Positions 1-64,000 of a DNA stretch of 64,000 bases are shown here, piece by piece; within the stretch, counting starts at the first letter, position 1; each line of letters opens with the position of its first letter. The stretch covers positions 826,708 through 890,707 of the forward strand of contig CAVSTX010000004.1 of assembly GCA_963730985.1 (NCBI GenBank). The letters run 5' to 3'. The DNA is from Pyrinomonadaceae bacterium. GTDB lineage: Bacteria > Acidobacteriota > Blastocatellia > Pyrinomonadales > Pyrinomonadaceae. The notes below the pieces were generated by a model. That model saw nothing but the letters and a program-made list of their open reading frames with translations. It had not been told where the DNA came from and did not search any database. Position numbers and translations under genes: made by a program.

Positions 1-134
1 TGATTTCTTCGATGCCCTGAAGGGTATTAAGTTCTGTTCCCAATTTAGCGGTATGTACATAGTCGGGAAGTGCTAGCAGTGGGCGCTCTCACACACCCGC
101 GCTGGAGGTGCTCCTGGTTTGAAAGGGTAGAGAA

Positions 135-1307
135 TTGGTTCAGTATCTAACTCGAAAGCTAATCACACTTCACGGGCTATTCGAGAATCCAGACGCAGCA
201 AGAAGCTACCTCTGCAATCGAATCCGCGGGCTAAGTCCGACCTCTAATCTGGTTTGGTGGTTGTATCCCGCGTGGTGGAAGTATCAGATCTTTTGCCTAA
301 CATTTCAGTTCACGCGACCCTCACACGGGAAGCCAAAACCAGGTAAGCACCGTTATATCTTACGCATTCCAAATGGCGCGGGCATAGGTGATCAGATTGT
401 TACCGCGTGGTCGGAAACGTACATGTTGGCGCAAAAGTACCAATTATCTTTCGTCCACCACCCCTTTGCGAGGAGCTACCACTCTCCCGATGTAGATTGG
501 GAGAGCTTTCTCGGGTTTAGTGACCAGGAGACTACTGCTGAGGAGGTGCTCAGCAATAAAGATCTCAAGGTCATCTACCTTCCGCCCGTGCCGTTAACCA
601 GTCGCAGAAATCACCTGATTCTCTCAAGACTAATCACGCGCGTGTATCCTCAGAATAATGTTGTGTTTCACATGGGCAATGCATATCTCAGCTCGGATAT
701 TAATCAATCAGAACTGATGCCGTCAGTTTATCGCCAAAAGTATTGGAAGCGTCGGAGAACCGCACCTATGCCATCCGCGTTTTTTGAGGATTCATTGAAT
801 GTGGCAGTTCACGTTCGGAGAGGAGATGTCGCATCCTTAAAGGAGACGCAACCTGACCAATGGAAACATCGGTGGATTGAGGTCTCATACTACAAAGAAC
901 TATTGAGCGATTTGCTAACCTCTTTGCCGACTAGCAGGATAAACATACACATTTACTCGGACGGCGATGAACAAGAACTAGCGGATCTTGCCGATTTGCC
1001 TAACACTACACTGCATCTTCACGATGATCCTACACAATCGTTCCATGACATGGTGGTTGCGGATGTTTTGGTCGTAAGCTCTAGTGCCTTTTCGATCTGC
1101 GCAGGCAAGATTTCTGAACAAGTGAAGTTAGTGGGTAGGCACTTTGACACTGCGGACTTCCGACTGTTCATCCCCAACACTGGCGACTGGCTTCGGGTTG
1201 AGAAAGACGGACGTCTTTCAGCCGACACCAAGAAAAAGCTGATTGCACAGACGTGCTTGCATTCAAGTCTTGCAAACCAGAGTGTTGCATATGGATACCG
1301 CGCTTAG
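135..1307 (+). CDS. Putative GT11-like (fucosyltransferase-type) glycosyltransferase
   Basis: 390-aa ORF. The motifs 'VAVHVRRGD', 'IHIYSDGDE' and 'VLVVSSSAFSICAG' occur in the order of the three fucosyltransferase-superfamily motifs (HxRRGD, xFSDD, S-S-x-F-S). The true start is uncertain. Confidence 0.45.
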   Translation: MVQYLTRKLITLHGLFENPDAARSYLCNRIRGLSPTSNLVWWLYPAWWKYQIFCLTFQFTRPSHGKPKPGKHRYILRIPNGAGIGDQIVTAWSETYMLAQKYQLSFVHHPFARSYHSPDVDWESFLGFSDQETTAEEVLSNKDLKVIYLPPVPLTSRRNHLILSRLITRVYPQNNVVFHMGNAYLSSDINQSELMPSVYRQKYWKRRRTAPMPSAFFEDSLNVAVHVRRGDVASLKETQPDQWKHRWIEVSYYKELLSDLLTSLPTSRINIHIYSDGDEQELADLADLPNTTLHLHDDPTQSFHDMVVADVLVVSSSAFSICAGKISEQVKLVGRHFDTADFRLFIPNTGDWLRVEKDGRLSADTKKKLIAQTCLHSSLANQSVAYGYRA

Positions 1308-2019
1308 ACACCTGAGGAAGCAGATAAAGAGGACCTTTATTTATAAGGTCGCAACGGCAAGGCAAAGACGCCGTGAATCCTGTACGCTGGCGGAAGTAAA
1401 CCGCGCTGAGGTTGAAAGATGGAGTAACAATGGTTCGCCTGTCCCTCCCCCTGACGCCGTGAAGCAGAAGGTAGTTCGCGAATACGGGGTCAAATTTCAA
1501 CTTCAAACGTTCGTAGAGACAGGTACGTGTTTGGGTGACATGACCAATGCAGTTAAGGATCGATTTAAGGTAGTTCACACCATCGAGCTGGATGAGGAAC
1601 TCTTCAAGAGAGCAAGTAGGAGATTCGAGATGTTTTCGCATATTCGCGTGCATCACGGAGACAGTGAAGTGGCCCTTCCTCGCATTCTCGATGAACTAAA
1701 CGAACCTTGTTTGTTCTGGCTGGATGCGCACTACTCAGGCGGATTCACTGGGAAGGGGAGACTTGAAACGCCGATTATCAATGAGCTTAATGCCATATTT
1801 GAACATCACATAAAAACTCATGTGGTACTCATTGATGATGCCAGGTGCTTCAATGGCGAGCACGACTACCCTACTTTAAAACAATTGCAGGGTTTTGTGT
1901 TAGATAGATGGCCCAATGTGGAATTCGCCGTTGATGCTGACATCATTCGGATTCACTCTGGTTCTGTGACGTTGAAGGAGCCCAACTTCGCAACGATAAG
2001 TACCCCCAACGCCGGTTAA
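1291..2019 (+). CDS. SAM-dependent methyltransferase-like protein
   Basis: The ORF runs 1243..2019. The likely start is ATG 1291, which overlaps the upstream stop. It has a glycine-rich motif-I-like 'FVETGTCLGDMT', then 'WLDAHYSGG' and 'VLIDDARCF'. The family assignment is approximate. Confidence 0.45.
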   Translation: MDTALRHLRKQIKRTFIYKVATARQRRRESCTLAEVNRAEVERWSNNGSPVPPPDAVKQKVVREYGVKFQLQTFVETGTCLGDMTNAVKDRFKVVHTIELDEELFKRASRRFEMFSHIRVHHGDSEVALPRILDELNEPCLFWLDAHYSGGFTGKGRLETPIINELNAIFEHHIKTHVVLIDDARCFNGEHDYPTLKQLQGFVLDRWPNVEFAVDADIIRIHSGSVTLKEPNFATISTPNAG

Positions 2020-2046
2020 TCCTGGTTTCTTTTTCATCAACTGCTA

Positions 2047-3042
2047 ATGGCAAGCATTTCGGTAATCATTCCCACCTACAAACGAGAAGCGGTGCTGGTA
2101 GAAACTCTGCAACAACTTTCCATGTTGCTGAAGCCGGGAGATGAGATTCTGGTTATCGATCAGACACTGGACCACGAGCCGGCGACGATCGCTGCACTTG
2201 AGCGATTGGCTGGCGAGGGCGCCATTCGTTGGTATCGCCGTTCGCGGCCCAGTCAGAACGAAGCGATGAATATTGCGGCGCAGCTCGCACAGGGCGAGAT
2301 CCTGTTGTTCCTCGATGATGACATTGTACCTTTCGATAATTTACTTGAGGGACACCGTCAAGTCTTGTCACAAGCCGATGCGCCCGCAGCGACCTGCGGA
2401 CATGTGCTGCAACCTTGGGACAAGGCCCCAGTTGATTCCGTCAAGGATTTCGACATGCAGTTTAACGCTGCGTATTCCAAGCCCTGCGAAATTCGATTTC
2501 TAATGGCTGGGAATTTCGCTATGCGTCGCGAAACTTATCTGGCCATCGGAGGCATGGACGAAAACTTCCGGGGCTCCAATTATCGGAATGACAGCGAGAT
2601 GGCTTACCGGATTTGCGCGGCCACCGGCCGTCGCATCCGTTTCGTTCCCGAAGCTGGGCTTCGGCACCTCTTGTCGGGTGGCGGTAACCGTGCGTTTGGA
2701 GAGAAAGACACATGGGGACACATCGGTGGATCGATCGGCGACTATTACTTCGCCTTGAAGTGTCTGCCAATTTCGAACCGCTGTCGTCACATTCTCACGC
2801 GGCTTGTGCGCGCGTCGCTGAATCGAAATACCGTTTCGCATCCTTGGCTGGTACCGTCATTGGCTCTTCGTGAAACTGTCGCCTTCTTTCGGGCGTATGG
2901 CCGGCTTGCACTCAAGCCACATAAAGGTGTGCGTCCTCTCAGCGAGTATGGACCCTTGGTTGGTGGAGAAACCTCAACTGTTTCAAACAGTCAGGTCCCA
3001 AAAGTTTCAGAATATGTGTGGAATAACAGGCTGGTTTCTTAA
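2047..3042 (+). CDS. Family 2 glycosyltransferase
   Basis: N-terminal 'ISVIIPTYKRE' is followed by 'LVIDQ' and 'LFLDDDIV' (DxD), the typical GT2 layout. Confidence 0.8.
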   Translation: MASISVIIPTYKREAVLVETLQQLSMLLKPGDEILVIDQTLDHEPATIAALERLAGEGAIRWYRRSRPSQNEAMNIAAQLAQGEILLFLDDDIVPFDNLLEGHRQVLSQADAPAATCGHVLQPWDKAPVDSVKDFDMQFNAAYSKPCEIRFLMAGNFAMRRETYLAIGGMDENFRGSNYRNDSEMAYRICAATGRRIRFVPEAGLRHLLSGGGNRAFGEKDTWGHIGGSIGDYYFALKCLPISNRCRHILTRLVRASLNRNTVSHPWLVPSLALRETVAFFRAYGRLALKPHKGVRPLSEYGPLVGGETSTVSNSQVPKVSEYVWNNRLVS

Positions 3043-4789
3043 AAGCGGAATTAATCCGGAAGAGAGCCTTCTGCGGGAGATGGCAGATCGGATCGGCCAT
3101 CGAGGGCCCGACGACCGAGGCTATTACTCCGACCAGAAGCATGGTGTGGCCTTTGCTCACAACCGTCTCAGCATCATCGACCTCAGCTCAGCCGGCCATC
3201 AGCCGATGATCAGTGACGATGGCAACTTGGTTCTGAACTACAACGGCGAACTCTACAACTTTCTTGAAATTAAGAAAGAGCTTCAAAACCTCGGACACCA
3301 GTTTCATTCGCGCACGGATTCCGAAGTTGTGCTGCACAGTTTTATGGAATGGGGTCCGAAGTGCGTCGAGCGCTTCTGCGGCATGTTTGCTTTCGCGATC
3401 TGGTCAGCCAAATCCGGCAAGCTGTTTTTGGCGCGCGACCCCTTGGGAATGAAGCCGCTCTATTACACAGCGCTTCCCGGTGACCAGGGCTTCGTATTCG
3501 CTTCCGAGATCAAAGCTTTCCTCGCTCTGCCAGACTTCAAAGTAAACGTTAACCGCGTGGCACTGAGCCAGTTTCTCGAGTTCGGGTACACGTTTGATGA
3601 TCACGCTACCTCGCTCGACGGCGTTCATAAACTCCCCCCCGGACACCTGATGGAAGTCGCTGACGGAGTTCCCGGCAAACCCGAAGCATTTTTCACGCCT
3701 CCTTATCCCGACGCCAGTGATCGTCGGACACTCGAAGACCGTGAAGAAGAGTTGTATGAGACGCTCAGCAACGTCGTGGAGCAGCATCTGATTGCTGACG
3801 TGCCTGTCGGACTTTTACTGTCTGGCGGCTTGGATTCCAGCATCACCGCAGCCCTGGCCGCGCGGCATGCGAAGGTCACGACTATCAGCATGGGCTTTGC
3901 GGAATCGGAGATCGATGAGCGACCTTACGCGCGCGTTGTTGCCGAGCACATTGGCTCGGATCATCGAGAGGTAACGATCACTCCCAGCGAGATTCGCGAG
4001 AACCTGGAAGACATCACCTGGTTTTTCGATGATTTGTTCGCTGACTGGGGAACAGTTTCCACCCGGCTCCTTTACAAGAAATGTCGAGAGCAGGGAATTA
4101 AGGTAGTCCTCGTAGGTGAAGGTTCGGACGAACTCTTTGGCGGCTACACAGTTTTCGACGCTGCGCAGAACTCGCGTGGCCCGGTGTCGTGGCAACTATT
4201 TCAACTCTACCGGCGTTATGCCGGCCGTCGCTACGGCAATCAGTTTTCGCGTTTCCGATCCTTAATGAAGCGTTACCTCCAGGAAGGCAACGGCGACATG
4301 TTTAATGCGGTGAGAATGTTTGAATCGCGAAACCAGTTGCCGAATAACTACGTGATGAAGGTCGACAAGGCAAGCATGTCTGTCAGCGTAGAAGCACGCA
4401 CGCCGTTTCTCGATCGTCGTGTGGCTGAGCTCGCTTACCGAACGCCGGCAAGTTGTTTGCTTGCGAATGGTTCAAACAAATCCCTGCTCCGTTCGATGGC
4501 AGAACGTTTCGAGTTGCTGCCAACCGCAGTTGCACAGCGTCCAAAGTTCGGCGCATCGATCGCGGCATCATGGATGGAAGAGTCAGAAGGATTTCGCGAC
4601 TACGCACGCCACGTCATTCTCGATCGAAACGGTTGGGTTGATGAATTGGGGTTACGTTCGGCAATGACTGACTACTTTACCGGTAAACGACAGGGATATT
4701 CCTTCCCACGGCCGATCAGCATTTTCAGCAACTTAGCCTGGCGGCTGCTGCTGTTGAACTTATGGTCGCGTAGATACGTCCAGGCTTAG
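3014..4789 (+). CDS. Asparagine synthase (glutamine-hydrolysing) family amidotransferase, paralog 1
   Basis: The track ORF is 2870..4789, but the conserved Ntn start 'MCGITGWF' begins at ATG 3014. It carries 'HRGPDD', 'LSGGLDSS' (PP-loop) and 'GEGSDELFGGY'. Confidence 0.85.
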   Translation: MCGITGWFLKSGINPEESLLREMADRIGHRGPDDRGYYSDQKHGVAFAHNRLSIIDLSSAGHQPMISDDGNLVLNYNGELYNFLEIKKELQNLGHQFHSRTDSEVVLHSFMEWGPKCVERFCGMFAFAIWSAKSGKLFLARDPLGMKPLYYTALPGDQGFVFASEIKAFLALPDFKVNVNRVALSQFLEFGYTFDDHATSLDGVHKLPPGHLMEVADGVPGKPEAFFTPPYPDASDRRTLEDREEELYETLSNVVEQHLIADVPVGLLLSGGLDSSITAALAARHAKVTTISMGFAESEIDERPYARVVAEHIGSDHREVTITPSEIRENLEDITWFFDDLFADWGTVSTRLLYKKCREQGIKVVLVGEGSDELFGGYTVFDAAQNSRGPVSWQLFQLYRRYAGRRYGNQFSRFRSLMKRYLQEGNGDMFNAVRMFESRNQLPNNYVMKVDKASMSVSVEARTPFLDRRVAELAYRTPASCLLANGSNKSLLRSMAERFELLPTAVAQRPKFGASIAASWMEESEGFRDYARHVILDRNGWVDELGLRSAMTDYFTGKRQGYSFPRPISIFSNLAWRLLLLNLWSRRYVQA

Positions 4790-4800
4790 ACGGTCTTTTT

Positions 4801-4835
4801 CTGCCTACTGCCTACTGCTTACTGCCTACTGACTC
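4801..4835. repeat. Tandem heptamer array (CTGCCTA x4 plus a degenerate unit)
   Basis: The units are ctgccta/ctgccta/ctgctta/ctgccta/ctgactc. The array ends 1 nt before ATG 4837, and no Shine-Dalgarno sequence is visible there. Confidence 0.9.
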
Positions 4836-4836
4836 C

Positions 4837-5805
4837 ATGATTCCCGGTCTCGTCACAACCATCATTCCGGTGCATAACCGTGCGGCTCTGCTTAAAGAGT
4901 CAGTCGAAAGTGTTCTGGCTCAGACCTATCCAAAAATCGAAATCATAATCGTCGACGACGGCTCAACGGACGACACTGCTAATGTTGCCGACGACTACGC
5001 TCGAAACTATCCATCGAAGATTACCGCGATTCACCAGTCCAACACCGGTCCGGGACTCGCGCGCGAAGCAGGTCGGCTACGTGCCCGGGGAGAGTTTATT
5101 CAATATCTCGACAGCGACGACGTGCTGCTACCCCGAAAGTTTGAATTGCAGGTTGCTGGCTTGAACGCGCATTCGGAATGCGGCGTGTCCTACGGCAAAA
5201 CTAGATTCTCCGCATTACAAGGCAATCGATCCGAAGTCGCTTGGAAACGAACCGGCGAACGAATTCAAACTATGTTCCCGGCAATGCTTGAATCGAGATG
5301 GTGGGGTACTTCCACGCCGCTGTATCGAAAGGAACTCACCGACAAAGTCGGTCCATGGACAACGTTGGTGAACGAAGAGGACTGGGAGTATGACTGCCGT
5401 ATCGCAGCTCAAGGAGTGTATCTGGATTGTGTTTCGGAATTTATTTCAGAGGAGCGAGATCACGACGGGCAACGGTTGAGTAGAAACGGAACCAAACAGC
5501 CTCGCAAGCTTGAAGATCGCGCAGTGGCACATTCATTGATTTTGGGCCATGCCATGAAAGCTGGGATTACTTCTGATGTTATTGAAATGCAGAGGTTCGC
5601 ACGTGAGCTGTTTCTCATATCGAGGCAGTGTGGTGCGGCCGGTTTGAGGGAGAAGTCTGAAGAACTCTTTAGTTTGGCAAAAGCTGCCTCCGGCATTGAG
5701 CGTGCCCAGCGACTCGACTTTCGGCTCTATGAGTTGCTCGCAAATGTAACTGGATGGTGCGTGCTCGGGAAGATCGCATGCTACTCAGACAGCGTGAGGA
5801 AATGA
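4837..5805 (+). CDS. Family 2 glycosyltransferase
   Basis: 'TTIIPVHNRAALLKESVESVLAQTYPKIEIIIVDDGSTDDT' followed by 'YLDSDD'. Confidence 0.85.
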   Translation: MIPGLVTTIIPVHNRAALLKESVESVLAQTYPKIEIIIVDDGSTDDTANVADDYARNYPSKITAIHQSNTGPGLAREAGRLRARGEFIQYLDSDDVLLPRKFELQVAGLNAHSECGVSYGKTRFSALQGNRSEVAWKRTGERIQTMFPAMLESRWWGTSTPLYRKELTDKVGPWTTLVNEEDWEYDCRIAAQGVYLDCVSEFISEERDHDGQRLSRNGTKQPRKLEDRAVAHSLILGHAMKAGITSDVIEMQRFARELFLISRQCGAAGLREKSEELFSLAKAASGIERAQRLDFRLYELLANVTGWCVLGKIACYSDSVRK

Positions 5806-6752
5806 CTACCATACCGGACATCTCAGTGGTGATGGGCGTCTACAACGGCGCGCGTTATCTGCGCGAGACAATCATCTGTGTGTTGTCTCAAGAGAAGGTA
5901 AGCCTTGAATTCATCATAGTAGATGATGGTTCTACTGATAAATCGCTAGAGATATTGCAGGAGTATGCGCAATCGGATCCCCGAGTGAAGATCCTCCATC
6001 AGGAAAATGAAGGTCTGACGAGCGCATTAATCAGAGGCTGCGAAGTAGCCCAGGGGAAGTATATCGCCCGGCACGACGTCGGCGACGTATCTCAGCTTCA
6101 AAGGCTCTATCAGCAAAAGCGGGCGCTTGACGCTGACGAGAGCTTGGCTTTTGTCTCCTGCTGGACGGAGTATTGTGGCCCAGAGTGGGAGTTTCTTTAC
6201 TTGGTTAAAGGTACGGGCGTCGCTAGCATGCCGAATCTCATCATTTCGGAGCGTGCGATTCACGGAGTGGTAGATGGTCCAACGCATCATGGCGCCGTTA
6301 TGTTTCGACGAGCTAACTACATACGAGTTGGCGGCTATCGTCGCGAGTTTTATTACGGTCAGGATTGGGACTTGTGGTACCGGCTCGGCCATGGTAGATT
6401 TCAGATGGTTGAATCCGCTCTGTATATGGCCCGCATCATGCCCGGCAGTATTAGCATGGCAGACAGGTTACGACAGGAAACAATTTCGCGGCTCTCCCGA
6501 GCGGCTCTGAACCAGCGATTAAAACAATTACCTGAGCAGACTGTATTGAACGCGGCAAGTAAAATCCGTCCTGTGTCGGCAGCAGTTGAATCCCAGCGCC
6601 GACAAGCGCAAGCGCTGTACTTTATCGGAGAGTGCTTACGAAGAAATGGCGATCGCAGAGCCCTCCATTATTTCAAAGAATCGATTCGAGACTCTCCACT
6701 GTTCGTAAAGTCTTGGGTAAGACTTCTGCAGGGACAACTTAGGGAAATCTAG
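5802..6752 (+). CDS. Family 2 glycosyltransferase
   Basis: The track ORF is 5754..6752. ATG 5802 forms an ATGA overlap with the upstream stop and gives 'MTTIPDISVVMGVYNGARYL...FIIVDDGSTD'. Confidence 0.8.
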   Translation: MTTIPDISVVMGVYNGARYLRETIICVLSQEKVSLEFIIVDDGSTDKSLEILQEYAQSDPRVKILHQENEGLTSALIRGCEVAQGKYIARHDVGDVSQLQRLYQQKRALDADESLAFVSCWTEYCGPEWEFLYLVKGTGVASMPNLIISERAIHGVVDGPTHHGAVMFRRANYIRVGGYRREFYYGQDWDLWYRLGHGRFQMVESALYMARIMPGSISMADRLRQETISRLSRAALNQRLKQLPEQTVLNAASKIRPVSAAVESQRRQAQALYFIGECLRRNGDRRALHYFKESIRDSPLFVKSWVRLLQGQLREI

Positions 6753-6809
6753 AGACTTGACCATCCATTGATGTCCCCATCATTCAACGAGAGTCAGTGG
6801 TGTTAAGCA

Positions 6810-7645
6810 ATGAAACATAGGTCAGAAGTTGGCGTGGTCTACGTATCTTTTGGGGAGCAATACCAAAGAGAGGCGCGCCGGTCATTGGCTTCGTTGCGAG
6901 CAGTTTCGCCAAAGCTACCCGTAGCAGTCATATCCGACTGTGAATGGCAAGCCGACCCTCTTCCCGACGTATTTGTGATCAGGCCTTTGGAGCGGTCCTT
7001 GCGCTCAAAGCCATGTTATATCTCCGAAGCGTCGCCGTTCGAACGAACTCTTTGCATAGACACCGACACCGTTGTAGCTCGAGACCCTACCCCTCTGTTT
7101 GACCTGCTGGATTATTACGATTTGGGTGTTAGGTACTCTGGGCCACAATTAGGTTGGGGTAACGGCCTCATGTTTCACCCCCACGCACCTCTCAAGTAAT
7201 GTTGTTCAAAAAGAATGAAGCCGTCTCCGGGTTGTTTTCAATATGGCTGAGCGACTATGACGAGCAAACACGAATCAGCCCCCCTAAAACACAGCGAGGG
7301 CTCTCAGATGACAAATATTTGGGCGCCGCTATTGCTAAGTCCGCGGTGCGCAGCTTACCACTACCGGAATATGTTCTATTTGACGCCACTCAGCCTTCGA
7401 TTACATTCAGTCCACCAGTAATCTATCATGGAAGGTTTTCCGAGATGGAAATGCTTCACGATATAGTCAGTGGCGGGTGGAATAGTGAGATTGATTATCA
7501 TCAAAGGATCTGGATGCCAAACATAAGGGGTCTGCTTCCGGCCGGAGTTAGACGGTCGGATCCGTTACTTGCAGCCGCACTCATTCTTCGAAGGTTATAC
7601 AATTCTGGTCGACATCGCCTGCGGAGCAAACTCGAACGCCGCTAA
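6810..7645 (+). pseudogene. GT8-like nucleotide-diphospho-sugar transferase split into two abutting ORFs
   Basis: ORFs 6810..7199 and 7199..7645 meet at TAATG. The first has 'VGVVYVSFGEQY' and the DxD 'CIDTDTVV'. The second continues with 'MLFKKNEAV..IWLSDY'. Frame 2 is open from 7163, and adding one C to the C5 run at 7178-7182 fuses the two ORFs. Confidence 0.5.
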
Positions 7646-7699
7646 CGCGGTTCTCGAATCAAGCCGCCTCTCTCAACTTTCCTAAATACGCTTCATCTA

Positions 7700-8523
7700 A
7701 TGAAAACTGTCGGGGCGACCCTAGACTTCTGGCACGGCAAGCTCAGTCAATCTCAAACGATGGTGCGTTTTGCCGTAAAGGTTCGAAATCAGTGCAACGC
7801 CGTCATACGGCAACGTTTGACAGACGGTATAAACCCCGAACAAAACGGGGAGTACTTATTATTAAGCCAACTGAGAAAATCCATCATCGTGTTTGTGGAT
7901 GCGGGTGCAAATGTCGGGGACTGGTCAGCACGATTGCTCGATACTGGGAACGAGTTTTCTCTCGGATTGTTATTTGAGCCATCCAAATCGGCTGTGGAAC
8001 AGCTAAGAAAACGATTCTGCAACGTTGCTAACGTCGAAGTCATTCCGTGCGGACTCTCAGATAGAGCGGGCTCAAGGGCCTTCTTTGAAGAGCCAAATGC
8101 GGGAACGATGTCGTCATTTGTGGCCGGCTTCAGCCGGTGTGGGGCTGAAGCAACCACTGCTCAGTTGACAACTTTGGACCTTGAGGCGCGCAGGAGAGGT
8201 ATTGAGCGGATGACTTTCTAAAGATCGACGTGGAAGGGCTTGACCTAAGCGTCTTGCGGGGCGCGGAGTCACTACTAAAAAGCCAGAGCATTGGTGTAAT
8301 TCAGTTTGAATACAATCAAGCATGGGCTCGCGAAGGTCACACACTTTCCGCTGCTTACGAATACCTTACGGAGGTGAGCTATTGTACTTATCTGTTGAAA
8401 GCGGCCGGTCTGTATGAATTTAGTTATGATGCCTATGGCGAGTATTTCGCCTATTCGAATTTTGTTGCGGTTCCAGCGTCAAAAAAAGCCGATTTTGCGC
8501 ACCTCATTAAAGGGTCTATTTAA
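7700..8523 (+). pseudogene. FkbM-family methyltransferase interrupted by a 1-nt frameshift
   Basis: ORF 7700..8221 has 'FVDAGANVGDWS'. The conserved 'DFLKIDVEGLDLSVLRGAE' is readable only in the next frame, which is open from 8206. The frame switch must lie between 8206 and 8211. Confidence 0.7.
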
Positions 8524-8586
8524 CGCGCAGCGATTTGAACAAGAGGCTCTAGAAGTGTCACCAGCCTTAGTGTTACCCCAAACACG

Positions 8587-9426
8587 ATGAAGCGCGTAAT
8601 AGCCGAGAAGACATTGAACGCGACCCTTTCGAAAATGAGATTGCTTCTGCCATCTTGTCTTAGCAATATACCCTCCTTTAGAGGGAAGGGTCAGATCACT
8701 CTGCTATTGGACAGTTTTCTCACCGACGGCTCCAATTCGCGCTCGTATGAGGTGGCAGGTTACTTAAACGATGGGGTTCTATTTAACTTCGACTTAAGGC
8801 CTTGGGGGCAGAAGTTCGCTTTTTATTACCGCGATTGGGAAAGGGAATACGTCCATATCTTAAGGCGGCTTTACTCCGGGGGCGTATTTGTGGATGTCGG
8901 GAGCAGCTTAGGTTTGTACGTCGTCTGTCTGGGTAATGAAGTACGCCATTTAGGGGGATCGATCATTTCCATCGAACCCGTTCCATTTAATCTTGAACGA
9001 CAAAGAAAAAACGTTACCCTAAACCATTTCGACGACTTGGTAACATACATCCCCTGCGCCTTGGGAAGGGAACAGACTATCGCGAGGATTCAAACTGATC
9101 CTCTGAAGGCCGATAACAACGCCATAATTACAAACGAAGGCGATCTTGAAGTAACTGTGCGCACTTTTGACGATCTTGCGATTGAATGCAAGTGGGGACG
9201 AATCGGATTGATGAAGCTGGATGTTGAAGGTTATGAGCCCATGGTGATTGAGGGCGCAATGGCTACGCTAAGACGCGATAGGCCCATAATATTTGCGGAA
9301 TTCTTACGAGAGCGAATGGACTTAAATGGCTTTTCAATAAGCACTTCATGGCAATTCCTTGTTAACGAGCTCAATTATGTGCTACGTCATCAGTGGAAGA
9401 AAGCGCAAGTTACGTCGACTCGTTGA
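8587..9426 (+). CDS. FkbM-family methyltransferase
   Basis: Carries 'FVDVGSSLGLYV' and 'MKLDVEGYEPMVIEGA'. This ORF is intact. Confidence 0.75.
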   Translation: MKRVIAEKTLNATLSKMRLLLPSCLSNIPSFRGKGQITLLLDSFLTDGSNSRSYEVAGYLNDGVLFNFDLRPWGQKFAFYYRDWEREYVHILRRLYSGGVFVDVGSSLGLYVVCLGNEVRHLGGSIISIEPVPFNLERQRKNVTLNHFDDLVTYIPCALGREQTIARIQTDPLKADNNAIITNEGDLEVTVRTFDDLAIECKWGRIGLMKLDVEGYEPMVIEGAMATLRRDRPIIFAEFLRERMDLNGFSISTSWQFLVNELNYVLRHQWKKAQVTSTR

Positions 9427-9492
9427 TCCTGGTCGAACGGAGAATCTCATATTCGTTCCGATAGAAACACCCGTGCCAGTGGAGTTGCTCGG

Positions 9493-10697
9493 ATGAAGAT
9501 TCTCTTTATGGCTGACGTGTTGTGTAATCCGGATTCAGGTGCCGCAGGCACTGAATATCAGACAATACAGGCTCTGAAAAGTCTGGGCCATGACGTTGAA
9601 CCGGTGTGGGCTGGTGATTTACGCCGCCGAATAGCACACGGGAATTTGCATTACCTGTTTAGCTTCCGCGCGTATGAGCAACAAATGTTGCGCCGATTAA
9701 ATGGGAAGTCGTTTGACGTGGTGCACGTTAACCAGCCGCATGGCTACCGGGAGCCAAGGCGCTTCGCCGACTGAAAACTAACACAGTCTTCATTCATCGT
9801 TCTCACGGAGTCGAATTGCGCTACGAACATGAACTTGCAAAGTGGCGTGGCAAGTATGAGCCTGACGTCCGCTCATACCCGCGAAAAGGCAAGTAAGGCT
9901 TTGTCGTTAGCTCTGTCATACAACCACCGCGCTATTGCGAAGTGGGCGGATGGTCATATCGTCAGTGCGAATGAATGTGGCGACTTTTTGCATAGAACGA
10001 TGCGAGTGCCAAAAGATCGGATAGCTGTCATCCCACAGGCTCCGCCGGGCGCGTTCCAAGAGCGGCTTGGGGTCGTTATGACTGGGAATCGACTAACCCG
10101 CGTGCTCCATGTCAGTCAGTATGCTTTCTTTAAAGCGCCGGCGATTGTAGCTGAGGTATTTAATACGTTATCCGAACGGAACAAAGAACTGCGATTCACG
10201 TGGGTATGTGGCGTAGAGCATCACGAACAAGTTCGGAGTTTGCTCACCAGCCAAGCCAGAGCAAAAGTTGATTTGCTACCGTGGATGCCACAGAACGAGC
10301 TAATCGACGTTTATGACAAGCATGGCCTGTTTCTATTCCCGTCGTTCGTAGAGGGATCGGTAAGGTGTTCCTGGAAGCGATAGCGCGAGGACTATGTGTG
10401 ATAGCAGCAGATAACAGTGGTGCGCGCGACGTCATTAGGCATGGCGTTAATGGAATGCTGGCGCCCACCGGCTCGTCTGAAGTTATGGTCGATTATTGTT
10501 TACTTCTCGTTAAGTCGCCAGACCTGGCGTCTGCTATTTCGACGGCCGCGTCGGAATCTGCACAATCGTATACATGGACGAGGGTGGCAAAGGATACCCT
10601 CTCGTTCTACCAGGACAGGTTGGCTGCAAAAATGCGCGAGAATGTTTATCTGGAAACTGGTGCCCGCAACGGTCTTACTGACTCCATCTCGCTATAA
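9493..10697 (+). pseudogene. GT4 glycosyltransferase fragmented by several frameshifts
   Basis: The fragments are 9493..9774 ('MKILFMADV..DSGAAGTEY'), 9829..10383 and 10365..10697. The junction reads 'FPSFVEGS..' then 'VFLEAIARGLCVIAADNSGARDVI', which is the E-x7-E region. It is restored by adding one T near 10352. At least one more frame change is needed around 9775-9900. Confidence 0.7.
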
Positions 10698-10727
10698 CTT
10701 AACTCTTAGAATCTTTTATTAATCTTT

Positions 10728-12100
10728 ATGGCAGAGTATCTCTTACTTTTCGTGGCACTGCTGGGTTTGGCTGTCTGTATTGCGGACTGGAGGAAGGGTT
10801 TTTCGATTTGCCTGTTAGTTGGATGTCTTCAGGATCCTATCCGCAAAATTATCCCAGACGAGCCCATTTACATTACGTCTACAATTCTTCTTTATGTAGC
10901 GGCCACCTGTCTCGGCGCTTATCTCAAGGGAAGACGATTCAACCTTCAGGCTATTCACTCCTGGAATAGCAGCTTGCGGATTCCTCTGGCACTGTTTTTT
11001 GTTCTAGTAATGATCAAAGTTGGGCAACCTTTGTCAGATACGGAAGTCCAGTTCTCGCGGCCATTGGTTTTCTTGCGTATATAACTCCAGTGCCAGGGAT
11101 CCTGCTTGGATATCACTTCGCGCGACGCGAACATGATACTCACAGGTTCATTAAGTTTTATCTCATTCTGAATGTATTGATGATTTCCGGGGTCTATTTG
11201 TCATACACAGGGTTCGACTGGCAAATGCTTCATCAGGTAGGTGAAGGAATGAATCTTTACTCACTGGAAAAGGTGCTTTAGTGCTAGGCCAGGATTTTTT
11301 CGAGCACCCGAGGTCGCAGCTTGGCATGCGGCCACTTCAATATGCTTTTTAATAATCATGTTTATGGTGCTGAAGAAGAACCGTTTACTTAAGTTAGCTA
11401 CTGGCGGATTAATTTTGTTTTTTTGGGGCGCGCTGTTATTAACAGGCCGCCGCAAATTCATATTGCAGATTTTCGTCTTCCTAGCTGTCTATGGCGCCCT
11501 GCTTTTATTGGTGCGAAACAGGGCGTCGCGAACGGTCATACTTCTTTTCTCCTCGTATTATGCCTTACGGTAGCGGCGGCAGCATATAGTTCGCGGTGCC
11601 GGAAGAGATAAGGGCGGAAATAGATCCATACTATCAACGCAGCATGACAGTCGGCGGAGATGCAACTGATCGGGCGTCGCCGATGACCATTGAATCTTTC
11701 GGATGGGTGGTTGCGCAAAACGGACCCATGGGCGCGGGCGCAGGCACGGGAAGTCAGGGCGCACAGCATTTCGGAGGCGGCGCCGAGATTGTAGGGGGAG
11801 CCGCGGAAGGAGGCTTAGGTAAGATCGTCGCCGAGTTAGGTTTTCCGGGTTTCTTCTTAATTGTTTGGTTTGCTGTTGGTCTCTCCGCTTTTTTTGGGCG
11901 ATTATAAGGGAAGTTAAGAAAACAGATTTTGCGCGATCGAGTCTGACTTTCGGTTTCATCGCGATGCTGGTCGCAACGCGTTCGTCTTTGTGACTGCACA
12001 CCAAATTTTCGGCGATCCTTTTGTACTTTCACTTTTAGGCTTCCTCATCGGGTTCGTAATAGCAGTACCTCGCATGGTTCCCGTGCGTGTCTTGCCTCCA
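10728..12100 (+). pseudogene. Wzy/O-antigen-polymerase-like polytopic membrane protein in about 5 frame fragments
   Basis: Hydrophobic ORF pieces at 10728..11084, 11090..11281, 11358..11573, 11596..11907 and 11990.. lie in different frames. 'LLLTGRRK' and 'GAGAGTGSQGAQHFGGG..AEGGLGKIVAELGFPGFF' resemble EPS polymerase/ligase proteins. The 3' end is approximate. Confidence 0.5.
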
Positions 12101-12268
12101 CCGCCGATCCCAACGATCGCGGAGCGATTTGGCGACTGGCCTCAGCGGCAGCCAACTTTGAGCCTTTCGCTCCGCAACCGCCGAGGCTGCCTGATACGCT
12201 GCCGCCTGCGTCGGTGGAGAGTTAATTCGACATCGGTCTGCCGTCCTCGGTCACCGGTCCCGTTTATC

Positions 12269-13518
12269 ATGCTCGCTATTCTGAGCACACATCCAATTCA
12301 ATACCAGGTACCGCTTTGGCAGGCGTTAGCAAGAGATGGATCTGTCCCGTTCGAAGTGTGGTACCTGACCGCACATGGGACAGATCCTTCATACGATCAA
12401 CAGTTTGGAAAATCATTCGCCTGGGATTTGGACTTACTGGCGGGTTATCCACATCGGTTCTTGAAGGTTAACCCCGACGGCGATGTCAGCAGCTTCAACA
12501 AGCTGAAACTTGTCGAAGATTTGAAGCCCTCTTAAGCGAAAAAAAGTCACAGCGCTTTGGGTTCAGGGTTGGCACGTGCGCGCCTTCTGGCAAGCTGTGT
12601 GGCAGGCGCAAAACGCAGGCGTTTCCGTTTGGCTGCGGGGCGAAAGCAACGACCTCGCAACGACACCAACATGGAAGCAACCGGTGAAGCAGTTGATGCT
12701 GAGACAACTGTTTTGGCGAGTAGAAAAGTTTCTTTACATCGGGGAGGCGAACCGTCGTCTGTACGAACGCTACGGGGTTAGACTGAGCAAATGCATCCTG
12801 CGCCCTACTGCGTCGATAACAAACGATTTGCCGAACAGGCGGAGGCGCTGCGTGCGCAGCGTACTGAGATACGCCGCGCCTGGAACATACCTGACGATGC
12901 GTTCTGCGTTTTGTTTGCCGGTAAGTTTATTGAGAACAAGCGGCCATTTGATCTCGTCAACGCACTAAAGATCAGCGACATCAAATCAAAATCAACCCTT
13001 CACCTGTTATTAGTTGGTAGTGGGGAATTGGATGAGGCTCTCGAAACGCGACCAACGGTGTATTTGATGCCGAGTTAGGCGGAACTGCCACGACGCCTGG
13101 ACATGACACGTCAAAGCCGTCTGCGACCTTCGCAGGATTTTTGAATCAGAAGGAAATTTCAAAAGCTTACGTAGCGGCAGACTGTCTCGTGCTTCCAAGC
13201 GACCATCGGGAAACGTGGGGCCTCGTCGTGAACGAAGCGATGGCGAGCGGCCTGCCTTGCGTTGTCAGCGATGCCTGTGGGTGCGCGGAAGACCTCATCA
13301 CACCCGTTCGTCCCGAAGCTCGCTATCCGATGGGTGACACGTCCGCACTTGCTAACGCGCTACTCGATGTAATGGAGCGACCTATCTCGTCTGCGGCTGT
13401 GCAGGGGCAAGTAGGAGAGTTCGATCCCCAGTTAACCGTCAACACTGTCCGTAAGTTGTTCTACTCGTCTAAGGAATCACCCGTCGAGTCAGCAAATTCC
13501 GTCGCGCTCACGCAGTGA
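12269..13518 (+). pseudogene. GT4-like glycosyltransferase in four frame fragments
   Basis: ATG 12269 gives 'MLAILSTHPIQYQVPLW'. The sequence continues in ORFs 12576..12968, 12791..13078 ('FCVLFAGKFIENKRP') and 13141..13518 ('LVLPSDHRETWGLVVNEAMASGLPCVVSD'). Confidence 0.65.
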
Positions 13519-14610
13519 TGAGTTCATCATCCAAAAGTCTGCTGCTGGTGCTTCCGGAGGCGTTTAATTGTGCCGGCGGTATCCAAATGTTTTGCCGCGC
13601 GCTGTGCCTGGCTGCGGGACGATGGGCGAAGAGCAATGGCTGTTCGGTGAGCGCGATCGTGCTCAACGATTCGGGGGCGCCTGATTCTCGATACGTCAAC
13701 GGAGGATTTGAGAACTTTGCGACCGCCGGTAGAAGCAAAACGAAGTTCCTAAGTCATTACCTGAAACAAGTCAGGTCGAGCCGGCCCGATTGGATAATCT
13801 TTGGTCACGTATCGCTGTCGCCGTTAGCGCTTCTTGCCAAAGGGGCCAACCCAAAGGTGAAAAACAGCGATCGTGACGTACGGCATCGACGTCTGGCGAC
13901 CTTTGTCGAGGGCCCAACGAAAGGCTTTACAACAAGCTGACGTAGTCCTGGCCATCAGCGAACACACGCGCGATCAAGTTGTTAAGCACGGCGGGATCGC
14001 CTCCGAGAAAGTCAGAATCTTCCCTTGCACACTCGATCCACACTGGAGAGTCGAGCCCTACAACAAATCTGTCAGCCGGACGCCGCCAATGCTTCTGACG
14101 GTGGCCCGGATGAACAGGGAAGATAAATACAAAGGCATCGATAATGTAATTCGGAGTTTGCCCGGAGTCGTCAATGTTACAGGACCCCTCGAGTATCGAA
14201 TCGTAGGTTCCGGAGATGATGTCCCACGCTTGCGCGCGCTTGCTGAAGAGCTTGGCGTGTCAGGATGTGTGAAGTTTTTAGGCGCGGCCTCGGACGAAGC
14301 GTTGCGCGAACAGTATCGCGAGTGTTCGTTGTTCGTCATGCCCAGCAACGAAGAGGGCTTTGGAATCGTTTTCCTCGAAGCAATGGCGTACGGCAAACCG
14401 GTAATTGGCGGCGCTAATGGCGGGACTCCGTCGGTTGTCAAAGACGAGGAGACTGGCTTGCTGGTCGAGGGATCAGATGTGGCGCGCATCACCGAATCAA
14501 TCACACGTCTGCTTTCGGACGCGGAACTTAGAGAAAGGTATGGACGCGCCGGGCACGAGCGGTTACTCAACGAATTCAGTTTTGAGCGGTTTGAAAAGAA
14601 ATCTTCATGA
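13515..14610 (+). pseudogene. GT4 glycosyltransferase with a 1-nt frameshift at an A5 run
   Basis: The pieces are ORFs 13515..13940 and 13873..14610 ('EEGFGIVFLEAMAYGKPVIGG'). Removing one A from the A5 run at 13860-13864 gives a continuous '..ANPKVKTAIVTYGIDVW..'. Confidence 0.7.
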
Positions 14611-14623
14611 GGTGCTCTCGTAT

Positions 14624-14677
14624 GTGGCACAGACTTCAGTCTGTGATATAGACGGCACAGACTGAAGTCTGTGCCAC
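14624..14677. repeat. Perfect 22-bp inverted repeat (hairpin) between the GT4 gene and asnB-like gene 2
   Basis: GTGGCACAGACTTCAGTCTGTG (14624-14645) is the exact reverse complement of 14656-14677, with a 10-nt loop. Each arm is itself a small palindrome (cacagact..agtctgtg). No U-tract follows. Confidence 0.9.
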
Positions 14678-14684
14678 TAACAAT

Positions 14685-16580
14685 ATGTGCGGAATAGCAG
14701 GCATCGTCGGTAATCGCGTTACAGGCATCGAAACGCATCTGCGCAGCATGAGTGCGGCGCTCGTGCATCGCGGTCCGGATGACGCAGGTGAGTGTGTTTG
14801 GGCAAAGACAGAACGCACGCCGCAAACAGGTTTCGTCCACCGGCGACTATCCATCATCGACCTCACAAACGCTGGTCATGAGCCGATGGTTACGCCGGAT
14901 GGCCGCTATTCGATCAACTACAACGGCGAAGTCTATAACTATCGCGAGTTGCGCAATGAGTTGCAGGCAGAGGGAGTACAGTTTTCATCACAAACTGACA
15001 CCGAAGTCGTTTTGCAACTTTACGCGCGACGTGGTCCACAGATCCTGAAACTGCTGCGCGGCATGTTTGCCTTCGCTATTCGAGACAATCAGAGCGGGGA
15101 AGTCTTCATAGCGAGAGACCATCTCGGGATTAAGCCTCTTTATTTCTACTTCAAGAACGACCTCTTCATCTTCGCCTCGGAAGTGAGAGCTCTGCTCGAA
15201 AGCAATCTGGTTCCGCGACGACTCAGCCGGGCAGGATTGGCTTCGTATCTCCAGCGCGGATCAGTCACCGCGCCTTTGACGATGGTTGAAGGCGTCCAGT
15301 CCCTGGCTCCCGGCCACTACGCGACAATCGGCGCGAAAGCAGATGGTTCGCTGAACTTTACCCAGAAATCTTTCATCGATGAATGGTTGACGCCACGTGC
15401 GCCGGAAGGGCTTACACGCGCGGACGCAACCAGGGAGTTGTACGAGGCGTTGAAAGAGTCAGTCAGCATGCACCTGGTCAGTGACGTTCCGCTCGCACCA
15501 TTCTTGTCGGGGGGTATCGACTCGAGTGCGATTGTGGCGCTCATGAGCGAGGTGTCGCGAGAACAGCCGAAGACTTTCAGTGTGGTATTTGAAGAGCAGA
15601 AGTTTTCCGAAGCAAAGTATGCACGCCTCATCGCTGACAGATTCAACACCGACCATCGCGAGATTCGCCTGAGCGAAGACCGCCTGTATCAAATGCTGCC
15701 GGGCGCGATCGAGTCGATGGACCAGCCCACGATGGATGGCATCAACACTTTCGTCGTTTCGAAAGCGGTAAAGCAAGCGGGAATAACTGTGGCGCTTTCA
15801 GGTCTTGGCGGGGATGAATTGTTTGCCGGTTATCCGACGTTCAGGCGCGCTGTGAAGATGCGTTCATTGCCTCGCGTGCCTGCGTCTATGCGAAAAGGCG
15901 TCGCGGCAGTAGGCGCAAAAGTTTTGAACGGGTCCACGCAACAGCGAAAGCTTTGGCAATTGTTACAGAGCGACGCGGGTGCGGCCGCGACGTGTGACGT
16001 CTCACGACAGTTATTGTCAGACGACGAAATTCAATCGTTGCTGTCGAACGGAGACGAATTTAAGAGTCCTGGCGCTTCTGCATTGCCAACTGACGGTCCG
16101 GAGGTCGACACGATCAATGCCGTGTCGCGCTGCGAACTCACTGGCTACATGTCAAACACGCTCTTACGCGATACCGACAGCATGAGCATGGCCCACTCGC
16201 TTGAAGTGCGGGTGCCGTTTCTCGATCCGGAAGTCGTGCGTTTCGTTCTCAGCTTGCCGGGTGAATGGAAACTTAATGGAGGCAAGCCAAAACCTTTATT
16301 GCTTGACGCCCTTGGAGACTTATTGCCGCCCGAGATCGTAAACCGGCCAAAGATGGGCTTCACACTTCCGTTTGAGAACTGGATGCAGTCACGCTTGCGC
16401 GAAGAGATTGGCGCGACTTTTGACAACGCCAATCTGTTTAACTCGATCGGCATTGAACCGAAAGCGGCGCGCGAAGTCTGGCAGAAGTTCTTAACGGCGC
16501 CGCAGAAGGTCGGCTGGTCCAGGCCGTGGGCGTTGTATGTTCTTAGCAAATGGTGCGCGCAGCATCGGGTAACGGTTTGA
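14685..16580 (+). CDS. Asparagine synthase (glutamine-hydrolysing) family amidotransferase, paralog 2
   Basis: Carries 'MCGIAGIVG', 'HRGPDD', 'LSGGIDSS' and 'GLGGDELFAGY'. Confidence 0.85.
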   Translation: MCGIAGIVGNRVTGIETHLRSMSAALVHRGPDDAGECVWAKTERTPQTGFVHRRLSIIDLTNAGHEPMVTPDGRYSINYNGEVYNYRELRNELQAEGVQFSSQTDTEVVLQLYARRGPQILKLLRGMFAFAIRDNQSGEVFIARDHLGIKPLYFYFKNDLFIFASEVRALLESNLVPRRLSRAGLASYLQRGSVTAPLTMVEGVQSLAPGHYATIGAKADGSLNFTQKSFIDEWLTPRAPEGLTRADATRELYEALKESVSMHLVSDVPLAPFLSGGIDSSAIVALMSEVSREQPKTFSVVFEEQKFSEAKYARLIADRFNTDHREIRLSEDRLYQMLPGAIESMDQPTMDGINTFVVSKAVKQAGITVALSGLGGDELFAGYPTFRRAVKMRSLPRVPASMRKGVAAVGAKVLNGSTQQRKLWQLLQSDAGAAATCDVSRQLLSDDEIQSLLSNGDEFKSPGASALPTDGPEVDTINAVSRCELTGYMSNTLLRDTDSMSMAHSLEVRVPFLDPEVVRFVLSLPGEWKLNGGKPKPLLLDALGDLLPPEIVNRPKMGFTLPFENWMQSRLREEIGATFDNANLFNSIGIEPKAAREVWQKFLTAPQKVGWSRPWALYVLSKWCAQHRVTV

Positions 16581-17779
16581 AAATCCTTCATGTAATACCG
16601 GCGGTGGCGCCGCGTTATGGCGGGCCGAGTCGAGCCGTCTTCGAAATTTGCCGGACACTCCGGGCTGGAGGTACCGAGGTAGTTGTGGCTACTACGGACG
16701 CCGACGGAAGTGGTCATCTTCCGGTATCAATCGGCGCCCTAATTGACTTCAACGGAACGGAAACGATCTTCTTTCCGCGCCAACTCAACGAACGATTCGG
16801 CTATTCATACCCACTGGCGAAGTGGTTGGATTCAAACGTCGCCCTATTTGACGTGGTCCACATCCATGCAGTCTTTTCGCATCCGTGTCTCGCAGCAGCA
16901 CGGGCGTGCCGTCGTCAAGACGTGCCTTACATAATAAGGCCGCTTGGGAGTCTCGACCCCTGGAGCCTTCGCCAAAAGAAATGGAGTAAGCAGCTAATGT
17001 GGCGCGCCGGAGTTAGTCGCATGCTCAGGAAGGCGGCAGCGATCCACTACACGACTCCCGAAGAACAGCGATTGGCTGAAACGGTTGGCGGCTTGCCGCG
17101 TGGCGTTGTGATTCCATTGGGAATAGACATGGAACAATTTGATTCAACGGCTTCGTCAGCTGGCCATCCGGCAACTGGCAGCGCTCCGTATGTGATCGTG
17201 CTTAGCCGGCTTCATCAGAAAAAGAACCTCGAGTCGTTGATTCAAGCTTTCCTTCACCTCACAGCGAAGAACTCTTTTGCGAATTGGCGCCTGGTGATCG
17301 CCGGAGATGGAGAGCCCGATTACGTAAGCGAGCTAAAGCGTCGTGTTAGCGAATGGGACGTCGCAAATCGGATCGTTTTTACAGGTTGGCTTGCTGGTCC
17401 AGCCAAATACTCAGCGCTGCGAAATGCGTCGCTGTTGGCCTTGCCATCTTTTCAGGAGAACTTCGGGCTGTGCGTAACGGAGGGTCTGGCTTTAGGAGTG
17501 CCCGCTGTTGTTAGTAGTCATGTCAACCTTGCGCGCGAGATCGAATCGGCCGGTGCAGGATGGGTCACAGGCTTGGATACTGACGAAATCGAGAGAACAC
17601 TAAATCACGCGTTGAGTGACGTCGCAGAACTGCGACGCCGGGGACTGGCTGGCCGTGACTTTGTGTCTCGTAACCTGGCGTGGCCGAAAATTGGAGAGCA
17701 ACTGGCGGCGCTTTATCGAGAAGTCGCACCGCATCACACTGAAGCTGTTGGGCTAACCCCATCATTCGCTGAGAAATGA
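16550..17779 (+). CDS. GT4 glycosyltransferase
   Basis: Carries 'LKILHVIPAVAPRYGGPS' and 'QENFGLCVTEGLALGVPAVVS'. The start is either ATG 16550 or TTG 16577, the latter forming a TTGA overlap with the asnB-like stop. Confidence 0.8.
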   Translation: MVRAASGNGLKILHVIPAVAPRYGGPSRAVFEICRTLRAGGTEVVVATTDADGSGHLPVSIGALIDFNGTETIFFPRQLNERFGYSYPLAKWLDSNVALFDVVHIHAVFSHPCLAAARACRRQDVPYIIRPLGSLDPWSLRQKKWSKQLMWRAGVSRMLRKAAAIHYTTPEEQRLAETVGGLPRGVVIPLGIDMEQFDSTASSAGHPATGSAPYVIVLSRLHQKKNLESLIQAFLHLTAKNSFANWRLVIAGDGEPDYVSELKRRVSEWDVANRIVFTGWLAGPAKYSALRNASLLALPSFQENFGLCVTEGLALGVPAVVSSHVNLAREIESAGAGWVTGLDTDEIERTLNHALSDVAELRRRGLAGRDFVSRNLAWPKIGEQLAALYREVAPHHTEAVGLTPSFAEK

Positions 17780-18591
17780 AACTCCGAACGGTCGCTGAAC
17801 GAGTAAGCCGGAAGATTGTTTTGAAACGACGCCTGCCCAAGAGCGTTGGCGGCCAGCCTATCTATGTGTCACCGGACGCCTCGCTAAAGTTTTGGCGGTG
17901 GAATATGGCCAACACTGATCCGCGTTTATTCGGTTGGGCGGAAGAATTTGTACGCGCGGGCGATGTCGTCTGGGACATTGGAGCAAACGTCGGGCTGTTC
18001 ACTTTTGCCGCCGCCAATTTAAGTGGATCTAAAGGTTATGTCCTGGCAGTGGAGGCAGATAACTGGCTCACGGATCTCCTCAGGAGGTCTGTGGAGATGC
18101 GGCCGCCATCCTGCGCCAGGGTTGAAGTCCTGTCGGCTGCTGTTAGCGATTCCATTGATATTAAGAGATTCGTTATCGCTGCTCGTGGACGAAGCACAAG
18201 CCACTTAGCTCAAGTACAAGGCAGCACTCAGACGGGAGGCGCCAGAGATTCTGTGATGGTTAACACAGTCACGCTCGACTCACTTCTGCAAAGATTGCCT
18301 CCTCCCCAGGTTTTGAAAATCGATGTTGAAGGCGCCGAGCTTCAGGTTTTGAACGGCGCGCAACAGTTGTTATCGACTACAAATCCTACAATTTTGTGCG
18401 AGGTTAGTGGCGAGGGCGGCGGAGACGTTGCTCGATTCTTCAAATCGCACGGTTACGAAATGTTTGATCTTGACGTCAGGCCAGGTGAACGGCGGCCTTT
18501 GACTGAGCCTGCTTTCAACACGCTGGCGTGTCGTCCGGCGTTTGCAGAAAGATCGATTAGAGAATTTGTCCACCGGCCGGAAATACTTTGA
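17776..18591 (+). CDS. FkbM-family methyltransferase
   Basis: Carries 'VWDIGANVGLFT' and 'LKIDVEGAELQVLNGA'. The start forms an ATGA overlap with the upstream stop. Confidence 0.75.
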   Translation: MKLRTVAERVSRKIVLKRRLPKSVGGQPIYVSPDASLKFWRWNMANTDPRLFGWAEEFVRAGDVVWDIGANVGLFTFAAANLSGSKGYVLAVEADNWLTDLLRRSVEMRPPSCARVEVLSAAVSDSIDIKRFVIAARGRSTSHLAQVQGSTQTGGARDSVMVNTVTLDSLLQRLPPPQVLKIDVEGAELQVLNGAQQLLSTTNPTILCEVSGEGGGDVARFFKSHGYEMFDLDVRPGERRPLTEPAFNTLACRPAFAERSIREFVHRPEIL

Positions 18592-19517
18592 TACCAGTCA
18601 CGCTAATCGTCACGACGCGCAACGAAGAGGCAAACATCGGGAAATGTCTGCAAGCCGCGCATGGTCTGTTTGATCAGATCTTCGTGATCGATTCCGAGAG
18701 CCAGGACCGCTCGGTTTCAATCGCGGAACGGTATGCGGAAGTGATTAATCTCGCTTACGACCATAGCAAAATAATTCCCTGGATCTACCAATGGGGATTA
18801 GACAATCTTCCGTTAAGAAACGACTGGGTAATGATCCTCGAAGCGGACCAGGAAATTACGCCGGCATTGGGACGTGAATTGGAAGCGTTGTTTTCCAAGG
18901 GAAGTCCTGGAGAAGACGGATTTTATGTTCAGAGACAACAGATGTTTCGCGGTAAGCGTTTGCGCTTTGGCGGCTATGGTTCGAAATACATGCTTAAACT
19001 CTTCCGGCGGTCAGCATCGCGTCTTGATCCTGAAGAGTCGGACACGCGAGTGTACGTCCGCGGCGTCGTGAAAAAACTTAAGTCGCCGATTCTCGAAAAC
19101 AATCTGAAAGAAAACGACATCCTTTTTTATCTGCAGAAACATCTGCGATATGCCGAAACGTTCGCTCAGGAAGAAGCCCAGCGCAGGAAAGCCGCAGTGG
19201 ACTGGAAGGTTGAGCCGGCATTTTTTGGTACGCCGGACCAGCGCGTAATTTGGCTGAAGCGTCTTTATTTCCGTATGCCGCTTTACGTCAGGCCATTTGG
19301 GTATTTCTTCTATCGCTACTTCTTGCTGTTAGGTTTCCTCGACGGCAAACAAGGGAGCATCTTTCACTTCCTGCAAGCGTTTTGGTTTCGGTTGGTGCTG
19401 GATATTAGGCTGGAGGAAATATTAGAAGCCTCAGCGAGAGAAACCAGAACTCCGGCAACCAATAAACTTCTGAAGGCAGAAACAACTGACCCAATTCATG
19501 TACATCCTCGGAATTAA
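18588..19517 (+). CDS. Family 2 glycosyltransferase
   Basis: Carries 'VTLIVTTRNEEANIGKCLQA' and 'FVIDSESQD'. The TTG start overlaps the upstream TGA. Confidence 0.7.
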   Translation: MIPVTLIVTTRNEEANIGKCLQAAHGLFDQIFVIDSESQDRSVSIAERYAEVINLAYDHSKIIPWIYQWGLDNLPLRNDWVMILEADQEITPALGRELEALFSKGSPGEDGFYVQRQQMFRGKRLRFGGYGSKYMLKLFRRSASRLDPEESDTRVYVRGVVKKLKSPILENNLKENDILFYLQKHLRYAETFAQEEAQRRKAAVDWKVEPAFFGTPDQRVIWLKRLYFRMPLYVRPFGYFFYRYFLLLGFLDGKQGSIFHFLQAFWFRLVLDIRLEEILEASARETRTPATNKLLKAETTDPIHVHPRN

Positions 19518-21531
19518 TGCATATCACGGCGACGCAGCCGCGGCGCTGATCAAAGACGGCCAACTGATCGCTGCGGTTGAAGAGGAACGCTTCAATCGCG
19601 TTAAGCACTGCGCCGGTTTCCCAGCGGAGTCGATACGCTATTGCCTGCGCGTGGCAGGAATTGGGATCGAGGCAGTCGATCACATCGGAGTTTCCAGGGA
19701 TCCGTCGGCGCACTTGCACAAGAAGGTCTTGTTTGCGGCGACACGCGCTGCGAAGCAAGCAACGGGGCGGGGAAGGAAGCAGGAGGTGAGGAAGCAGGGG
19801 CGCAGGAGGCAGGAGGCAGGAGGCGGTGGGCAGGAAGCAGAGGGCGACGTGGGAGTTCTTACTCAGGACTCAGCACTCAGGACTCAGGACTCTATTCCTA
19901 CTCAGGACTCCATTCCTACTCAGGACTCAGCACTCAGCACTCAGCACTCTAAAAACGGCAACGGTCGGGGAATCTTCGGTCAGATCAAGGACCGTCTGGG
20001 AAACGCCGCAAAGATCCGGGACCTGAAAGAGGAACTAGCGAGGGTGCTCGGGGTAACGTCGAACAGCCTGCGCGCACAGTTTCATAACATCGAACACCAT
20101 CGCGCGCACCTGGCGAGCTCATTCTACGTTTCACCTTTCGATCGTGCAGCGCTGCTTTCGATTGACGGCTTCGGCGATTTCATCTCGACGATGTGGGCCG
20201 TCGGTGAAGGGAACTCGATCGACGTTTTAGACCAGGTGGAGTATCCCCATTCCTCAGGAATTGTTTATACGGCGACTACGCAGTTTCTCGGATTCCCGCA
20301 TTACGGCGATGAAGGAAAGGTGATGGGCCTCGCGCCTTATGGTAATCCGCGCTTCATCGAAGACTTTCGTAACATCATTCGTACTGAAACGGGCGGGAAG
20401 TTTAGTCTGAATCTCGATTACTTCCGGCATCATTCGGAAGGTGTCGACATGACATGGGACCAGGGGTCGCCTGTCATTGGAAGAATCTTTTCCGATGAAT
20501 ATGCCCGTACGTTTGGGCCGGCGCGACCACCCGGCGCGCCATTGACTGATCGTGAACGCGATATTGCCGCCAGTCTGCAGTTGCGGCTCGAGGAAATTTG
20601 CTTTCACGTTCTCAATCACCTGCATGAAGCGACAGGACTGACGCAGCTCGGTTTGTCGGGCGGGGTCGCTTACAACTCGGTGATGAACGGAAAGATTCTT
20701 CTCAACACTCCGTTCAGAGAAATTTTTGTGCAGCCGGCAGCGGGCGATAGCGGTACCGCCATCGGCGCCTGTTATGAGATTGATAGCCGCGTAAAGCGTG
20801 CCAACAGTTCGCGCGGCAACGGCAATCCGCGATCAAAACTCGCGAGTCAACGCTACGTGATGGAAGGCGCTTACACTGGTCCGGAATTTTCGAGCGAAGA
20901 GATCGTTACTGAACTTGAACGCAGCTCACTGGATTACGAAACTTACGATGACCGGGAAGTTACCAGACGTGCGGCGCAGGACATTGCCGATGGCCTGGTT
21001 GTCGGTTGGTTTCAGGGCCGCATGGAGTTTGGACCGAGGGCACTCGGTAATCGTTCGATCGTCGTCGATCCTCGCCGGGCTGAAATGAAAGATACACTCA
21101 ACGAGCGCATCAAGAAGCGTGAGCCATTCCGCCCGTTTGCTCCGTCCATTCTTGCAGAACACACGGCAGAGTATTTCGAGCAAAGCCATCCCGCGCCGAC
21201 GATGTTAATGGTCTATCAGGTTAAGGAGGAACACCGCGCGGATATTCCAGCGGTAACACACGTCGACGGCTCGGGGCGCCTGCAAACGGTGTCGAGAGAA
21301 GTGAACGATCGCTATTACCAGTTGATTTCCGACTTTCATGCGCTGACGGGTGTTCCTGTCGTTCTCAATACGTCGTTCAATGAAAACGAGCCGGTAGTCT
21401 GCACACCGCGACACGCAATCGACTGTTTCTTAAAGACGCGGATGGATGTGTTGTATCTTGGGAATCATGCTGTCCGGAGGAGTCAGGACGACGGACGACC
21501 GCAGACCGATGACCGCGGCACTGCAGTCTAA
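19498..21531 (+). CDS. NodU/CmcH-family carbamoyltransferase with a low-complexity insertion of about 60 aa
   Basis: Carries 'MYILGINAYHGDAAAALIKDGQLIAAVEEERFNRVKH' and 'EHHRAHLASSFYVSPF', with the C-terminal 'NTSFNENEPVV'. The insertion lies at roughly residues 90-150. Confidence 0.85.
   Translation: MYILGINAYHGDAAAALIKDGQLIAAVEEERFNRVKHCAGFPAESIRYCLRVAGIGIEAVDHIGVSRDPSAHLHKKVLFAATRAAKQATGRGRKQEVRKQGRRRQEAGGGGQEAEGDVGVLTQDSALRTQDSIPTQDSIPTQDSALSTQHSKNGNGRGIFGQIKDRLGNAAKIRDLKEELARVLGVTSNSLRAQFHNIEHHRAHLASSFYVSPFDRAALLSIDGFGDFISTMWAVGEGNSIDVLDQVEYPHSSGIVYTATTQFLGFPHYGDEGKVMGLAPYGNPRFIEDFRNIIRTETGGKFSLNLDYFRHHSEGVDMTWDQGSPVIGRIFSDEYARTFGPARPPGAPLTDRERDIAASLQLRLEEICFHVLNHLHEATGLTQLGLSGGVAYNSVMNGKILLNTPFREIFVQPAAGDSGTAIGACYEIDSRVKRANSSRGNGNPRSKLASQRYVMEGAYTGPEFSSEEIVTELERSSLDYETYDDREVTRRAAQDIADGLVVGWFQGRMEFGPRALGNRSIVVDPRRAEMKDTLNERIKKREPFRPFAPSILAEHTAEYFEQSHPAPTMLMVYQVKEEHRADIPAVTHVDGSGRLQTVSREVNDRYYQLISDFHALTGVPVVLNTSFNENEPVVCTPRHAIDCFLKTRMDVLYLGNHAVRRSQDDGRPQTDDRGTAV
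19774..19948. repeat. Two adjacent heptamer-based tandem arrays inside the carbamoyltransferase CDS
   Basis: GCAGGAG occurs three times perfectly at 19802-19822, with degenerate flanking units. ACTCAGG/ACTCAGC units span 19861-19948, interrupted twice by an 11-mer (actctattcct and actccattcct). Confidence 0.9.
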
Positions 21532-21598
21532 AGTCGTCTCAGGAACTAGCTTCCAACCGCAATGACGGTCGGCCGTCGTCGGTCCACCGTCGAGGACT

Positions 21599-22603
21599 AT
21601 GAAAAAAGCTTTAATCACCGGAATCACTGGCCAGGATGGAAGCTACCTGGCGGAGCATCTGCTCGGGCTGGGGTATGAGGTCCATGGACTCGTGCGGCGC
21701 GTCGCCCTCGAGGCGCCTGAGCGACGCACTGAACGCATTGCGCATCTGCTGGACAAAATCACTCTGCATCCTGCGAGTCTTGAGAGTTACCCGAGCATTT
21801 TTAATGTGGTCAGCCGGATCGATTTTAACGAGTTGTATCATCTTGCCGCGCAGAGTTTTGTCGCCGAAAGTTTTGCTGACGGCTTCTCGACGATGAACAC
21901 AAACATCAACGGCACGCATTATGTGCTCGCGGCATTAAGAGAGCTGCGGCCCAATTGTCGTTTTTATTTCGCCGGCTCGAGCGAGATGTTTGGCAAAGTG
22001 CGCGAGGTGCCGCAGAACGAGGACACGCCGTTCTACCCACGCAGTCCTTACGGCATCAGTAAAGTGGCCGGGTTTCAATTAACGCGGAACTATCGCGAAG
22101 CCTACGGAATGTTTTGTGTCGGCGGAATTCTCTTCAACCACGAAGGCCCGCGCCGCGGGCACGAGTTCGTAACCAGAAAAATCAGCAGCAACGTGGCGCG
22201 CATTAAGTTGGGACTTGCTAGCGAACTGCGCCTGGGAAATCTGGAAGCGCGGCGCGACTGGGGGCACGCGAAAGACTACGTTCGCGCCATGCATTTGATG
22301 CTGCAACAATCAGAGCCCGACGACTTTGTAATTGCGACCGGAGTCGATCACAGCGTGCGAGAGTTTTGCCAGCGGGCTTTTGATGAAGTCGGACTCGATT
22401 ATCGCGACTATGTCGTGACCGACGAACGTTTTCAACGCCCGGCTGAAGTCGATCAACTAGTAGGTGACGCATCAAAAGCGCGAGAGCGGCTCGGTTGGAC
22501 CCCTCAGTACACATTTGAAGAGTTGATCAGCGAGATGGTGAATGCAGATCTGGAAACAATCGGCCGTTCGGTAAGGGAGCCCGAGGCAGTACACAAAACA
22601 TAA
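21599..22603 (+). CDS. gmd: GDP-mannose 4,6-dehydratase
   Basis: '[34 protein letters not shown]' and 'SPYGISKV' form the canonical Gmd N-terminus and YxxxK region. Confidence 0.9.
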
Positions 22604-22604
22604 C

Positions 22605-23582
22605 ATGCGAATATTAATCACCGGCGGGGCAGGGTTCATCGGTTCACATCTTTGCGAGCGATTGCTCGAAAGCGGACACGACGTAATTTGTCTGGACAAT
22701 TTCTTCACCGGCCGTCGCGCGAACATAATCAAGCTGCTGGACAACCATCGTTTCGAGATGATTCGTCACGACGTCATCGAGCCGATACTGTTGGAAGTCG
22801 ATCAAATCTATAACCTCGCTTGTCCTGCTTCGCCGATTCATTACCAGTACAACCCGGTGAAAACGGTCAAGACGAGCGTGATGGGAATGATCAACATGCT
22901 CGGGCTGGCCAAACGAGTGCGCGCGCGAATTCTGCAGGCATCGACGTCTGAAGTGTATGGCGATCCGCTCGTACATCCGCAGACGGAAGACTATTGGGGC
23001 AACGTGAATCCAATCGGTTTGCGCTCGTGCTACGACGAAGGAAAGCGCATCGCCGAAACCCTGATGATGGATTACCACCGCCAAAACAAGGTGGACACAA
23101 GAATCGCGCGAATTTTCAACACGTATGGCCCGCGCATGCTCGAGAATGACGGCCGCGTCGTTTCAAACTTCATCGTCCAGGCCCTCCGCGGGGAACCGTT
23201 GACGCTTTATGGCGATGGAGACCAGACACGCTCGTTCTGTTATGTCGATGATTTGGTAGAAGCGTTGATACGTCTCATGAACATCGATGACGTTCATGAA
23301 CCAGTCAACCTTGGTAACCCGGGCGAGTTCACTATCAAACAACTGGCGGACGAGGTAATCAGAATCTCGGGTTCAAACTCAAGCGTGGTCCATCTGCCGC
23401 TTCCGCAGGACGATCCAAAGCAACGCCAACCGAACATTTCCCGGGCACAGGAACTGCTGGATTGGAACCCTACGATTCCACTGAACGAGGGACTGAAAAA
23501 GACAGTCGCGTATTTTCGCGGTCGAGCCAGTCGGAACCAGTCGGCTGAGCGCAAGCAGCAAACCGCGAGCGCGGCAGATTAG
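22605..23582 (+). CDS. UDP-glucuronate decarboxylase (UDP-xylose synthase type SDR)
   Basis: '[36 protein letters not shown]', 'STSEVYGDP' and 'YDEGKR' match the UXS/ArnA-decarboxylase signature. Confidence 0.85.
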
Positions 23583-23642
23583 TCTGCATCGAGCCTTCTC
23601 AATTTCGTTTCTTATTTACCAGACCAACTAATCGTTTCTGAC

Positions 23643-24890
23643 ATGAAAGTCTTGCTGCTCAATCAGTGTTTCTACCCGGATGTGATGGCCACGGCGCAGC
23701 AACTGACCGATCTCGCGCTCGGACTGAAAGCGGAAGGACATGAAGTCACTGTAATCACAAGTGACCGCGGCTACGATGATCCGACGAAACGATTTGCGCG
23801 AAAGGAAACGTGGAAGGGCATCGACATCGTTCGCATTCCCTCGCTCGCAATCGGCAAGGGCGCGCGCTGGCGGCGAGCAGCAAACTTCGCCAGTTTTCTT
23901 TTCGCGTGTTCGCTACGACTTCTCGTCTCTCGCCAGTTCGACGCGGTTGTCGCTTTAACTTCGCCGCCTTTGATTTCTTTTCTGGGCGCTCTTTTTACGC
24001 GGATTCGAGGTGGCCGATTTTATTTTTGGGTGATGGATCTGAACCCTGATGAGGCAATTGCCGCGGGATGGCTGACGGAGGGCTCTTTCACAGCGCGCTT
24101 GTTAGGTTCCTTCCTCAATTACAGTCTCCGCCACGCGAATGGCATTGTGGCTCTGGACCATTTTATGAAAGCACGAATCGTGGCCAAGGGTGTTCCGGAC
24201 GATCTGGTCACCGTCTTACCGCCCTGGGCGCATGATGTGAGATTCGACCAGGAGGGAAGAGACGCTTTCCGGCGCGAGTATCAGCTGGAAGATCGTTTCG
24301 TGGTGATGTACGCAGGGAACCACAGTCCTTGTCATCCGCTCGACACGTTGCTCGCCGCAGCACGAAATCTTTCAACCGATCAACGCATTGTCTTTTGTTT
24401 TGTGGGCGGTGGAAGCGAGCAAGGCAAGGTCAGAGAGTTTGCCGCCACGCATCGCCTGTATAATGTGCGGTGTCTGCCATACCGGCCTTTCAGTCAGCTC
24501 TCTGGGTCGCTTTCTGCTGCTGACCTTCATGTGGTGGTGATGGGGGAGGATTTCGTCGGAATCGTGCACCCATCGAAAGTCTATAACATAGTACAGGTGG
24601 GCTGTCCGTTCCTTTATATCGGGCCCAATCAGAGCCATATAACCGAGCTGGCCGCGCGCCTCAATGGCAATCACCAGACGTATCTGGCGGCTCATGGCGA
24701 CGTGGAAGCAGTCGTCGAACAAATTCGTTTTGCCGCAAACCTGAAATGGACTACCCCTGTGGCTGCCAACGAAATCGCAGCTTCGTGTTCCCGTCAGTCG
24801 CTGCTCCCGCGATTGATAAAGTTACTGACGTCCGATGGTTTGACTGACAACAAACTATCGCCGTCAACCACTGCCGTCGAGGTTCGTTGA
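23643..24890 (+). CDS. GT4 glycosyltransferase (WcaI-like)
   Basis: 'MKVLLLNQCFYPDVMATAQQLTDLALGLKAEGHEVTVIT' is a WcaI-type N-terminus. Confidence 0.75.
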   Translation: MKVLLLNQCFYPDVMATAQQLTDLALGLKAEGHEVTVITSDRGYDDPTKRFARKETWKGIDIVRIPSLAIGKGARWRRAANFASFLFACSLRLLVSRQFDAVVALTSPPLISFLGALFTRIRGGRFYFWVMDLNPDEAIAAGWLTEGSFTARLLGSFLNYSLRHANGIVALDHFMKARIVAKGVPDDLVTVLPPWAHDVRFDQEGRDAFRREYQLEDRFVVMYAGNHSPCHPLDTLLAAARNLSTDQRIVFCFVGGGSEQGKVREFAATHRLYNVRCLPYRPFSQLSGSLSAADLHVVVMGEDFVGIVHPSKVYNIVQVGCPFLYIGPNQSHITELAARLNGNHQTYLAAHGDVEAVVEQIRFAANLKWTTPVAANEIAASCSRQSLLPRLIKLLTSDGLTDNKLSPSTTAVEVR

Positions 24891-24929
24891 TATTCGCCCG
24901 GCAGCTCCCCTGTTAGTGAGGTTACTCCC

Positions 24930-26534
24930 GTGAATACTTTTTTCGCTCTGTTTATGATCAGCACACTCGCCTCGCTGATCATCACACCGCTCATTCGTCG
25001 TTTCTGTCAGCGCCTTGGTCTGTTGGACGTTCCCACAGATGGCCGCCGGCTTCATACCAGCGCAATACCGAGGCTCGGTGGCGTAGCGCTGTACCTGTCG
25101 TGCGCGGTGACGTTATCCATACTTCCGTTTGTTGATAACCTGCTGACACAGGACCTCCGCAGCCATGGTTCCGACTTCCTAATCGCGCTTGTTCCGGCAA
25201 CGCTCGTCTTACTGCTTGGCGTTTACGACGATTTGCGCGGAACTAATGCGGTGGTCAAGTTTGCCGCCCTCGGCTTAATCGCTGCGTTGTTCTTTGCCAT
25301 GGGCGGCCGCATTGCGGCGCTGTCGATACCCTTTGTCGGATCGATTGAACTGCCTCTCGTGGTGTCATTTTTCGTGACGGTGTTTTGGTTGGTGGGCATT
25401 GCAAACGCCTTCAACCTAATCGACGGCATGGACGGTCTGGCCTCCGGCGCTGCACTCTTTTCGTCGCTTGTCATCCTCGCCATTTCTTTCGCGCAGGGCC
25501 AGCCCGTAATGATTGTGTTTGCCCTCGTGCTGTGCGGATCGCTCGCGGGGTTTCTTCGTTACAATTTCAACCCTGCATCAATCTTTCTTGGCGACTCAGG
25601 TGCTCTCTTTGTGGGCTTCAGTTTGGCGGCATTGTCAGTACTCGAAGCACGCAAAGCGACAACTGCGGTCGCGATTGTTATTCCCGTCTTGGCTTTTGGA
25701 CTCCCCGTCGTCGATACGGCGGTCACGATCACGCGCCGGATGATTAGCCGCAAGCCACTTTTCCAGGGCGACAGCGAGCATATACATCACATGCTGCTGG
25801 CACGTGGTTGGTCGCAACAACACGTCGCGCTGGTGCTCTACGGCGCGTGTGCAGCATTTGGTTTGACCGCGATCGTGTTTACCAGCGCGGACTCCGGAGT
25901 AATCGGGCTGGGTTTGTTTGTTCTCGGCGTTGTGACGCTGATTGCCGTAGGCCACTTGCGCTATCACGAAGTTGATGAATTGCGCGCTGGGGTAAAACGA
26001 ACTGTCGGGGATCGACGTGTGCGTGTAGCGAATAACATCCGTGTAAGACGCGCTGCGTTGGCACTCACCAAGTCTTCAAACCTGCACGAGCTTTTCGATG
26101 CTCTTGCAGTGATGCTCGACTTCGAAGAATTTGCTTACGCAAACTTGCAGATTGGTGAAGCTGGACGAGCTGACGTTAACGAACGCGCGTTCAACGCGAG
26201 CACCCATCGTCGTACCAACGAGCAACTCACAATGCGAAACGGCCGCATCGCATGGTCGTGGAAGCGCAACGGACTTCAGGAGGATGAAGTAATCGGTTCC
26301 AGCCGTTTCTGGTGTTTCCGTTTGCCGCTCTCTTCGGATGGCCGCGAGTGGGGATGGATCAATCTCTATCGACAGTTTGATGACTCTCCGTTGCTGCTGG
26401 ACATGAATTATCTCACTGGCTTCCTCCGGACGGATCTGGCGGCCGCCGTCAGCCGAATTCTTCAGTCGCACGAAAAACCGGCCAGAGCCGCCCGCGTTTC
26501 TCTGCCGATAACCGCTGGCAAAACCGCCGGCTAA
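24930..26534 (+). CDS. MraY/WecA/WbpL-family polyprenyl-phosphate sugar-1-phosphate transferase with a C-terminal soluble extension
   Basis: Polytopic membrane protein with 'NAFNLIDGMDGLASG' and 'GDSGALFVGF'. About 185 extra non-hydrophobic residues follow residue ~350. The start is GTG. Confidence 0.8.
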   Translation: MNTFFALFMISTLASLIITPLIRRFCQRLGLLDVPTDGRRLHTSAIPRLGGVALYLSCAVTLSILPFVDNLLTQDLRSHGSDFLIALVPATLVLLLGVYDDLRGTNAVVKFAALGLIAALFFAMGGRIAALSIPFVGSIELPLVVSFFVTVFWLVGIANAFNLIDGMDGLASGAALFSSLVILAISFAQGQPVMIVFALVLCGSLAGFLRYNFNPASIFLGDSGALFVGFSLAALSVLEARKATTAVAIVIPVLAFGLPVVDTAVTITRRMISRKPLFQGDSEHIHHMLLARGWSQQHVALVLYGACAAFGLTAIVFTSADSGVIGLGLFVLGVVTLIAVGHLRYHEVDELRAGVKRTVGDRRVRVANNIRVRRAALALTKSSNLHELFDALAVMLDFEEFAYANLQIGEAGRADVNERAFNASTHRRTNEQLTMRNGRIAWSWKRNGLQEDEVIGSSRFWCFRLPLSSDGREWGWINLYRQFDDSPLLLDMNYLTGFLRTDLAAAVSRILQSHEKPARAARVSLPITAGKTAG

Positions 26535-26536
26535 AC

Positions 26537-27958
26537 ATGCAAGCCTCCATCGCAGAATCGTTAGCCGCACCTGCGGCTCCCGTTAAGGTGCGCGCCACAG
26601 CCGTGTTCGGCGGTATTGTTTTCTACTCGCTGCTCGGCCTGTTAGTAATCGCCGTGGTGCCGTATGGCTCGGCAGAGATGTGGTGGAAAGCGTTTTTCGT
26701 GTGCGGCGTTTTTACGCTCGCGATCGTGTGGCTAATCGAAGGTTATATCCGTAAGGCGTGGCTGACAGATGGCGTCGCAGTTGTTTTACCTATTGTAGTG
26801 CTCGCAGTTTTCGCTTTGCTGCAAACGATCAACCTTGGATCGGCAAACCTGAACGCGGCAGAAACGGGACCGGCGTGGAACGCCATCAGCGTCGATCCCT
26901 ATCAAACTCGCTTCTTCGCCCTGCAACTGCTGGCGCTTGCGCTCGTCTGCGTTTTTCTTTTCAGTTATGCAACTACCGAGCGGCGCTGGCGAATCTTGAT
27001 AAATGTCGTGATTGCAATCGCGGTTGTCAGCGCGATTTTCGGAATCTTGCGCCAAACGACGCAGCATGACCACGGCTTTGTGCTGCCACTGCTTCGTAAC
27101 GAGCAGGGTTACGGACAATTCATAAATCGCAACCACTTCGCATTCCTGATGGAGATGGCACTCGGTCTCGGTTTGGGAATGACTATTGGCGGCGGTGCGA
27201 GACGCGAGCAGGCGATGATTTATTTCGCGGCCTTACTGTCGCTCTGGACCGCGTTGGTGTTGTGCGGCTCGCGGGCGGGGCTGGTAGCGATGGCGGCGCA
27301 GTTGATCGTGGCAGCGTTGCTATTTGGTCTTGGCAACCGAGGGTGGGCGACTGAGTCTGATTCAAAGGTGGCGCGTCTTGTTCAATCGCGGCCTGTGCAA
27401 GTCGCGCTGGTAGCCGTGTTGCTTCTCGGGATTGTTGTCGGCACTGTTTGGCTCGGAGGCGATCGTCTCGCCGCGCGTATCGAGGAATCGCGAAACGAGT
27501 TAAATGTTGAAACGGACGAACTGCGTTATGCTGTTAGTCGAAACGAGATTTGGCGATTGACCGCTAGAATGATTGCGGCGCATCCAATTGCAGGAGTCGG
27601 GCTGGGCGCATACTGGGCGACCGTTCCGAAGTATCACGACGGCTCCGGCAGAATGACTCCGCAGGAGGCACACAACGACTATCTGGAATTGATTGCCAGC
27701 GCCGGTATTGTCGGTGCCGCCGTTCTTATTTGGTTTCTGGTCATTGTGTCTCGACGAACGCGGATAAACCTCCAGCATAGAGACTACTTCCGCCGTTCGG
27801 CTGCGTTTGGAGCGGCGGTGGGACTAACGGGCGTGGCCGTTCACAGTTTGTTCGACTTTGGCTTACACGTAATGGTTAATGCGTTCGTTCTGATATTGTT
27901 GATATTTCTGGCGACAGCGCGAGCGCCGCAGAGAACGACGGGCATGAGAGACTTATGA
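26537..27958 (+). CDS. O-antigen ligase/polymerase (Wzy_C-type) membrane protein
   Basis: A multi-TM protein with 'RNHFAFLMEMALGLG', 'CGSRAGL' and 'HNDYLELIASAGIVGA'. Confidence 0.75.
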   Translation: MQASIAESLAAPAAPVKVRATAVFGGIVFYSLLGLLVIAVVPYGSAEMWWKAFFVCGVFTLAIVWLIEGYIRKAWLTDGVAVVLPIVVLAVFALLQTINLGSANLNAAETGPAWNAISVDPYQTRFFALQLLALALVCVFLFSYATTERRWRILINVVIAIAVVSAIFGILRQTTQHDHGFVLPLLRNEQGYGQFINRNHFAFLMEMALGLGLGMTIGGGARREQAMIYFAALLSLWTALVLCGSRAGLVAMAAQLIVAALLFGLGNRGWATESDSKVARLVQSRPVQVALVAVLLLGIVVGTVWLGGDRLAARIEESRNELNVETDELRYAVSRNEIWRLTARMIAAHPIAGVGLGAYWATVPKYHDGSGRMTPQEAHNDYLELIASAGIVGAAVLIWFLVIVSRRTRINLQHRDYFRRSAAFGAAVGLTGVAVHSLFDFGLHVMVNAFVLILLIFLATARAPQRTTGMRDL

Positions 27959-29880
27959 AGTTTTCGATGCGAATAAACAAAGCTTTGGCAGCGTGGATTG
28001 CCGTTTCAGTTGCTTCCGCGATGTGTTGGGGCGCTGCCTTCCAGGGTGCGTCGGGTGGCGCGAGTGCACTGCAGGGACAGGACATCATGGGTGGCGCGGC
28101 GATCGTATTTAAGCGGCCCCAGCGCGTAAGAGACATCGTCGGCGGAGCAGCGCAGCTGATGAGACGCCACCGGTCGACACCCCGATCGACAGACATCGCC
28201 AGAAACACGTCACCGGATCGACGTCCGCGTCCGAGAGCAGGGGAGCCGGAGATAGTTGACGCTCGCATCAGTGACGCCGACAAAGCCGAGTCAGCCAAGG
28301 CGGAGGGTAACGCTTTCTACGACAGTGGCGAATTCGCTAAGGCTATTAATGCCTACTTAACGGCGGCGAAACTCGCACCTAAAGACCCTCTCATCTACAA
28401 CAACCTGGGCGCTGCTTACGTCAGCATGGGCCAACACACCGAAGCGGCAGCTGCCTTCAAGAAATCACTTACGCTCAAGCCCGGCGATGCCGACGCGCTG
28501 TTTAATTTGGGCATAGCGCAAAACGCACTGGAAGAGTATGGCGGAGCAGAGGAGTCGCTTAAGGGTGCGTTGTCTGCAAAAAAGGATTGGCCTGAAGCCT
28601 ACAACGCGATTGGTGATGCCTTCCTGGGATTGGGTCGTTTCAAAGAAGCGGTCACTGCCTATGTAGAGGTCGTGCGACTGCAGCCCGATAACGCAACCGC
28701 ATTTAGCAATCTCGGCTTTGCTTACGACCAACTTGGGATGGCAGCCGAGTCAATTGCTGCGTTGCAAAGCGCAGTTAAGCTCAAACCGGATGATGCCGTG
28801 GCTTACAACAACCTTGGGGCAAGCTTCTTCAAGGGCGGTCGATACCCTGAGTCCGTCGAAGCTTTCACGAATGCCGCCCGTTTGAAGCCCGGTGATGCCG
28901 AAACACTAAACAACTTAGGTGCGGCCTACTACATCACCGAACAGTATTCGAAGGCGTTGGAAACATTCATTCTTGCTACGGCCGCGAAGCCCGACTTTCC
29001 AGACGCTCACTACAATCTCGGCAACGCTTATTACATGTCGAGAAAGTTTCCGGAAGCTGCGAAGGCCTACGCCGAAGCAATTCGACTTAAGCCGGCATAC
29101 GTAGAAGCCAGGACAAACCTTGGAAGTCTTCTCATTGCGCTTAATGATTATTCGAAAGCAGTCGCAGAGCTTCAGGAAGCAATCCGGCTGAAAACGGACA
29201 ATCCCGTGTCGCACAACAACCTCGGTTACGCATATCTCAAGATTGGCGAGGGAAGCGACAAGGCAGCAGCACCGGAGCATTACCGGAAGGCAGTGACTGA
29301 ATTTAAGGAAGCGATCCAGCTCAAACCTGATTACGCCAAGGCGCTGAACAACCTGGGACTCGTGTTAAGCAGACTTGAAGATCTCCCGGGAGCAATCGAT
29401 GCGCTGCAAAGCGCTATTCGACTGAAGCCCGACTTCGCTGAAGCTTATTACAATTTAGGGACTGCCTATCACGCTCGGAACCAGTTAAACGAAGCCGTCG
29501 CTGCACTCCAGCAGGCTGTGAAGTTTCGAAGTGATTTTGTTGATGCCTACAACAGCCTTGGTTCCGTCTTGTACAAGAACCAGCAATTCGACCAGGCGAT
29601 AGGGGCATTCAACCGGACCCTCGCTTTACGTCCTGATGATGCAGAGACGCACAACAATGTCGGCAAGGTCTACGTCAGGACCAAGCGCTACAAGGAAGCG
29701 GCTGCTGCCTTCAAGGCGGCGGTACGCTTGAAACCGGCCTTTGCCGAGGCGCATTTCAACCTGGCTGTGGCGTATGCCGCGCTCGGCGAGAGGCAGGCGG
29801 CGCTCAACGAGTACCAGATTCTCAAAGGGTTGGATCCAAATCTCGCTACCGAGTTCTTTAACCGTTTTATTAAGAAATAG
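27955..29880 (+). CDS. Secreted TPR-repeat protein
   Basis: An N-terminal signal-like segment is followed by about 14-16 tandem 34-aa TPR units ('A..YNNLG.AY...G.Y.EA...F..A..L.P'). Confidence 0.85.
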   Translation: MKFSMRINKALAAWIAVSVASAMCWGAAFQGASGGASALQGQDIMGGAAIVFKRPQRVRDIVGGAAQLMRRHRSTPRSTDIARNTSPDRRPRPRAGEPEIVDARISDADKAESAKAEGNAFYDSGEFAKAINAYLTAAKLAPKDPLIYNNLGAAYVSMGQHTEAAAAFKKSLTLKPGDADALFNLGIAQNALEEYGGAEESLKGALSAKKDWPEAYNAIGDAFLGLGRFKEAVTAYVEVVRLQPDNATAFSNLGFAYDQLGMAAESIAALQSAVKLKPDDAVAYNNLGASFFKGGRYPESVEAFTNAARLKPGDAETLNNLGAAYYITEQYSKALETFILATAAKPDFPDAHYNLGNAYYMSRKFPEAAKAYAEAIRLKPAYVEARTNLGSLLIALNDYSKAVAELQEAIRLKTDNPVSHNNLGYAYLKIGEGSDKAAAPEHYRKAVTEFKEAIQLKPDYAKALNNLGLVLSRLEDLPGAIDALQSAIRLKPDFAEAYYNLGTAYHARNQLNEAVAALQQAVKFRSDFVDAYNSLGSVLYKNQQFDQAIGAFNRTLALRPDDAETHNNVGKVYVRTKRYKEAAAAFKAAVRLKPAFAEAHFNLAVAYAALGERQAALNEYQILKGLDPNLATEFFNRFIKK

Positions 29881-29943
29881 GCTTCTTGGGGCGGAATATT
29901 GGTCGAATTCCCCCCTAAACCTGGGTACCAGGCAACATAACCA

Positions 29944-29972
29944 TTGACCTTCCCGCGGTTGGGAAGTAAACT
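29944..29972 (+). promoter_or_regulatory. Candidate sigma70-type promoter
   Basis: TTGACC (29944-29949), a 17-nt spacer, then TAAACT (29967-29972), about 70 nt upstream of ATG 30040. The spacer contains the palindrome cttccc-n6-gggaag. This is a pattern match only. Confidence 0.3.
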
Positions 29973-30039
29973 TCGGGCCAAATCCAAGACCACTTGACCC
30001 CGGTCTCAGCCCGACTCCATGTAAGGGGACAATTTTGTT

Positions 30040-30693
30040 ATGAGCATACGACGTCAAAAGGGCCTGAAGGCAGTAGCTGTATTTTTAGCTTTTGCCCTCG
30101 TCCAAATCTCCCTCCAACTAAGTTTTGCGGCGCCCGCATCGCCATCGGTTACGTCTCTACTCCCTCAGGGGTTACTGGCAAAGATCACCAGTAGGAATGG
30201 CCAACCGATATTGATTAACGGCGTCAGCTCCCCAAGCGGTTCAAGCGTTGCAACAAACGCGATTGTCGAAACCCCCGCTGGGGTCGCTGCGACGATCGAC
30301 CTGGGTTCGCTTGGTACCATTGACCTTTCTCCGGGCACAAAGATTAAGATCGAATACGAGTGCCCGCCTGAGAAACAAAACGACCCTAATCCTGAAGAGT
30401 GCAAGGTCAAGACGACCGTGCTCGCCGGATGTATCGTGGCCCATTACAAGAAGGGCTCACGCCATCAGGTGGATACAGACACGCAGGAGAAGGTAGCGGA
30501 AAGCGACAAGGAAAAAGAGAAGAAGGGTGGCGGTGCGATTCCGTACTGTAAAGACGCCATCGCGCCCATCGTCTCGGCTGGTGGTCTCGGATGGCCGGGA
30601 ACTATCGCAATTCTCAGCGCGGCGTTGATTGTTCCTCCTTCGCTCGTAGTTATATTCGACGAAGGTGGCAATCCCAGCGAACTCGTACCGTAA
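30040..30693 (+). CDS. Hypothetical secreted/anchored protein (FecR-like beta region?)
   Basis: It has an N-terminal signal peptide 'AVAVFLAFALVQISLQLSFA' and a C-terminal hydrophobic segment 'GTIAILSAALIVPPSLVVIF'. No firm family call is possible. Confidence 0.4.
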   Translation: MSIRRQKGLKAVAVFLAFALVQISLQLSFAAPASPSVTSLLPQGLLAKITSRNGQPILINGVSSPSGSSVATNAIVETPAGVAATIDLGSLGTIDLSPGTKIKIEYECPPEKQNDPNPEECKVKTTVLAGCIVAHYKKGSRHQVDTDTQEKVAESDKEKEKKGGGAIPYCKDAIAPIVSAGGLGWPGTIAILSAALIVPPSLVVIFDEGGNPSELVP

Positions 30694-30786
30694 ACTATCA
30701 AACAAGCTCGACACGAGAAGCGTGCCCTCCAAGTGGAGCCGGCACGCTTTTCATTTGTCGCGGGTTGAAGACACAACTGAGGTAAC

Positions 30787-32049
30787 GTGAGCTCACGGTT
30801 CTTTCCAAATCGTCTGGTGCCTGTTGGACGTGTGCTGTTGCTCATTGTGGGCATCGCTGTATGTCTCTGGACTATTCGTGAGGCAGCTCTGTTTGGGGCC
30901 TCACGTCTATTGACGAGATCGGCGTTGGCTGCCCGCAGTTTGGCAGCAGCGCAAGTGGCAACCGATTTGACACCCGCCGACCCGCAAGCGCACCGGGCGC
31001 GGGCGGCTTTACTAATTTTTTACGACACGCCGGCCGACGCGACCATCGCTCTTGAGAAAACGCTTTCCTTGCGCAGTGCCGACTACGCACTATGGATCAC
31101 TCTCGGTCAACTCCGAGACAGAACCGGAGACTCGCAAGGTGCCCTGGCGGCATTCAACGAGGCCGTCAACCGCGCGCCGTTCTACGCGCAGCCTCGTTGG
31201 CAACGCGGAAATTTCCTGTTGCGAGCCGGCCAGTACGAAGCGGCGTTTGCCGATTTAAGTTTGTCGGTCGAGAGCAATCCGGAGATGTTGTCTAATCTCA
31301 TGGACCTGGCATGGAGTCTGTCGAAAGGCAATGCGAAGCTTACTGAAGACCTTGTTCAGATCAAATCAGATAAAGCTCGCCTCGCCTTCGCGCGGTTTTT
31401 GGCTGCGAAAGGAAAGGGTGCGGAAGCTCTCGAGCAACTCAAGGCTGTAGGCACCGTTCCGCCCGAAACTCGAAAGGATCTGGTTTCGCAGCTTTTGACG
31501 ACGAACAACTTCAAGGAAGCGTTCGACATCTGGTCCGAAGGAAACGAACCCACAACTGTTCCTGCGATCTACGACGGGGGTTTTGAAGGCTCTCTAAAAC
31601 TCGATGACAAGGGTTTTGGATGGCGTTTATCGGCAGAGTCGAAGTCCGTTGGTTTAGCATTGGATCCCAATCAGCCACATAGTGGCGCTCAGAGTCTGAG
31701 GATCGATTTGGGCGGCGAGCATTCACCGGACCTGGTTGCTCAGCTGCTTCTAGTCCAACCCTCCACGCGCTACCAGGTGAGCTTTGCGGCACGAACCCAG
31801 GACCTCGTTACAGGTGGTCCACCGCTGGCCGTCGTCACCGATGCCGGCGGCGAACGTAAACGACTTGGGCAATCGGCCACTTTGACCAAAGACACAAAAG
31901 ACTGGCGAACGTTTAACTTTGAATTCACCACGCTTCCTACAACGTCCGCAGTTATGCTGAGCCTGCAGCGAGAACCTTGTAGCTCCGGTCCGTGCCCCGC
32001 TTTCGGCTCAGTCCTACTCGACAGTTTTTCTATTCGGTCATTGCGGTAG
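30787..32049 (+). CDS. Membrane-anchored TPR protein with a C-terminal CBM4/9-like jelly-roll region
   Basis: An N-terminal TM segment is followed by TPR-like helices. The C-terminus 'YDGGFEGS...GWRL...SG.QSLRIDL...YQVSFAARTQ' resembles carbohydrate-binding modules. Confidence 0.5.
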   Translation: MSSRFFPNRLVPVGRVLLLIVGIAVCLWTIREAALFGASRLLTRSALAARSLAAAQVATDLTPADPQAHRARAALLIFYDTPADATIALEKTLSLRSADYALWITLGQLRDRTGDSQGALAAFNEAVNRAPFYAQPRWQRGNFLLRAGQYEAAFADLSLSVESNPEMLSNLMDLAWSLSKGNAKLTEDLVQIKSDKARLAFARFLAAKGKGAEALEQLKAVGTVPPETRKDLVSQLLTTNNFKEAFDIWSEGNEPTTVPAIYDGGFEGSLKLDDKGFGWRLSAESKSVGLALDPNQPHSGAQSLRIDLGGEHSPDLVAQLLLVQPSTRYQVSFAARTQDLVTGGPPLAVVTDAGGERKRLGQSATLTKDTKDWRTFNFEFTTLPTTSAVMLSLQREPCSSGPCPAFGSVLLDSFSIRSLR

Positions 32050-32053
32050 TTAC

Positions 32054-32938
32054 ATGAACAAAACAGCTGCGACAGGGTTACCCAGGTTGAAGGCTGAAGT
32101 GCCTTCCATGGAGAAGATTGATCGACTTGGATGGTCTTCAGGTTTTTCACTGAAGTCTTACGGCGTGCGGATCGGTATAAGGTCAAACGACAACACGGCA
32201 CTTGCGAAGGTTCCTGAGTACCTTCCCAGCGAATGGCAAACGGTTTCCACGGGCAAGGTCGATCGGATCTATTCAATCTTTATCGCCAACGGTGGCTCTC
32301 AACTGAACAGCAGGCGCTTCAACACCCTCCACGGAAACGAAGAGCGCCTGGCGCGCACGCGGGACCTTAATGACCTATACATGCGACTGGAGAGTGATCT
32401 GCGTTTGTTCGTCGCCGAGCACGCGAAGGACCGAGTTTTCGTTCACGCAGGGGTGGTCGGCTGGAAGGGAAAAGCGATACTAATTCCCGGCCGAAGCTTC
32501 AGCGGCAAATCGACACTCGTGGCAGAGCTGATACGCGCGGGCGCTACATATTATTCGGATGAGTATGCCGTACTTGACGCGCAGGGTCGTGTGCATCCTT
32601 TCTCCAAACCACTCGAGATTCGAACTCCGGGAGGCTATGGCCAGGAAAAAGTCCACGTGGCCGACCTGGGCGGACACAATGGCACACGCCCGCTGGCTGT
32701 CGGGTTAGTTGTGATGACTAACTTTGCTGAAGGCGCTTCCTGGCGACCGCGAAAGCTGACCTCCGGTAAGGGAGTTCTCGAATTACTTTCAAACACGGTA
32801 TCTGCGCGTCGCGATCCCACCGCCGCACTACACACGCTGGAGAAAGTTGCAGCGGGAGCTACTGTCTTGAAGGGTGCGAGGGGCGAAGCGACCTCGATGG
32901 CTGCAAAAGTTTTACGCAAACTCGAAGACTTGACCTAG
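32054..32938 (+). CDS. HPr-kinase-like (HprK C-terminal domain-related) P-loop kinase
   Basis: 'HAGVVGWKGKAILIPGRSFSGKSTLVAELIRAGATYYSDEYAVLD' matches the HprK-type P-loop context. It starts 4 nt after the upstream stop. Confidence 0.6.
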   Translation: MNKTAATGLPRLKAEVPSMEKIDRLGWSSGFSLKSYGVRIGIRSNDNTALAKVPEYLPSEWQTVSTGKVDRIYSIFIANGGSQLNSRRFNTLHGNEERLARTRDLNDLYMRLESDLRLFVAEHAKDRVFVHAGVVGWKGKAILIPGRSFSGKSTLVAELIRAGATYYSDEYAVLDAQGRVHPFSKPLEIRTPGGYGQEKVHVADLGGHNGTRPLAVGLVVMTNFAEGASWRPRKLTSGKGVLELLSNTVSARRDPTAALHTLEKVAAGATVLKGARGEATSMAAKVLRKLEDLT

Positions 32939-32939
32939 T

Positions 32940-34028
32940 TTGCTAAACGTCTTGGCAACTACAAACCACTTAAGAAAAGGAAGACTGATTGCGCGGGTGC
33001 TTGAAACTTCCTGGCGCGAACGCGGGCAAAAGCCGCTCGAGATAAGCCAAGCGGAGCTGGATGAAGTCACTCCATTACTGACGTCGTCCGGAGCTGCGTC
33101 GCTCGGTTGGCGGCGCGTGAGCGGTTCCGATCTCAGAGACACGGCATCAGCCGAAGTGCTGCACCAGTCGTATCGCCTCCAGAGTTTGCAGTCATCAATC
33201 ACCGAGCAAAAGGTCGAGAAGGTGTTTCGTGTTCTCAATCAAAGGAATGTTGATGCGTTTGTAGTGAAAGGTTGGGCGGCGGCGCGGGTATATGGCGATC
33301 AATCGATCCGACCGGCGGGAGATATTGATCTCTGCGTGCGGCCGGCGCAGGCAACGGCCGCAAAGGAAGCGCTTAATGAACCGGAAATTTACGATTGTTT
33401 AATTGACCTTCACACGCGTTTCTCAGAGTTGTCTGGCAGGTCACTGGATGATTTGTTTGCCCGCTCTACGACCGTCTCGGTTGGAACTACTCCTATTCGG
33501 GTTTTGAGTGCTGAAGATCATCTTGCACTTCTGAGCGTTCACTTCCTGAAGCACGCTGGATGGCGTCCGCTTTGGCTGTGCGACATCGCGGCAGCGATCG
33601 AATCCATCGGCCCGGCCTTCGATTGGGACGTTTGTCTTGGCACAAACAAGACCCACGCTCACTGGATCCTGAGTACCTTTGCCCTGGCGGAACGGTTACT
33701 CGACGCAGATACATCACGCTGTCCTACAGGTATCCACGATACCGAGCTGCCTGACTGGCTGGTAGAAGAGGTGCTCAAAGGATGGTGCAACCCGCATCCG
33801 ATGAACCAGCCGCCGATGACTCATCCCACGCCGATGTCACAATTGCTGAGAGAGCCGCGTCGTTTGCCTGAAGGGCTGCGTCAAAGATGGCCCAATCCTA
33901 TTCTGGCGACTATTACAGTAAATGGTGGATTTAATTCGTTACCTCGATTTCCTTACCAGGTGGCGAATTGGCTTTTGAGAGTTAAGCGATTCATGGTTCC
34001 CACCGCCCAGGATGTTGAGGAGTTATAG
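32940..34028 (+). CDS. Uncharacterised nucleotidyltransferase family protein (NTP_transf_5-like)
   Basis: The 'RPAGDIDLCVRP' motif and the overall length and helical C-terminus fit this family. The TTG start lies 1 nt after the upstream stop. Confidence 0.55.
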   Translation: MLNVLATTNHLRKGRLIARVLETSWRERGQKPLEISQAELDEVTPLLTSSGAASLGWRRVSGSDLRDTASAEVLHQSYRLQSLQSSITEQKVEKVFRVLNQRNVDAFVVKGWAAARVYGDQSIRPAGDIDLCVRPAQATAAKEALNEPEIYDCLIDLHTRFSELSGRSLDDLFARSTTVSVGTTPIRVLSAEDHLALLSVHFLKHAGWRPLWLCDIAAAIESIGPAFDWDVCLGTNKTHAHWILSTFALAERLLDADTSRCPTGIHDTELPDWLVEEVLKGWCNPHPMNQPPMTHPTPMSQLLREPRRLPEGLRQRWPNPILATITVNGGFNSLPRFPYQVANWLLRVKRFMVPTAQDVEEL

Positions 34029-34031
34029 AAA

Positions 34032-34769
34032 CTGAAAAACGAATTAACAATCCTGAGTTTAGAGACCGCTACCTTGAGCGGCAGTGTCTATCTCGAAAGA
34101 GGGGGGCAGGAGCTTTCAAGTCGCGTCGGCAAGCCGGAAATGTCACACTCCAACACTCTCTTAAGCGATATTGATGAGACTCTCGCCGAAGCCGGGCTCA
34201 CCCTTGAGGATGTCGATTTGTTTTCATGTGCTTCCGGTCCGGGCAGCTTTACAGGTATTCGTATCGGCATTGCGACGTTGAAAGGCCTCGCTGCCACACT
34301 CGGCAAACCAAGCATAGGAATTCCGACACTGCATGCAGTTGCACATGCTGCCGGGCCATCACCAATGACGATCGCGCTGCTGCCGGCGGGTAGGGGAGAA
34401 GTATTCGCCCAGTTGTTTTCCGTTTCGTCTGAAAGTGTTGTTACCGAACAAGACACCGCCGCGCACCTGTCTCCGCAGAAATTGATGGAGCGTTATGGTG
34501 GATTGCGTGATGTGCTCTGGGCCGGTCCCGGCGCGGACGCTCATGAGGGACTTCTAAAAGAAGAAGCTCGACATCGAGGCTTCGAATTCGCAAGTGAGAA
34601 TGAAAGTGGTCCAGGCTGGCGCATCTCGGCGCCCTGCGGGAATCTGGCAAAAAACGTTGCCGCCCTCGCAAGAGATTCATACAACACGGAAGCTGCTTAT
34701 TCAGCTGAATCACTTCACGCGATCTACGTTCGTCCGTCAGACGCAGAACTGAAACAACAATGCAGATGA
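34032..34769 (+). CDS. tsaB: tRNA t6A biosynthesis protein TsaB (YeaZ)
   Basis: Carries 'GPGSFTGIRIGIATLKGLA'. The conserved N-terminal strand 'ILSLETAT' (34050-34073) lies upstream of the first canonical start, TTG 34074. The start coordinate used here is CTG 34032, which sits 9 nt after GAGGAG. The start is uncertain. Confidence 0.75.
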   Translation: MKNELTILSLETATLSGSVYLERGGQELSSRVGKPEMSHSNTLLSDIDETLAEAGLTLEDVDLFSCASGPGSFTGIRIGIATLKGLAATLGKPSIGIPTLHAVAHAAGPSPMTIALLPAGRGEVFAQLFSVSSESVVTEQDTAAHLSPQKLMERYGGLRDVLWAGPGADAHEGLLKEEARHRGFEFASENESGPGWRISAPCGNLAKNVAALARDSYNTEAAYSAESLHAIYVRPSDAELKQQCR

Positions 34770-35269
34770 TCGAACGCGCTGCCAGAGTCAAAACCGGCGA
34801 AATTGTTATCGAGCAAATGACGGAGCACGATCTGCTCGAGGTAGTTGAAATTGAGGAAACGTCCGGGCTTAGTCGCTGGGGATGGTCGGCTTATTACGCG
34901 GAACTTCAGACAAGCAATAGTAAGTTGATGTTAGTGGCGCGTCTCGCTGACCGCCGGTCGCTCAGGCACACACTCGCGGGATACATTGTTGCCAGAATCG
35001 GCGCCGGCGAGTTGCACATAAACAATGTGGCCGTCCGGGAGGAATATCGTAAGCGCGGGATTGGTCGCGACCTGCTGCGACAGATACTTGAGGCGGGAAA
35101 GACCGCCGGCGTTGACTCTGCTTTTTTGGAACTTCGGGCAGGAAATACCGCTGCTAAAGCCCTGTATGAACAATGTGGTTTTCTGATCACGGCGAGAAGA
35201 CCCAGATACTATTCCGATCCCGTCGAAGATGCGCTCGTAATGATTGTCAACTTCAAGTCAGATGCTTGA
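34760..35269 (+). CDS. rimI: Ribosomal-protein-alanine N-acetyltransferase (GNAT)
   Basis: It has the GNAT motif 'VAVREEYRKRGIGRDLL' and the classical tsaB-rimI adjacency, with a 10-nt overlap. Confidence 0.75.
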   Translation: MQMIERAARVKTGEIVIEQMTEHDLLEVVEIEETSGLSRWGWSAYYAELQTSNSKLMLVARLADRRSLRHTLAGYIVARIGAGELHINNVAVREEYRKRGIGRDLLRQILEAGKTAGVDSAFLELRAGNTAAKALYEQCGFLITARRPRYYSDPVEDALVMIVNFKSDA

Positions 35270-35380
35270 TCCGTTTCTTTAATTGGGCTACCATTTTTTC
35301 GTGCCGCATACATTCCCGGGAGGTTTTTCCAACCGCCTCCACCACCCAACTCTTGCCACCTTCGTCATCTGAAAGGAGAC

Positions 35381-35632
35381 ATGCTCGAAATGGATATGAC
35401 TACTACGGATTTGCTTAAGGAAGAGCTGATGAATCGAGATCCGGAGTTTCGAGAGCTAGCTCGCGAACACACTCGATACGAAGAACGTCTCAGCGAACTT
35501 TCTGCCCTGGCTTATCCGAGTGATGAAGAACAACTGGAAGAGGTGACGCTCAAGAAAAAGAAATTAGCACTTAAGGATCAAATGTATTCCATCATTTTGC
35601 AGCACCAGAAAAACCAGAGCGTCAGTCATTAA
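35381..35632 (+). CDS. DUF465/YdcH-family small protein
   Basis: An 83-aa coiled-coil protein with 'DPEFRELAREHTRYEERL..L..........EE...LKKKKLALKDQMY'. Confidence 0.6.
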   Translation: MLEMDMTTTDLLKEELMNRDPEFRELAREHTRYEERLSELSALAYPSDEEQLEEVTLKKKKLALKDQMYSIILQHQKNQSVSH

Positions 35633-35670
35633 TACTCGCCGGAGTAATTTTTCCGGAGCGGTTTACCGTT

Positions 35671-35705
35671 AGGGGACGTGTCGTGTTACACGTCCCCTTT
35701 GTTAC
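35671..35705 (+). terminator. Rho-independent terminator
   Basis: An 11-bp perfect stem, aggggacgtgt (35671-35681) pairing with acacgtcccct (35688-35698), has a 6-nt loop and is followed by TTTGTT. Confidence 0.75.
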
Positions 35706-35732
35706 AAGCAGATATCGATAGGCAGAAATAGA

Positions 35733-36353
35733 TTGAGAATCGCCCGCGAAGGTAGTTGGTACATCATCGTGCCCGCCGCGTTGACGGTCATTTTCCTGCT
35801 GCTGAAGTTGTGGCCAGCCGCAATAATTTTCGGTGTCGTCGCTGCGTTCATGACCTACTTTTTTCGCGACCCAAGCCGTCAGCCTCCTGACGATCCGAAT
35901 CTGGTGGTTTCGCCCGCAGATGGTAGAGTCACGCGTGTCGCGAGGATTGACGATGAAACCGAAACACCGGCGACGCTTGTCAGCATTTTTCTTTCGCCGC
36001 TGGATGTGCACATCAACCGCGCGCCAATTGGCGGGAAGATCACGAACGTAACCTACACACGCGGCAAATTCTTGATGGCGACTGATAAGAACGCGAGCCT
36101 GGTGAACGAACAGAACGCCGTCACGATCCAAGGTGAAAACATCACCGTTGTTTGTAAGCAGATTGCCGGAATCCTCGCGCGCAGGATCGTGTGCTGGAAA
36201 CAACCAGGTGATGCACTCGCGCTGGGAGAGCGCTTTGGATTGATAAAATTTAGCTCTCGCACTGACGTGTTATTACCCGGTAACGTTGACGTATTCGCAA
36301 CCGAGGGTCAACGTGTCCGGGGCGGTACCACCGTCATCGGGAGAATACGATGA
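35733..36353 (+). CDS. psd: Phosphatidylserine decarboxylase (short form)
   Basis: Carries 'IFLSPLDVHINRAPIGG' and 'FGLIKFSSRTDVLLP' (the self-cleavage region). It sits next to pssA. Confidence 0.8.
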   Translation: MRIAREGSWYIIVPAALTVIFLLLKLWPAAIIFGVVAAFMTYFFRDPSRQPPDDPNLVVSPADGRVTRVARIDDETETPATLVSIFLSPLDVHINRAPIGGKITNVTYTRGKFLMATDKNASLVNEQNAVTIQGENITVVCKQIAGILARRIVCWKQPGDALALGERFGLIKFSSRTDVLLPGNVDVFATEGQRVRGGTTVIGRIR

Positions 36354-37261
36354 GCTTTACTGGCGAATTACCAGCCGAGCCGGACCTGCGACCGCAACGT
36401 CGTGGACTTCGGAAAGGCCTGTACCTGATTCCGTCTGTCTTTACGGCGGCAAATATCGGTATGGGCTTTTACGCAGTGATGGCCGCGGTTCGCGGATTTC
36501 AATTCGTCGGCGCCGGCACCGAAGCCGATCTACTGCAAGCCTCGGTCTATCTCGACAACGCCGCGAAGGCCATTGGCTGGGCCGTACTTTTCGACATGCT
36601 TGACGGACGAATCGCTCGCATGACGAAAACCACTACCGAGATCGGCGTACAACTCGATTCTATCGCCGACGTAGTCACATTTGGTCTTGCACCAGCCGTG
36701 CTTGCCTATGTCTGGGGTTATGGCGCGAGTTTTTCTGAAGGCAGCGATCTTCACAGCCTGGCGTGGTTTCTGTCATTTATGTACCTGATGTGCGGAGGCT
36801 TTCGACTTGCCCGGTTCAACGTGCAATCGTCTCGCCCGCGAATTCTCGCGGAGGGAACGATCAAAATGGACAAAAAGAGTTTCGTCGGCTTGCCGATTCC
36901 GGTTGCCGGCGGCCTCATCGCCGCGATTATCCATTTCGCGCCCGTGCCGCTTGTTTACTATGGACCAGACAGAGCGCGAATTTATGCCGTTTTGCTGATG
37001 GGTTTGGTTGGTCTCTTGAGTGTGTTGATGGTCAGCACCCTGCGGTTTTCGAGTTTCAAGACTGTAGGTACGCGCAGCCGCAGCATGCGCACAATCATTT
37101 TCGCCGTTGCCATAGGTACGTTGATCTTTCTCTTTTCGCGTTACGTACTATTGGCGATTGTGGTGGGATACATCGTTCACGGCCTGCTGTCACGCGTCTT
37201 CGGTATGTTCAGAAAGCGTTCAGAGATCACTGAGGCCAACGTTCAAACGAACCTCCACTGA
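36350..37261 (+). CDS. pssA: CDP-diacylglycerol--serine O-phosphatidyltransferase
   Basis: The CDP-alcohol phosphatidyltransferase motif 'DMLDGRIARMTKTTTEIGVQLDSIADVV' is present in a polytopic protein. Confidence 0.85.
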   Translation: MSFTGELPAEPDLRPQRRGLRKGLYLIPSVFTAANIGMGFYAVMAAVRGFQFVGAGTEADLLQASVYLDNAAKAIGWAVLFDMLDGRIARMTKTTTEIGVQLDSIADVVTFGLAPAVLAYVWGYGASFSEGSDLHSLAWFLSFMYLMCGGFRLARFNVQSSRPRILAEGTIKMDKKSFVGLPIPVAGGLIAAIIHFAPVPLVYYGPDRARIYAVLLMGLVGLLSVLMVSTLRFSSFKTVGTRSRSMRTIIFAVAIGTLIFLFSRYVLLAIVVGYIVHGLLSRVFGMFRKRSEITEANVQTNLH

Positions 37262-37271
37262 AGTTCCCCCG

Positions 37272-38430
37272 CTATTCTTTCTTCACAGGCGCCACCTCAC
37301 GGGGCCGCATAAAAGCAACCAGTCCACTATCAATTGTGAGGAGTACTGCGTCACCGACTGCGATCGGTGATGCAGACGTCGTTATCTCCTCACCTACGGG
37401 AAGGGAATTCACCGGACGCCCGTTGCGAAGCTCCAGGACAACACCCGCTACGCTTGAAAGCGGCGTGAAAAGCGCCTCGGCTCCCGACATCAGGGGTTGT
37501 GAAGAGAGGCGACCTGGCAGTTGCCGTTTCCACAGCCTCCGTCCGTTCAAAGTCAACTTGTAAACGAAGTTGTCTAGTGACGCGACGAGCAATTCATCTC
37601 CAACTTTCACGACTGCTTGCACACCCGCACCGGTCCGATTGCGCCACAACATACGACCGTTGATAGCGTTCACGGCGTAAACATATCCATCGCCCGAGCC
37701 GAAATAAACGATGTCGCCACCGTTGGCGACCGGTCCTCTCACCGGACCCTTCGTTCGGTAGAACCACACCAGCTTCCCAGTCGCTTCATCCAGGGCGAGC
37801 AAGTTCCCGTCCTCGCTTCCGATGTACAACCTCGAGCCGGACAGCACGGGCTGCCCGTTGAACGATGAGCCATAGTCGTAAGACCAACGCGCGGCGCCCG
37901 TCTTCGAATCGAAGGCATAAATCTTTCCGTCGCTGGTTCCGGCGAAAAGTTTACCGTTGCCCAACGCCAGAGTCCCACGCACAGGCATTGCCAGCGTTCG
38001 CATCCACTGCGTAACGCCAGCTTCGCGACCCAGGGCGCGCAACGCCCCCGTTGCTCGCCTCACGCCAGCCTCAAGCTTTCCTGTTTCGGAGGCCACATAA
38101 ACCGCATGTTCGTCCGCGACCGGTGAAGCGGAGAGTTCTCCGCCCACTTCGGAACGCCAGTTCAGTTGTCCATTAACGGCTTTGAGCGAGACGATGACGC
38201 CGCCCGACAATGGCAAGTAAACGCGCTCAGCGTCTCGAGCGGGCGTTAGCCCCACCGTCGAGGTTGAGTCGTACCGCCACCCGATAGTCATCGGTTGGCT
38301 TAAGTCAATATTTTTGTCGCGCGGTAGACTCCTTCGCAGGAGTATTGGTTTGTTGTGCGGACGCACTCGCACCAAGGCTAAGCGCGATCAGGATCACGCA
38401 AAGCAACGTTGCCCCTCTTTGCTTGTTCAT
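37272..38430 (-). pseudogene. PQQ-like/BamB-like beta-propeller protein whose signal peptide lies in a different frame
   Basis: The 367-aa ORF has repeated 'G.lyaldA.tGk..W' blades. The signal peptide 'MNKQRGATLLCVILIALSLGASASA' (ATG 38430) is in another frame. Changing the coding-strand A5 run (plus strand 38311-38315) to A6 joins the two pieces. Confidence 0.65.
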
Positions 38431-38471
38431 AAAAATCGGCATGAATAAGTAAATGTAATTACGTCTCCCTA

Positions 38472-38499
38472 TTGAGTTATTCGAAACCAAAAGTATAAT
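38472..38499 (+). promoter_or_regulatory. Candidate promoter for guaA
   Basis: TTGAGT (38472-38477), a 16-nt spacer, then TATAAT (38494-38499), 66 nt upstream of the start at 38565. This is a pattern match only. Confidence 0.35.
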
Positions 38500-38564
38500 C
38501 CTCAGTTCATTTTTGACCGGTTGCGCCTATTGGACGCAGTTATGGTGTCGAGAGGTTTTCTTTT

Positions 38565-40121
38565 TTGCCAAATGAAACTCAACACGAGACAGTCATAATA
38601 CTTGACTTCGGATCGCAGTACACTCAGCTAATCGCCCGCCGCGTCAGGGAAGCCGGTGTTTACTGTGAGATCCTGCCCTTCAACACTCCAATCGAGCGCA
38701 TCGTTGCTCGTCAGCCAAAAGGCGTCATTTTGTCAGGCAGCCCTTCATCGGTTTACTGGGAAGGCGCGCCGCGACCTGACGGCCGGCTCCTGCAAACGAT
38801 AAACAGTCCACTCCTCGGAATCTGTTATGGCTTCCAGATTCTTGCGTTCGATATGGGTGTTGAAGTCAAGGCTTCACCGAACCGGGAGTTCGGTTACGCA
38901 CGGCTCAAGGTGATCGATGACGACAGCCTTTTGTTCAAAGGACTACCTCGCGAGATGGACGTGTGGATGAGTCACGGCGATCAAGTAACGAGTGTTCCCG
39001 AAGGCTTTCGACTAACTGCACTTACTGACGACGCGCTTAACGCATTTGAAGACACCGATCGAGAAATATTCGGTGTGCAGTTTCATCCTGAAGTTGCGCA
39101 CACACCGCAAGGCACACAGTTACTACAAAACTTCCTCTTCAATATTTGCAAATGCAAAGGCGACTGGTCACCGAGCGCCGTCATACAGGAGCAGGTAGAA
39201 CGCATTCGCGAGGCAGTCGGAGAAACAGGCCGTGTCGTTTCCGGTTTGTCTGGCGGCGTGGATTCGACAGTCGCTGCTGCGCTCGTTCATCAGGCAATAG
39301 GCGATCGACAAACGTGCATCTTTGTTGATAACGGGCTGTTGAGAGAAGGCGAGTTTGAGTCGACTCTTGCACTGCTGCAGCAACGAATGAAACTCAATAT
39401 CACCGGAGTGCGTGCCGGAAAACAGTTTTTGGGTGAGCTCGATGGCATTTCAGATCCGGAGGAAAAACGGAAGCGCATCGGTAAAGTCTTTATTGACGTC
39501 TTTCAGGAGGAAGCTGAGCGAGTTGGAGACGTTCAGTTTCTCGTACAGGGCACGTTGTATCCGGACGTTATCGAGTCAGTTTCGGTGCGTGGTCCATCGT
39601 CGGTTATCAAGAGCCATCACAATGTGGGTGGTCTTCCCGAAAAGATGCATTTGAAGTTAATCGAACCGTTACGCGAATTGTTCAAGGATGAGGTGCGCCT
39701 GATTGGCAGGGAACTACGCGTTCCCGAGGAGATCCTGACTCGGCATCCTTTCCCCGGGCCTGGACTCGCGGTACGCATAATCGGGGAAGTAACTGAGGAA
39801 CGCGTTCAATTGCTGCAGGCGGCTGATCGCATTTTTGATGAAGAATTACGGGCAGCGAATCTGTATCACTCGGTTTGGCAGGCGTTCGCGGTTTTGCTTC
39901 CCGTGTCGACGGTTGGGGTGATGGGCGACGAACGAACTTATGAAAAAGTGGTGGCGCTTCGAGCGGTTACCAGCGTAGATGGAATGACGGCAGACTGGGC
40001 CCGACTGCCGCATGACACTTTGGCGCGAATTTCCTCGCGCATAATTTCGGAAATACGCGGCATCAACAGAGTTGTTTACGACATTAGTTCAAAACCGCCA
40101 AGCACGATCGAGTGGGAATAG
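38565..40121 (+). CDS. guaA: GMP synthase (glutamine-hydrolysing)
   Basis: Carries '[18 protein letters not shown]', 'SGGVDSTV' and the C-terminal 'KPPSTIEWE'. Confidence 0.95.
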
Positions 40122-40130
40122 TGGACCTAG

Positions 40131-40213
40131 GCGCCGAAGGCGCGAACTGTGACAGCCTGGGCCAGCGGCCCAGGAAAGCGCCGGTCCCCAGAGACTGTTA
40201 GCGCTGAAGGCGC
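40131..40213. repeat. Cluster of short GC-rich hairpins (REP-like)
   Basis: The hairpins are gcgcc-gaa-ggcgc (40131-40143), cctgggcc-agc-ggcccagg (40156-40174) and gcgct-gaa-ggcgc (40201-40213). Confidence 0.7.
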
Positions 40214-40474
40214 GAAATAGTAACCCATGCCGCCTTTGGGCTTAAGAAACGTTAACTTAGATACCAGTGATACGAACACGTTTGGTGCGAAGCTCGATAG
40301 CGCCGTTGGCATCACCCATCGGCTGATCTAACTCGCTAAACCACTCTCGCAAAGCTCCAAAGTGTTATTTGCCGATCGTGTTCTGTGACATTGTCGTCGC
40401 CGTGATATAGTGACTCCGTTCGCTCTCTTGTTTCCTTTTTCTAATCCCAATCGACCGCTCTTTTCACGCGATTT

Positions 40475-43400
40475 ATGACGGAAAACAGATTTGCACATCT
40501 ACATCTGCACACCGACTACAGTCTTCTCGACGGCGCCATCCAAATCAAGCCTCTAGCCAAGCGAACCGAAGAACTCGGAATGACGGCGTGTGCCATGACG
40601 GATCATGGAAATATGTTTGGCGCCATCTCGTTTTACAACGCGATGAAGAGCCGCGGAATTAAACCCATCATTGGTTGTGAGACTTACATTACGCGTGGCA
40701 GCCGAAGAGATCGTGCAGCGTCAGCGCCGGGTGAAAAGGCAAACTTCCATTTGATTCTTCTGGCCAAGGATCTGGACGGTTACCGCAACCTGGTTCGCCT
40801 CACCTCGAAAGCCTACACCGAAGGGTTCTACTACAAACCGCGGATAGACAAAGAACTTCTAGCAGAACACTCGAAAGGTTTGATTGCGCTTTCCGCGTGC
40901 ATGTCTGGTGTGCCGTCTGCGATGTTGGCGCGCGACGCTTGTGACGAAGCTGCGGCGGCGGCGGTCGAGTTTGAGGAGATACTCGGAAAAGGGAACTACT
41001 TTCTGGAGATTCAGGAGCACGGGCTTGACGCGCAGCAACGCATCAGGAAACCACTCGTCGAATTGTCCCGGCGCACTGGTGTTCCCTTAGTCGCGACCAA
41101 CGATGCCCACTACCTGATGCCGGAAGACGCGCGCGCCCATGACGTGCTGCTCTGCATCGGTTCCGGCAAGACCGTAAACGACACAAACCGGCTGCGATAC
41201 AACAGTCCAAACTTCTACGTTCGCTCGCCGGAGGAGATGTGGCGGGTATTTGGAAGCGAGTTACCCGATGCCCTGACGAGAACGGTGGAGATTGCCGAGC
41301 GGTGCGATCTGAAACTCCCCGAAAACATTAACCACCTGCCAAACTACCCGATACCTGTTGGCGAGGCGGCTTCACCTGACGAATACTTCGAGAAAGTAGT
41401 CAGAGACGGATTTGAACGGCGCCGGCAGCGCGTCTGGGACGGCCAGCAGGCGAGAGGCGAGCTCAGGTACCCCATTTCCGATTATCAGACGCGACTCACT
41501 AATGAGATTGCGATGATTAAGCAGATGGGTTTCTCCGGTTACTTCCTAATCGTTTGGGACTTTGTCAGGTACGCCAAAGAAAACTCCATTCCGGTCGGCC
41601 CCGGCCGCGGTTCTTCTGCGGGCTCGCTCGTCGCCTACTGTCTCGAGATTACTGATGTAGATCCTTTACAGTACGACCTTATCTTCGAGCGATTCCTTAA
41701 CCCCGGTCGAATCTCCCTTCCTGACATTGATATCGATTTCTGCGTGCGAGGGAGGGGCGACGTCATTAACCACGTCGCCAATCTTTACGGCCGCGATTCG
41801 GTTTGCCAAATCATCACCTTCGGCACTCTCGCTTCCCGCGCCGCGATTAAGGATGTCGGCCGCGCGTTAGAGATGCCTTATTCAGAAGTCGAACGTATTG
41901 CCAAGATGATTCCTCCGCCCGTTCGGGGCAGGAACGTGTCGCTGGCTCAGGCTTTGGAGCAGGTGCCAGAGCTTAAGAAAGAGATTGAAACCAACCCGAC
42001 AGTCAGGGAATTGATGGAGATTGCGCAGCGCCTGGAAGGCTGTGCTCGCCATTCATCTGTGCACGCTGCAGGCGTCGTTATCGCACCCGTACCCCTGCAG
42101 GAATTAATTCCTATTGCAGTTTCCGGGAAGGAAGAAGTGACCACGCAGTATGTCATGTCTGATCTCGAAAAGACGGGCATGCTTAAGATGGACTTTTTAG
42201 CGCTTACCGCTTTAACTGTTATAAATGATTGCTTAACGAGCATTAAGCAACTGCTTGGTCAGGAGATTAACTGGCCTGCTATAGCGCTTAACGACGAGAA
42301 GACCATGGCAGTTTTCGGGGAAGGGCGCACTGATGCGGTGTTTCAGTTTGAGTCTTCCGGTATGCAGGAAATCTGCCGCAAGCTTAAGCCTAAGGGCGTT
42401 GAGGACCTCTCGGCTTTAAATGCGCTTTACCGGCCCGGCCCACTCGACGGCGGCATGGTTGAAGAGTTCATTCAACGGCATCGGGGACAGAAAGCGGTTC
42501 GCTATCTTGTCCCGGAGATGAAGGAAATTCTCAGCAACACTTTTGGCGTCCTGGTCTACCAGGAACAGATTATGCAGCTCGCCCAAAAGCTCGCGGGTTA
42601 CACGCTCAGCGAGGCGGACCTCATGCGGCGAGCGATGGGTAAGAAAAAGCGCGAGGAGATGGCGCTTCACCAGGAGAAGTTTGTCAAAGGCGCGGTTGAG
42701 CGGGGCATTAAGAAGGAGAAGGCGGAAAAGATCTTTTCCCTCATGGAGAAGTTTTCCGATTACGGGTTCCCACGCAGCCACTCCGTCGCATATGCGTTTC
42801 TTGCCTTTCAAACTGCCTACCTGAAGGCGCATTTCCCCGAACACTTTTACGCGGCGGTGTTATCGAGCGAAGCTCAGGATGCGGCCAAAGTATTTAAGTA
42901 TTCGAAAGAGCTGCGTGCGCAAGCGATCAAACTGCTGCCGCCTGACGTCAACGAGAGTTTTGCGGGATTTACACCGCTGCAGGGCGCCATTCGTTATGGG
43001 CTGGCTGCGATTAAAGGCCTCGGTCACTCCATCGTTAACTCAATAATCGAAGCGCGAAGTGCCGGCCCGTTCAAATCGCTTTTTGACTTCGCCGAACGAC
43101 TGGGCCAGGGAAACCTGAACAAGCGGGTCCTCGAGGGTCTCGTTGGAGCGGGCGCCTTCGATTCGCTTAAACCCGAATCGCGCGACCTGCACGAATGGCG
43201 TGGGGCCTCATTTGAATGCATCGACGCAGCGCTCTCCCGCGCGCAACGCGCGAAACGAGAAAAGCTACTCGGTCAAAATGGACTCTTCGGTTCGTCCGGT
43301 GACGCAGCGGAGATCGAGGAGCATCCACCGATTGCCAGGACACCATGGACCACATCTCAACTCTTGTTTGCAGAGAAAGCGGCGCTTGGTTTTTACATCA

Positions 43401-44005
43401 CGAGTCATCCACTAGGGAACTACTCTTTTGTGCTGCAAAACGCCAAAGCCGCTAAGTCTGTCGATCTACCGACAATGACAAGCGGAATTCGAATTAGCCT
43501 CGGCGGTATCATCAACGATCTTCAGCCTCGAACCACGAAGAAGGGTGATCGGTTCGCGCTGCTGAGACTTGAGGATGAGTCCGGCGGCACAAAATGCGTT
43601 CTTTGGCCAGAAACTTATCGCAAGTATTCCAGCCTGGTGAAGAACGATTTGCCCGTGTTGGTATCAGGGCGTCTTGAGGTTGGTGAAGACAATCCTCCGT
43701 CGATTATTGTCGATCAGGTACAGAGTTTGGACGAATTAGTGAAAGCTAAGGAGTTGGTTGTCCTTCGCGTTCCCGCGGCTGAAGATCCGGCTGAATTGTT
43801 TGACAACATTCTCCACCTGATAAATACCCATGCGGGCAGCTGCGAAGTGATGTTGGAAACTGCCCTGGAGGCCGATCTTTTGGTGCGTGTAAGTGTGAAT
43901 CCGTCGCTCCGAATCGAGCGCAGTGAAAGACTGGAAAGCGCATTGCGAAGTGCCGGCTGCAATTTAAAGGTGGAGAAGGTCGCGCTCGCCGCCGGCAGCA
44001 ACTAG
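40475..44005 (+). CDS. dnaE: DNA polymerase III subunit alpha
   Basis: 1176 aa. It has the PHP domain '[15 protein letters not shown]', '[12 protein letters not shown]' and 'PDIDIDF'. Confidence 0.95.
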
Positions 44006-44007
44006 AA

Positions 44008-44871
44008 TTGTCATCAGTGTCCAAAAAGCAAAAACAGGCTGAACCGGAAAAACCGGCGGAACCCGTAGGGCAGCTGTCCGCGATGGAGCGGGTGCAACTT
44101 GCGCGTCACCCCGAACGTCCGCACACCTTAGACTTCGTTGAACGGTTGTTCGACGAGTTTGTCGAGTTGCACGGTGATCGGCGCTTTGCAGACGACCCGG
44201 CGCTGGTGTGTGGTTCGGCAAGATTCCACGGTTTGCCGATCATGCTCGTCGGGCACCAAAAGGGACGCGACACCAAGACACGTAAGTTTCGCAATTTCGG
44301 AATGTCGAAGCCGGAGGGCTACCGGAAGGCGTTGCGTTTAATGAAAATGGCTGAGAAGTTTGGCCGTCCAATCTTTTCGTTTATAGACACGCCCGGAGCG
44401 TATCCTGGCATCGACGCTGAAGAACGCGGCCAGGCTGAAGCTATTGCTTACAACTTGCGCGAGATGGCGCGGCTGAAAGTTCCGGTTATCGTCACGGTAA
44501 TCGGGGAGGGTGGATCCGGAGGCGCGCTGGCGATTGGAGTCGGTGATCAGGTAATGATGCTCGAGAATGCGATCTATTCCGTGATCTCACCTGAAGGATG
44601 CGCGGCAATACTTTGGAAGGACGCCAAACTTGCCGACCAGGCGGCAACTGGTTTGCGCCTTACAGCTCAGGATCTATTCGAAGAAAAGATTGTAGACAAG
44701 ATAATCACCGAACCCGCTGGCGGAGCGCATAACGACTACGACAAAGCAGCACGTTACCTCGACGCGGCCCTAACCGAACGACTTGCCGAGGCTGTCAGTT
44801 GTAGTCAGGACGAAAGACTTAGTCGCAGATACAAAAAGCTTCGACAATTTGGGCGATGGGGAACCGCCTAA
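44008..44871 (+). CDS. accA: Acetyl-CoA carboxylase carboxyltransferase subunit alpha
   Basis: Carries 'LARHPERP', '[13 protein letters not shown]' and '[22 protein letters not shown]'. The order dnaE-accA is classical. Confidence 0.9.
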
Positions 44872-44905
44872 AATGTCGAAGCTCGTTTTGGTTATTCCTG
44901 ATTAA

Positions 44906-45325
44906 CTAAAAAGGAATGTCGTCGTCAACAATGTCGGTTGGTTCGCTGCTCGCGCCTGCTGCGGCCGCCCGTTCCATCTGAGGTTCCTCGCCACCTCTGC
45001 CACCGCCAATAAACTGCATGTCCGTCGCATGAACTTCCAACGTATGTCGTGGTTTGCCGTCGCGATCGGTCCACTCCTCAACTCGCAGTCGACCTTCAAT
45101 GTAAACGGGGCGGCCCTTCGATAGATACTGAGAAGCAGTTTCGGCCTGACGACCCCAAAGCGTAATCCTGAACCACGTAGTTTGGTCTTGCATCTCGCCG
45201 CTCTTATCTTTTCGCCGTTCATTCGTCGCCATACTAAAACTACAAACCGGCGTTCCCTGCGGCGTATAACGTAGTTCCGGATCACGGCCAAGATTGCCAA
45301 CAAGAATGACTTTATTGAAGGACAT
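44906..45325 (-). CDS. ssb: Single-stranded DNA-binding protein
   Basis: 'MSFNKVILVGNLGRDPELRYTPQG' is followed by an acidic tail ending 'DDDIPF'. Confidence 0.95.
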   Translation of the reverse strand: MSFNKVILVGNLGRDPELRYTPQGTPVCSFSMATNERRKDKSGEMQDQTTWFRITLWGRQAETASQYLSKGRPVYIEGRLRVEEWTDRDGKPRHTLEVHATDMQFIGGGRGGEEPQMERAAAAGASSEPTDIVDDDIPF

Positions 45326-45509
45326 GAGGGACCTCGCAGCACACTAAATTTTTCGAAATCGGGCGCAATCCTACTCATCGATCAGACGATGGTCAAGTTG
45401 CTTGCAAATTATGGGTTTTACAGTTGAAAGCAAAAATTCCAGTATCGCGTTTGTCTCGCCAATTCTGTTAGACTACACGCGAAAATCGACTTGTTTGCAC
45501 GATTGATCG

Positions 45510-46850
45510 ATGAGTTCCAAAGTTTACATCGAGACGTTTGGTTGTCAGATGAACGTTGCTGATACCGAACGCGCGGCGACCGGTTTGCGCAAAGCCGGTT
45601 ATGAGATCGCCACCGAGGCTGAGGGCGCGGATGTCGTGTTGCTCAACACCTGTTCGGTCCGGGAGCGAGCGGAGCGCAAGATCTTCAGGCGCATTGGCGA
45701 GATACGGAAGCTTAAGACGGCAGAACGCAAAAGACCGTTGATTGGTGTGATGGGTTGCGTCGCCCAGCTGGAAGGAAACGAGGTTTTTAAGAGTGCGCCG
45801 GCCGTTGACATGGTGATCGGTACGCGGGCGACAGATCGCATTCCTTCGCTAATTGCACGCGCGGACGCCGGTGAAAAAGCATTGATAGACCTCGATGAGC
45901 GCGGGGAATCCGACGTTTGGGACATTTCACCTGCCGAACGCCGCTCTCCTTACGTGGCATTTGTTCCGATCATCGAGGGATGTAATAAGTTTTGTTCTTT
46001 CTGCATTGTTCCGTATTCACGTGGACGCGAGAAAAGTCGCAGCGCGCGCGAGATCATCGATGAAGTAGTGAATCTACGCGGACTTGGCTACAAGGAAGTT
46101 CATTTGATCGGACAAAACGTCAACAGCTACCGCCCGAAAAATGACGACGGACTGGAGAGCTTTGGCGGCGCCACACCTTTCTCCCGATTACTTCGGGCGG
46201 TTGCCGCAACGAAAATGGAACGAATCAAATTTACAACTTCGTTCCCCAGAGACTTTCATCCTGATATAGTGTCCGCGATAGGGGAATGTCCCAATCTATG
46301 CGACTGGGTTCACCTGCCGGCGCAATCGGGCAGCGATCGAATACTGAAGGCTATGCGCCGCGGTCATAAAGTAGACGACTACTTGCAGCGCGTCGACGTG
46401 ATCAAGAATTCGCCGCGAAGGTTGTCATTGACCAGCGATATCATCGTTGGTTTCCCAGGTGAAACCGATCAGGATTTCGCGGACACTTTAGACCTGGTTC
46501 GCAAGTGCAGTTACGACGCGCTTTATATCTTTAAGTATTCGAAACGTTCGGGTACGCCGGCGGCGGCGCTCGATGACGAGATTCCGGAAATAGTGAAACG
46601 CGACCGCTTCCTGGCTTTGGAAGAATTGCAGACATCGATTCAAACCAAGATTTACAACGGGTATGTCGGGAAGCAGTTAAGTGTGCTGGTGGAAAGGCAG
46701 AGCGCGCGTTCAACCGAAGACATGGCCGGACACTCGACCTGCCACAAGGTCGTTAACTTTAGAGCTGGCGAATCGACAGCGGGCGCAATCGTTGACGTGC
46801 TGGTCTCCCACGCTAAGCCAAACAGCCTCTACGGAGTATTAAAGGGTTAG
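45510..46850 (+). CDS. miaB: tRNA-2-methylthio-N6-dimethylallyladenosine synthase
   Basis: Carries 'KVYIETFGCQMNVADTE' and the radical-SAM motif 'CNKFCSFCIVP', with a TRAM C-terminus. Confidence 0.9.
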   Translation: MSSKVYIETFGCQMNVADTERAATGLRKAGYEIATEAEGADVVLLNTCSVRERAERKIFRRIGEIRKLKTAERKRPLIGVMGCVAQLEGNEVFKSAPAVDMVIGTRATDRIPSLIARADAGEKALIDLDERGESDVWDISPAERRSPYVAFVPIIEGCNKFCSFCIVPYSRGREKSRSAREIIDEVVNLRGLGYKEVHLIGQNVNSYRPKNDDGLESFGGATPFSRLLRAVAATKMERIKFTTSFPRDFHPDIVSAIGECPNLCDWVHLPAQSGSDRILKAMRRGHKVDDYLQRVDVIKNSPRRLSLTSDIIVGFPGETDQDFADTLDLVRKCSYDALYIFKYSKRSGTPAAALDDEIPEIVKRDRFLALEELQTSIQTKIYNGYVGKQLSVLVERQSARSTEDMAGHSTCHKVVNFRAGESTAGAIVDVLVSHAKPNSLYGVLKG

Positions 46851-46853
46851 ATA

Positions 46854-47381
46854 ATGGAACTCGGGGATGATCAAAGGCAGGAAGGTATGGAGATCGAAGT
46901 AAAAATCCGCGCGCTCATGATGGACCCGAACAGCGGTACGCCAATCATCATTCTGAAAGACGTCGCCAGCGATACGATGTTGCCGATCTGGGTAGGTGCT
47001 TATGAAGCCAACGCGATCGCGTTGGAGATTGAGAAGATTGCGCCACCTCGTCCGATGACTCACGACCTGTTGCGCAATCTGATAATCGAGTTGGGAATTC
47101 AAGTCGAACGTGTCGTGGTAACGAGTCTGAAAGACAACACGTTCTTCGCAGTTATCGAGATGCGTATGAGCGACGGAAACCGCATGGTCCTTGATTCACG
47201 ACCGTCAGACGCGATTGCGCTTGCGCTGCGCGCGGATTGTCCTATCTTCGTGGACGCGGAAGTCATCAAGGCATCACGCAACACAGTTCCTTCGGAGGAC
47301 GAAGAGGGAAGTGAAGAGTCACCCCTGGGTGAAGAAGAATGGCCGGACGTCATCGGCGAAGCCGGCGATCTCCCGATGTGA
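46854..47381 (+). CDS. Bifunctional nuclease (BFN/DUF151) family protein
   Basis: Carries 'PIIILKD....MLPIWVGAYEANAIA' and 'RPMTHDLL'. Confidence 0.75.
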   Translation: MELGDDQRQEGMEIEVKIRALMMDPNSGTPIIILKDVASDTMLPIWVGAYEANAIALEIEKIAPPRPMTHDLLRNLIIELGIQVERVVVTSLKDNTFFAVIEMRMSDGNRMVLDSRPSDAIALALRADCPIFVDAEVIKASRNTVPSEDEEGSEESPLGEEEWPDVIGEAGDLPM

Positions 47382-47412
47382 TTGTTATGTTGATTACTGT
47401 ATTCGGTAGCGA

Positions 47413-48168
47413 ATGATAATTGCCATCGCAAATCAAAAAGGTGGCGTAGGAAAGACGACTACTGCTATCAATTTGGCTGCCGCATTCGCCAGACTGGGCA
47501 AACGTGTCCTCCTCCTCGACTTAGATCCACAAGCCAACAGTTCGATTTCCTTTCTCGATCCACTTTCCGTCGAAAGATCGGCGTACGAGTTGATGACCGA
47601 TGGGCAGGCTCCGGTTGAACAGTCAGTTTATCGGACGCCGGTCGAAGGACTTGATCTGATTCCCGCGCGCATCAATCTGGCAAAACTTGAAGCAAAGCTG
47701 GTCGGCGACTTCGACGCCCCGTTCCGGCTCAAGGACCGTCTTTCACCATTTCGCGATCAGTATCCCGTAATCGTCATCGATACACCTCCGACGCTCGGAC
47801 TGATTACCGTGAACGCTTTGGTCGCGGCGTCCCACGTACTCGTTCCCATTCAATCGTCTTACTTTGCGCTTGAGGGAACTGACGACTTGCTTGAGACGAT
47901 AGAGAAGGTGAAAGCGCGGCCGAACCCACAGCTCGAGCTGCTAGGCGTGTTGGTCACATTGCACGACAAACGCACGACGCTGGCGAGAGAAGTTTACGAA
48001 CAGATCAAGAAAGTCTTTGGTCCGAAGTTGTTTGAGACGGTGATTACCAAGAGCGTTCGGCTGGAAGAGTCGCCCGCCTACAAGGAATCGATCTTTAGCT
48101 TCGCGCCTAATTCATCGGGTGCGATCGAATACGCAAATCTCTGCAATGAGGTATTAACACGTGTCTAA
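47413..48168 (+). CDS. parA: Chromosome partitioning ATPase ParA/Soj
   Basis: The deviant Walker A 'IANQKGGVGKTTTAINLA' is present. Confidence 0.9.
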   Translation: MIIAIANQKGGVGKTTTAINLAAAFARLGKRVLLLDLDPQANSSISFLDPLSVERSAYELMTDGQAPVEQSVYRTPVEGLDLIPARINLAKLEAKLVGDFDAPFRLKDRLSPFRDQYPVIVIDTPPTLGLITVNALVAASHVLVPIQSSYFALEGTDDLLETIEKVKARPNPQLELLGVLVTLHDKRTTLAREVYEQIKKVFGPKLFETVITKSVRLEESPAYKESIFSFAPNSSGAIEYANLCNEVLTRV

Positions 48169-49006
48169 ACGGGGACTACCAACCGGCCTCCAGATGCGCC
48201 ACGACGCGCATTACGTGGAAGAGCTTTCCCAGCATCAGCCCGCATCCGTCGGGCGCATGATCCCTCTGGACAAGATCGATCCAAATCCCGAGCAACCGCG
48301 CACTGAGTTTGGCGACTTGACGGAGTTGACTGCATCGATAGCTGAGAAGGGCGTGCTGGAGCCGTTGCTGGTAAAACCGTCGCGCCAGACCGGTCGCTGG
48401 ATGATCATAGCGGGAGAGCGGCGATTCAGAGCTGCCCGGGCTGCAGGTTTACGTGAGCTTCCGTGTGTAGAAATGGAAGTTGACGAGGGCACAGTTGCGG
48501 AGATTGCGCTGATCGAAAACATGCAGCGCAAAGATCTGACTGTCTGGGAAGAAGCTGACGGGTTATTGGCTTTGTGCGAGAAGTTTGGATACACGCACGA
48601 GGAAGTTGCTCGCAAGGTAGGAAAGAGCCGCAGCACCGTCACTGAGGCTCTGTCCATTGCCGCAATTCCCGACGACATTAGAACTCTTTGCCGTGAGGCC
48701 GACGTTAACGCCAAGTCGATGCTGCTACAGATCGTCCGTCAGCCGGACGAAGAGAGCATGAGACGACTAGCAAAACAGATAACCTCGAGAGGTTTAACGC
48801 GCGAAGACGCCAGGGAAGTAAGAAGACAGGAAATGGGACCGCGCGTGGCTGGTGAGAATAAACCTTACGTCTTCAAATACGCTTCGCCCACGAAAGAGTT
48901 TAGCCTGGAAGTAAAGTTTCGAAGGTCAGAAGTAACTACTCACGATGTTGCCCAGGCACTTCGATCAGTCGCCAAGAATATCGACGGCGGCGCCAACCAA
49001 ACTTGA
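48161..49006 (+). CDS. parB: Chromosome partitioning protein ParB/Spo0J
   Basis: Carries 'NPEQPR', 'IIAGERRFRAARAAGL' and an HTH 'THEEVARKVGKSRSTVTE'. Confidence 0.9.
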   Translation: MSKRGLPTGLQMRHDAHYVEELSQHQPASVGRMIPLDKIDPNPEQPRTEFGDLTELTASIAEKGVLEPLLVKPSRQTGRWMIIAGERRFRAARAAGLRELPCVEMEVDEGTVAEIALIENMQRKDLTVWEEADGLLALCEKFGYTHEEVARKVGKSRSTVTEALSIAAIPDDIRTLCREADVNAKSMLLQIVRQPDEESMRRLAKQITSRGLTREDAREVRRQEMGPRVAGENKPYVFKYASPTKEFSLEVKFRRSEVTTHDVAQALRSVAKNIDGGANQT

Positions 49007-49033
49007 GAGGCTCTGTTACATCGACCCAAACGG

Positions 49034-49533
49034 AATTTCTCATTTCACATTTCACATTTCTCATTTGTCATTGCCGTCTATCCCTCTCCCACTGGGAGAG
49101 GGTTCCAGTCTGAAGTGCAACTTCGACGCGCGTTGGATCGCGTCAACGCAGTAGGTGGAAGAATACAGAACCGGGAGCGAACCGGGATGGTAGCGACCGG
49201 GTTCAAGCTGGAATGCGACTCATGATCAGCTCCAATAGAGCCAGAAGGAATGAATCACGTCCGCCATTGTCCGTAACCGCCAATTTATGGTCCTGCCTCT
49301 TCGTACAAATCGCTTCTCGATGCCATACAAGAACCTGGACGATCTCGAGGACCAAAGCTGATAGCCATTCGAGCTGGAATCCGGTCGCTACCACCACCCC
49401 ACGCGGGCTGCCCGCGGGCCCGGTTCGCTCCCGGTTCTGTCTTTTTCGACACACGATGTCGCACGTAAAAAACCGTTGCACGTGAAGTTGAATCTGCGAA
49501 TGAGAAATATGAAATGAGATATGGAAAATGGTT
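49034..49533. repeat. Composite nested inverted-repeat region downstream of parB
   Basis: A CATTTCA-type heptamer array (49034-49075) is mirrored by an inverted AATGAGA-type array (49499-49533). A 9-bp hairpin, ccctctccc-act-gggagaggg, lies at 49082-49102. A TIR-bounded element sits inside. Confidence 0.8.
49165..49440. mobile_element. MITE-like or structured element with 22-bp perfect terminal inverted repeats
   Basis: ACAGAACCGGGAGCGAACCGGG (49165-49186) is the exact reverse complement of 49419-49440. A further 13-bp pair, tggtagcgaccgg (49188-49200) and 49381-49393, lies inside. No transposase is present. Mobility is inferred only. Confidence 0.45.
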
Positions 49534-49559
49534 TGGTTTAACTTAACGAGAAGGTCACT

Positions 49560-50096
49560 CTACTTCTTCTTCTGTGCCGCCGCCTGTTTCTGTAGTCCTT
49601 TGGCCCAGCGTTCGAGCGTTGGTTGAATTGGTTTGAATAGGCGCGCGCGGAAAGTGTGCTTCTTCTCGTTCCAGGCCTTCAAATGCTTCTCAGTGTACGC
49701 ACGGACCGCCGGCTCTAGCTGACTCTTCTTCATCGAGTGCTTCAAGGTGAAGTGATAATGCTGTCCAACGAGGGAAAAAAGTGTCGCTGAAAGATTTCCC
49801 TTCAAGGAAATGCGCGGGACGATCCGTTTGTGAAACGGCTTGTTTGCCGGAAGCAAGACGCCCATCGCTATCTCCAGCCACGCGCCTTTCGGTCCTTGTC
49901 TTGGGTGATATAAGCCCGGCAGCTCGGTGGCCTGAAGCATTCCCTTCAAACGCGGCTCAGTGATGTACTCCACGATCCTGACGCGCTCAAGTCCGCGCGT
50001 ATGCTCGCGCGGCAAACTGTCAAACGCTTCCTCGATGTGACCCACTACGTCCGCAGGCAGTTTCCTGCCAATCTGACTCTCAACTTTTATTGCCAC
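49560..50096 (-). CDS. Hypothetical protein (basic C-terminus)
   Basis: A 178-aa ORF with no motif I recognise. Coding is supported only by its length and isolated position. Confidence 0.4.
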   Translation of the reverse strand: MAIKVESQIGRKLPADVVGHIEEAFDSLPREHTRGLERVRIVEYITEPRLKGMLQATELPGLYHPRQGPKGAWLEIAMGVLLPANKPFHKRIVPRISLKGNLSATLFSLVGQHYHFTLKHSMKKSQLEPAVRAYTEKHLKAWNEKKHTFRARLFKPIQPTLERWAKGLQKQAAAQKKK

Positions 50097-50443
50097 TATT
50101 AGTACAGCCTCTTTAATTGAAGTTTGGTTTTAATGACAGCGTCCGTACTCTAGGTGATGGTTTTTCGAGCGTCAAGTTTGCCTAAAAACAGACCACATCC
50201 GCTCCTACAAAACCACCTACAGAACTCTCAACTGTCAGCAAAGGTTGATAGCGAGTCTACAAAAGTTGACACGACGAACCTGCGCGACTGAGCAAATTGT
50301 TAGTGTTTCAAATCACAGCCTGCGGGCATAGAGCTTGCATCGTCAAATTTAACTTCTCACGAAGAATATTCATGAACGTCGAACCCTCGATGCCAATCAA
50401 GGACTGACGCTCACATTCTTTTTCAGTTCACTTGAGGTGAGCC

Positions 50444-51562
50444 ATGCCAAATGAAGAAAGAACTATCCAGGCGATTAATGCTGCGATTAGGGAAGAGGGT
50501 TTACCATGGGCCGCTGGCCCAACTACGCTTTCTTCGCTACCGCCTGAAGAGCAAAGAAAATATCTTGGGTTAATTGTCGATGAAGCGGAAATGCAGCGAC
50601 TCGTGGCGGAAACGCGACAACTCGCCAGCTTGGAGCAGCCAATGCTCGGAGCCAGGGCTTTTGGTGCGCCCACGAAAGTCGATTGGCGGGATAACGGAGG
50701 TAATTACGTTACTCCCATCAAGAATCAGGGTGGGTGCGGCTCGTGCGTTTCGTTCTGTAGTTGCTCGGTAATCGAGTCAGCCGTCCGCATCAAACTTCAA
50801 AACCCCACCTACAACATCGATCTTTCAGAGGGATTCCTTCAGTTTTGCGGCGGTGGAAGCTGCGGTGGCTGGGGTCTGACCTCCGGCCTCGACTTTGCAA
50901 AGAGCACTGGTGTCGTCGACGAGGCTTGTATGCCGTACACGGCTGGCGGCGGCACCAACATGAATTGCACTGCCAGTCGTTGCAGTGATTGGCAAAACCG
51001 CGTGACCAAGATAGCGAGTTACACGAACCACTCGACCATGGAAGCGCGCAAAAACGCGATCGCTGCCGGACCAGTCCTCGCCGGAATGGAGGTATGGACC
51101 GACTTTTTCTCGTATTCCAGCGGTATTTACGTTAAGAGTGCTGCCGCAACTCGGTTGAGCCCGGATCCCGGATACCACTGCGTCTGCGTAGTCGGATACG
51201 ACGACTCTCAACAATGCTGGATTATTAAGAACAGCTGGGGAACCGGCTGGGGCGAGGCCGGTTTCATGCGAATGAAGTACGGCCAGACTGACCTACTTAT
51301 CGATAGCAGTTGGTCCTTTTCGTCCGTAGTCGTCGAGATTGCAGCGGCCTGGCACAGTAATGTCACTGTCTCGCAAGTTTTCGCGTCGCGGGATTCTCAG
51401 AATGGCTGGGCGCATTTCACAGGGCTCGGATGGCGCAAGATCCAGGCGGGCACCTCCGACGGCATTACCAACATGCTCGCACTTTTTGCGCAAGCTGTGG
51501 CGAAGAACAAGAAGGTGACCATCTACGCTGACGGGGACTTTGTATACCAGGCTTATCTCTAA
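50444..51562 (+). CDS. Papain-family (C1) cysteine peptidase, leaderless, with an extra C-terminal domain of about 70 aa
   Basis: Carries 'IKNQGGCGSCVSF' (catalytic Cys), 'GYHCVCVVGYDD' (His) and 'WIIKNSWGTGWGEAGF' (Asn-Ser-Trp). It has no hydrophobic N-terminal signal sequence. Confidence 0.85.
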   Translation: MPNEERTIQAINAAIREEGLPWAAGPTTLSSLPPEEQRKYLGLIVDEAEMQRLVAETRQLASLEQPMLGARAFGAPTKVDWRDNGGNYVTPIKNQGGCGSCVSFCSCSVIESAVRIKLQNPTYNIDLSEGFLQFCGGGSCGGWGLTSGLDFAKSTGVVDEACMPYTAGGGTNMNCTASRCSDWQNRVTKIASYTNHSTMEARKNAIAAGPVLAGMEVWTDFFSYSSGIYVKSAAATRLSPDPGYHCVCVVGYDDSQQCWIIKNSWGTGWGEAGFMRMKYGQTDLLIDSSWSFSSVVVEIAAAWHSNVTVSQVFASRDSQNGWAHFTGLGWRKIQAGTSDGITNMLALFAQAVAKNKKVTIYADGDFVYQAYL

Positions 51563-51584
51563 TACCTGGTCGATCGGAATCGTA

Positions 51585-51632
51585 GGATCGCGTCAGCCGG
51601 GAATTCACGAGAACGACGGGCTGACGTGATCC
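51585..51632 (+). promoter_or_regulatory. Intercistronic 14-bp stem-loop
   Basis: ggatcgcgtcagcc (51585-51598) pairs with ggctgacgtgatcc (51619-51632), with one G-U pair and a 20-nt loop. It lies between the protease gene and the small paralog gene. Confidence 0.5.
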
Positions 51633-51673
51633 GAACATACATGACAATTTCCAATTGAGGAGGTACTTTTACC

Positions 51674-51892
51674 GTGTGGACAAAAATCAATCAGGTATTC
51701 ACATCGCGTGATGGGCAAAACGGCTGGGCACACCTCGTGGGAACAAATGCCTGGCACAAGATCCTTCCGGGCTCTGCTGACGGCGTGACCAACGTGTTCA
51801 TGCTGCTAACTACTGCGAAGGGAAATGATCGGCAGGTTTACGTGGTGTTTGATGCTACAGCACAAAAGAACATTACCCAGTCCTACATGTAA
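51674..51892 (+). CDS. Small protein paralogous to the C-terminal domain of the adjacent C1 peptidase
   Basis: A 72-aa ORF with a GTG start and GAGGAGG 10 nt upstream. 'INQVFTSRDGQNGWAHLVG..W.KI.PGSADGVTNVF' aligns with 'VSQVFASRDSQNGWAHFTG..WRKIQAGTSDGITNML' in the protease. Confidence 0.75.
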   Translation: MWTKINQVFTSRDGQNGWAHLVGTNAWHKILPGSADGVTNVFMLLTTAKGNDRQVYVVFDATAQKNITQSYM

Positions 51893-51985
51893 TCAACCGC
51901 CTGCTTCAGGTGATGGACGAAGACCCATGATCCGCTTGTACCAGGACCAATCTGGAGGCACACCTGAACACAGAGGAGTATTGCC

Positions 51986-52420
51986 GTGAGTGATGTAAAT
52001 ATACATATTTCTGTCGGCTCAGGAGCTGATGCCGGCTCAGGCACTGGCTCGGGCGGCGCAGCGGTGCAGACTGTTGCCGGGACTGAACCCGCGCGCCCTA
52101 TGGCTCTTGCAGAGCTTCAATTCGGTGGTGGCGGCGAAAGCCCACCCAAGCCTTTGCTGCCTGAAGAACTAGCAACAGCGTCGGTCTCGTCCGGCGGAAG
52201 CTCAACACCTGCTCCTATGACAATCGAGCAGTTGCAGGGAAGCGTGGCTGCAGGTGCGCCGGAACCAGGAGCCTTTGGCTCGTTGGTGGAAACAGGCTCC
52301 GGTATGCCTACACCCTCGCTGGAACTGTTGGGCGAAGTTGCTGAAAGTGCGCCGCCAAGACCTATGTCGCCGGAAGAGCTGAGAGCACCAGGAACTTCCG
52401 GTAAGCCCTCCAAGAAATAG
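51986..52420 (+). CDS. Low-complexity Gly/Ser/Pro-rich protein with five copies of a P-x-P-[ML]-x-x-E-[EQ]-L motif
   Basis: A 144-aa ORF with a GTG start and a GAGGAG SD. The repeats are 'ARPMALAELQ', 'PKPLLPEELA', 'PAPMTIEQLQ', 'PTPSLELLG' and 'PRPMSPEELR'. Confidence 0.6.
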   Translation: MSDVNIHISVGSGADAGSGTGSGGAAVQTVAGTEPARPMALAELQFGGGGESPPKPLLPEELATASVSSGGSSTPAPMTIEQLQGSVAAGAPEPGAFGSLVETGSGMPTPSLELLGEVAESAPPRPMSPEELRAPGTSGKPSKK

Positions 52421-52437
52421 TCCCCACTGGTGAGCAA

Positions 52438-52794
52438 ATGGCCACTGTCGTATTGGACCAGGGGAACAATGGGGAAACAGTAAAACTCCGCCTCGGGGAT
52501 GACATCACGCTGCGGCTACCGGAAAACGCAACTACCGGGTACCGCTGGCACATAGAGCGCGCCGAAGGATTAATCGAGGAAGCTGCCACAGCTACTGAAC
52601 CTTCGGCGCCGTCGCCAGCGTCCACCTCTGATGATCAGAATCCCACCATTGGACGCGGGGGTCTACGCAAGTTTCACTTCCGCACCACAAAAGTCGGCCA
52701 AGGCCGCCTCGCGTTAAAGTACTACCGCGAATGGGAAGGCGGAGACTCGGCCCTCGAAAGCTTTGCAGTTGACCTGGACGTGGTTTCAGCTTAG
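52438..52794 (+). CDS. Chagasin-family (I42) cysteine peptidase inhibitor, leaderless
   Basis: The three chagasin/ICP loops occur in order: 'NATTGYRW' (NPTTG loop), 'IGRGGLRKFHF' (GxGG loop) and 'YYREWEG' (RPW loop). It is 118 aa with no signal peptide. Confidence 0.75.
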   Translation: MATVVLDQGNNGETVKLRLGDDITLRLPENATTGYRWHIERAEGLIEEAATATEPSAPSPASTSDDQNPTIGRGGLRKFHFRTTKVGQGRLALKYYREWEGGDSALESFAVDLDVVSA

Positions 52795-52930
52795 CTGCGC
52801 GAGCTTAACCCGCTATCAATTCGCCCACTGCATTTCGCCGAGCAACACTCACGCCCAACAACCCAGGGGAATTGTTTAATCAGAACCCGTCTTCCGACTG
52901 TCCTTTGCTCGCAGTTGAACCGGGCGCTTG

Positions 52931-55370
52931 TCAGTCGGACCAGTACAGATACCAAATACCCCAATACTGCCGGCCGGATTTAAACAGCATCTCGCCGTCT
53001 CCGCTGACAGGGTTTCGCCTGAGCGGCGCAGTAAACTTCAATCGCACGTGACTGGGCCACAGTTTGTATTCCATATTGACATCGACTGCCGCCCGGTAGC
53101 CGCCGCTGGCGGAGTCCACCGGCTTTACGACATGGAGCACTGATGTGGGAGAAGGGCGCGGCGGCGGAAAGATGTCGAACTCGATCGCATTGTTTTCGCC
53201 ACCTGGATACCAACCGTTGACCCAGATAGCGACACGCGTAGCCGGCTTGCCGCCAAAAAGCGTCTCCTCCAGCTTGGTGAAAAGATTCGTCTCAGAAATT
53301 ACTGTCTTCGAACGTGCAAAACTAAAGATTGGATGCAACTCCGTTTTATAAGTCTTGTGACCGCAGTCAACAATCCAGCGGCCCGTCGTATGCACCAAAT
53401 CACCGACGGCCGGAGCACCTAGAAAATTGTGCGCATATGCCGCGTAAGCCATCTCATATTCGGTCTTAATCCGGTCCGTGTTCTCATGCCCGAACAGGCT
53501 GGGTAATTCAGGGCTCGTGACGATTTGCTGGCCAAGCGGACGTACGAAGAATTCGAAATCGGAAGCACACGTCAAGTTGATTCCGAGACGCCAGTTCAGG
53601 TACGGGCAGTTCGCATTATGGGTCCGGTGCGTGAGGGCATTGTCGATGCTCGCCATGTGTGCCCCAATTGTGTAGCCGAAAACTGGTGTCACATCGTGGT
53701 GACCGCGAACGGCTTTCCATTCTGGCGGACCCCAGGGACTTCCGGGAATATACGTTGTGCCGCTGCAGAACTGATTTTTGAAGTCCGGCTTGTTCTCGGG
53801 GGTAATTGGAGGAGGGAACTCGGGTTCCGGATCCACGGGACAGGGACCAAGGTTGTCATCGCATCTGAAACCCTCCCACAGGGTCGCCGGGTGCTTGTGC
53901 CGTTCCTGATCAAAAGCGCTCAGCTCAAATACCCACTCGCCCAAGCCAGGTCCTATAAGCCACTTTCCAATTTGGCGCTCCATCCACAGCTTCGGTGGGG
54001 TACCTCGAATCTCTAACGTTGAGGGCAAGATCCACTCCTCGTCACCCGGGCGGTCAAACCGCTGGAACAGCCACGTCTGCATAGGTCCGGCGGAATTGGT
54101 GGGATCGCCGAGCGGCAACCCAACCTTCTCATCGCCGCCTCGTTTATCGATCGCCTCCGCAAAGACAGCTGGAACGTATACCGCCTCGGGTGGTGCTATC
54201 GTCGGCAACCTGGCATAGATGCGCCCGCGTTCGAATGGCTGAGAGCGAGCTCCACCGATTATTGTGTCTCTCTCCTCGCCTGTGGGACATCCAAACCATC
54301 CTCTCTCGTTGAAGTTACCGCGCAGCGACATCCACTTGGTGAAGATATCGCCGCGGACGGCGATCGCGCCGCCGTCACGGCCACTGATTGCTCCGCGTTC
54401 ATACACCGCAATTGAGCAACCTCGTAGCAGACCGTATTGAAATTCTCCAAGTGCGGGCGTGCCTCCTTCGGTATTGAAACGATCGCGAACCGCGCGTGGC
54501 AGGTTAGTCAAATTGCTCGTAGCCGTGCCTTTGAGCCCGGCGATGTTTTCGGCAACAGCGGTGACCGTAACTGGACCAAGGGGCAGGGGAGTGATTCCTC
54601 CTTCGAGTGAGAATTGGCGCGTCGGTCCGCTCCCAGTCAAGCTAAGCCATAGTTTAAGCGGCGGTGCAGTAGACTCGGGCGGGAGACGATATCCAACGGT
54701 AACAATAACGTTCGAACGCAACCCTTCACCGGTCACCGTGCCTGCAATCTCCATCCTCGGAAGGTCGCCTGGAATATCCACCTCGGTGTTGTTGATCGGT
54801 TGAGTTAGCTGAACAACCGGCGGTGTCGTCGGCAGTGGAGGAGGTGAGTCTCCGTCGAATTCAAGGTCGTCAATCGAAACGTATGGCGTGCCGTCGAGCT
54901 GCAATTCGACCCGGCGGATGTCCGGCGCCGCGACTTCAAACGCCGTAGTGAACTTGTTCGGCACAACAGGGTGCCCGGCGACCGCCACCACATTACCGAG
55001 TGGAGTCGAACGCAGTCAGCTTCCCGTTGATGTTAGAAAAGGAACCCGCAAAAAGTTTTACGCGAGTCACCGTCATCTCGTTGCGAAACCGAATGACAAA
55101 CGGGAAAACTGTGAAAACCTCCTCTCCTGGCCGGACCGCTCTCACTACTCGCTGACCTGAACGCGCCGCCGGATCGACGTCGAGATAGCCGATATCAAAA
55201 AGCACTCCGAGGTCGCTGTATTGAATGCCCATCGTGGAGCCAGTTGGAATCGCAGCGCGCTCGAAATCCACAACTGTCGTCTGGGCGTTAACGCTTAGGG
55301 TGGACGAAAGGAAGGCGATGCTTAATGCGATGAGCGGCATCGCAGCACGCGCAACCGATCTTGTGTACAT
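52931..55370 (-). pseudogene. Large secreted LGFP-repeat protein whose signal-peptide exon-like piece lies in another frame
   Basis: ORF 54993..55370 carries a signal peptide ('MPLIALSIAFLSSTLSVNA') and abuts ORF 52931..54991. The second frame is open from 55015. Deleting 1 nt within 54996-55015 joins the two ORFs. The central region has LGFP-like repeats ('LGEFQYG..G..I.V.G.I..KW','VGLPLGDPT'). The roughly 350-aa C-terminal part is unassigned. Confidence 0.6.
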
Positions 55371-55384
55371 TGTTTTCCTTCCTT

Positions 55385-55966
55385 TCAGAGGGCTGTGGCC
55401 ATCAATAAAATCCTTACCTTGACCTTCTTCTTGGACGTGTTGGTGACCGCGATAATGGCGCGTCCCCCAACCGGAGTTTGCGCGTGCACGTTCGAGCCTC
55501 CTCTATTGCCGCCGGGGGTAAACGCAGTTCCAGTTGCGACAGGCGAACCATTAACACCGAGAGTGACCTTCAGTGCCGAGTCGGTACCAATCCACTGTGC
55601 TGATCCCGACAGGCTCGCAGGGCCTGCGAGCTGGAGTTCAACGATACCTGTCGCACCCGGGACTAACTCCTTATGAACAATGTCGGGAGCTGATGTGTTT
55701 TTAAACCGCTCGGCAAATTCGGCAATCTCGTCTTCGTCGGGCGTCCCACTGGGTTGCGGGGCATTGCCGGTGAGCCAGTCAAACGGCAATTGACCTTTGA
55801 AAGCTAAGTCTTCCGTCACCGACTGCTGGCGCATCTCCTTGAGGTCGACAGTTGGGTCACGGCGCTTGTGCTTGTCGCAATGTCCGGCGAACGTCACAAG
55901 CGCCATGCATGCGAGTAGGAGAAGCTTCCCAAAGCGGTTCTGTGGCGTTGAAATGAATGTGTTCAT
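55385..55966 (-). CDS. Hypothetical secreted protein (beta-sandwich/PPC-like C-terminus?)
   Basis: The track ORF extends to 56209, but ATG 55966 gives the signal peptide 'MNTF..GKLLLLACMALVTFAGHC'. Function is unknown. Confidence 0.5.
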   Translation of the reverse strand: MNTFISTPQNRFGKLLLLACMALVTFAGHCDKHKRRDPTVDLKEMRQQSVTEDLAFKGQLPFDWLTGNAPQPSGTPDEDEIAEFAERFKNTSAPDIVHKELVPGATGIVELQLAGPASLSGSAQWIGTDSALKVTLGVNGSPVATGTAFTPGGNRGGSNVHAQTPVGGRAIIAVTNTSKKKVKVRILLMATAL

Positions 55967-56237
55967 AGGAGGAGCCTTTCTGACCAGTAATGAGTCGCCC
56001 GAAAAAAACATTTCAGAGCTCTCGAGTGCGACCTCAACCGCCGGCCATCTCAGGCGACCAGACACCTGAACGATTCTCGCGGGGCAGTTCAAATAGAGCT
56101 TTGGATTTACTTCATGAGGAGCGGAAGGACGCTTGGTGAGGAGGGCAGGGCTGATTAAGCAGGACCGAGTATCAAGCTCAAAGCCGCAGGACAGCCTTTT
56201 TCTGCACATATTTGCCGCGTCTGATAATACATATTAT

Positions 56238-56390
56238 GTAGAAGGAGGCTTTGCCTCAAAAGTAGGATTACGAAGTTCTTTTGGGGCAAACTGCATTTCT
56301 GCCTCAAAAATCAATCTGACCGACTGGGTTGATCTTCCGCAAGGATATTGCCAAAAGACTTGTTGTGATCACGAAACGAATACGGCAAAG
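56238..56390. repeat. Copy A of a direct repeat of about 115-150 bp flanking the WD40 gene
   Basis: 'gtagaaggaggctttgcctcaa' is identical to 57766-57787. About 80% identity continues through '..ttcttttggggcaaac...atttctgcc.caaaaatcaa..gacc.a.tg...tacggcaa.g'. Confidence 0.75.
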
Positions 56391-56421
56391 CCCGATGTCA
56401 GCACCCGTCTCAATTACTGTT

Positions 56422-57375
56422 CTACAGAGTGAGATCCCATATTCGGATAATCCTGTCGAACTCCCCAAGTGTTGCCAAGGTTGTTGGAGCTGAGGGGTGA
56501 AAGGCTAGATTAGGTGGCCAAAGAGGACTTCCAGGTTCTTCGAGGACGCCAACAGTTTGCCAAGTGTCGCACCGCCAGACTCTGACGGTGCCGTCATCCG
56601 ATTTTGATGCGAATAGCCGGCCGTCAGCGGAAAAGTCGATGCTTTTTACTATACGCGTATGGTCTCGCAGAGCACGGACAGGCACACGCAAAAAAGGGCT
56701 CCAGATCACTATGTTTCTCGCGTCACCAGCGACCGCCAGTCTCGGTTGGTCCAATATCCCTGCGTCTGGAGCCCACGCCATGCTCACAATCTGGTAGTTA
56801 TGCCCCTCGAGGTAACGGAACAGCTCGCCATTCTTTGTATCCCACACCCTGATTATCCTATCGTTACCTCCTGAAGCGAGATAGTCGCCGCGAGGCGACC
56901 ACGCCAAAGTGATGACCTCATCGGTGTGTCCCTCAAGCGTGCGCTTCAATCGCCCGGTCTCAATGTCCCAAAGCCTTATAATTCCGTCTGTCCCGGCTGA
57001 GGCTAAGGTCCGACCGTCTTTCGACCAGGTTACGACATTTGCCCCTAAAGGGTGTTCGAACTTGCGTCGCAATAATCGGCCAGTTTGCGTGCTTCGCAAA
57101 TGAATTAACGTTGAGGCCCCCGTAGAGGCTATCATCTCTCCATCGGGGGACCATGCGACCTCATACACATTAAAACGCTCATTCATCTTGCGTCGAAGTT
57201 CGCCGGTCTTTGCATCCCACAGGCGAATAGTATGGTACTCAGCACCGCCGGCAATTGTTTGGCCGTCGGGTGACCACGCAATGCTCATGAACACATCCCC
57301 GTCTCCTCGCAGCTTGTGTCGAAGTTTGAACCCTAATGGGACCTTGTTACTTATGCTTTCGTCTGACATTTTCAT
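56422..57375 (-). CDS. Seven-bladed WD40 repeat protein (no signal peptide)
   Basis: There are seven units of the 'WSPDG..LAS.G.D..IRLWD' type. Confidence 0.9.
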   Translation of the reverse strand: MKMSDESISNKVPLGFKLRHKLRGDGDVFMSIAWSPDGQTIAGGAEYHTIRLWDAKTGELRRKMNERFNVYEVAWSPDGEMIASTGASTLIHLRSTQTGRLLRRKFEHPLGANVVTWSKDGRTLASAGTDGIIRLWDIETGRLKRTLEGHTDEVITLAWSPRGDYLASGGNDRIIRVWDTKNGELFRYLEGHNYQIVSMAWAPDAGILDQPRLAVAGDARNIVIWSPFLRVPVRALRDHTRIVKSIDFSADGRLFASKSDDGTVRVWRCDTWQTVGVLEEPGSPLWPPNLAFHPSAPTTLATLGEFDRIIRIWDLTL

Positions 57376-57399
57376 GATGAGAGAAGTTGAGCGCTAATT

Positions 57400-58043
57400 C
57401 TAGATTACTTCGCATCAACCGCGCTAGAACGAACAAAGAAGTTGGCCGCGACCGCGTGCTCGATCTCCAGCCGGCGTCATTCGAAAACTTTGGCTATCCC
57501 CAGGAAAATCTCGAAAGCACCCGCGCTAGTCTTCATGGCGTTAAGTCATATGGAGCGCCTTCTGTTGGAGTCGAAAACTGTCCTTGCAGCTCAGGTGGGC
57601 CAATGGCGAGTCTTGCGAAGAAGGGCATATTGGAAAGATTTCCTGATTGACTGAATGCAGCGAAGAAGAGTTGTGATTCGTAATCAGCGAATGCGATGAG
57701 AATGTGAAAGACTTTTGAGGCAGAAAACCTACTTTGGGGGCAACAAGGACTTTTGAGGCAAAGCCGTAGAAGGAGGCTTTGCCTCAATAACCCGATTCCG
57801 AGGTTCTTTTTGGAGCAAACGGTATTTCTGCCCCAAAAATCAAAAAGACCGAACTGTTTCAAGAGAAGTAAGTACGGCAAGGCGGAAGATCGCCGCATGT
57901 GGCTCAAGGTGCATTTGATGTGCGGAGTAAAGACCAACATTGTAACGTCAGTCGAGATAAGCGATGGTTATTCAAATGACCACGGCTATTTCAAGCCCTT
58001 GCTGGAGCGACTGCCGGAGCTTGGAACGAAAACGATCTCTTAA
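57400..58043 (+). mobile_element. Degenerate, truncated DDE transposase remnant
   Basis: ORF 57753..58043 ends with 'FKRSKYGKAEDRRMWLKVHLMCGVKTNIVTSVEISDGYSNDHGYFKPLL'. This matches the central 'KYG....W.K.H.M.GV.TNIVT.V.I' block of a transposase family I recognise (probably IS5-related). Upstream frames show weaker matches and the catalytic C-terminal half is absent. Boundaries are approximate. Confidence 0.5.
57766..57880. repeat. Copy B of the direct repeat flanking the WD40 gene
   Basis: See copy A. It lies inside the transposase remnant region. A 13-bp perfect hairpin, ttgaggcaaagcc (57753-57765) pairing with ggctttgcctcaa (57775-57787), overlaps its 5' end. Confidence 0.75.
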
Positions 58044-58061
58044 CGACGATTAACGCATACC

Positions 58062-58096
58062 ACTTTTGGGGCAGCAACATCGTTTGCCCCAAAAGT
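58062..58096. repeat. 12-bp perfect palindromic hairpin of the CTTTTGGGGCA family
   Basis: acttttggggca (58062-58073) pairs with tgccccaaaagt (58085-58096), with an 11-nt loop. Confidence 0.85.
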
Positions 58097-58343
58097 CTAT
58101 TTCCTCATAATTGCGAGTAAACCGATCAGCGCACCCAACAATCCAGTCAACAGCGCTCCGACTTGGCCGATGATTTTGGCCCACCATTCGACGCTTCTTC
58201 GTCTATCAAGTTTGATTTGGTGGTTCGCTTCTGCTTTGCCGGCGGGCGTGAGGTATTATCGCGTCGAAAGCTCGATCACTTCCAGGGTTCCGGATTGTTC
58301 TTCGAGATCATCAAGACAACATCTGCTAACAGGAGGTTTCGGT

Positions 58344-59756
58344 ATGTACATCCTGAGAATCGTTACCGTGCTGATGGCGGTCGTGGTCGTAACGAGCTGC
58401 AAGCCCGCGTTAACTAAAGATTTTCCGAGCGGTTGCGGTAATAGCAGCGTGGCCATTGTGGTAGAGCCTGCGCTGCTTGCTTCGATCCGAACCGGGCTTA
58501 GTCAGTTTGAAGCTGATCTGTGCACCGGCGGTTACAACACCGTGGAGCACACTACCGGCTTCGCGGACCCTTCGGCGCTTCGAACATACCTACAGGGACT
58601 CCATGGAGAGCCGAATCGTAATCTGGTTGGCGCAATTCTGATCGGTGATATACCCCACGCCTATCAGTGGGTCACCGCAAAGTCATCTAGCCCTGGCCAA
58701 GACACTAGTGAAGAGGCGATAAGCTTTCAGTACTTTGCCGATCTGAATGGGACGTTCGCGAAGTCTCCCACTTACACTTCTCCTGGTGGTCACGTCTATT
58801 CCTATGATCTTCACAGCGGCGACGTCGGGTGGGAGATTTGGGTCGGTGTACTGCCCCGTTACAAGGGCGATTTGGCGCAGACGACAGCCGCGATCAACCG
58901 TTACTTTTCCAAGAATCACAATTTCCGCACAAGGCAGCTCCTGCGCCCGAATGTTTTCCTGGAAATAAGTGAGCATTTCCACGCCACGACGCTGACAGAA
59001 CATAACACCGTCATGGCTGCCATGGGATCCGGAACTTACTCATGGACGCCCTATAGCAATGCCGCAGACGCGCGCCTTTATTTCGACAGTCCACCAGGAG
59101 GACTTACTGTAGATCAGGGTTACACTGACATGCAGAACGGTGTTGCGGATTTCACCGTAACCGGCACGCATGGCTTTTGGGGCGCAAGCGGTAAACTCAC
59201 TATAGCGGCGGTTGAAACCAATCCGGTACGGACATTATTTTTCTGGAGCGATGGTTGTGCTATCGGGGATTTGGACCACGCTGATAACTTCCTGACGTCG
59301 AGTCTCTACAGCCCGACTAGCGATGTCCTGATTGCCAAAGGGACCACCAACGATTCGGGCGGGATGGGAAACAATTCAAACGGATTTTTCGGACACAATA
59401 TTGCAACGGCCTTAGCTGCCAAAAAGGCATTCGGCAATGCCGTCCTCGATCACATCAATGTGCCGTTGATAGACCCATGGTCAGGCAGCCGCGAGTTTCA
59501 TTTCGGCACAGTAGTGTTCCTCGGAGATCCTACCTTGCGGCGGTCCAACGATTGGTGGGAGCAGAAGTCATATTCCCTGGATTGCGAATCAAGGCCGGAG
59601 CAAACAGTCTGCGTTAAATACGACGATGGGTATATTTGGCTTGTGAGAGATTCTATCAGTAGCTGGGAAAAGGTAGGTGCAGTCCAAACAGCGGTCGGTC
59701 TTACGGCTCGCTATGAGCACATCATCGGTACCAATTCGGTGAGAATAACTCACTAG
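58344..59756 (+). CDS. Lipoprotein with a gingipain-like (clan CD, C25-type) His/Cys arrangement
   Basis: The track ORF starts at 58170, but ATG 58344 follows AGGAGG (58331-58336) and gives the lipobox-like 'LMAVVVVTSC'. 'FTVTGTHGFWGAS' (His-Gly) lies about 30 aa before 'TLFFWSDGCAIGDL' (a beta-strand followed by Cys), as in the gingipain/caspase fold. The family call is an inference. Confidence 0.5.
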   Translation: MYILRIVTVLMAVVVVTSCKPALTKDFPSGCGNSSVAIVVEPALLASIRTGLSQFEADLCTGGYNTVEHTTGFADPSALRTYLQGLHGEPNRNLVGAILIGDIPHAYQWVTAKSSSPGQDTSEEAISFQYFADLNGTFAKSPTYTSPGGHVYSYDLHSGDVGWEIWVGVLPRYKGDLAQTTAAINRYFSKNHNFRTRQLLRPNVFLEISEHFHATTLTEHNTVMAAMGSGTYSWTPYSNAADARLYFDSPPGGLTVDQGYTDMQNGVADFTVTGTHGFWGASGKLTIAAVETNPVRTLFFWSDGCAIGDLDHADNFLTSSLYSPTSDVLIAKGTTNDSGGMGNNSNGFFGHNIATALAAKKAFGNAVLDHINVPLIDPWSGSREFHFGTVVFLGDPTLRRSNDWWEQKSYSLDCESRPEQTVCVKYDDGYIWLVRDSISSWEKVGAVQTAVGLTARYEHIIGTNSVRITH

Positions 59757-60117
59757 CCGCAATCTTGACCGGGCCTTAAGACGACTGGCCTTTCACTGCG
59801 CTTTTGTTGGCGCCTCGGTTGACCGCTGCTGACGAACTCAGAAGCCGTCTCCTGAGTTTGTTACTTTGGGTTCCTGCCCACAGTAACTTCGCATTGCAAA
59901 ATGCTTTGAGAAGGTCGCGTCCTACTTGGCACCAATTAGATCACGAACTTCGCCAATCAGAGTATCTTTCCCACCAACCAACCCCGAGCCTGATACGTCC
60001 ACACTTCCAGAGATGCTGCCGACCAAGGCTCGCGCATCGGCAAACCGGAAGATTGAGAGTACCAGCGGGATCACTCTCACCCGTCGGCATGGCTCGGCGG
60101 TCTGAGGCGGAGCCTCG

Positions 60118-63100
60118 CTAGCACTTCCTGCAGGTGTGGCTCACATCGCCGCAGGTCCCCGACTGGCACTGGGCGTCGCGGCTGCAGAGTTTATTGCACG
60201 ACAACTTGGCGCGACAACTGTTCTTGCCGATGCCGAGGGACCCTTTGTCGCAGAACTGGTCCGCCCCGCAGTCGGAATCGCGGCTGCACTGGGGGCGGCA
60301 GCTGTTCTTGCCGATGCCGAGAAACCCTTTGTGGCAGAACTGGTCCGCCCCGCAGTCGGAATCGCTTCTGCACTGGCAGGCCCCGTCAGAGTCGCAGCTG
60401 CCGCTGGCGCACTGCACGTCGCGACAGCAACTGCCTCCGATCGAAATACTCGCACTCCCTGAAATACACTTCCCGAACGGGGCTCCCTGGCATTGCAGAC
60501 CTGGGCCGCACTGCCTAGTCGCGCTACAGGCATCGCACGGACCCTTTAACGGAAAGCAGGAGTTTATTCCGAGTACGGGGTTGTGTTCACAATAGCTGCC
60601 GGCTCCGCAATCACTATCGACTCTACACTCGCAGATATCAGCTTTACACCTTCTTGTAGTGCATTGGCGATCTCGGCAACAAACTTCCCCCAAACCCTTC
60701 GACCCCGGAGTTGTGCATCTAAAACGTGTGCATTCTCTTGACTTACACTCAGAATTAAAAAAGCACCCTTCGCAATCGTCTTTTGTCCCAGACGCCTTGC
60801 AAACATTTCCACCTTTTTTCGACTTACAGAACTGGCCAGCGGGACAATCGCTGTCCGCCCCGCACTCGCACACCTTCTTCTTCCCGCACCTCCCTGACTG
60901 ACACTGTCCGTCGGTGCAGCACTGTTCATCGACGCTCCTCGCAAAGGGTGCGATGACACATGCGCCCGATACGCAGGTTGCTGGTAGCACGCATTGAAAA
61001 TCGTTTGTGCAGGCGTTGCACTCAGGAACGTCCCGTTGGGAAGGGCTTGAAGGGGGACAATTAATATCAGTCGCGCGGGCACACTTTGGAAGGTTCAAAG
61101 TCAATGCGAGATCGGTAATGACGGCGGAAATTTGGACCGCGTGGTTCGGACATCCTCCGAGGTGATGCAGCCCCACGACGAAGTTATCGTTCAATGCAAG
61201 CACTGGCGAGCCCGAAGAGCCGCCCTCAGTGTCGGCATAGTACCCAATATCTAACGGACTGTTCTGCGCCACTTCGGCATACCCGGATTGATCATGAGGA
61301 TCGGTTGAATCCACCGCAATACGTTTACCTTTTTTGGCAGGATGTTGTGGAATGAAGATCTTTTCATCTACCGATGCTCCATTCGTTCGTGCGCGCAGGT
61401 AGCCATATTTATTTGGGAGATTGATGAAGGTAGTGAGTGTCGGTTTCAGCAGGGCGTAGTCGAAAGTCAAGCTGTTCTTTACCAGTGTGGACGCATTTGC
61501 TTCCACCGTTCCCGGACAGGAGAGCGCGGCGGAGCAATTGTCATTACACCCACCCTCCGCGTTAAATTCTATATCCACATTCTGTGCATCTGCAGCGTTG
61601 GTAATGCAGTGTTGATTGGTAATGACGTGCCCTTCTGAACCGAAAAGCCAACCAGTGCAGCCAGACACCCCATTAATGAGGAGGCGTGCAACCGGGCGTC
61701 CTCGATCGTAAACCGCAGGTAGTGCGCTTTGGTAACACTGCGCGTTGCGTGAATCGTCAGGTACACAGATCGATTGCGTATTCTGATTTTTGTTCGAGGG
61801 GATCTGAAGTGCCTCCTCGGGAGTGTATCCGCGGGCATAGCGATCAATCTTAAAGCCATATGTTCGGCCCCGACTGGACCGGTGAAGTTCCACAATTGCG
61901 GTATCACCCGGGACATGCACCCCCCAAAATCCGTTCGGCGATCGACCCAGCCCTAATTTTCCATCGGTAACATACCTCCAACTTCGGTTCCCATTCGGCG
62001 ACCGAACCACAACATAATCACGGGGCTCAAGTGAAAATGCTGAGAAATGAGGCGCGATGTAGGTAGCACCGGCATGGTGAATGGTAAAACTTGTTACCTG
62101 TTCGCGGGGGGGCGAAATGCCACTGCCGTAGGGGTGTGAGCTTTCAAAAACAGTGAGGATCTCTTCCCCGACCCGATACGGACTCCGTGTACGGGGCTGG
62201 TTGAATCCGGGGTCGGTGTTATTCCCGGAGGACATCGTTGGCCCATCTATGATGACACTGCCCTGGATCAAGAAAGCGCCGATCTGAATGCCCGTTAGCG
62301 TTCGCTCTGTTTGGTAGACCCCGCCCTGCTTTACCTCACCGCGCCGAATAGTGATGTTCTGAACATCTCCGCCTCCAAGGGTCATGATATTCGGCGTGTG
62401 GTTCTTCAATTGAAGTGGTAGTGGTTCGCGAAGATCTGATAGGCCTTCGACGACAACTTTCAAAGTGGTCTGTTCGCCTCGCCGCAGCTCGTACTTTTGA
62501 GCCGACATGCTCAGTTTGAGGTTTCGGAATGGACGCTTTTGTACCTGCCCTTGTTCGCGGATTTCAACTTCCGTGGGTCCGACCACGGAGCTGTTATTGA
62601 GAAACACTGTCTTACGGGGACTTTCGGCGAGCAACATCATCTTTTGGTCGCCAACCTTGACATAATCATCGGCAGCGAACTTTCCATCAAAACTGCCATT
62701 GATCTCTGTCAGCCTGCCGACTTGCCCCTGAGGTGCCACGAGAAAACCGTTTGGAATGGAAGGTGGCAACGAACGGCACGGCCAGCCCTTCCGATGTGGA
62801 CCCCAGCGTACCCAGTAGTCACATCGTCCACTGGATGGGTCAATTACTTGCCGCATGTTGAGCTCGAATCTTCCACCCGTTGCGGGCACTTTCTGTCCGA
62901 CTATATCTATCGTCTGGTTGTTGAGCTCGAGCAGACTCGCAGCCTGGTCCGCGTCGGTTTTTCCGGCGCCCACAGCGAAAACTGTTCCCGAAACGGTGTC
63001 GCCGGCGGCAATGTCATCCGGCAAATTCACAAACACCTTGTTGCCTCGTTCGGTGGTGAAAATCACTCGATGCATTCCAGAAACATCTTCAGTTTCCGCT

Positions 63101-63303
63101 TGTACGGTGCCTTTGAGAGTGTCGGATTGTGAACTCTGGATTCTGCTCTCCACTCGAAAAACGGTAGGCGATATGCTTAAGGACATAAGCAACGCAATCG
63201 AGATGAGTATCAGAGTTAGTTTTCGAAATGTTGGAAATGGCTTTGCATGGGTGTGAGGTAACAATTCGGTACTTTTGCCTAATGAGGCGTGAGGGGTTTT
63301 CAT
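60118..63303 (-). CDS. Secreted multidomain trypsin-like (S1) serine peptidase with C-terminal Cys-rich repeats
   Basis: 1061 aa with an N-terminal TM/signal segment. The catalytic triad contexts are 'CTGWLFGSEGHVITNQHC' (His), 'FDYALLKP' (Asp) and 'TEGGSSGSPVLAL' (Ser). The C-terminal roughly 320 aa hold repeated 'C.C..DSDC.A.QFC' disulfide-rich modules. Confidence 0.8.
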   Translation of the reverse strand: MKTPHASLGKSTELLPHTHAKPFPTFRKLTLILISIALLMSLSISPTVFRVESRIQSSQSDTLKGTVQAETEDVSGMHRVIFTTERGNKVFVNLPDDIAAGDTVSGTVFAVGAGKTDADQAASLLELNNQTIDIVGQKVPATGGRFELNMRQVIDPSSGRCDYWVRWGPHRKGWPCRSLPPSIPNGFLVAPQGQVGRLTEINGSFDGKFAADDYVKVGDQKMMLLAESPRKTVFLNNSSVVGPTEVEIREQGQVQKRPFRNLKLSMSAQKYELRRGEQTTLKVVVEGLSDLREPLPLQLKNHTPNIMTLGGGDVQNITIRRGEVKQGGVYQTERTLTGIQIGAFLIQGSVIIDGPTMSSGNNTDPGFNQPRTRSPYRVGEEILTVFESSHPYGSGISPPREQVTSFTIHHAGATYIAPHFSAFSLEPRDYVVVRSPNGNRSWRYVTDGKLGLGRSPNGFWGVHVPGDTAIVELHRSSRGRTYGFKIDRYARGYTPEEALQIPSNKNQNTQSICVPDDSRNAQCYQSALPAVYDRGRPVARLLINGVSGCTGWLFGSEGHVITNQHCITNAADAQNVDIEFNAEGGCNDNCSAALSCPGTVEANASTLVKNSLTFDYALLKPTLTTFINLPNKYGYLRARTNGASVDEKIFIPQHPAKKGKRIAVDSTDPHDQSGYAEVAQNSPLDIGYYADTEGGSSGSPVLALNDNFVVGLHHLGGCPNHAVQISAVITDLALTLNLPKCARATDINCPPSSPSQRDVPECNACTNDFQCVLPATCVSGACVIAPFARSVDEQCCTDGQCQSGRCGKKKVCECGADSDCPAGQFCKSKKGGNVCKASGTKDDCEGCFFNSECKSRECTRFRCTTPGSKGLGEVCCRDRQCTTRRCKADICECRVDSDCGAGSYCEHNPVLGINSCFPLKGPCDACSATRQCGPGLQCQGAPFGKCISGSASISIGGSCCRDVQCASGSCDSDGACQCRSDSDCGADQFCHKGFLGIGKNSCRPQCSRDSDCGADQFCDKGSLGIGKNSCRAKLSCNKLCSRDAQCQSGTCGDVSHTCRKC
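60215..60382. repeat. Near-identical 84-nt tandem duplication (a 28-aa Cys-rich module)
   Basis: 60215-60298 and 60299-60382 differ at only a handful of positions. They encode 'SDSDCGADQFC[HD]KG[FS]LGIGKNSCR'. Confidence 0.85.
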
Positions 63304-63578
63304 GAGGCTCCTTTGAGGTTCGGAGGCTGAGGTTGGCGAGGAACGAGCGACTTATATCACAAGAGGGTAGAATAAAGAAGAAATGGACACGAACTTTACT
63401 TTAGAACGACCCTACTTTAGCGACACGACGCGTTCACCTGAAAGCTGACTAAGCGAACCTAAGCTGAGTGCTGACCAGTGATCCTGCCTTGACGACCAGT
63501 GACAACGAACCACCGACAACTAAGCACTGTCAATAGCGATGCCGTAGCGCTTACATGCGCCCAGATGATTCGGCTGCC

Positions 63579-63702
63579 GCCCGCTTCGCGGGCTTTCATT
63601 ATTTTCGCTGACGGGTCCTGGGGCTTACGCCCCAGGGCGGGGTCCCCAGCCGGGCATCCCGGCTGGGGTGCGAGACTTTACGCTGTCGTCCGCTCCGCGG
63701 AC
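63579..63702. repeat. Cluster of four GC-rich short hairpins (REP-like)
   Basis: The hairpins are gcccgc-ttc-gcgggc (63579-63593), cctggggc-ttac-gccccagg (63617-63636), ccccagccggg-cat-cccggctgggg (63644-63668) and gtccgc-tcc-gcggac (63688-63702). Confidence 0.8.
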
Positions 63703-63747
63703 TCTCAGTCGTTCGGGAGACCGAAATTCGACAGCAACCCGAAGTCG

Positions 63748-64000
63748 TTATTGCGCGAATGTTCCGGTTTGGACTGCACCGGCACGTTCGTAATTTACGA
63801 TGATGACGCCGCTCGAGCCGACAATGCTTTCCGTTACCTTGAACGCGGCCGGGATCGTGCCCCCGGCAAACAAACGCTTCCCCTCGCCCAAAGTTATCGG
63901 ATAGATCATCAACCAGAAATTATCGACCAGATCATGCTTCATAAGCGTCTGGAGGAGATTACCGCTTCCCCACATGTGCAGATCGGGTCCTTCCCCTTGC
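63748..64000 (-). CDS. Dihydrofolate reductase/RibD C-terminal domain family protein (partial, runs off the window)
   Basis: '[35 protein letters not shown]' is typical of this family. The reading frame stays open upstream of the listed Met to position 64000. Confidence 0.7.

Follow-up and report, generated by a model that had tools for sequence, protein, structure and literature searches.

The operon at positions 50444-52794 (+ strand) of Pyrinomonadaceae bacterium contig CAVSTX010000004.1, numbered within an analyzed window of 64,000 nt, is the papain version of a broader modular cassette centered on a small domain, here called Cdom. No name for this domain or for the cassette was found in the databases or literature searched. 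The first gene (G1) encodes a papain-type (C1) protease with a Cdom at its C-terminus, and is followed by genes for a free Cdom (G2), a motif-repeat protein (G3) and a chagasin-family (I42) protein (G4). With these findings the emphasis moves from a protease and its inhibitor to a constant assembly trio (fused Cdom, free Cdom, and G3) combined with an exchangeable protease/inhibitor pair. The reading we favor, to which about an even chance is given, is a stored protease that is locked by its inhibitor, assembled through the fused and free Cdom, and tethered by G3.

The four genes and their products

All four ORFs lie on the same strand (Table 1), with gaps of 111, 93, and 17 nt between G1 and G2, G2 and G3, and G3 and G4, respectively. 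The initial annotation had described this arrangement, and its coordinates, spacing (17-111 nt) and SD sequences ahead of G2 and G3 were all recovered. Each gene has its own SD, and a scan for consensus promoters and terminators performed no better than on shuffled sequences. The G1-G2 spacer (126 nt) is predicted to fold at -43.3 kcal/mol (z = -2.3), and the stem of its hairpin is kept in a Blastocatellia relative (L007), although the loop differs.

Table 1. Coordinates of the operon features within the window.
Feature	Position	Strand	Description
SD-like GAGGTG	50433-50438	+	5 nt 5' of G1 ATG; direct sequence reading
G1	50444-51562	+	372 aa, ATG; C1 protease with C-terminal Cdom
G1 aa 1-74	50444-50665	+	Leaderless N-terminal region, predicted helical; propeptide position
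G1 aa 75-300	50666-51343	+	C1A catalytic domain (PF00112); Gln95, Cys101, His245, Asn263, Trp265
G1 aa 301-372 and stop codon	51344-51562	+	Fused Cdom, aligns to G2; OB fold, ~70 aa
Hairpin G1/G2	51585-51632	+	14-bp stem; RNA folding
Strong SD GAGGAGG	51657-51663	+	10 nt 5' of G2 GTG; direct sequence reading; same in L007
G2	51674-51892	+	72 aa, GTG; free Cdom
SD GAGGAG	51973-51978	+	7 nt 5' of G3 GTG; direct sequence reading
G3	51986-52420	+	144 aa, GTG; disordered acidic motif protein
G4	52438-52794	+	118 aa, ATG; leaderless chagasin-family (I42) inhibitor

G1 is shown by its sequence to be a complete C1A enzyme without an export signal. Residues 76-283 match Peptidase_C1 in Pfam (E 2.8e-41; 142.4 bits against a cut-off of 20.7), and 171 relatives were found in the PDB, with dipeptidyl peptidase 1 at the top (E 3.5e-32). 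The papain catalytic signature given in the initial annotation is confirmed, since the five active-site residues listed in Table 1 occur in order and are invariant or nearly so in 22 family members. Also invariant are the cysteine pairs C98/C140 and C135/C162, which align with disulfide pairs of the papain family and which, from established knowledge of that family, we take to be disulfide cysteines. A signal peptide and an I29-type propeptide are typical of family C1, though not universal. The claim that G1 has no recognizable propeptide stands only in part: no Pfam match to I29 was found in G1, but the region at residues 1-74 is conserved and in propeptide position. The mature papain-type domain aligns with the mature N-termini of cathepsins from about residue 75, and residues 1-74 therefore occupy the exact position of a papain propeptide; in secreted relatives this region is conserved as well and is placed after a signal peptide. 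The full-length AlphaFold2 (AF2) model of G1 was of low confidence (pLDDT 54) and unusable.

No Sec, Tat, lipobox or transmembrane signal was found in any of the four proteins, and a Kyte-Doolittle hydropathy scan of G1-G4 revealed no hydrophobic segment, twin-arginine motif or lipobox. As defined by the ORF tool, each ORF takes the earliest possible start codon that follows a stop. No start codon is thus possible further upstream, and a signal peptide cannot be hidden there. G1 and G4 are therefore leaderless, as had been proposed, and correction of the starts uncovers no secretion signal because the ORFs cannot be extended.

G4 matches Inhibitor_I42 (PF09394) in Pfam over profile positions 2-89 of 91, with an E-value of 2.6e-18 and a score of 66.5 bits (cut-off 27.2). 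The chagasin contact loops were correctly recognized in the initial annotation: NATTGYRW, GRGG, and REW follow each other in order, and orthologs conserve them as NPTTG[YF]RW, G[SR]GG, and [QE][AE]W. An inhibitor gene specific to the protease class is conserved next to the C1 protease gene on the same strand. Among 83 C1 homologs, the enzyme was leaderless in 16/16 with an adjacent I42 gene as opposed to 6/67 of the others (Fisher p 1.4e-12), in a set of related, phylogenetically non-independent sequences whose leaderless state was called by a crude hydropathy rule. This set of leaderless enzymes with an adjacent I42 gene includes simple two-gene pairs, such as that of Xanthobacter autotrophicus (L039). 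In the C1-class cassettes, I42 is the fourth gene in 14 out of 14. From this strict co-occurrence we infer that G4 is probably the cognate tight-binding inhibitor of G1, in agreement with its earlier description as cognate-looking.

G4 shares its Pfam model and three loops with the chagasin/ICP family (MEROPS I42), which includes Trypanosoma cruzi chagasin, Pseudomonas Cip1, Cpi1, and ICP. T. cruzi chagasin is a regulator of an endogenous papain-type enzyme, and G4 appears, from its sequence and gene context, to be the same. Characterized bacterial chagasins, by contrast, are exported or membrane-anchored and target host proteases, in species without C1 enzymes (Cpi1 preprint, 10.64898/2026.06.02.729523), which agrees with the initial annotation's statement that they are mostly discussed as aimed at foreign proteases. 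G4 differs from them in being leaderless and in its tight genetic link to a C1 gene, and the literature searched contains no case of an I42 protein shown to be the partner of a bacterium's own C1 enzyme.

G2 aligns to residues 309-363 of G1 with 45% identity (E 2e-15), and is therefore a paralog of the G1 C-terminal domain, its free copy as originally suggested. A search of 1.84 billion representative proteins with the Cdom profile yielded no more than 300 clusters, almost all of them free proteins of ~70 aa or protease C-termini. The AF2 model of G2 (pLDDT 96.6) has a b1-b2-b3-helix-b4-b5 OB fold. In Foldseek the best structure was CipA, a crystalline inclusion protein of Photorhabdus (7xhs; TMq 0.78, probability 1.00); heat-labile enterotoxin (LT-B) and cholera-toxin-like B subunits matched with TMq 0.66-0.70 (probability 0.96-0.99, E ~0.09-0.36), whereas nucleic-acid-binding OB folds fitted much worse (TMq 0.36-0.44). 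The Foldseek E-values for Cdom are weak (about 0.09), and a search of its profile against PDB sequences at E <= 10 found no relative, with 7xhs absent and four weak unrelated matches. As a result, it is from the fold class alone that ring formation is inferred, and Cdom may be a ring-forming oligomerization module in the manner of AB5 B subunits or CipA.

G3 is disordered and acidic, with an alternating strand (DVNIHISV) at its N-terminus and a basic tail (GKPSKK). Its motif, PxP[ML]xx[ED][EQ]L, occurs about six times in the window copy, and orthologs contain 4-7 evenly spaced and conserved copies. Recognition of G3 as a motif-repeat protein was well founded, as 59 instances were counted in 12 orthologs compared with 4.6 +/- 2.1 in shuffled sequences (~13-fold). 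Orthologs occupy the same place in every cassette and retain the N-terminal strand, the motifs, and the basic tail.

Distribution and exchange of protease class

Whether the four genes occur together elsewhere had been left to be checked. The C1 four-gene order and orientation are conserved in at least 11 independent genomes with unrelated flanks, from five phyla (Acidobacteriota, Gemmatimonadota, Chloroflexota, Actinomycetota, and Alphaproteobacteria). Carriers include Blastocatellia, Gemmatimonadales, Thermomicrobiales, Chloroflexia, Actinomycetota (among them the isolate Oryzobacter sp. R7), and Alphaproteobacteria, as well as Mesorhizobium microcysteis. Cultured carriers are M. microcysteis MaA-C15 and Oryzobacter sp. 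R7; in the likewise cultured Granulicoccus phenolivorans only a G2 homolog was seen.

Further analysis revealed that the protease itself is exchangeable. The arrangement of protease-Cdom, free Cdom, and G3-like protein recurs in more than 120 metagenome loci, and in nearly all of 121 such loci the free Cdom directly follows the fused copy and is itself followed by the G3-like protein. Across more than 130 loci the genes keep their order, orientation, and spacing. The proteases fused to Cdom belong to M6 (38 loci), astacin (20), C1 (14), S8 (7), M10 (5), and M4 (4). Which fourth gene is present depends on the class of the protease: alongside the I42 gene of C1 cassettes, a YscW-like gene accompanies astacin in 13/14 cases and an 'AEYIGG' family accompanies M6 in 12/12. 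The former has a Pfam match to YscW (E 1.9e-5) and the latter has no Pfam match; both are assumed to be inhibitors. In M6 and astacin cassettes the motifs of the G3-like proteins drift toward PPPP/acidic forms. Fused and free Cdom from the same locus share 53% identity, as compared to 39-42% between cassettes of different protease classes. No exporter, holin or lysis function is encoded in or near the cassettes, and when the ORFs flanking more than 130 loci were clustered, no further recurrent neighbor emerged. One matrixin cassette (L089) sits amid tail-fibre-like genes.

Relation to known systems

Protease operons with a built-in inhibitor are known from several bacteria. Protealysin, an intracellular M4 protease, shares one operon with its inhibitor emfourin (PMC9505478), and the KLIKK peptidases of Tannerella forsythia comprise five families with a common C-terminal domain, co-transcribed with specific potempin inhibitors (PMC9890683). 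In these two systems, and in staphopain-staphostatin, a specific inhibitor from the same operon guards the producer. The leaderless G1 with G4 resembles protealysin, and the Cdom cassettes resemble KLIKK in joining several catalytic families to one C-terminal domain, each with its own adjacent inhibitor. However, the KLIKK domain is a type IX secretion (T9SS) sorting domain while Cdom is an OB fold. The operon also differs from all three systems in that its inhibitor is a chagasin (I42), G1-G4 are all without signal peptides, and the free Cdom and G3 have no counterpart.

For Cdom itself, the closest structural match to the model is CipA, likewise a small cytoplasmic OB-fold protein. CipA is a ring tetramer resembling the LT-IIb B pentamer; it self-assembles through a helix bundle around the symmetry axis and edge-strand pairing, and its N-terminal arm cements the lattice (PMC9530169). 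The role of this arm could be played in trans by the N-terminal strand of G3. No sequence similarity connects Cdom to CipA or CipB, however, and CipA has no tie to proteases or inhibitors. AB5 toxins such as SubAB, which has a subtilase A subunit (PMC2213318), combine an enzymatic part (a protease in SubAB) with a small ring-forming OB-fold subunit, to which the modeled Cdom is alike in fold. Moreover, their B-type gene lies directly 3' of the A-type gene, as G2 does of G1. In contrast, AB5 toxins consist of separate A and B chains which have Sec signal peptides and assemble after export, whereas G1 is a signal-less fusion of protease and Cdom. No sequence homology is detectable between the two, the cassette adds a disordered third protein and an inhibitor, and its hosts are soil bacteria of many phyla.

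Proposed mechanism and its alternatives

The view of the operon as an inhibitor-gated module of a protease, an inhibitor, and two small partners, put forward in the initial annotation, is supported: HMM searches matched both C1 and I42, the proteins are leaderless, and the four genes co-occur elsewhere. In the mechanism proposed here, the operon would make a cytoplasmic papain-family endopeptidase that is restrained in two ways. G4 would block the G1 active site inside the producer cell as an immunity-type partner. One protease-Cdom chain and several free Cdom chains would form a hetero-oligomer, an 'A-B fusion plus free B' particle; such assembly is suggested by the OB fold, the obligate pair of fused and free genes, and their co-evolution. 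An excess of the free subunit would be in keeping with the stronger ribosome-binding site of G2, a feature seen in the window and in L007. More speculatively, G3 may be a multivalent tether whose N-terminal beta-strand and repeated PxP[ML]xxEEL motifs bind Cdom, as Cdom is the only partner constant across protease classes, while the basic tail of G3 may attach to an anionic surface. Across the wider cassette the trio stays constant, and the protease and its fourth-gene partner are swapped as a matched pair.

The role thought most likely is a stored inhibitor-locked particle whose payload acts outside the producer cytoplasm. The payload would be released after lysis or by some export route, and would target foreign proteins or cells; since no exporter, holin, lysis gene or recurrent neighbor was found, its exit route is hypothetical. 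Action outside the cytoplasm is supported by the payloads, whose six families are typical exoproteases of the zymogen type with broad specificity, and by the invariant cysteines at disulfide positions in G1. A wider and more tentative possibility, held with less than even confidence, is that Cdom, free Cdom, and G3 form a phylum-spanning assembly/delivery platform for at least six payload families (C1, M6, M12A, M10, S8, and M4) with class-specific cytoplasmic inhibitors. This platform would yield a covalent 'A-B plus free B' particle, by analogy to AB5 toxins or Cip inclusions.

A rather unlikely alternative is an intracellular conflict module (toxin/antitoxin-like or abortive infection), where the protease is a suicide effector held by the chagasin as antitoxin. 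Cdom and G3 would then be the sensor or trigger, for instance an OB fold binding a phage protein or nucleic acid, and the infected cell would die or be arrested once the protease is freed. Every component is cytoplasmic, and a swapped effector class with constant accessory proteins is a hallmark of conflict systems, though no PADLOC model matches any of G1-G4 and no NTPase, nuclease or other recognizable sensor domain was found. The patchy distribution over at least five phyla with unrelated flanks suggests horizontal transfer; nevertheless, the locus shows no GC anomaly, tRNA or integrase, a search of 72,556 plasmids and 50,697 phages gave no match to G2, and IMG/VR contains none to the Cdom DNA pattern. 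The position of L089 is in line with a conflict role, and OB folds often bind nucleic acids, but Cdom is nearer to toxin B subunits and CipA. Chagasins, unlike labile antitoxins, are stable and bind tightly. An effector/immunity reading of a leaderless protease/inhibitor operon has also been discussed for protealysin (PMC9505478).

An ordinary housekeeping protease of the cytoplasm with a regulatory inhibitor, serving turnover or starvation recycling, is improbable. The proteins are leaderless, the locus is chromosomal with native base composition, and parAB adjoins the operon in the window and in the closest relative. Yet the system is very rare (when 185,579 species genomes were scanned, only ~9 of the best 80 loci carried the full C1 cassette, and Cdom clusters are few), patchy across phyla, and loaded with exoprotease-type payloads, and G2 and G3, being strictly conserved, are more likely essential components than minor accessory proteins or chaperones. 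Little likelihood is likewise given to G3 being a multi-copy precursor or substrate that is cut at its motifs into short signal or bioactive peptides, with G2/Cdom recognizing the substrate. Evenly spaced motifs with Met/Leu would suit a papain-type S2 pocket, and recognition domains that are both fused and free have parallels in peptide-maturation pathways, namely the RiPP recognition elements (RREs). However, G3-like PxP proteins accompany six mechanistically unrelated proteases of differing specificity, their motifs drift in M6 and astacin cassettes, the cassettes contain no exporter or modifying enzyme, and the Cdom fold differs from the winged-helix RRE. As for fortuitous adjacency or small ORFs that are not real genes, the low complexity of G3 and the GTG starts of G2 and G3 could be cited in favor; this explanation, given almost no weight, was refuted by conservation in more than 130 loci, the confident G2 model, and the enrichment of G3 motifs over chance.

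Work on bacterial chagasins has so far centered mostly on exported anti-host proteins from species that lack C1 enzymes. An I42 protein locked genetically to an endogenous leaderless C1 enzyme in several phyla offers a testable answer to what I42 inhibitors were originally for. Beyond this, the cassette joins one constant set of three accessory parts to proteases of six unrelated families and to the partner proteins that match them. If the platform reading is true, it would add at least two families, YscW-like and 'AEYIGG', to the known protein inhibitors of metalloproteases. If the favored assembly is real, it would represent a new bacterial way of packing dangerous enzymes and keeping them in check without a secretion signal, would bring two candidate families of metalloprotease inhibitors, and could provide a small self-assembling tag for enzyme scaffolding, a purpose which Cip proteins already serve. 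As cultured carriers exist, the cassette is directly accessible to experiment.

Operon structure and genomic setting

The operon consists of four plus-strand ORFs within positions 50444-52794, as the initial annotation had it: G1, a leaderless papain-type (C1) protease; G2, a free copy of the C-terminal domain of G1 (Cdom); G3, a disordered motif-repeat protein; and G4, a chagasin-type (I42) inhibitor. They are separated by gaps of 111, 93 and 17 nt. The Shine-Dalgarno sequences described earlier were read at their positions (GAGGAGG at 51657-51663 and GAGGAG at 51973-51978), and a similar element, GAGGTG, precedes G1 at 50433-50438. Because ORFs were called from the first start codon after a stop, no upstream extension is possible for any of the four. 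A Kyte-Doolittle hydropathy scan found no signal-like segment, membrane segment, twin-arginine motif or lipobox in G1-G4, which bears out the leaderless reading.

Features of the operon region (window positions)
Feature	Position	Strand	Description
parA and parB	47413-49006	+	251 and 281 aa; 8-nt overlap; about 1.4 kb upstream of the cassette
G1	50444-51562	+	372 aa
Hairpin	51585-51632	+	14-bp stem (GGAUCGCGUCAGCC...GGCUGACGUGAUCC) in the 111-nt G1-G2 spacer
G2	51674-51892	+	72 aa; GTG start
G3	51986-52420	+	144 aa; GTG start
G4	52438-52794	+	118 aa
LGFP-repeat ORF	52931-54991	-	686 aa; Pfam E 1.5e-8; convergent to the cassette
125-aa ORF	54993-55370	-	Clear N-terminal signal-like segment; next to the LGFP-repeat ORF

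A promoter and terminator scan at the operon performed no better than on shuffled sequences. The 126-nt region spanning the G1-G2 spacer folds at -43.3 kcal/mol (z -2.3), and the stem of its hairpin is retained, with a changed loop, in a 92%-identical Blastocatellia locus. Because the hairpin lacks a U-tract, a role in processing or stability, separating the expression of G1 from that of G2, is more probable than one in termination.

At E <= 1e-5, G1 has 910 homologues. Identity to G1 is 60-90% throughout the top 120, the majority of which measure about 365-375 aa and align almost end to end. Three homologues that were looked up lie in the order C1 (367 aa), 70-aa gene, 131-138-aa gene and I42, with entirely different flanks; the sources of these look-ups were a 3-Mb Actinomycetota contig, two other Actinomycetota MAGs and two Rhodospirillales MAGs. 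Further carriers were found by scanning one genome per species in 185,579 species, namely a Blastocatellia MAG, Gemmatimonadales, Thermomicrobiales, an alphaproteobacterial MAG and Chloroflexia, as well as the isolates Oryzobacter sp. R7 and Mesorhizobium microcysteis MaA-C15. The four-gene neighbourhood thus recurs in the same order between unrelated flanks, and chance adjacency of the four genes is excluded.

The closest G2 homologue (97%) comes from a Pyrinomonadaceae MAG, which makes Blastocatellia (Acidobacteriota) the probable origin of the window. Neither a GC anomaly nor a nearby tRNA was found at the window locus. In the 92%-identical Blastocatellia MAG (L007), too, the cassette is preceded by the parA found in the window (at 3413-4168), and neither the LGFP-repeat ORF nor its 125-aa neighbour is conserved beside the cassette in other genomes. 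A divergent upstream ORF of 178 aa was considered as a fifth conserved gene and rejected, being unrelated to the upstream ORF in the homologous locus L001. Among other loci, one from Thermomicrobiales (L009) carries a further, divergent C1-Cdom paralogue (397 aa, 8667-9860) that follows I42 at a distance of 1.2 kb, and one from Actinomycetota (L003) has a second C1 gene (308 aa, without Cdom, 10146-11072) behind a PG_binding_1 protein gene. In long-read MFD-series MAGs, frameshifts split I42 in L007 (7897-8341) and both I42 and C1 in L014 (5905-8183); with both cassettes otherwise intact, errors of assembly are a likelier cause than pseudogene formation.

The protease and its candidate inhibitor

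Profile HMM searches upheld both family assignments of the initial annotation, with G1 matching Peptidase_C1 (E 2.8e-41, aa 76-283) and G4 matching Inhibitor_I42 (E 2.6e-18). The 171 PDB relatives of G1 are all papain-family enzymes, and Gln95, Cys101, His245, Asn263 and Trp265 are invariant or nearly so across the G1 family. The N-terminus had been described as having neither a signal peptide nor a recognisable propeptide. The signal peptide is indeed absent and Pfam finds no I29 match in aa 1-74, but this segment is not featureless: it occupies the papain propeptide position, since the mature domain aligns from about aa 75, and secreted relatives conserve it as well, behind their signal peptides. 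A structure model of full-length G1 was unusable (pLDDT 54). G1 contains 12 cysteines, 11 of them invariant among 22 homologues. Besides the catalytic Cys101, four invariant cysteines align with the disulfide cysteines of the papain family; six others (C105, C107, C175, C180, C246, which adjoins the catalytic His, and C258) have no assigned role and might contribute to a further disulfide, bind a metal or act as a redox switch.

The link between I42 and leaderless enzymes was evaluated in the best 80 C1 loci, which were scored for an N-terminal hydrophobic segment and for I42 within 1.5 kb. Of the non-redundant C1 genes, the 16 beside an I42 gene all lack a signal-like segment, whereas 61 of the 67 without such a neighbour have one (Fisher p 1.4e-12, a value that overstates the association, given related sequences and a crude hydropathy rule). 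The I42-linked set includes two-gene C1/I42 pairs without Cdom (L013, L017, L038 and L039, the last from Xanthobacter autotrophicus). This association is the strongest evidence available here that G4 would be cognate to an enzyme kept in the same compartment. From these sequence comparisons we infer, with strong support, that G4 is a cognate active-site inhibitor protecting the producer. In the literature, bacterial chagasins are exported or anchored in the membrane and inhibit the proteases of a host, their own species having no endogenous C1 enzymes (10.64898/2026.06.02.729523), and an older review states that they "may" inhibit own or host proteases (PMC2784779).

Cdom and G3 accompany six protease families

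G2 is 45% identical to G1 aa 309-363 (E 2e-15), which confirms it as a free copy of Cdom. A Cdom profile retrieved only 300 clusters at E <= 1e-3 from 1.84 billion representative proteins, almost all of them free 70-76-aa proteins starting "MW..N" or the C-termini of larger proteins. One retrieved protein, P0194, was discarded as a spurious match to a HAMP-repeat chemoreceptor. Another, P0159 (439 aa), is a C1 protease with two tandem C-terminal Cdom copies, a natural covalent Cdom-Cdom pair. In a 5.8-billion-protein collection, G2 homologues are all "hypothetical" save for a few JGI labels, and none carries a Pfam domain. The JGI names on several 70-aa homologues ("uncharacterized protein YbjT (DUF2867 family)" and "immune inhibitor A") look like annotation errors because the protein is without such a domain; the latter probably derives from M6-Cdom fusions. 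No G2 match was found by tblastn in PLSDB plasmids or INPHARED phages, nor was the Cdom DNA pattern found in IMG/VR viral contigs.

An AlphaFold2 model of Cdom from 47 sequences (pLDDT 96.6) very confidently predicts an OB fold with topology b1-b2-b3-helix-b4-b5; on this topology, a ubiquitin-like or RiPP-recognition fold was rejected. No PDB relative was found at the sequence level. With Foldseek, the top PDB match was CipA, a Photorhabdus crystalline inclusion protein (7xhs; TMq 0.78, probability 1.00), along with B subunits of heat-labile enterotoxin and a cholera-toxin-like toxin (TMq 0.66-0.70, probability 0.96-0.99), all at weak E-values (~0.09); nucleic-acid-binding OB folds scored far lower (TMq 0.36-0.44). 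A viral structure library gave no convincing match, the sole one at TMq 0.70 being a protein of a toxin-carrying aphid-symbiont phage. CipA has an OB fold with an N-terminal arm, forms a tetramer in which helices are bundled around the fourfold axis and neighbours pair through their b1/b5 edges, and closely resembles the LT-IIb B pentamer (PMC9530169). The modelled fold class would therefore point to ring-type self-assembly of Cdom.

The larger Cdom proteins were found by Pfam to be proteases of different families. M6-Cdom, astacin-Cdom, matrixin-Cdom and S8-Cdom fusions occur in L087 to L090, respectively, each with a free Cdom and a G3-like protein. Retrieval from metagenomes with a back-translated DNA pattern of the Cdom GWRKI...DGVTN core yielded at least 120 stretches, and our own HMM scan resolved 121 loci in which a fused Cdom is directly followed by one free copy, sometimes two, and then by a G3-like ORF wherever the contig continues. 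Clustering the N-terminal parts of 98 fused proteins gave six payload classes: M6 (38 loci), astacin M12A (20), C1 (14), S8 (7), matrixin M10 (5) and protealysin-like M4 (4). The M4 and M10 versions include the pro-regions PLN_propep and PG_binding_1. The fourth gene matches the protease class, being I42 with C1 (14/14 loci), a YscW-like gene (PF09619, E 1.9e-5) with astacin (13/14) and an unnamed "AEYIGG..G.FQL" gene of about 100 aa with M6 (12/12). Protease and fourth gene are thus exchanged around a constant trio of fused Cdom, free Cdom and G3. Fused and free Cdom are 53% identical within a locus and 39-42% identical across protease classes, so the pair evolves together. Since the same domain serves six unrelated catalytic folds, readings of Cdom as a direct protease inhibitor (a TIMP-like OB fold) or an intramolecular chaperone were rejected.

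Some loci depart from this layout. L087 (675-4695; Logan SRR28483847) has two payloads, M6-Cdom (531 aa) and astacin-Cdom (332 aa), which have one free Cdom, encoded between them, and one G3-like protein in common; its YscW-like (117 aa) and "AEYIGG" (96 aa) candidate inhibitors lie together on the opposite strand just downstream. In some M6-class loci (L147, L169, L181 and L205) the fused copy is followed by a pair of free Cdom genes in succession (76 and 77 aa), a hint that free subunits of different kinds are sometimes required. The genes that surround the matrixin-Cdom, free Cdom and 59-aa mini-G3 of L089 (34-6010; Logan SRR27977661) have N-termini resembling Mtd_N ("MALIKLRRGLKANAP..."), as phage tail fibres typically do. 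Nothing else hints at a connection with phages or tailocins, IMG/VR and INPHARED being negative.

G3, like G2, has no Pfam match, and NCBIfam gave none for any of G1-G4. In all cassettes the free Cdom and the fourth gene are separated by an ORF of about 100-170 aa. Its product has an N-terminal strand with hydrophobic residues at alternate positions (DVNIHISV, DVTIHISL, KIEISV, EITINVNL), a body rich in Ala, Gly, Ser, Pro and acidic residues, and a usually Lys/Arg-rich tail. The motif [AG][AP]-P-x-P-[ML]-x-[LPIF]-[EDG]-[QE]-L occurs 59 times in 12 G3 orthologues from C1 cassettes (4.6 +/- 2.1 in shuffles), and successive copies keep their individual character across species. By these comparisons G3 qualifies as a real gene with conserved short motifs. 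That it is a precursor of peptides is unlikely, given that proteins of this kind go with six mechanistically different proteases.

Possible role of the cassette

There is moderate support for Cdom as an oligomerisation module, in which one fused copy and several free copies would form a hetero-oligomer; this would explain the constant presence of a free-copy gene beside the fused one, and their co-evolution. More speculatively, G3 may tether Cdom units through its N-terminal strand and repeated motifs, as no partner other than Cdom is shared by all protease classes. The favoured role is a stored, inhibitor-locked protease particle whose payload would act outside the producer cytoplasm. This reading draws on the payloads, all six families being typically broad-specificity, zymogen-type exoproteases; on the cysteines aligned with papain-family disulfides, which G1 invariantly keeps; on the nearest Cdom folds, a toxin cell-binding subunit and a cytoplasmic inclusion protein; and on the absence of a sensor domain. 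Its main weakness is that the cassette encodes no exit route, and clustering of flanking ORFs from more than 130 loci gave no transporter, lysis gene or other recurrent neighbour.

An intracellular conflict or abortive-infection module would fit the effector swapping and the patchy distribution, but is less likely: G1-G4 have no PADLOC match, the PLSDB, INPHARED and IMG/VR searches gave no mobile-element link, and a sensor domain is again missing. Housekeeping proteolysis does not fit, being at odds with the rarity of the system and with the payload type. Parts of the cassette logic have precedents. These are protealysin with emfourin (PMC9505478), the KLIKK peptidases with potempins (PMC9890683, which also cites the staphostatin, Spi and serralysin-inhibitor pairs), and SubAB, an AB5 toxin whose A subunit is a subtilase (PMC2213318).

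The C1 and I42 families and the principle of a co-transcribed inhibitor are already known. In the databases and papers searched, no description was found of an endogenous leaderless C1/I42 pairing in bacteria, of the Cdom family, or of a trio of Cdom, free Cdom and G3 serving six protease families with class-matched partners. It is quite possible, though less likely than not, that this trio represents a new assembly or delivery platform.
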